Positions 1 through 64,000 of a stretch of DNA of 64,000 nt are shown here, in pieces. The notes beneath the pieces were generated by a model. That model was given only the letters and a program-made list of their open reading frames with translations. It did not search any database and was not told the origin of the DNA. The stretch is from contig NW_019217905.1 in the NCBI RefSeq assembly GCF_002571385.2, positions 124,070-188,069 on the forward strand, in the 5' to 3' direction. Both the position numbers and the translations under genes were made by a program. Origin of the DNA: Stylophora pistillata (taxonomy: Eukaryota). Position 1 is the stretch's first letter; each line of letters opens with the position of its first letter.

Positions 1-13800: not shown

Positions 13801-16800
13801 TTTCTTTTTTTTGTTTGCGTTGCATATTTTATTTGCTGCAGTATTTTTTGTTTGCGTTGCATTTTTTTATTTGCTGCGGTACTTTTTTTCTTTGCGTTTT
13901 GATTTTTTTATTTGCTGCAGTATATTTTTTATTTGCTGCAGTATATTTTTTATTTGCTGCAGTATACTTTTTGTTTGCGTTGAGCCTTCTGGGCCACCGT
14001 AGCTTATCGAAAAAGTTATTGAAACTTCTGCTAGTGTGGAAGAAAGGAGACAGAGATTTCACAGAGAGAAAGAAAAAACAATGCAGCACGATACCTTCTC
14101 TCCCGTCACTCACAAAGTTCTCAGTCATTAGGACAATACCAGCATTCTAAGGAAACAACGAAAAGCGATGGTAGAATCATTGCAACTTTTGAGGAGAAGC
14201 TGTATGGCTGTACTTTTTTCTATCAAAGAATCTCAGAAAATTTTCAAAAAGTTGCGATGCCTTTAACTCGTCACCAGCTCTTTACTAGACGAATATTCTT
14301 TTAAACTCCCGCTATCGTTTCATTTTCAAATCTAGTTCGCCTTACAACTCTTTTCAACAGCCACGAAACAACTTTCGGGATTTAAGAGTATCGACTCACC
14401 TAGAAAAAGGATTAGAAACTGATCAATTTTTGGAAAATTGGAAATGGAAATAGAAAATTGGGGATATATTTCGTCCATTTGTAGTCTATCTGGTAACACT
14501 ACCAACCTTAAAAATGTCTTTGTTGTTCCTTCCTCCTCCTACACCACAACCAAGATCAAGTCACTCCATGGCCTTGAAAATCTGGGAAGGGAAACACAAT
14601 GGTCCGGTTATTTACACGAGGTCTAACCCACTCCGTTTTCTGCATGTAAACACACACAGCCGCTCTTACGAAGGGCTAAAGCTCGAATTGTCAGCTTTAT
14701 AAAGTCTTTACGGTGGCCAATTTACATTATCAAGTCAGTTGATAAAACTAAATTATCTTGTTATACACCCCGACCGACGCAGCACCGCAGTTTCTAAAGA
14801 AACTTCCCTCCCCTTTATTCATTGGCAGTGAAATACTTCACTGTTTTTTGACTCACTGATAATTTGGTAAGTCCCCGACGTCATCCATAAGTCCCCCCTC
14901 AACAAACACACAAAAACCATCTACATGTACCAGTATTCCCTCTTCGTAACGGGACTGAGTCCGCCATTTTAGTGAAATACATTGACAAAGAAACTAGCAA
15001 CATAGACGAATATTTCAACTGCAGCATTGTTAAGCGACACCACTCACCCTTTCCTTAGTGAGTCTGTTCTCGTTCCTCAAAAGGTACACGCTTTGGTCCA
15101 CACTAAGAAGACCCAGACGTGTCCCTTGTGGGGCCCTGACTAGCAGTCGGTAATGATTCCCCGGGAGTTGTTCCACTTCGTTGAGTTGCACCAAACTCCC
15201 GTCGGACTGCTGCTGCCATGCATCTGGAAATTCGACCTAATGTTGACAAAATGCGGTAAGTATTGTATAGGTATAAGAAATATAACTGTAAGAACAAGAA
15301 GTATTAGAAGTATGGTTATAGGTTGAGGGTATGTGAAAACGGAGGGCCCACGTTCGCCGATTTACTCAAGTAATAAACATGGAACTTCTCCATAAAATAT
15401 CCATACATCATTCACCAAAGAGGTAATGAGAATAATGAAACTTATCAGGTAGATATTTTTATCTTGATCTAACACCAAATTCTCTTATCTAATTTAAAAG
15501 GAAATGTGTAGCAGCTGGAGGGACAATCACATTTCGGGATTTAAAAGGCTACGACGACCGTTCTTATTTCTGCGAACACAAACTTTTCACAAAAATTAGT
15601 GCAGCTGTTTTGCGATGCAATGAAATGAAAAAGGTAATCATGAATCACAACGCAACACAAGTATTCATTTCTCTTTTTATGAACAATTTTTTTGGAAGAT
15701 TGCGGTTCAAATTAAAGATACAAGAAGTCCTTTAACCACCCAGAAGAAAATGAAAACCCTTTGACGGATTTTAAAGAAAATTCTTTCCCGCTTTCTTTAT
15801 ACTAAATCTTTTTCCCTCACCTCGGTGGGAAGTTTGTCATCAATTCTGAGCAAAATGCTGTCAGCTACAACTCGTTCGTTGCTGTCAATGTAATAACCAA
15901 TCAGACGCGCTGATGGTGACATTTCAGGAGTGACACGGAACGACCAACTTTTAAACATGCCGTCAAAATTGTTTGTTGTGTTGTGAGATATAATTCGTCC
16001 ACGAGACACAACCTGAAATCGAACTTTTCATATTAGACAAACACAAATCAGGCGCTATTGGAACTGGAGTGTGAATGGTGAGTTATCCATTCAGAAGAAC
16101 GAAAAGGTGCCACATCAGAACTAACATCTTTAAAAGTGTATGGCTGACAGAAAGGAGAATTGCATTGAGATCTCAGGAATAAAAGGGTTATCCATTGCGC
16201 ACATGTACTATCCTCGACAGCGTCCTCATCAGTGTACAGTCAACGCGGCAAAGGTGAGAATTCAACCTACCGCAAACGAAAGTTTAGCAGCAGCGTCGTT
16301 GCGGTCTCGGTAACTTTCACACTGTATTTTACGGCCAACCTACGAAAAAAAGGGCTAAATAAGCATGTTTTTATTTACGACGGACGAAGTCTGTGGTTTG
16401 GGGTAGTCTGAGAGTCAAACTAACCCAGGATTGCACTGGCTTCGCAAAAAAGGCAGGACTGCTCGTAGTTCATACCGCGTGATGACATATTTTTCTGATT
16501 GGTAATAGCAGGCTTTGGTTTCATGACACGCAAACGAAAAGCTCTCTATCAAACTATTCATGGACCAAGCTGTAAAACCACTTATCAAAACGTTCATATC
16601 AGGACTACAAACTCAGTGGACAGTTTGATTTGCCTTTCAATCGGCTACCTCCGCGAAAATCATTTTCGTCCCAGTCGATAAAATATGCATATACCTGCAG
16701 AAAAATATCTTTGTGAGTGTATATGCAGTTCTAAAATGAGCGAACGAAAAAATTGTGGAGTAGCGCTATCTCAGCTAGTATGGCCTTACACTGCTATCCG

Positions 16801-19800
16801 GGGATCACGAGTAAAAATCTGACTAAAGCCAAATGGTCATCTGCTGTTCACGATTTGTCTTCCAGCTCCTTCGATTGAGAATATCACGTGAGGATCTTTA
16901 AGACGAGCGGGGTTAAGAAGGTGTCTACTGCCAGAAAATCTTGAAATGTAAATCACTAAGGGTTGATCAGATAGTGAAAGTTACCTTTCCATGTGTCAGC
17001 TGGCGCACCATAATCAGCGGTCCGTTTTCTGCGTCAAATGGGGTCACCACCTTATTGGCCACCGCATTCTGTTCAGGAGTTAGTTTCTGGTTGTCCGTTT
17101 TAACCTAATAAAAAAAAAATTAATTACGCACCAGTCTCATACTGGACCGTGTGTAAATCTCATAATTATCACTTTGCCGGGTACTGTGGCGTTCTTTTGC
17201 AGGCTAAAATGGAGATTTTGGCCAGCCAAAATACTCGCCATCAAGTGATTGATCAAACTATTTTGCTGCCCTTTTTTTCTTCATTCGGCGGCTCGGGTTA
17301 AAATAACTCTGAGCTGGGTCCAAAACATAATTATTTACAATCTCTATTGTGTTATTACAGAGAGAGAGAGATTACATCTTCTGACCTACTAGATCAAAGA
17401 GGATGTTGGGTGGTGGTGGGTCATCATTCATATCAATACTGGGAGGCGGTGTGGCCGAGTGGTTAGGGTGCTGGACTTGTAATCCGGTGTCCCGGGTTCA
17501 AGTCTTTCACCCTATTATTCATTAGATTTGTTCTCGGTTGCCCCTAGTTCAACTCCTCGGCTGCGCTCTGTAAATAGCCCACCAGTGGGGATTCTTAAGC
17601 ACTTAGTTAGTCTACATTGTGGCTGAAAAGTCCCTTATGGGGAGCTTCAATTTACGTATTTATTATTTATTATTATTTTAAATCTTACAGTTGCAATTTT
17701 AATGTTTTAGTATTTTGCCAATTGATTTAGAGGCTTTATTTTAAACTGGATAATACATTGACAAATTGCTTAATTCTTCCACCTATTCATTTATCAATGA
17801 ATGTTACAAAAAAATTTCAACATTGAATTATCAGCCCCTTAAAGACTGCAATGTGACAGAAGTAAAGCTCTGGCATCTATTACTATCAAAAGAGTTTGGT
17901 GGATATCAAATTACAGTCAACTTTTTGTTGATTCAAAGCCAACTCAATTTGAAATAATCCAAATGGTTTTGAACGCACAATACATAATCTTTTTAGTTAT
18001 TACCCTACAGAAAGATGGATGAATTACGCTCACTGTGTTTGATCTAACCTTAATATGAATTTCGTCACAGTCTAAACAAGCATCCACCACAAACTCAACC
18101 TCTCCATTTTCATCTGTTAAGTCTACTGAATTGGGGTCTCGATCCTCTCTCCTCAAATCATTTTTAGCATCGCCTTTTATCCCTTGGGCAGAAATCAGCA
18201 TTGGAACATTCTTAGCTGGCTTTTTGTTGGGATAGGTAACCAAAGCCTAGAATACAATCGCAGCAATTATATCAAAATCTGCCAAACATTGCTAGAAGTT
18301 ATGCATTATTACTTTTATATGAAGAAACTAAAGTACATGGAACTGAAGATCCTTTCTGTGGGCCATGACAGTCCATGTGCTTTTCATTCTCATGACAAAA
18401 GACCAGATTAGCACACAAATCACCCTTTTCCCAGACTTTACTTGATTGTCAAGTGTAAAAGACCTTAGCCTATTCTCTGTTGAGTCACACAGTTTTTTTA
18501 ACTCAAAGTATGAGAGCTTCAAGACTGAATTTAACTGTATTTTTGGTAGATTTTGCCCTCCCTAGACCAATTAACAAGTAGAGTTACAAAATAATGTTGA
18601 ATTCCTGGAATTCCTTCCTCCTTGCCTCAACCTACTTTTTTTTAAAGGGGGGGGGGGTGAGATTCAACACCATAAAAAGGACTACATATGGTCATTTTAA
18701 GCAATTAGAAGCTACTATTTTTTTGTATGTTGTCTCTAAATTTTGAGCCAAAGTATTTCAAAGAGCTGTTATGTAACAGTTCTTACCTTCACTACATACC
18801 GCAATCCCGGTTTAAAGTATCTTGGCGTGTTTTTGAAGGCAATGCGGTAAGGGCTTGATGTAAATTGGCACGTCCTATCCTCAACTGTTGCCGTGTTACC
18901 TGTCACCAACTCAACAACATCAACCTGAACCAGAAGTCTGGCTTGCAACGGGAACCAGATTTTCCCAGGGAGGTCTCGGATCATCTGGACCCGTCGTGGT
19001 ACAGTAGTAACCCCACTGCTGTGGAGCTGAGTCAAAAATGGATGGAGGTGAATAGTGACACAAATATTGCTAAAAGAACAACTCTCTTCAATGAGCCAAT
19101 GAGTGAGTGAGCCAGTCAGTCACTAACTTAGTCAGTCGATCAGTTGAGATCAGTCAGTCAATGAGTCAGTGAGAGAGCGAATGAGTGATTGAGTGAGAGA
19201 GCAAATGAGTGCTTGAGTGAGTGAGTGAGTGAGAGAGTGAGTAAATGGGTGATTAGTCAGCCAGTAAGTCAGCCAGTAAGTCAGTCAGTCAATCAGTGTA
19301 TCAGCCAATTGATAAATAAACCCCATATTCTGTTCAGTCTATCAATAAACTGAACAAACAATGACTTAGTCAGTCTGTCTGTCTGTCAATCTAATCTGAT
19401 CCTTGTGTTATAACCTACCATGATGGTTTGCGAATCAAACATTATAGTTTGACCATCAAGACCCACTATAGACAAAGAATATTTAGCATTTGCCAGGACA
19501 GGTTTCCCATATGTGTACCTTGGAAAAAATGAACAAAGAGAGATGTGACCATGGGTTAACTTTATTTTGATTTCAAGTCAAAACAGCTAAAAAAAAAAAA
19601 AAGATTGGTTACCCTGTAAACCAAATTAAAATGTGGCATCCAATATGAATTGCCATTGTTCTGGACTTACTAGCCTTTCACACATGTGATAATCCTTTTA
19701 CGTTTCCATGTAAAGACGAGGCTAGTAAGTCCAGAACAATGGTAATTCAAATTGGATGCCATATTTCAATTTGGTGAATGGTGTAAAATTAAAATTGTGC

Positions 19801-22800
19801 AACAAGGAAGGAAAGAGTTCAAACAATGACACAGAACTTGCTTTTAGCTTTCTTGTTTATCAACTTCAAATACTCCACCCAGTTTTTTTCTGTTCACATC
19901 CAGACATTTATTTAAACATTGGAAATTTCTAGTGGGCCACTTCCTAAGGAGAGTTGTGATTCTCTGATGCATATGTAGTCCCTCACTATCACAGCAGAGT
20001 TCTGTCGGCAGTTTTCTTTAAATCTCATGTGTTTTTTTGTATGATACTTGTGCAAGAGCTGAGTGATAAGATTTGAGTTGACCACAGACTACAAAGATTC
20101 CACACTTCAAGCCAAACAGTTTAAATCCAACAAATTTTACTGCTATGTGACCACCACAATAGCACCTTTGTCACTGCCATATCATGGCAAAAATCAAGAA
20201 AATTTAATCAACGGAGTAAAAAAAATTGAAGTGGAAAAAGAGAAAAGGCCAGCAACAAAACAGATTGTAAATTAGCAAGAAGGCTTAGCTGCTTTTCAAA
20301 TTTGTGGCTTATATTTTGCCCTTTTTATGTTTCCATTTATTGTTTTCTCCTCTTCTCTACCTTAGCAAACAATAATACTCAAGTAAAATTTGTTGGATTT
20401 AAACTATTTGGGTTCAAGTGTGGAATCTTTGTAGTCTGTTATCAACTCTAATCTTATCACTCAGCTCTTGCACAAGTATCATACAAAAAAACACATAACA
20501 TATAAAGAAAACTACCGACAGAACTCTGCTGTGATAGTGAGGGGCTATCACTAAATTTAATCAACGGAGTAAAAAAAATTGAAGTGGAAAAAGAGAAAGG
20601 CCAGCAACAAAACAGATTGTAAATTAGCAAGAAGGCTTAGCTGCTTTTCAAATTTGTGGCTTATACTTTGCCCTTTTTATGTTTCCATTTATTGTTTTCT
20701 CCTCTTCTCGACCTTAGCAAACAATAATACTCAAGTTCCCTAAAGTTTTAGCAAAGGTCTAGTGATCAAAGAGTTCTCTTAAGCTCAATAGTAGAGCATT
20801 GGTGCACAGAATAAAAAGGACTGATATTTTATCCTTGCAGTGGGTACACAAGTTTTCTTTGTCCTACACTTTCGACTAGATGAATAAAACATTTTTTTTC
20901 ATGACTTAGCTCAAACTTTACCATCTTTCTCATTCTCTGTTACATTATTCTCTGAAAATTTCAAAAGAGCTACATTGTCTTTTAAAAGTATCTCAGGTTA
21001 GGATAGTGTTTGTTTTGGTAACCAAGTTATCTCTTACCTTGCAGTAATATTGATCGTGAATTCATTATCAGTTTTCAGTATGTAAGGTGGCACTGTGAGT
21101 TTCACCGAGAACTTGGGAAGCACTAAAATATTAAAGAAGTACGCAACGTTTAGCATGAGAAACATCAAGGAACTGATTGAGCCCTTCAATATGTATCCTT
21201 ACCATATTCTTTCACTTCAAACTGCACAGAAGTGTTGTGGATGTTCTTTGAAAAAAAAAGAAAAGAAAAAAAGGAATAAAGAAAAAGAAATTCAGTCAAT
21301 GACCACGTGTAAAATGCTTTTTCTTTTTTTATTTCATGTGACTGAAATCATTCTGTTTTAAGTTGAAATCTGTATTGTTTTAATATCACTGTTATTGACT
21401 GGGACAAAGATGTGATCCAGAGAAAACTAGAAAATGAGTAGCAAAGTAGAAATCTAACTTATCCAATAACATGCATCCAACTTGGTTTCGGAATTACGGC
21501 ATTACATATTTGTTCATAGAGTAAAAGATTTGCCATATTACCATCATTGAAGACATTTAAAGAGCTTAGAGAACTGGAATACCTGGTGACCGTAAACGGC
21601 TGTTATGGTCCAATTACCATGGAGTACAAAGTCGCCCAGTTCGAGTCTTTTTGATATGATACCTTGATAGGGAAATAAATTTATAAATTAAGCATGTCGA
21701 TCCCAACATCCACAATCAGTAACAGCCATAACACAATCATATAAAGAAACCTTACCATCATTTGCATTACTTGACAACCACCGAAACAATATTTCATCAC
21801 GTATTTAAACAGTAAAGACACCTTCCTTGAATTGCTGGGTGATTAAGACACGTAAATCATATTTTGAAGTTTACTGTACGTTTCATTAAGCAAGCCGCCA
21901 TTTTGAAATAGCCCGCGAGGAGCACGTGACAAAAACATGTTGGGTCTGAAGATTGATCACACTGACATTGCACGTAAAAATTCCGCATCTTATTCAAAAA
22001 TTAACTATCTAGCCCCCTTATCTACAAGTTCAGTTCTCAAAACAATTTCCGAAACACAACTCTTTCGAAAAAGTGAAGACGATAGCAAGAGATTAAGTAG
22101 AAAAGTAGTCGTGGTATATTCACACGTTTCAAAAAAAAAGAATATCAGTCGAACATGTGGCTAATAAAAGAAGAATGGACAATATGTACGTCTGGTGGGA
22201 CCTTCTTATACATCTCTCTAAAGGTTTGACAAGGAACAATTCACACCTGTAGTGGTATCCAAGTCTTTCCACTGTTGTACACGGACACCCTGTGGATTCT
22301 CAAAAAGAAAAGTATCACCATAAATTAGGTTAACAGGTTTAGGGCCAAACTCTTTTAAAACTCTGTAAAAGAGGTTGCTAAAAAATTATGTTCCAAAAGG
22401 GTCAGTCGCTTTGGTTAAAGGAGTGTGCTGTGATTAACGAATTCTTCATCGTTCAAACACTCAGAGGGGGTTAAGAAAAGGACACTGTTTGCAAATAAGA
22501 CGTAGTTGGAAGCCATCACGTCTCCAGCAGCGTCGATCTCTTTATAACCTTTCTCTTTATAACTCTTTATAAACGAACGCATTAAAAAATAAACAAAAAA
22601 CAAGCAGTAAATTCTTACCATAACTACCACGGTAATCTATAAAGAAATAAGATGTGTGGAAGTAAGATAAGTGTCGAGAAATAAAGATGCCAAAATACAA
22701 AACAAAAGGTTAGTTTGTTCGAAAAATCTTCATAGGGAATTTTTCCGTTGTCTGCCAACTCTTAGGGTCTTTCAATTATTCTCGTTTGTGTGCCCAATGT

Positions 22801-25800
22801 TTCAAATTTAAGCAAAAAAAAAAAGCCACCATACAGCTACCTTTACATTATCAAGGGTTTAGGGTTTAGCTTTGAGAAGAGGGATTCCTAAACTCTCTGT
22901 TACAAAAGAGTGTTTTCAGAGCAAGTAGGATTTGATTGCCGTATGAGTTTTAAGTTGATTCTGATGGGCAAAATGATATGTAAGGAAGACTGAAAGTATC
23001 ATGTAAATTTAACAAATCGACGGTTGTTTAATCCACAACATTTTAACCACTGTGATGACAAATATCATTGTCAATAAGAGTATAGACCATGCTTAACCAC
23101 TGTCGATTTGTTTGTGGCCAACTCGAAAGCTATGCTACTTTGGTCACTGTGCACATTTTACTTTTGATTATTGATGTAATTTACTGTTTTTTTTATATAT
23201 TCTGACTTTTATAATCTGTAGTAACCTCTTGAAATAGTGCGAATAAAGAGTTTCCTTCCTTCCTTCCTTGTACCACAATATGATTATCGATGTCAAATAT
23301 AAAACGGTTCTTCCAGTGCGTGACACGTTTCGTGATATGTGTCGTGACAAGTTGACGCGAGAAGCCCTGTCTGTACATCGACAACGTCAAATTGGCCAAT
23401 CAGATTGTGACGTTACTGCCGATTGTGGTGAATAGTGTACTCACCTTCCGCCTTGATGGCTTCATATCAAACTCGAGCGGCATCACTCTGATTTTCACTG
23501 TTTAAAAGAAAGAAATTTGAGTTAGACTCAGTTCACATGAGGAGTGAATAGTGAATTTCCTTTTCAAGGTTCGGTCGAAGGGGATCATTTGTAATATCTT
23601 ACCACTCTGTCTCGGTGTGTAGATGGGTTTGTCGGTCTGTATGAATACCACGCCGTCTTTGTAACTCAAAAGAATCTTTGCTTCTTTGTGAAACTGAAAG
23701 TGGCCATCGTCTGACTTTGCAATCAGATAAACATACTGTTTATCAACAGAGTTGGGATCTGAAAGGTCTTGCGGATTCACCTTGAGTGGGGTAAAAGGAA
23801 CAGCAGTAAGTAACAAACAAAATTCTACTTTTAATTGAACCTCAGATAGTACCTACTATTTTATATCTGGACCGCAAAGCCCTATTTTCTCTCAAAAAGG
23901 CCTCTGCTTTGCCATAAAAATATCTTGGTATAAGAATAAGATGTTTTTTTACATAAGGAAACACTTAGGTTTTACTGAGCTGGTACTTTCCCCTGACGTT
24001 AGAGAACACTTACAACATATATTCTTTAATTTTAACAAGATAACCTATACATTACAGAATAATCGAGTAAACTTGTCATACCTTTACAGGCAGAAAAACG
24101 CTGTTATCTGGAGAAAGGAAAATAAAACGATAAGACTTTGCATTATGTTACATGAAAAGATATATTTTTTCTCAGTATCAACCAATATGAAGTTACCGTT
24201 TGAAACAACTCCTTGTACTTCTGAGAATGTCTTTCGTCTGTGTGGATAGTCCTGTAGATACAACTTCACTGTTACCAGTTGTGGTGCGTCGAACACCGTC
24301 ACTGATACCTTCTCTTGGACACCAATGTGAAACACATTTGGAGCCATTATAGAAAACCTGAAATGATAAAATGAAAGATTGAAAGATAAATTTTCAACCA
24401 AGTTTCATGAATTACTCCTGAGATTACTGGCTCTTCGTCTCTCACATTCTTTAGAAAAAAAAATTTTTATTATCAATAACTACTAATTCTACTATGACCA
24501 ACAATATACGGCTCGTCAACATGTTCATTGTTTATCATATCTATAATCTAGATTTATTGATCTTGCGCTGCTTATAAGCCTTTATGCCTCTTATTTGGTT
24601 TCCTCACCATAGTCTTTTTTTCTAATCTTGATCAATTTTCGTAAATCGTAGTAACATATGAAATGGCAGATAAAATCAATTATAACATAACCAAAGTTAA
24701 GCGCGCGCTCTGATTGGTCAATTTAGCGTGCCCCATTTGCCCGTGGGTGTGCGCTGCTGACGTGAGCAAATGCAAAGACTATTTTTCCGCGCGCGCTTGT
24801 TTTTTCTGGTCACGTAAGACTTGTTAAATAAAAGGGAACTCGTTAGCTTCAATGTATCAATGTTATGTTATAAAACAAATGGTAAACACCACAGCGTACA
24901 CTATTGAGTTATGGATGCACTTGGAAGGTTTGCTAAGCACTCAAGAAGCTAGAATCGTTCTCGGCTATCGCCTCGCGCGACTCTTACGCTTCTTTCGTGC
25001 TTAGCAACCTCCCGCGTGCATCCATAACTCAATAGTGTACGCTGTGGTGTTTACCATTTGTTAAATAGAAAAAATAATTAACACGCTTGCGGCTTGATTG
25101 TATTAAGAACAAAAACCCCTACATTCTGATAATTGTCTGAAAAACAAAAATCCATTGATTTTACACCCTTTTTGACTAGACAAGAGCATATCATCACTGT
25201 TACAGATTACGCCATGAATGCGTTCAAATTTACAAATGAGTTCAACACTAAATAAGTTTACAGAGCCCAAGTCTATTAGCCGTCCTTCTTAACCAGGCAG
25301 CCTCCCCTGCCCCATTCAAAACGGAGAATTTTGAATGACGAACCTCTCTTACTCATGGTCTTATTCGTAGGGAACTTATAGAGCAATGTATGGTTAAAGT
25401 ATACAGATTTTTTTTCCTTAATTAAATGAAATCTAGCTTCAGAAGAAGGTTTGATATAAAGAGGTCAGTATTATATTAGAAAATATGAAAATACATATCT
25501 CATATCATTAAAAAGAATTATTTGTTATAACATTTAATGCGGCGCTCTTGCAGAGAATGAAATAAACATCCTCTTAAACGCCTGAATACATCCATGAATC
25601 AAAATTTAATTCAAAAATCAACATTCCGTGAAGGTTCATGTGAATTCGCCATATTTTTTGCTTTGCTATTGCCCGCCAAATGACCCACGCATGCTCCCGA
25701 TATTTGAGAAAAAACAATACTTTTACTTCCTGAGACGCCTACACGGTATTTGGAAAAACAAGATTACAATCAGCTACAGCACTTCTGGACGAACAATTAA

Positions 25801-36900: not shown

Positions 36901-39900
36901 AGATTTAAGATACCCTAAGTTGAATGAAATATTAGCAATACACGTGTGACACAAGTCCACATCCCAACTTCAAGATTCTCAGCAATGCCGGATAGCGCAT
37001 GTTGACGTCAGCGTTGAGATGCGGCCTCAAATTAGAGATTCAATCCACAAATTTCGTGATGCGTTCTAACCTTACCTTATTATCGCTGCATGTCTTAACA
37101 AGGATGTTTTGTCAAAAACGTTAGGAAATGAGAAGATTTAACTTATTGTTGCAATTCGAATGGTTTGTTACATGTACTACAAAAATTTTTAATACGTGTT
37201 ATGCATTCTTGGCATTGATTGACGCATGATTTTACACTTCTCGTTTTCACCTAACTCCAACCACCTTACAGACTGCGAACGCAGACACATCTTTGGTTAC
37301 CGCTTTTCTTCGCCCGAAAAGTAACGCGTGGGAATTCGAGCGGCAGAACTTTATCTTGTCAAATAACCTAACGAATCAGTTGCAGTTTAGCATGCGGGGA
37401 CACGTTTTCATCTATAAAATCATACGGGTATCATCACTTGCAATTTAATGTAAAGTGACAGCTAAAAGGTTAAGGCTGCTTTAGAAATAGCCCGGCGATA
37501 TAAAATTTATTTTCACTACTTAAAAGTGTAGATAACTTTTGCCACTCAATGAGAGTCCAAAGAGTAATCTTATCTTTCCAAATTGTCTTCTGATGTGAAA
37601 AATAATAGACTACGAATGCCGCCATTCTGAATATTTTTTACGGACTAGCCTTAGAAATCTGTTTGAACAATTAGAAGCTTCTAGGGAAAAAAACATTCCA
37701 GACCAACCAGGGTGGCAGCTGCGCGTGAAAACCGCACGTTATGGTTTTTGCTTCCAAGACGAGGCTACTGTAAAATTGCTACACATTTAAAGGTAACTAT
37801 ACATTTGCCAATTCTTAAATATATTTTCCAAGGGCAGAGATACTAATCTTACGGTTTCTTGAGCATACCGACTCTCCAGTAGAGGAGTTCGAGGTAGAAT
37901 GAACCAAATATTTGTTCAAAAAAAGAATATTAAAACTAGATCATTGAAGAAACTCGGAAAGTTGTTACTGATCTGCCCGGGCAGACTGTCAATTTATTCA
38001 TGCTGAGTGTACTGACGAGAAATTGTCATCGTCGTGATTTCTCCTCTGACAAGTTTTTTTTGGAGATCATTTGCATAGAGGAAAGCAACAACCGTTAAAA
38101 AACTCCACGTTGACAGAATAGCGAGGTGCCGAAACCCAAGTAAAAGAAAAGTGTAACTCTCGTTACGTACCTCGTACTGTTTGTGCCAAGGAATTTGACA
38201 AGCTTCTTCACAAACCTCAAACCAAGTTTGAATTTCTCTACGCTTACGCTGGTGGAAGCATCAAGCACAAATACTAGATCTAAACTGTTATCATACTGAT
38301 TGAAGATTGCTCTCCCTCGTGTGTCTCCGGAGGAGTTTTTTGCATCGACACTAGTGTACGCAAGTAAGGTATCGATCAGATTTTTACGAAGGTTGAAGGC
38401 CGTTGTGTTAACATCTTCAAAACTGTCCTCGACTTCATCTGATTAAAAAACAAAAATGGAAAAAATATTCAAACACAAACAAAAAAGAAACATTATCTTG
38501 TGTTTGGGTCATATCCGTGAAACTCATTTGCTTAAAACAAAACCTTTTTAACACATAAACTAATGGAAAAAGTAGGCATAATTCTATACCTTTACAGAAA
38601 GTCTCTGTGCCATTCCAAGTCCCGTTCTCATTACAGATCCGCACCGCAGAACCCTTGAGTACAAATCCATGTTTGCACTCGAATTTCACAAGGTCTCCTT
38701 TGTTGTAGCTGCTACCGTATTTTCGTCCGCTTACGGGAGTACCAAGAATTGGGCAATGGGTGTCTGAAAGAAAAATATTAAGCAATTCAAACTTCATTTC
38801 TCATAAGGCCTCAAACACATAGTTTAGAGGAAAATAGTTTCAATTCTTCAATATAATTTTCATCAAATGACCATCGAGGGCACATAAACTAAGGGTAAAA
38901 TTAGTGGCGAGTGGTGCTAAAAAGTTTTGAGATTTGACTTTTGTGATTCCAATCCTTATGTTATAAATTGAAAGGTAAACATCACTTTGCGCTGTCTGAT
39001 AAGACAAGATAAGCCATTTCTCATTTCCGTAGTTCAAATGAACTGATGAAAGAAAATACAAATTGGACTTACCATGGTAACCGGCAAAACATACTTACTT
39101 CCGTTTTGACAAGTAGTCAGAGATCCACTCCATTCTTTATTTTCCAGACAGGTTCTTACGGCAGAGCCGTGGAGTTTATATCCTGATTGACATGAAAACT
39201 GCATCGTACTTCCAACTGTTCTGTATCCAAATCGGCGACCACCCTCTGGTCTTCCAGGATCAGCGCAAACTTTCTCTGTTTGAATGACAATTAGAAATTT
39301 AAAATAATGAATGAAATAGCATATCCCTCATTAATCAGTGAACAGTTCAAATGTCCATAAAAACTCTCGTGGCAAACAAGTCTTAATCGTAAGCGAACGT
39401 ATTTGCATCCAGACGTGGAAACAAAAAAACAAATTCCGAAAAAACAAGGAAAAATGGTTGAAAGAAATAGCTGATGAGTAAGATGGCCAAATCCTCCCTC
39501 CATTATTTATTCCTGTTATGTATCGCATGCCTCCTCCGCCCCGTTGAATTGAACGCCTAGGTTGGGTTACACCAAATGCACTCACTGATACAATATGGCC
39601 ACCGTCGAGGTGTCCAGCCATTTTTCAAGCAACTGACTGTTTCGTCTCCTTTCAACTCATAACCTTCATTGCACTTGAACAACAACGTTGCACCATAAAA
39701 GTAATTGGTATCAGATGAGGTTACATTTCCATTTCGCATAGTTAGCTTTCCAGGATTCTCGCATTGGATTCCTGTGGACATATATTGAGGGAAGAAAATA
39801 TTAGAACAAATTTGAGGTGGAGAATAGAGACGAATTTGAACTCTATAGGTAAATTAGATTTATATTTAAAGTTCATGTGCTTTGTACTTAAGTGTGTTGC

Positions 39901-42900
39901 CGTTTTCTACCATCCACTGTAGTTGTTTTCAAACTATGGTCAATTTGTTGAGGTATTTTGGGAGATACGCCTCTTATTAACCTCAGTTTACTCAGTCTTT
40001 ACTGTAAGTTACAGAGACTTTAGAAAGAAGCGGGCCGTACAGTGAAGTACGGCCCACTAAATTAACCAATCAGCCCACACACAGAGAGATATGATAAGTA
40101 TCTGTTACATGCAGTTGTTGTATAGTTTTAAATCTCGATCGTGAGGGACGTTTTACGACTTACGTGAACATGAAGGAGCTGTAGACCACACTCCATTTTC
40201 GAGACACTTTCTGCTGCTAGGTCCGTTAAGTTTGTAGCCTCTCACACAGCCGTAACTGAGTGTATCTTCAAAGTCATAACTGGAGCCTTCAATCTGAGCA
40301 TAAGAAATATTATCGGGCTTCCCGCAAGGACCTGAAAAAAGAAAATAATAGCGATGGATAGTCCTGAATAAAAGGAGAATAAAACACTACCTGACCTAGA
40401 CGACATGAGGAGTTAAAGTCGCTAAATTTTTGGCAATTTCAGCGAAAAGTCGATTTGCAAGAAGCCGAAAAGCGTACTACCATGTTTTCTCAAGCCTATT
40501 GCGTTTTTGAGAAAGTGACTCTTGAACTGAACACACTCGCAAGTAATCAAACATGGAGTCTACAATGCCATGATTTCGTGAATAAAATACTCTTACTGTG
40601 CCAGTATTTGTGCTTTACAGTCCATGGTTTCACTGGAAGGGGCGAGAGAATAAAACAAGTACTTATGCGACAACATAAACAACTAGAGTGTAACGAACCT
40701 TCACACTCAGGTGCTCTGGACCACTTTCCAGTTATACCGCATTTTCTTCTTTTAGGTCCTTTCAGTTTGAAGCCATCATCACATTTATACCTTAACGTAT
40801 CCTTGAAGTCAAAACTTGAACCTATGTATTTAAGGTGTGGTATATCTTCTGGTCTTCCACAAGGTCTGGGCACTAAAAGACAATAGGAGGTAAACAGATA
40901 AATTCAGATCAAAATATACAACCTTGTGAAGGACTTTACGTTAAGGAAGATTTTGGAATCAAAACCTTAAAACGTAAAATGCGAACAAAACAAATTACTT
41001 TTTTCCTTGCAAATTTTTGTCTTTGAAATCGCTTGAAGGATTCAAAATGGTAGTTCTCTTTTTCCCTTTGTATCACTTTTAAGTCGTACTGTGATACGAT
41101 AAAATTAAAAGATAAATGAAAATTGATGGTCCTGGTGGTGATCAAGGTTCAAATACGTATAGAAAGGCTGAATTTAATATTGGAAACTTCCGACATGGGA
41201 GATCAGTGCAATTAAAGAGTAGAATTAATCATTGATAACAACAAAAACATATGCACCATCACTATGATTTACATTTTTTTCATTTGCTGACAGAGAACTT
41301 TCATGCAATTAAGTGATTTGAAGTTTCCTTACCGTAACGTTTGCACTTGCTTCTGAGTGACATTAATGAATTGATCCTTTCTAATACGAAGATCTCGGCA
41401 CATTTTTGTCATATTCTACTAATTGGGAATACTATATTTTCCTTAATGTTAACTTCGAATGATCGCTGTTAAACCGCCCGAGTATTCTCCAGCTATGAAT
41501 TACATTATTTCTAATCATTAGTTTTTTCCTTTGGGAGAAGCCGTGGATTTTAAGGCTTTAAATCACGTTTGAATCATTTCTTGTTACCTAAACATTTGGG
41601 TTCCTTCTTCGCACTCCATTTTCCTCTCCTGCAAGTCCGCAGTTCTGACCCGGACAAAATGAACCCTTTGTGACAGACGTATTTTGCTTTGGAGTAGCGA
41701 ATGTTGATGTAGATCATGGTATGTTTCGGTGGATTCTTCAGTAGATCTCGGAGCATCTTTACGCAACCACTCCTACTAGACCCTGAAGTCAATCGATTGC
41801 ACACAAGTAAATTAAGGTCGTCATACCTTATTTCCTCGTATAAGCGCCCGCGCTCTAATAACCGCTCTTCCCCGAATAAGCCCCCACCTCCTTGCTAGGC
41901 CATAATGTCAAACGAGCGCCATCCTCGAATAAGTGCCATAGCCTCCTCCCTCAATTTCTTAAATAGGAGAGCCTGTTTCTCTTCCCACTTCATAACTTTT
42001 TAAGCTTCAATTACAGCGGGATCAGTACAAGAGAATAGATTCTTTTCCGTTAAGTCACTTCCAGTTTATTCTATTTCCATGTGCGTGTAAAGTTCCTTTA
42101 TATGCGCAATCATCTGTTCTTTTAATTTCCTTTTCCTATTGCCGTGCCAACTTAAGAAGCGCCCCCTTGAATAAGCACCCTCCTTCAAATAAGCGCCCCC
42201 TCCCCTTAATTGACAGTGCTTATTTGAGGAAATGCAGTACACGAGTGCAAAAACTAAGGAATTTCATGTCGTTATTTATTACCTGGAAGGGGAGGGTTCG
42301 TGGGATTTTGGTTGTGTCACGATCAGTTGTCTTGATTTTAAATAATCAAATGCTTGAGATACGAGATTTCAAACTTACTTGCACTCTTGATAGGCTGAAC
42401 GGAACAGGTCAATATGCCAGCAAACGCACATATTACAATCTGCGAAGAGGAATAAAACAAAAACAAAAAAATATCAGATTGTCTATCCAGTCACGCAACA
42501 CCTTGAAGTGGAAGAGAAAGCGTTTGGCAAGACGAGCTGAAACGAAGGTTGCCAACGAGGCGACTTAAATCCTCTGATGCAGGGAACGATCGAAAGAACA
42601 AACGAGCGAGTAAACCATGGATTATTTCAAGTGGTCTCTATGAAGTATACAGAACGGGTCCAGAATTTTCACTTCACCCTATATCGCACTAACTCGGTTT
42701 TAGAGACGTTTGGATCCATCGAGGACATTTGTCTGGACTATCTGCTTATAATTGCTTGAGCACAAAACGTCACATGATTTATCGATGTGAGGGAAAAGTT
42801 GAGAATTTAAACACCTTTTTTACTGCAAAAATATCCTAAAAACGACAATCCAGTAAAACTGATGCATCCCAAAACTCTTGTCTAAGATAAACTTCGTCTT

Positions 42901-43332
42901 AGATATTACAATTATATTGAAACGAACGGCGTCACTGTGGGTCTTTTAAGAGTAAGATGAGCCTCACACAGCAACATGAATCGTCAAAATCTTCCTTTAC
43001 ACTTTCTGATAGACATCATATTTTTGAAACTGAGTCACGGTAAATAAGCTATTTCCTTTCCTATCAGATTCATCTTTATTCCTCCCAGAAAAAACTATGA
43101 CACTGGATCAATTAACATTCTCAGTCTTCAATTCATCGAAACGCATTCAATGGAAGATGAACATTTTTCCACAATAATCTGACTTGCGAATCAAGAATCT
43201 CACAAAACCCAGACTGGAACAAATGTCATTTGCAGGGCATATTTGCTCACTTTTTCATCCCCAAATCGAGGAAGAAAAGGTAGAAAACAAATAGTTTGTA
43301 TAAAAGCGACTCACCTTGAGTCCCAGAGACAT
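30365..43332 (-). CDS. CFB: Complement factor B/C2-like serine protease (signal peptide - 6xCCP - vWA - trypsin-like protease); catalytic-His exon not found
   Basis: Exons: 43315-43332 (MSLGLK), 42379-42439 (signal peptide), CCP1 41588-41782, CCP2 40699-40872, CCP3 40164-40331, CCP4 39586-39771, CCP5 39099-39275, CCP6 38590-38763, linker+vWA 38171-38438 (TRGR|AI; LDLVFVLDASTS MIDAS), vWA 35898-36214 (GGATAS, IFITDGKSN), 34496-34624, protease start 33491-33601 (CG...RRRIVGG...WPWQV), [missing exon], 30365-30965 (NDIAL, DACHGDSGGA, GIVSWG, stop). CCP-vWA-protease order is diagnostic of Bf/C2. Confidence 0.93.
31653..31673. other. Assembly gap in a Bf intron (other gaps: 5664-5676, 44414-44442, 48420-48652)
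   Basis: Runs of N. Confidence 0.99.
31674..32095. mobile_element. MITE (Harbinger-like TIRs) with internal palindromic TAGGGTAACCCTA subrepeats
   Basis: GGCCCTGTTTACAAGCA ... TGCTTGTAAACGAGGCC; left flank lies in an N gap. Confidence 0.7.
33491..33601 (-). CDS. CFB: Bf exon DYSLCGGSSFDPRRRIVGGKTSKRGRWPWQVAIYIVL
   Basis: Phase 1-1 exon missed by the ORF track; IVGG and WPWQ motifs. Confidence 0.9.
   Translation of the reverse strand, partial: TIPYVEVAHLIRVDVSLVVKLQRGDGGPGKLQFTSF
33650..34112 (+). mobile_element. Penelope-like element 3' fragment with inverted pseudo-LTRs
   Basis: Core encodes a GIY-YIG C-terminal-like peptide WDNSKIITTNRRYH..CQEARHINSAQAPLNRDD..LPDAY; flanked by ~140-bp inverted repeats, each with a CTGATGA...GAAAC hammerhead core. 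Confidence 0.75.
35898..36214 (-). CDS. CFB: Bf vWA domain exon
   Basis: GGATASADAL and VLIFITDGKSNVGGPP motifs. Confidence 0.93.
36700..36880 (-). mobile_element. Truncated SINE, same family as 9741-10118
   Basis: Reverse complement matches the core CCAACACTCAAGGTCTTAAAATAAYTGAG...GTCTTCTCGGATA. Confidence 0.65.
38171..38438 (-). CDS. CFB: Bf linker / Ba-Bb scissile site / vWA start
   Basis: TRGR|AI at 38305-38322 (cf. human Bf QKR|KI); MIDAS DASTS at 38248-38262. Confidence 0.88.
38590..41782 (-). CDS. CFB: Bf six CCP/sushi exons (one domain per phase 1-1 exon)
   Basis: Each exon has the C..P / C..G[FY].L.G....C...G.W....C sushi pattern. Confidence 0.9.
41824..42239. mobile_element. MITE (Tc1/pogo-like, GAATAAGCGCC subterminal repeats)
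   Basis: TACCTTATTTCCTCGTATAAGCGC ... GTGCTTATTTGAGGAAATGCAGTA imperfect TIRs. Confidence 0.6.
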
Positions 43333-44719
43333 CTTGAACGTGTATCACATCTCCGGTTTGGTTTACAGTTGCACCACTTCCGCTGCATGTTTCAACTTCC
43401 TTAGTAACTAATGTTTTTGAATCCTTTCAGCGTTCACACTCTACTCTGATCTTGCAGTGCCCTCAAGGCATGAACAACTGCCAACACAAACAGCTACTCA
43501 CGCGCATTAGCATAATGAGATTTTGATGCGCTTCAGCGGAATGGAAAGTTAAGTTCTTTTATTACAGTTACGTAAATATCTTCTATTCAAACGTGTGGCT
43601 GCCGGTGGTCACAAATTTCACGAGCACACAACAACGATAAGATTAATTTTTTAATTTTCTTTTTAAGTTTTAAGTGTTCAAGCTCTAATCATTGCTGCGC
43701 AGCGAGAGTAGCGAGAGAACAGCTACATAATCAGAATTTAAGAAGAATAAAGGGAGTGCGAATTCTCTGAGAGTGTGTGACTGAAAAGGCAATATTTTTC
43801 TTCTGCGCGTGCCGTTTTCTTTGTTTTTAATGTATGCTTTCCCTCCCACAGAAAATAACTTCAGATATGTTTCTCAGTGGAACGCACAGGTAGATGAATC
43901 ACTGCGTAAACTGTCACTATCAACAGATTGTGTCGCAGCATCACTTTTTAAGGAATAATGTTTCGAAAAAGCTAAAAGGTTTCAGAGGCACTTCAAGCAG
44001 TGCCCAAAGTGCATCAAAATCGAGAAAAGCAGCCAAGAGTAGGAATTACATTCTTCGGTGAGGACGACGTGGTGAGTGAGCAAAACATAAAAACTACTCT
44101 GAGACAATATGTATCAGTGTTTTATCACAGTATTATGGTTAAATACTAAGTCAAATCAGAAACAGAGTGGATATAAGTTATTTGCATTGTGTTTTCTCTT
44201 TTACAAATGTTTGAGAATGTTTTCTGAAAAATGGCTATTTCGACCTCATGGTTCTTGCCCCCTTCAAATTTTATCACTTAGACAAGCCAAAGTGGCCATC
44301 CAAGTGTGCGCGCTATATTCTTTGTTTTATACTTTCTCTTCTGCTGAAAATAACTACAGAGATACGTTTCTCAAGACCTCATCTAAGTATCCTCCATTAA
44401 TTACGACGCCCCCNNNNNNNNNNNNNNNNNNNNNNNNNNNNNCCCCACAAAAGCAAACAAAGAAAAAAAATCCAATTTGTCTTAGTCTGTGAACAGACTA
44501 AAAACCGCAATCCAGTGCTCGGAAAGTTTATTACTTGAGGTGAGAAGAGTGCTATCAAATGTTAGTTTTGGAAACACCCCACTGTTTGACACTACTTTAA
44601 GAAGTCTGAGAACGCTCGGGCAGATAAACCACTGTGCAAACTATGTCACTATCGACAGAATGTGTCGCAGCATTACGATCTTTTAGCTAAATGAATGAAG
44701 GGGATAAGTTTCCTAAAGA

Positions 44720-45845
44720 AACTATGGTGCTGCATCAGTGGAAGTATCAAGGTAATTTGGTTGTATTAACTAAGTTGTTTAATGTAAATTAGCTACCGTA
44801 AAGAGAAAGTTGACTTTCAAGCGTTAGCCCTTCATCAGGCGAATGGTGGAATTGTGGGTTGAGTGTGTGTTTAGGGGCCGACCATTTAACTTTTGAGGAG
44901 GGGGTGGGTGATTTCTGGTCATTAAGAATTTTTTTTTCTAGCAATCTGCTGTGCAGGATATTTTTTTCAGATTTTTTGGTACATCTTTTCTGCTACATTT
45001 GGGCTGCATGCAATTTTTTTCTTCCAACAAGCGCTTGCAGGAAATATTTTTTCAAAATCAACCACCCCCTCTCAAAAGTTAAATGGTCAGCCCCTTATAT
45101 GCAGAAAGTGGGACTACGCTATTGGTGGGAACATGGTGACGAGAGAACCAAGAATAAATTAGTAGAATGAAAGGCGTTGATACCTATGGGATTAAGAGTG
45201 TCGATTTGAAAGATAAATTTTTCAAACTTTTCCAATCTTTCCTCTGAAGAGTGGTCGGTACTAAAAAGCCTAGAAAAACGCAAAGACATTGTTATCAAAG
45301 CGGTCGACAAGGTCGGCGCATTAGTTGTTTGGCGGGCCGACCTCTACCAAAAAGAAGCTTTGCGGCAAATTTTTGACACCTCTTTTTATCAAAAGGTTGA
45401 CAAAGATATCACTTCCATAAGCCAAAACACTGTCAAAAACGAACTAAAAGCTAAACAAGTATTGCCGACCACTGCGAAAAATCTCATCATTACCACTCTT
45501 AGAACGTCTTGTATTTGCTTTTCGCCTAATGTTCACAAACCTAACAACGCAGGTCGACCCATTGTCTCGGTTTAAATTTGCAGTTGTCCAACCGAATTTA
45601 TTTCCAGCTATTTAAGCAAAATTATGGCTCCCATCGTCAAAAAATTTACTATCATATAAGAAATACAGCCAACATGCTCTTGAAATTTTTCGCGACTTCA
45701 ATTTCCTTGGCGAAGACAAACTTTTTTCACTGTGGATATTACTTATCTTTATACTGTTATTCCCAATGGCGAAGGTCTTCTGGCCCTCAAAGATTCTTTC
45801 AATCAACGCGCTGTTAGGTAACCTTGTTCTAAACCACTGTTCCAT
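44720..45845. mobile_element. Degenerate Penelope-like (Neptune-type) retroelement: RT fragment (+) fused to an inverted 3' end (-)
   Basis: 45240-45845(+): DIVIKAVDK, VHKPNNAGRPIVS, DITYLYTVIP RT motifs with frameshifts. 45120-45225(-): FIFQIDTLNPIGIN. Degenerate hammerhead at 44809-44844(-). Confidence 0.75.
44874..45094. mobile_element. PIF/Harbinger-like MITE nested in the Penelope element
   Basis: TIR GGGGCCGACCATTTAACTTTTGAG / CTCAAAAGTTAAATGGTCAGCCCC, TTA TSD. Confidence 0.75.
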
Positions 45846-46872
45846 GTTCTATGTCTGCGCATGTCATTAATTATGCATGATCATCGCTTTCTAAATTGTG
45901 TACACTGTTGGCTTCAGAGCTTACTTCGAACAAACACTAATAATCGTTTTTTCAGCGCAATTTTTACTTGTCAAAGCAGATCAAGACAACCCGAAGATCG
46001 AAGTCACTTTCCAACGTGGATCCACAATGCAGTGCAATCTTTGCAGCTTATTTGCATAAACAGATACGAGCCAAAAACAAGCAGATGAGATCTAACCCTA
46101 ACTCATTTGCACTAACGGCACGGGCCGATGACAATAGCGTGGGATGCCAGAGGTATCCTACACAAAAATCTAAAGTTACTTGGGTTTAATTAGTAATAGC
46201 ATATCCCGCGGCTGAAACGAAAATTGACAACTGGAAGATTTGCCACAGGCCGATTGTGGCCGTGTACCCGGGCAGATTTCTTCTGTCGGTAAGGAAAAAG
46301 TTGATATCTGAGAATTTTGTAAATTGAAAGTTCGTCCATTGTTGTTTTTGTAATGTTACAACGCATTCTTTAATCTTGAGCCTTATCGCCCAAGCACTTT
46401 TACGACGTTTTTTCGTGGAATGGATTCATTACTAAAGTCGACTTTTCTTGTCAGTAAGGCGTATTGTGTTGAACTCGAAGAGAAGGTCCATATCTACAAG
46501 TGTCCAGTTATTCTATATTTATCGTCAGTCTGATTTGAGGTATTTTGAAAACAAAACGATAAGAATTGGAGCAATCATCTAAGGACATGTGAAATGATAT
46601 AGAGGACAATGGCAGACAACCCCAACGTGTGTAATAAGAAGAGAATCATTGAAATCCCACAGGTATGCCTACGGTACTGACCCTAACCCTAAGAAATTAC
46701 TTGGACTTTTTTTCAGTGTTATCTTGACTCAACAAAACATATGCAAAATATACTAATCGATCACCATCCCCAAGCACTGAGTTTACCAAAGAATCTCAAC
46801 CACTTTTTCCCTGACAATAAATTGATCAAGAAATTAATGATTAAAATAGTACAAATCATTAAAAACTTATTC

Positions 46873-46878
46873 GTTTAT
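46873..46878 (-). terminator. Candidate polyadenylation signal of C3-B
   Basis: AATAAA on the minus strand about 800 nt after the stop codon. Confidence 0.3.
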
Positions 46879-47674
46879 TTAATTCAGCAAAATACTGTGC
46901 GGCATAACAAGTTTATGACGATATATCGTTTAGAAATAATGCTTTTTGTCTTATTTACTAATGCTTCTGCTATAACTCCAACATTAACCTTTAGCTGCCC
47001 TGAAACAGCGAAGCCATATCAGAAAAAATTCAGCGACCTGGCCGTGCAAAATGGTTACTGGGCAGCAGTCTGATTTCAATTCGGAAACTCAAAAAAAAAA
47101 AAAAAGAAAGAAATCCCTGATTGCTAGATGAAGTGGAAAGTGAAACGCTTCCCCAATTAAATGCAAAGATAACATAGATTGGATGGGGAAGCATTTCTTA
47201 GGAATCCCATAGAAGGAAGTTTAGAGGATAGCAGTTTCTGTGAAATACTTCGCCTATAAGTGAATCTTAAAGAAACGCCGAAAGGTGCCTTAAAATCTAA
47301 CAGAGTAGCCTAAAATTACGGTTTGCTCAGGTAAAGCTACCACCAAATACAGGAGGATGGGAAAGTTTAGTTTGTATAACATCAATTACAGATCAATGTT
47401 GCAAGGGGAAAACTAAGCTTGTGTATGCCTAAACCCCAACTGAGCTCGTTCATGATAAAAAAAAAAAAAATTGGTCCAAGTTTTCCTTCGTGAGTTTCGG
47501 TGTTTTAGGTTAAAGAAGCACACAAATAATTAAAAAAAAAATCATCTGTAGAAATAGGCATGTAGCACTTTGAATTTTTTACTCTACCTTAATATAGTAT
47601 CACTCTACATTATGCAATCCTCGTGGTCAAACTCCCAAAAATCACCCGTTTTTAAAAAGACACATTTAAGCATT

Positions 47675-47991
47675 TCAAGAGCATTTATATTCTCGGGAAA
47701 ATTTATCCAATTTGACTTTGTTCTCGCCGTCTTCAGGCCATAGTTTGACGAACGAGTTCTCGTCTAGCTCGTACTTGCCTCCTTCATCTCGCCCCATGAT
47801 CAAGTATTCCTTGTCCACCTTAAGTTTAATACCTCGGCATGTCCCTTGCTTCATGACCTCTATCCGCTTTATCTTATCGTCTTTATTGCTTCCTATTTTC
47901 TTGTTTCCTTCTTGAATGATTTGAACAACCTCGAAGTCGTACTCAAGCATGGTTTGTACCTCATCGATCTCCAAGAGCTTTCCTTTTATGA
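47675..47991 (-). CDS. C3: C3-B terminal exon, C345C/NTR domain
   Basis: TCRGIKLKVDKEYLIMG...YELDENSFVKLWP...C pattern. The C345C domain separates C3/C4/C5 from A2M/TEP. Confidence 0.93.
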
Positions 47992-48078
47992 CTGGCAATA
48001 GATAAACAATGAATAAATAAAACGCACGGGCTAAGCGAGATCTTTACGAGTGGGATTGTAGCATTAGACCTGTGGTGT

Positions 48079-48130
<52 letters not shown>

Positions 48131-50339
48131 CAGTAGTAGTAGTAGTAGTAGTGAACTTTATTTATGTGTCGTGAAAACCTAGCGCATAGCACTAATTGGG
48201 GACACAGGGTAAAAGCTTTAAAATTAAGAAATCTGGAACCTATTTACAGAATTATTTACCTAACCTATTAACAGTTAAAATTATTTATTTATTTATCAAT
48301 GTCCTAGAGTTAAAAGTCAACTACTACAGAGCGCACATTTTTTGCATCCATCGTCAATCATGACAGTCATCTCCGTTCTCCTGATTTTGCTCTTAAATCC
48401 GTGCAGGCTGTCTTCACTGNNNNNNNNNNNNNNNNNNNNNNNNNNNNNNNNNNNNNNNNNNNNNNNNNNNNNNNNNNNNNNNNNNNNNNNNNNNNNNNNN
48501 NNNNNNNNNNNNNNNNNNNNNNNNNNNNNNNNNNNNNNNNNNNNNNNNNNNNNNNNNNNNNNNNNNNNNNNNNNNNNNNNNNNNNNNNNNNNNNNNNNNN
48601 NNNNNNNNNNNNNNNNNNNNNNNNNNNNNNNNNNNNNNNNNNNNNNNNNNNNCTCCCCTTACGAAACCCTATCCATAATCACATCAAATGTGATGTAAAT
48701 TTGCTTCGGAAAACAGTTGTTAATGACGTGGTGAAACTTCACGCCAGGAAAAGTATGGAAAAGTATGTGAACGACGGTAAACAATGTCCTTTATCTTACT
48801 GTATTGGTAATTGGTGCAGGCAATTTTTATCAGCTTGTCAATGTTGTCAATCGGGGGATCATCCTGAGGACATTTATCTGCAAAGAAATAATATAATATT
48901 GAAATAATTTTACCTGAGGATCGCCGAACAAATTGTCTCAAAACTGTTCTTTTCTTCAGAATTCGTACCTTGAGTGCATTTGCACGAAGTGGAGCCAATA
49001 TCACAGACTCCCAACCTCAACGGACTTGACTTTTCGGGTCCATAAAATACGCTGCAGGATTGATCTGTGCTCATGAAGAAAAAAATGGCGAAATAACTTC
49101 AGATGTTGAAGCCTGTATGGCAGACAAGGAGGCACTAGGTCGAGCTTCGTCGAAGCCTGAATTTTGCAGACCTCTATCTCTGTCATTTTCATTTTTCTGC
49201 GAGTTAAATAACTTCTGAAAGTTTAAAGTCCGGAAAAATACATTCTTTTATTTAAAAATAGAATTTACGACAGCTGTTGTGTTTCTGCCGGATTTATCTA
49301 TTGTGTAAAATTTTGAAACCAGTTTGAGTTTATTTTTACTTTCATTTCTATTCATTACCATAGTTTAATTAAATGAAAATGGAAAATGAAAAAAATAGGG
49401 TAAAATTTTAATTGCAACACGGCAAATTTATTGGAAGAACTACTATTTGAGAATTAAATCACTTGTTTGTAAATCCTTTGCTTCGTTTCACTCCTATTCC
49501 TGATTTTTAATCTAAATTCATGCAGGGCGTACATCCCTGGATCCCATCGAAATTTAAACACGTTGACGGCAAAAACCTCTCAATAATTTTTGTTTTGATA
49601 AACATTAATCCTAACCTGGTTCATAATAGTCATACACATTCACCGGTACTGCTTGAACTGCACCAACGTAAAACTCTTTTTCAAACAGAACACTTACACA
49701 TAGCTCACGGGTACTAGGAATCTGAAATAAATGACAGAAGAGGGCAGGCAAGATGGTCAAAACAATGTTACAATACCAGATCTTACAATTTGATAATGAT
49801 GGAGCGCATTTAAGAGATCGAAGGTAAGTTAAATCATCCTTTTGTTTTCTGAATGATATTTTACCTCACTGAGATAAAGAACCAGGGATCTGTCCGATTT
49901 TTCAATCATATCCAGTTGAGGCACGCTGGTGTTGAGCTGTCAAAGGTACAAAATATACCATATATCACTGATACCTAAACAAACAAACAGCTACATTTAC
50001 ATGAATAATGACAGCACCAATGTCCAAGCTATTGCTGCTTTTACCATTGTTACGACTTCATAAACAATGATGTCTTTCCCTCGAGGAAAGAGCACTCTTC
50101 GCAATTATTTGCTGAGTTTGCTTCCCGGTTTATAAAATCCTGGCTCTATTTCAGACAGATATTTTTCCTCGCTCGTTTTCAGATCTGAAAGATGTTCTTG
50201 GTTTGCAAAACAATTGATTTGCAAAACAATTGATGTAATCCAACATTTCCACTCAATGCCTGTTTCCCGGCGGGCTTAAAAACAATACCTTTTATAAAGA
50301 CATACCTGTGTTGCATATAAAGGCCAGGACTTTAAACCG

Positions 50340-50398
<59 letters not shown>

Positions 50399-53300
50399 TT
50401 CTATTGTTTTAATTCTTTGAAGATACCAATGTATGGGAATCTGAAGTATTGGCAGTGTATCCTGTCACCGCCACCACCGTCATTACCCCTCAACCTACCT
50501 TAGCTAAGGATTTTTTGTTGGGTTTAAATCCGGTTAAGATGCCAATATCCATGATAGCCATTCCAGTGTTTCCTGGTTTCTTATACCTAAAAAAAAACAT
50601 CGCAGCAAAAGTGAACATCAAAATTAGTCAATGCAAGCTCATAGTTAGTACACGCAACTTGCTTGAAGCGCAAGAAGAGCGAATTTCATGAGTAGCTTTA
50701 TTTTGCGTGTTTCTGACTGAGAAGGAGGGTGTCAACCAAAAGATTGCAATTTTTAGCGACTATTTTTTTTTTACCAAAGCAATTCAGGGTTGCATTGAAC
50801 AATTTATCAAAATTCGACCTCATGCAGGTTTCACACAGAACGATAAGTTGGATAGAGGTGAAAACTTAGCGTATACAGAAGGTTTCTCTCACCTAGCGCA
50901 GACTTTCAGTTTGATATTCTTGACTGGCTGGTATTTCTGTGGACGTTGAGGCTTCTTGACTGTCTCGGGGTTACCTTTTCTATTTCCCCTGTTCCTACAT
51001 TGCTTTTTCTTTCTCTTATCTCTTATTCTTTTACATCGTTTTCCTTTATTTCTACGTTTTCCTCCTCTTTTACTGTTTCTCTTTCTTTTTTTTTCCTCTT
51101 CCTGACGTTCCTTGTCTTCGGCATCGCTTTGCATGGGTCCTAGTAGATCTTCCTTTTCACCTCCTTTGATTTCAACGACTTTTACCCTCAATTCAAACAT
51201 ACAGATCTCACCCCTTGACGAGGGAAGATTGTAACGAGTTTCCACCTTAAATTGAAACATTTTAAATTCCAAATGAACTCCGAGTAGTCTTTAGTAATCG
51301 TAACAACGAGAATTGGCATTTTTGAAATACAAAAATATGTCTATAAATTAGAAAATCCACCAACATCGGGCTTACATATGAAACAAATATCACGTCACAC
51401 TTAAAGGCGTTTTAAAAGTTTTTACAAAGGCTGAATATTTCAAACATTCTATCCTGGTTACTTTCTCAGTTTACGTGAAAAACGAGATAATGTTACCTCC
51501 AAAAGTCCCACACCACTTCCTTCCGCCTTCACGAAGAGTTTACCAGGCAGAGCTCCCTTTGGTATCTGAAATGAGAAGTAGACGGAATGCAAAAACTACC
51601 AAAAATTAAATGAATGAAAAGTTAATCGCACTGTCAACCGAAGTTGAACGTACAAGTGAACTCTATACGGGCAAAACTTTTTGTTTAGTATTTAAGCCTC
51701 TTACAGTCACATTATTCTTGATAATAATGGCGTTCTGCGAACGTCGAGACATAGTCGACTGGCTTTTTAAGCCGCCTTTTTAAAATGTATTTTTATAGTT
51801 TTAGAAATAATTTATCGCAATTTTTTATCGTCAAACATTCCTCATATCAGCAAAATCTGAGGTCCTTTTTTGGTCCACAACCTATTCTAGCCAGACAGGT
51901 ATCATTACCTAGCATCAGCCCAGGTGGGAAGGCGGTGTCTCTCTTCTGATACAAACCAGCATGCAATTTGTCTATTTACTGATGCCAGTGTTTGTCATCA
52001 TACAAAGAAATGCACCTTACCCCATTCAATAACTCTCCCCAGATATCTCCTAGATCCAATAATATCACCCTTAATATCACCCTTAATATCATTCCAATAA
52101 TATCACCCTTTCTTCTGCTTCTAATAATTTTAATAAAAAAAAGCTCTAGACTAACAATTCGACTACTTTATTACCCCAGAATTGGAACAAAAGTTTGGAA
52201 TGAAAGAAGAAGGCAATAAAAAGAAAATTCTATAACATTCGTACTTTCGAAGACTCTCAACAAATCATTTTAGAGGTCCAGCTCTTCTTAAATTTTTAAA
52301 TAATTCTAGCGAGTCATCTAGCTGGCAACATGTTATATCCTTATTTAGTCCTTAATTTTGTAATAGTTGTAATTGTTTCATTTTCAACATGCGACCCACC
52401 TAGAATAGCACTCAAGTTAACTGTGGGCGCGTAAAAACCTGTAAATATGAAATCAAGTAATAAAATGCATGTAGGTATTTATGTATGTATGTAGTTATGT
52501 ATGTATGTATGTATGTACTCTCGTTGATCAGCTTTTGAGTTAAACGATTATTCTTCCTCAATATTTTCTATTACTTAATTTGGTTATGGACCTTATGCCC
52601 TCTATATCCTTGAAAATTCAAAATAAATAAGTTAAAATCCAGGACATGTTGCATCTAGGATTTATCATCGTAGAACTTCTGTTGAGTGTTTCCGGACGCT
52701 TTCCTCCTCACCTTGACTTCCCTGCGTAGAAGTGCGTTTTCTGAGTTAATACGATGGGATTCCCGGACTTCCCCATTTTCCGTCTTCACTTCAACTTTTA
52801 AGTCTAACATGTTTCCTGTAGTTTTTTCGCTGTACAATGCAAGAGCTTGGAGAGCTACCACTGTATCCTGTGAAAAAGTCGGTGAAACAGATCATATTTT
52901 CTCGATGCTCATACGAAAAAAAAGAGAAAGAGGTAGGTTGAGGAATAGATCTATAAACTTCTCTCACCTGTGTAGATACAAATCCGACACCACCCTGCCT
53001 CTGACTTGTTATATACGTCACAATTGGACCTGCAGAACTGGTGCGTCCGAGGAGCAGTTGAGTCATTAGTCCATAACCAGCGGTTTCCACATCCAGTGCA
53101 TTTCCACCAGAGTTCCAGTGCCGAGTCTTTTTAACTGAAGTTTTAAAATATGAGAGATTAGACGATCGCCTTGTCAGACAGAACCGTAACTTGTTAAGAT
53201 GTTTACAAAAACTGCTAACGTTTTGTTGTTGTTGTTTTTGTTCCGGTCCTTGAATCGCTTAAAAGGTTTTCTTCCGCTTTTTTATTCTCATTTCTATTAA

Positions 53301-56300
53301 TTTTCTTGCCAACACAAAACTATCGATTCCCCTTATCTCTGGGCTTATGCGAACAGCCAAGACAGCTGAATCCCGGAAACGATATCAGCTCTTTTAAGTA
53401 AACCCCGTCGAACATAAGAAATGCTCGCTTTAGATTAACTCTCGAGTTACAACCCAAAAGAATCGATTTCAATAATAATGATCAATTTTCCGGTGGCGAA
53501 GAAAAATCCCACAGCGCGTGGAAAATTTCGTCAAATGCAAGGTAGTAAGAGTTCCTCACGGGCACAATTCGTCTTGTGACACCCTAGATGTTGCACTTTT
53601 TCCCCTCAATCACCAAAGTTTAAAATCTTGGTTCAACCTACATCGCTGATTTCACAATCTATGTGATAATAAAGATGTCACGTTTGCCAAAGACGTTATC
53701 GCTTTGTGATAAGCGGGCGCAACAATCAGCATTAGAGATGGAATCAATGAATACAGACCACACCATCTACGTCTATGTATATTCTCATATCACTTTAAGA
53801 AGTTAATAAAAACCAAAAGCAAAACTAACCGTCATCATACTGGGCCTTCTGTAGAAGTCGATCATTGGCATTTACTTTTTCCCTGCTATCAACCAAGCCC
53901 AGAGCATAAGCCACGAGAGCCATACTGTAAGGTCTATTCAGGTTTTTGTACTGACTCTCCAAAAAGTTTGTGGCCCTAAGTACATGCGCCTGTGAAACCT
54001 AGTATGGAAAATAGTGCCGAAGTTTAGCTTGTTTTAAATTCTTTTGGTTGGCATTGAAATACAAAGAAGCAGTACTTCTCGTCAAGACAAAATCAAAAAG
54101 AAAATTGCAACTACGAGGGGTGTCCCCCTGGTACTATTGGATCGCAATTGTTTGTATTTCATTACATTGCATAGCATTTGTTCTGACCATAATGTAAGGC
54201 ATTGCAATGCATTGCATCACTGTTAGATCTTATACATACCACTTCGCATTTGCATTCCGCCAGAGCAGATAGCACAAAGGCTGTCATGGCAACGTCTCCC
54301 TCTGAATTGTATACACCCCCCTGAGATATAAATAGGCATGAGTATCAATGAGTATCTGAAACATAAACCATTAATTAAGTAAATAGATGAGAAGTTCGCC
54401 ATTATGTATCAACACTCAAGAGAAAAAAAATTATTCTTGGCGTTGCATCAAAATGAAATATCAAAGAACTGTGTTAGTATTTTTTTCATCCCTGCTTTTT
54501 CGTTAATTTTGGGCAATGCCACCAAATGTATAATCGAAAAAAGCTGCCGTTTCGATTCGAGAGGAATAAAAATCATAGAGCTCGGGATTATCGAGCTTAA
54601 TTTCATAATAACAAAACGCTCCGTTCAAAATGACCCTTTCAACATTCTCAAACACTTCCTTAACCAACGAAACTAAATGTGGATTTGCGGATCACCTCTT
54701 CTCTCCCAACATGATAAACTACTTTCACCTCATTTTATCGCAGCAAAAACGTAATTTGCCCTTTGTTCAATTTTGGGTTGAGACTATATCAACATGTATT
54801 ACTTCCTAGACTTTGAACATCTTACCACCATCTCTCTATGAATGACATGGTGAACTTCGGGGAAAGCTCCATCGCTGCGTTGGTTTTCAACCAGCCAGCC
54901 CACAGATTGGCAGAGCATTCTTTCATCCATTTCATCACCTAAAAACTTTTTGGCCTTGCAGAAGACCCTCATCACAAAAGCAGTCAACCTAGGTCGCATA
55001 TGTAGAAAAAAGTAACTTAAGTTTTTGAGATATATGGCTCATTATTCAAACGAAGTTTTAACAGCGTTTTCGAAAGTCGTCGTCTAACCAGTGTTTCGCA
55101 CGTAAGAGTTTAGATCATGTCTTAACACCGAATTGACTACAATAGCGAGTTAGAGCCATTCACAGGTAAGTTTAAACGCTATCTACTGGGTAATCTCGCA
55201 GCCAGCCGTTTGGAAATGGACGGACTTGTGTGGTACAAACACTTCCAAAGAGAGTACGCCAATCCGAGCTCATATCAATTTTACCACCTCTGTAATATAT
55301 TTTGTTCCGCCTGAGCCCTGTGATCTCTAACTTTTCGTTTAACACTTTACCTCCCTTTTTCTTCCCAGTCGAGAATACTTTTCCTGACCTAAAATAAAAA
55401 CGGTTGTAACAACAAGAACGTTCTGAAATCGAGGAACCGATAGGTGTCGCATGCTTAAAAATACACAAGTTAGGACGTACCGAGAAACGGGAGGTTTCTA
55501 TGAACGTTACAGGGAAGATTTTCGATGTTATTAAACTAGACTGATGAAAGGACAGGTCAATATGGAAATGAGAAAGTTTACAAACCATGTGCTTCCTGGC
55601 CGTTCATTTCCAAATGCACTAAATGACCTGTCGTTGCGACGGTAGTTTAATTCACGTCGATAACCTGAAAATGTACCGCAAATTTCATGGTTGTTTTGTT
55701 AAAATACAATAAGCTTTTTCTGTGTATTTAGAAATACCTGTAGATTCGTTCAGTTTAGTAAAGGTTAACTAAAACACGAGAGATGAGCTACTGATAGATT
55801 TTCTCAAGTGCCCTTGCCTTATGTAAAGTTACATTACATTACAGAATCAGTCTTCAAAGGGAGACCAGCGCCACTAACGTACTACAGCTTACAACCATTC
55901 TTTGAAATGGAATCAAAGGCAATGTAAAATCATTTTGAACTATCCTTATCAAACAGCTCGCCCTTTTTTTAAACCTACGATTACGAGGTACAAGATCGCT
56001 TCGCTGATGGCGTGGTACATCAACGCACACTAAAATCGTCCAAATCATCAAAGAAAGTCAAGTACATGTATGGCTTCAAATGACCTTATACCGCAGTCAC
56101 CTAGGTGAGTATTTTGCTTTCATGCACGGCGAATTCTGTACCTGGTATCCAAAATTTAAACGGCTTAATCTTATACAATGTTAGAGGAAAGAACTTTAAT
56201 AAAGCTTGCTCGCTCAAAGGACCTTTAGAGGAGAATAGAATTAAGAAAAAAAAACCAAATGTGTAAGAACGAAAACTGAATATACCCGACTGGATGAAGC

Positions 56301-59300
56301 GGTAGGCACTTTCCGCATTTGGGTCGCTGATCTGTTTTGTGTTCGTTAGATATTCCAGCACGTACACGTTTGGAGCAAGATAAAGCATCGTTTGCTCCCC
56401 ACATCCTGTCGGTTGGCGGAAGAATTTTTCTAGACCACCTTCGATAGTAGTGTTAATGGCTGGACCAAGAAGGTTTCCTAATGGGAATGGAATATTAGAA
56501 CAATCGTGATTCATTTCCACTCGATTTCTTATCGAGTGAGTCTCTTATAGTCATTTTTCTGTGGCTTTCCACTTGATCATAGCGACAGTATTTTGTTCTT
56601 TCTTTTTCGGGCAAGATGATATACTGAAAGTTCACGGTTTTCCGGCCAACGACTTTGCCCCAGTTCCCTTATCTATTTTAGATGGCCTAGACAGTGGTCA
56701 ATCACAGTTCAGTAAACAGCGCAGGCACTGCGCAGGCACTGCGCAAACTAACTCAAGAGATAAAAGTTTACCTGGAATTCATCAAGAGTAGTTTGACGTT
56801 TGATCGCCAATGAAGAAATCTCAGATTCAGTGTAGTATAATCAATTTAGGACGGAACCCAATCACTGTCAAACTCGTGCTCCGGGCAATCCTTGAGTCAG
56901 CAGAGCATATTCCTCGTCTAATATGTCAAATTTTTTTATGCTGTTCAACTTATGATATTTGATTTAAAAATGTTGTGGGTCCACTTTGATCGACACTATT
57001 ACCCCTTTAAGTCTCAATAAATATAAATAAACGATAGCTTTTTCATCTAGGTTGTCTGACATTTAAAGGTTAAACATCTTATGACAGGAAATACTTTGAA
57101 AACTCCATAATATCATTTCTCCAATTATTCACTAAATTCTAAATGTAAAATTTTTCTTACCGGTCAAGTACACGACAGCTCCAGTTGAACCAGTTATTGC
57201 CTTTGGGGGAATTTCGAAGTCAACTACAATAAGTAACATTTACTCATATCAGGTTTTAGAAGTATACATATTAGCACACGATAAAAACGAAGACTCCTTT
57301 TGACAACCTCACTGATATTGTTAAACAATTAAATCAAAACATATCTTATTTAGAAGCATTACAAGAGCTTCATTACATTTGGTGATAACAGATCTTGTTT
57401 AGTAGTATTAAAAGAACTTCATTACCTTTGGCGTTGGGAACATGAATGGAAATAACATATTAGTATTAGCCACTCAGTTAAAAAAATATTGTAGGCAGTT
57501 GATAGATTCCTATCTAGATGGCGATCTTACTTTGTAAGTAGATTAATTGTTACCTTTACTTTCTGTGAGAAATTAGTCCATTGGACTGTACATAAGTTTG
57601 TACTAAGCCGTTAGTGATTATGGCTTATAATCCTACGGTAGTTTGACATGGAAGCAGATGCCTAGTTCTACGGTGATTACAACTTGGCATAAGGTAATTC
57701 AAATATCTTGCGGTAAGATATATTTTAATTAGGATAATATGCTTGATAAATGAGAGAGTAATTTGATCTAGGTAAAGTTAGTATCGTATTTGTATTCCTG
57801 GAAATTCCTACTTCTTATACTTTCGATTCTTTTCAGATTATTATTTTTTTTAGATCAATTTGACGTTGGTCAAATACTGAGAGCTTGCTAATTGTCGCCT
57901 TTATAAGTTGAAAACCGGCAGTTTCTTAAAGTTGTTGTGTTATACCCCAAGCTAACAAGTTGTTTTGAATTCCTAAGAAAAGGAATAAAGAAGTATTATC
58001 TTTACAAGGAGTGTTAGAAACTCTTCCAACAAAGTAGATTCAAAAAGTACCCCATGAATTGGCCCAGAGATTTCCTAAAATTGAATCATTTCCTAGAAAA
58101 CCTACAAAAGCATTAGTAAAAGAATTGTTCCCGTGGATCTCATGGAACTTGTTAGCCGAGTAGTTGCTGGCAACGCACATTTGTTTCGAGACTGATGATT
58201 TATAGTTCAACACTAACAAGGCTACGAGCATTTCAAACAGAACCGGACACGCTCTGTAGTCATGCCCTTCAATTTCGCGCCAACAAAATAGTCTCCTCCA
58301 AAACATTTGAGATAAAGCATACTTGTAATGTTCCTTGGTGATATGGTTGAACTGTGTTCTCCATTATTAGTGTCATCGTTGAGAATTCCTGCGAGTGAAA
58401 GCAACGAACATCCGTATCAATAATCATTACGGCGGGCCATTCCCACAAAATGTTTCGTTTCCCTTCGCCCACCTGACCGACCGACCAAAGTATAACAAAT
58501 GAATAGTCAAAATTCAATATTTCATTTAAACTACGCTGAGCAAAGGAGCGTACAATTATAATCAGACCTTTCTATTTCACGATTAATCTTTTCAGGCTCC
58601 CTCTATCAATTTTATTTCTCTTCTGAACTTTAATTTTTTACACCAATTTCAAAGGCATGAGGGTAACGGAGAAGGGGAGTGCAAATGGAATTACCTTTAG
58701 GATCCAGTGTAAAAGATCGCGAGGTACGATTTTCCTTTCCTTCTGGCTACAAGTTATGAAATAAGGAAAAAGACAGAAATATAGCGCTGGTGATATGTTT
58801 CAAAAGAAAAAAAGGATAACACTGAAAGTATGCTGAAATAAGTTAGGACCGAAGCAGCACTTTACTTCAACATGCTTCAGTGTCTTGTGTAGTTCTGCAA
58901 GAGCAATTTCCGTCTTTAAGACAAGGCTATAAGATACGATGAATATATGAAGTTCATATATTTTTTGAACTGCGGTTATAGATACGTATAATGCACGATC
59001 CTCGCAGTAGAGAGCGCTATTTATGCAATAGCGAAAATCAGACCCGAAAAAAATCAGGCCTGTACGGGATTCGAACCACTGACCTCTGCGATACTAGTGC
59101 ACCGCTCTACCAATTGAGCTAACAAGCCAACTGGGAGTAGGCCGTTAAGTTGATTCGTAATAAACCCGTGATGATAAATCAGATACGATGAATATATGAA
59201 GTTCATATATTTTTTGAACTGCGGTTATAGAGGGTTTATTACGAATCAACTTAACGGCCTGCTCCCAGTTGGCTTGTTAGCTCAATTGGTAGAGCGCTGC

Positions 59301-62300
59301 ACTGGTATCGCAGAGGTCAGTGGTTCGAATCCTATACAGGCCTGACCTTTTTCAGGTCTGATTTTCGCTATTGCATAAATAGCGCTCTTTACTGCGAGGA
59401 TCGTGCATTATACGTATCTATAACCGCAGTTCAAAAAATATATGAACTTCATATATTCATCGTATCTGATTTATCATCACGGGTTTATTACGAATCAACT
59501 TAACGGCCTACTCCCAGTTGGCTTGTTAGCTCAATTGGTAGAGCGGTGCACTAGTATCGCAGAGGTCAGTGGTTCGAATCCCGTACAGGCCTGATTTTTT
59601 TCGGGTCTGATTTTCGCTATTGCATAAATAGCGCTCTCTCCTGCGAGGATCGTGCATTATACGTACAAGGCTATAAATATCAAATCTCGCCCGCCGGTAT
59701 GAACATTGTTAAATCTTTCTGTATTGTCCTTACTTTTCCACGGAAGAATATTTACTGATTGAACATTTTTTGAACGCACCTTTTAAAACATTATTCTGCT
59801 TGTTAACATCAAAAGTGCTTTATTTACGATAGCGATTTCAGGATTCATTCACCACTTGAACTTTATGCGCACGTATGACACAGGGTCTCAATGGGTGAGG
59901 GCTTTTACGGCTGGGGGTTAAAGTTTTGGCCAATTTACGGCAACCAATTTAGCAAAATGATAAGCATTAGCTTGATTAAAATTTGTCAACTTTTAACGAC
60001 TGTCCAGCATCCATCTGAAGTAAACAAATATTTCTTAGTAATATATTGCAGATATAGACCCACTTACCACAACAAGAAGCTTTCGTTGTACGACGTCCAC
60101 TCCCCTTGTATCCCAAAAGACTTCACCCTCTTTTTTTACTTCAAGAATGGATGAGACTTCGATTTCTATTTCCCTTGCTGTTTTGGGAATAATTGGGACT
60201 GCAACAGATTTGGCATCGTTTGGTTGAAGGTAAAGTATCCCTATCAAAACAAGGCTGTCATCGGCAGCAGTAGAACAGAAGTCTTTGTTACCTCTGAGGT
60301 ATACCTTTGCCTTTTGGAGATACAATGAACCAGAATGTAATTAAGACGCAGTCTCTGTAAAAGCGGTCCGGTGCCGTCGGTTCAAAAATTCGATTTGTTT
60401 CAAACTTTACACATAGTTTGTTCACAAAACTGTCGTTAAAGGAATTTTTTGCTTCGTATAGTTAGATCGATGCTTTTACTTTGGAGATAATTTTTCAGTT
60501 TGACACCTATTACTTTGATTTTTCCACCACGACCGTAAATATACAACTTTTAATCTCGGTTCAGTGCAAAATTCCAACTTCTTCCCCATGATATTTTAAT
60601 TTAAAGAAAGCGACTAGACTTTTTAAGTCTGTAATACACGTTTCGACAGAAACTTCTGTCATCTTCAGTTAATTACAGTACAAAGCTGTATTTTCATTCA
60701 GACTAACTAAAATAGGATAGTAGAGTATGGAAATATGAAAATACGTTGTGGTTTTGGCGAAATTCTAGCACAGCCGGCCAACGTATTAGGTACATTTTCC
60801 AAAATTCCAGCCACCTATGCACAAAAAGCGGACTCAATTACTTACGAAATTTACTTCTACAACCTATGGTCGACGCCTGAATTAAGCGCTTTGAGGCTTC
60901 ATACTGCTTGATGTTACCATAATACAGCATTTAGGGTAAGAAAAACTTCAAGCCCATCTAGGTAAATACTGCCGCCGAAAGTCGACGTTTCCCTTTAGGG
61001 CGACCAAATGTTCTGTTTTTCATTCAGTAATGAATACGAAAAAAAAGTAGTACCTCGAAGCGTCAAACATAACACACGCTACCTTCTCTTTATCTGATCA
61101 GTTCTAAGACAAGTGTATTGGGGTAAAAACCAATAATAAATCAAAGTGGCTGTGAGCTAACGAATTCGAAAAATGAACTATGAAAGGTGAGATGTCGAGG
61201 CCACTGACCCAGCGACTTCGTATTTTAAAACGTTTGTGACGCTTTAGCCGTCGCTCAGTAAAACTGCGTTTCAAAATAACTTCAAAATAACCGAACCTTT
61301 TATCTGAGAATGTATTTTTGTGAACAGTGTCAAGAGGGCCGAAAGCTGACGGAGGGAAAGACATTTATTTAATTAAATCGATCTACTTATGGGGAAAACC
61401 GAAGGCCCACTGATTGCGCAGAACCGTGGTCTCGGTTAGATCTTGTGTACAACCGAGTAATTGTCATTTGTACAGAACGGAATAAAAATGATGACCTCTT
61501 AGGTTAAGCCTACCCGGTATTGATTGTCATTCTTTATCATATAGTTGAAAACTGTCGCCAGGATCGAAATCTGCTCTCCTCTTTTCACTGAGTAAGGCAT
61601 CTTGAGCGAAACAAAAAAATCTTTCTTGGAAACGATCTGTAGTGGTAAGGCTAGGCCCAATCCTGTTGTGTTACTGATGGCCACGGCCTGTATAACCCAA
61701 GTAGTTATAGTGTCAGGTATCGTGGCTTCCATTTTTGCAGTCCCATCCTCCCTGTATGAAAGTAGGACATTTTTTGTCAAGCTATTATAGGAGTAACAAT
61801 TGCACGTTATATTTGTTAAACTCTCTCTATGGTCGGTTCTTGAGGTTCTCCTTAAAAACCTAAAATAGAAGTTGTAGCATTTGGTTGGTACCGAGCATTG
61901 GTAGCCGCGTGCAGACGCTTCAGAGAGCGCTCCGTGTAAAAATTTAAGCTCTGAGTCACATTTCTCATACATCATGAAGCGACTGAGAAATGATGAAATC
62001 CTGGCCCTCTAGTTTTAGCAGTAGGCTTGTCATAGGGGATCTATCTGTAGTAAATTCCTCTGTCAGTAGCCGGTGAAAAGTGAGCTGTATACTCAACTCT
62101 GAAGAATGCCAAGTGAATTTTACACAGATAGGAGTGGCCTTGACGAAGAATTAACCACCTATGAACTGAGTAGATCTCTTTTATTACGTTACATGCACAA
62201 AAAAAACTGTGGTAAATGAAAAGTTTTTGAGGCTGGGTTCTTTCTCTTTTTTCATGAATATGAGTGTTTGCTTATTTATAGCCCTCGATACTCTCAAGAA

Positions 62301-63090
62301 TCGTTAGTGACAATCAACAAATTTACGTTACCCAACAGGAAGCTCTTCCCAAATCCAAGTTTCTGGAAAATCGGTTCGTTTTTCTGCATCTGCGAGGTCC
62401 CGCTCGGCATTCTCTATATTCTCCGTACCACTTCTTCCAAGCAAGGCGGAATCTAAACGTTTTTTCCAACACAAGTTGCTTTCATTCTCTTTATCAAAAC
62501 ACGCCGTTTCATAGCTTAAAGACCCTTAAGGGCATCTCTTTATGGTCAATATCCGTTGGCAAAGCAACTTCCAGACCACCCGGTAAAATTATCTCAAATT
62601 TTAGACAAGAGGAGACTTTTAATTTTGTTTTGGAATTTTTTCCAGGTATCATTAGGAACTTTCTGAACCCTCCCAGTCATATTGTGTGTTATGATATGAT
62701 GACAAATAAAAAAAACAAACGCTGTTGACGATTAAAAATAATAAGATTGTAGGTCTAAAAATTTATCTCCTTTTCTTCAAAGTAACACGCTTTGGTGGAA
62801 CTCTGACGCGCGGTACCATCTTTGTTAATCCCGTTCTACTTTCATACTGCGTTTAGGCAAAGCATTCATTGAAGTTTGTTGAAATTGTAAATTGGCCACC
62901 GTAACGAATAAAAAAGAGTGCCGATTTGAAAGATTTGAAAGTTAATCTTTCAAATCGGCACCCTTAATCCCACAGGTATCAACGAACGCTTTTCATTCCA
63001 CTAATTTATTCGTGTTTTTCCCGTTGCTATGTTCCCACCAATGGCGTATCTCCGCTTCTATATTTAAACCCACATACAACCCACAATTCC

Positions 63091-63122
<32 letters not shown>

Positions 63123-64000
63123 AACGTCAGCTTTTTTATTCGTTTCGGTGGCCAATTTGTAATTTCAACTGAGTTGATATAACAAAATTACCTTGTTACC
63201 CCCACCGACGCAGCACCACAGTTTCTTTAGGAACTTTTAGCCTTCATTCATTGAAGTATTGTAGTGGTCACATCGACAAGTATTTTTATAGGTGCACATT
63301 ATCTTACTAATTGCATTTATTCATCTTTTTATCGTTTTTAATATTTTAAGCTTTCTAGGCTTAAACTTTTTCTAATTTTGGTGTACAATTTATCCCCTTT
63401 CAATTGAAGAAATAAAAAAAATTTCATCGAAGTGAATTAAAGATATAGCTAAACGTGCGCACGAAGCCTGTAACACGATACTGCAAATTATGCCCTCGAA
63501 AACAACCACTCTAGGAACGTTTTGAGTCGATGCCGTCTAAAATTGTGTGATTATCCCAAAAATTATAGATCAAATTGTTCGAGACTATCAACCTATCAAG
63601 TTTTTGTCAAGTGTTACTTCAAAAACACTTTCTTCCAGCTACCGCAAAGCGTACCGTGAACCGCTGAAATGACGCGCGTGATCAGTGCCAGTGGAAGTAT
63701 AAATGGGGTAACATTGGCCCATTGTATCTCTTAAACAAGCACGGTGACCTATCTTTTGTAATGAATTTTATTTAAACAGACATTGGTAGGAAACATTTAA
63801 GGAAATTTTAAAAAAGCTTGTTCGATAACTTTTTTTTCTGAGGAATCACCTTAAACCTAGAGTTTACTGAGCATTTGGGTTGTATTTTGGTAGGCAAAGT
63901 TGTTTTTACTCACCATTTCTACCATATTTTTCTACACAACAGTTCCAGAAGGCCTCTCTGCAGTCATCAGGCAAATTTTTGTTGGCGTCCAACGAAAGCT
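47675..64000 (-). CDS. C3: Complement C3-like thioester protein, paralog B (anaphylatoxin domain to C345C; 5' part outside window)
   Basis: Exons: 63914->64000 (partial, CREAFWNCC), 62332-62452 (SALLGR|S, FPETW), 61514-61751, 60068-60310, 58695-58746, [possible 57554-57562], 57161-57223, 56286-56477 (GCGEQ 56392-56406), 55586-55664, 54826-54988 (VIHREM), 54240-54320, 53830-53998, 52968-53134, 52712-52867, 51497-51565, 50893-51245 (K/R insert), 50499-50586 (GMAIMDIGILTGF), 49865-49936, 49616-49721 (VYDYYEP), 48969-49064, 48800-48877, 47675-47991 (C345C, TGA stop). Intron positions and phases match C3-A except in the CUB loop. Confidence 0.95.
48080..48419 (-). mobile_element. LINE 3' end with (ACT)n tail, running into an assembly gap
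   Basis: Minus-strand peptide SLHGFKSKIR...DGCKKCALCSS*, then AATAAA and the trinucleotide tail at 48080-48152. Confidence 0.45.
50343..50398. repeat. (CT)n microsatellite
   Basis: Seen directly. Confidence 0.95.
50893..51245 (-). CDS. C3: C3-B exon with Lys/Arg-rich alpha/gamma insert
   Basis: 353 nt, paralogous to 278-630. Confidence 0.92.
51830..52516 (+). mobile_element. LINE (CR1/L2-like) 3' fragment
   Basis: SRLTIR...RIGTKVWNE ORF2-tail-like peptide, AATAAA and a (TATG)n tail. Confidence 0.45.
56286..56477 (-). CDS. C3: C3-B thioester exon (PTGCGEQTM)
   Basis: GCGEQ motif; same 192-nt length as the C3-A exon. Confidence 0.97.
58933..59664. mobile_element. Inverted plus tandem ~249-bp repeat carrying three tRNA-Thr-like sequences, 12-bp TSD
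   Basis: tRNA-like units at 59056-59128(-), 59271-59343(+) and 59520-59592(+); flanking direct repeat ACAAGGCTATAA at 58921-58932 and 59665-59676. Confidence 0.8.
59271..59343 (+). tRNA. tRNA-Thr(GGT)-like sequence, probably a repeat-borne pseudo-tRNA
   Basis: Cloverleaf: GGCTTGT/ACAGGCC acceptor stem, TAGCTCAATTGGTAGAGC D arm, CT-GGT-AT loop, GGTTCGAATCC T arm; imperfect stems. Confidence 0.35.
62880..63250 (+). mobile_element. Penelope-like element 3' end and pseudo-LTR
   Basis: FQIGTLNPTGINERFSFH* followed by a hammerhead motif; homologous to 10250-10460, 14660-14822 and 44720-45225. Confidence 0.7.
63096..63132 (+). ncRNA. Minimal type I hammerhead ribozyme motif (PLE-associated)
   Basis: GCT-CTGACGA-AGGGCTAACGCTC-GAAAC-GTC-AGC: intact core, stem II, GUC triplet, short stem I. 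Confidence 0.65.

What the first reader, a model, noticed from the sequence alone, without database searches (positions are those of the whole stretch)
14561..14563. Single in-frame TGA in the otherwise intact C3-A gene: null allele, error, or recoded stop
Seen: exon 18 reads ATT TTC AAG GCC ATG GAG TGA CTT GAT CTT GGT TGT (IFKAME*LDLGC), codon about 633. The other 35 exons are open, with intact splice sites, thioester and catalytic His. No alternative acceptor avoids the stop. It lies about 45 codons before the RKKR beta/alpha site, so termination would give nearly a free beta chain. Known: TGA followed by C is the leakiest stop context, and TGA can encode selenocysteine when a SECIS is present. 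Inference, in order of likelihood: recent loss-of-function allele or consensus error (e.g. CGA/TCA to TGA); programmed readthrough controlling beta-only versus full-length C3; Sec insertion near the LNK disulfide Cys. The exon is 75 nt, phase 0-0, so skipping keeps frame but removes that Cys.
Basis: partly seen in the sequence, partly recalled or inferred. Interest (0 to 1): 0.7.

Follow-up and report, generated by a model that had tools for sequence, protein, structure and literature searches.

The report
False stop in coral C3 assembly
The stop codon in this coral's complement C3 gene is in the assembled genome but in none of the eight sequencing runs checked, which read arginine or glycine there, so it is most likely an assembly error at a two-allele site and the gene is likely an ordinary, intact C3.

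Summary
The TGA is in the assembly as described: exon 18 of 42, codon 633, 45 codons before RKKR, the only stop in a 1,731-codon C3. It is not in the reads. 0 of 31 raw RNA reads (3 samples) and 0 of 5 DNA contig sets carry it; all read AGA (Arg) or GGA (Gly). One DNA sample holds both alleles, and neither is the assembly's letter. The same third-letter pattern recurs at intronic sites 14950 and 16821, so the likely cause is a heterozygous site written as an arbitrary base. Exon 18 is spliced in on both sides. None of 32 homologous proteins with the scored motif has Cys there, and the closest orthologues have Gly. No SECIS was found, and protein identity does not fall after the stop. Readthrough, selenocysteine and editing are refuted as species traits. 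A private stop allele in the assembled colony is not formally excluded, since no raw DNA reads were available. Ordinary gene, low interest, but a warning about lone stops in this assembly; an earlier unchecked scan note on other DNA of this genome reports similar vanishing breaks.

The parts
14561..14563 (-). Codon 633 of C3-A: TGA in the assembly; AGA (Arg) or GGA (Gly) in every run laid. Only base 14563 is in question.
   Evidence: assembly; 31 RNA reads, X2 contig; X5, X6, X7, X1 contigs
14507..14581 (-). Exon 18 of C3-A, 75 nt, phase 0-0, holds the DLGC motif; spliced in on both sides in RNA
   Evidence: model; joints 14581-15048 (13, 3, 10 reads) and 14146-14507 (6, 9, 3 reads)
278..27039 (-). 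C3-A gene, exons 1-36 of 42; exons 37-42 lie beyond the window's left end, with the true stop about 5.3 kb outside (locus L010)
   Evidence: 87% identical to P0001 (1,501 of 1,723 aligned residues)
12484..12537 (-). Exon 20, holds the RKKR beta/alpha processing motif (residues 678-681)
6140..6331 (-). Exon 28, thioester motif GCGEQ (residue 1033), start of the TED domain
   Evidence: Pfam TED_complement E 3.3e-14
4712..4874 (-). Exon 30, VIHREM with His1148, the position of the C3 catalytic His (role recalled)
14950..14950 (.). Intronic control site with the same pattern: assembly C, runs read A or G; X6 holds both bubble arms
   Evidence: X2 A; X5 G, X6 A 4.7 and G 4.5, X7 G, X1 G
16821..16821 (.). 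Intronic control site with the same pattern: assembly G, runs read T or C
   Evidence: X2 T; X5, X6, X7, X1 C

Best explanation
The TGA is most likely an assembly artefact: reads show that base 14563 is a two-allele site (AGA Arg or GGA Gly on the coding strand), and the assembly likely wrote a third, arbitrary letter there. Shown: no run carries the stop; one sample carries both sense alleles; two nearby intronic sites have the same third-letter pattern; exon 18 is spliced in. Inferred: the site was held as an ambiguity code (or unresolved base) and a later program replaced it with a base chosen without regard to the alleles; which program is not known. Inferred: C3-A is translated full length as a normal thioester C3, cut at RKKR into beta and alpha chains.
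For: Raw RNA at 14563 (+ strand letters): X22 14 of 14 T, X23 7 of 7 T, X24 8 of 10 C and 2 of 10 T; 0 of 31 carry the assembly's A. DNA contigs: X2, X5, X6 read C and X7 reads T, all four from one sample S2; X1 reads T; 0 of 5 carry A. In each of these runs it is the only difference in the contig piece that covers it (584-762 letters laid). Of 13 variant sites seen in 14150-17200, S2 carries the assembly's letter in at least one run at 10; at 3 (14563, 14950, 16821) it carries two other letters and no run has the assembly's. At an assumed 1-3% rate of three-allele sites, 3 or more of 13 has P 0.0003-0.006 (rate assumed, not measured). All four full-length Pocillopora records have Gly at this codon, matching the GGA allele; among 32 of 93 fetched proteins that hold the scored xDLGC motif the residue is E 20, G 7, N 3, A 1, K 1. 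Identity to P0001 is 561 of 632 before and 940 of 1,091 after the stop (Fisher P 0.14). Programs that pack DNA in two bits replace ambiguous bases with A or a random base (PMC3052304, passages), and some assembly tools emit IUPAC codes for alternative paths (PMC4515008, passages).
Against: It is not established which colony the assembly came from, so no run is proven to be the same individual. The DNA evidence is contigs, which drop rare variants; no raw DNA reads were available. Only 8 of 24 listed runs were laid (5 samples, 3 studies), and about 2 in 100 of each RNA run was read. S1 carries only alleles also seen in S2, so these two may not be independent. The third-letter count rests on one 3-kb stretch chosen because it holds the stop; leaving the target out and counting clusters once, 2 of 8 has P 0.003-0.06 at assumed rates of 1-5%. 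A simple fixed bit-mapping of ambiguity codes does not explain all three letters in one orientation, so the replacing step is unidentified. No paper documenting this exact error mode in a coral assembly was found.
Confidence: 0.94

Rival explanations
1. A real, private nonsense allele: the assembled colony carries TGA as a third allele at this codon. The transcript would likely be removed by nonsense-mediated decay (stop in exon 18 of 42), or yield a near-complete free beta chain.
For: The assembly has the letter. The source colony is not identified, and contigs drop rare variants (header). The site is demonstrably variable. Decay of a stop-bearing mRNA could hide it in RNA.
Against: 0 of 5 DNA contig sets and 0 of 31 RNA reads carry it. 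It needs a three-allele site, and two more such sites within 2.3 kb in introns where S2 otherwise carries all 10 assembly alleles. No decay downstream. AGA or GGA to TGA is a transversion, not a CpG transition.
Confidence: 0.05
2. Programmed readthrough of UGA-C sets the ratio of beta-only to full-length C3.
For: TGA is followed by C, a leaky context (recalled), and lies 45 codons before RKKR.
Against: The mRNA has no stop at this codon in 31 of 31 reads from 3 samples. Homologues have sense residues and the tandem paralogue has GAA. A search for Nematostella + complement C3 + thioester + readthrough returned 0 papers.
Confidence: 0.005
3. Selenocysteine is inserted at the UGA, or RNA editing turns the stop into a sense codon.
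For: In-frame TGA five codons before a conserved Cys; RNA differs from the assembly at this base.
Against: No UGA in the mRNA. 0 of 32 homologues have Cys at the position. No SECIS family hit at E up to 10 in the 20 kb left of the window or in the 2.7 kb after the true stop. For editing: DNA contigs hold the same two letters as the RNA, and U-to-A or U-to-G editing is not a known chemistry (recalled).
Confidence: 0.005

Closest known systems
Coral complement C3, orthologue P0001 (XP_027048067.1, Pocillopora damicornis; its automatic name is 'ophiophagus venom factor-like') and its cluster members in P. verrucosa and P. meandrina
   Same: 87% identity over the whole chain; signal peptide region, RKKR, GCGEQ, HRE and the C-terminal region all align; Gly at the codon in question matches the GGA allele.
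   Different: The assembly's copy has one stop at codon 633, absent from reads; an Arg allele segregates here and was not seen among the 32 homologues scored.
Tandem paralogue C3-B, P0024 (labelled Stylophora pistillata by its source)
   Same: Same strand and contig; 42 exact-matching segments mirror the 42 exons of C3-A, micro-exons included; 1,714 of 1,716 residues placed exactly in the held genome.
   Different: No stop; Glu (GAA) at the homologous codon; about 66% identical in the exon used as query.
False premature stops from consensus errors in draft assemblies; replacement of ambiguous bases by two-bit programs (PMC3052304)
   Same: A single wrong base at a heterozygous site, absent from reads, in an otherwise conserved and spliced gene.
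   Different: The wrong base is neither allele, which points to replacement of an ambiguity code rather than a miscalled haplotype; the paper describes aligners, not this assembly, and the responsible step is not identified.
UGA-C programmed readthrough and eukaryotic selenoproteins (recalled)
   Same: In-frame TGA followed by C in the assembly text.
   Different: Both need the UGA in the mRNA and usually in orthologues; neither holds here.

Membership tests
Selenoprotein (Sec at UGA) | In-frame UGA present in the mRNA | tested here: not met
   0 of 31 RNA reads
Selenoprotein (Sec at UGA) | SECIS element in the 3' UTR | tested here: not met
   No SECIS family among Rfam hits at E up to 10. SECISearch3 was not available and the 3' UTR end was not mapped.
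Selenoprotein (Sec at UGA) | Cys or Sec at the aligned position in homologues | tested here: not met
   E 20, G 7, N 3, A 1, K 1 of 32; no C
Programmed stop-codon readthrough | Stop codon present in the transcript and kept in orthologues | tested here: not met
Programmed stop-codon readthrough | Ribosome footprints or peptides beyond the stop | not testable with these tools
   No Ribo-seq or proteomics tool; moot if there is no stop
Null allele or pseudogene | Stop present in the DNA of real individuals | tested here: not met
   0 of 5 DNA contig sets from 2 samples; contigs drop rare variants and the source colony is not identified
Null allele or pseudogene | Decay or relaxed constraint after the stop; loss of spliced transcript | tested here: not met
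   88.8% vs 86.2% identity, P 0.14, no further stop or frameshift; seven spliced joints listed between 11598 and 16983. dN/dS not computed: no orthologous DNA fetched.
Complement C3 (thioester protein family) | Thioester motif GCGEQ in a TED domain | tested here: met
   residue 1033; PF07678 E 3.3e-14
Complement C3 (thioester protein family) | Tetrabasic beta/alpha processing site | tested here: met
   RKKR at 678; cleavage itself not tested
Complement C3 (thioester protein family) | Catalytic His about 115 residues after the thioester | tested here: met
   VIHREM, His1148; its role is recalled, not tested
Complement C3 (thioester protein family) | C-terminal C345C (NTR) domain, which separates C3/C4/C5 from alpha-2-macroglobulin | tested here: met
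   By alignment: exon 42 is 87% identical over 106 residues to the C-terminus of P0001, which carries PF01759; not scanned against Pfam directly
Complement C3 (thioester protein family) | Covalent opsonisation after convertase cleavage | not testable with these tools
   needs protein work

The most novel reading that the evidence does not exclude
Codon 633 of coral C3-A is a real three-allele site (Arg, Gly, UGA-C), and the assembled colony carries a leaky stop allele that releases a nearly complete free C3 beta chain while readthrough still supplies some full-length C3: a segregating truncation allele in a core coral immune gene.
Probability: 0.03. Interest if true: 0.45.

Novelty: not a real feature. 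Interest (0 to 1): 0.07.

Why it matters
As biology it does not: C3-A is likely an ordinary intact coral C3 with an Arg/Gly polymorphism. As a caution it does. If third-letter bases are spread through this assembly, lone stops and odd substitutions in it should not be trusted without reads. 4.5% of single-base changes in this coding sequence give a stop (704 of 15,570). At the density seen here (3 in 3,051 bases, biased upward because the stretch was chosen for the stop) about 1 in 5 genes of this length would gain a false stop; at a third or a tenth of that density, 7% or 2%. The error may also explain why no C3-A protein of this species came back from three protein searches while C3-B did (these searches are weak evidence of absence), so counts of coral C3 copies based on this annotation may be one short.

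Tried and rejected
Exon skipping: no 14146-15048 joint among the 15 joints listed (1 further row not shown), while both inclusion joints were seen in all three RNA runs. Reads from the paralogue posing as C3-A: rejected, since C3-B differs at many bases of exon 18 and has GAA, while reads with no other difference carry AGA or GGA. A second copy or haplotig of exon 18 in the genome: the DNA search found only the window itself and the C3-B exon; the other 19 of 21 matches were short hits to intronic parts of the query. A fixed bit-mapping of IUPAC letters: fits 14563 and 14950 on the + strand but 16821 only on the - strand, and not the other isolated C/T sites, so it is not supported; any third letter at a transition site fits one of its two outputs, so the match carries no weight. 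A public C3-A protein of this species, whole, truncated or with X: none returned, so whether the deposited record holds the same letter was not seen directly; the C3-B protein has no X and matches the held letters, a mild hint that the letters were fixed before annotation. The first gene model (40 exons, stop at 644) missed two micro-exons and was replaced. Paper searches for this error mode, coral C3 with factor B, C3-factor B linkage in cnidarians (0 papers) and C3 readthrough (0 papers) gave nothing on this locus; only listings and abstract starts were seen, except passages of PMC3052304 and PMC4515008. The library lacks most subscription papers. Scan notes near this place or holding all the search words: none.

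Full report
Observation. The gene lies on the minus strand. Bases 14581-14507 translate as IFKAME*LDLGCGVGGGRNNKDIFK, with TGA at 14563-14561 followed by CTT. The held genome G000 has the same letters at C122. Using the closest full-length homologue, P0001, and the stretches beside the window, I built a 42-exon model with AG acceptors and GT donors throughout; 36 exons are in the window. RKKR begins at 678, GCGEQ at 1033, and His1148 sits in VIHREM.

Organism and gene. The neighbouring paralogue C3-B encodes P0024, labelled Stylophora pistillata by its source: 1,714 of 1,716 residues were placed exactly, in 42 segments, and the two left over sit at segment junctions. So this is a pocilloporid stony coral. 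C3-A is 87% identical to Pocillopora P0001 and its exons hit A2M_BRD and TED_complement. The 'venom factor-like' labels on some homologues are automatic names for C3-family proteins.

Reads. The run search listed 24 runs; I laid 8, from 5 samples and 3 studies. In raw RNA, base 14563 (+ strand A in the assembly) reads T in 14 of 14 reads of X22 (8 start places), T in 7 of 7 of X23 (5 starts), and C in 8 and T in 2 of 10 of X24. On the coding strand these are AGA (Arg) and GGA (Gly). 0 of 31 reads carry TGA; pooled, the 95% upper bound on its share is 9%, though reads are not independent individuals. Exon 18 is spliced in: joint 14581-15048 has 13, 3 and 10 reads and joint 14146-14507 has 6, 9 and 3; no skipping joint is among the 15 listed, with one row not shown. 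In DNA contigs, X2, X5 and X6 read C and X7 reads T, all from sample S2; X1 from sample S1 reads T. S2 is therefore heterozygous Arg/Gly, and neither allele is the assembly's.

The signature. In 14150-17200 the five DNA contig sets show 13 variant sites (tabulated). At 10 of them (four isolated, six in two tight clusters) at least one S2 run has the assembly's letter, as expected for ordinary heterozygosity. At three no run has it and S2 shows two other letters: 14563 (assembly A; C/T), 14950 (assembly C; A/G, with both bubble arms in X6 at depth 4.7 and 4.5) and 16821 (assembly G; C/T). Two of the three are intronic, so this is not about the codon. Three of seven isolated sites is what random replacement of an ambiguity code by A, C, G or T would give (half expected). 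Real three-allele sites are an unlikely account: at an assumed rate of 1-3%, 3 or more of 13 has P 0.0003-0.006. Leaving out the target and counting each cluster once, 2 or more of 8 has P 0.003-0.06 at assumed rates of 1-5%. The rates are assumptions and the sample is small.

Mechanism. Shown: the site is a two-allele polymorphism, the assembly's base is a third letter, and this recurs nearby. Inferred: the site was carried as an ambiguity code or unresolved base and later overwritten. Such behaviour is documented in general: SSAHA2 replaces ambiguous bases with A and BWA-SW with a random base (PMC3052304, passages only), and the gap closer Sealer writes IUPAC codes where paths differ (PMC4515008, passages only). 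Neither paper concerns this assembly. A fixed ASCII bit-mapping did not fit all three sites in one orientation, so the responsible step is unknown. At an RGA codon, one in four random letters gives TGA.

Rivals. Readthrough needs the stop in the mRNA; it is absent. Among 93 proteins fetched, 32 hold the xDLGC motif scored, and the residue at this position is E in 20, G in 7, N in 3, A in 1 and K in 1; the rest are fragments that do not cover it or vary in the motif (P0069 and P0070 read DLGY, with E at the position), and many of the 32 are close relatives of each other. All four full-length Pocillopora records have Gly, and C3-B has GAA. Selenocysteine needs UGA, a SECIS and usually Cys homologues: none is met; Rfam gave no SECIS at E up to 10 in 20 kb left of the window or in 2.7 kb after the true stop. 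Editing fails because DNA holds the same letters as RNA. An old pseudogene fails because identity is 561 of 632 before and 940 of 1,091 after the stop (P 0.14) with no second lesion. A private null allele remains possible at about 5%: the source colony is not identified, DNA evidence is from contigs that drop rare variants, S1 and S2 may not be independent, and decay could hide a stop allele in RNA. It would still have to explain the two intronic third-letter sites.

Comparison and novelty. The gene passes the sequence tests for complement C3 and fails those for selenoprotein, readthrough and pseudogene. The stop is best classed as not a real feature. Searches found no paper on this locus or on readthrough in cnidarian C3 (listings only; the library is incomplete). 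Two unchecked scan notes on other DNA of this genome describe breaks that vary between samples or vanish in RNA; I did not test them and they are not counted as support.

Verdict. Observation confirmed in the assembly, interpretation partly supported, artefact 0.94, interest 0.07. What is worth keeping is the warning that lone stops in this assembly need a check against reads, and the side observation of a C3, factor B-like, C3 cluster.

Noticed in passing
window 30368-41843 (minus strand), between C3-B (47678-82039) and C3-A (starts 27039): A factor B/C2-like gene: at least five sushi exons, a vWA domain and a trypsin domain with GDSGG, on the same strand between the two C3 genes. The Oculina model P0020 fuses C3 with sushi and trypsin parts that match this gene, which hints at the same adjacency there. 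It recalls the C4-factor B-C2 linkage of vertebrate MHC class III (recalled); one paper search for such linkage in cnidarians gave 0 papers. No exon model was built.
   Followed up: partly
window 14563: A true Arg/Gly polymorphism at codon 633: S2 holds both, X22 and X23 only Arg, X24 mostly Gly. Gly matches Pocillopora; Arg was not seen among 32 homologues.
   Followed up: partly
window 14950 and 16821: Further assembly bases that match neither allele of a heterozygous sample; the error may be genome-wide and could create false stops or substitutions in other genes.
   Followed up: partly
window 278-27039: No protein of this C3-A gene from this species came back from three searches, while C3-B is on record; the stop may have kept it out of the annotation.
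   Followed up: partly
window 24082-24107 and 22619-22636: Micro-exons of 26 and 18 nt in C3-A, with counterparts of about the same size in C3-B; not checked in RNA.
   Followed up: no
window 278-630: Exon 36 encodes a long Lys/Arg/Glu-rich low-complexity stretch in the alpha chain, also in P0001 with a few residues fewer; a possible second processing region, untested.
   Followed up: no
window about 58980-59760: Three near-identical tandem copies of a short repeat inside a C3-B intron, seen as repeated peptide strings in the frame listing; the string looks like a reading of a tRNA-like sequence, so possibly a SINE. Not analysed.
   Followed up: no
window about 13150-14100, 14660-14810 and 15420-15520: High-copy repeats in C3-A introns 17-19 and 16: summed contig depth in the thousands to tens of thousands against about 30 for unique DNA, with many partly fitting RNA reads from other copies.
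   Followed up: no
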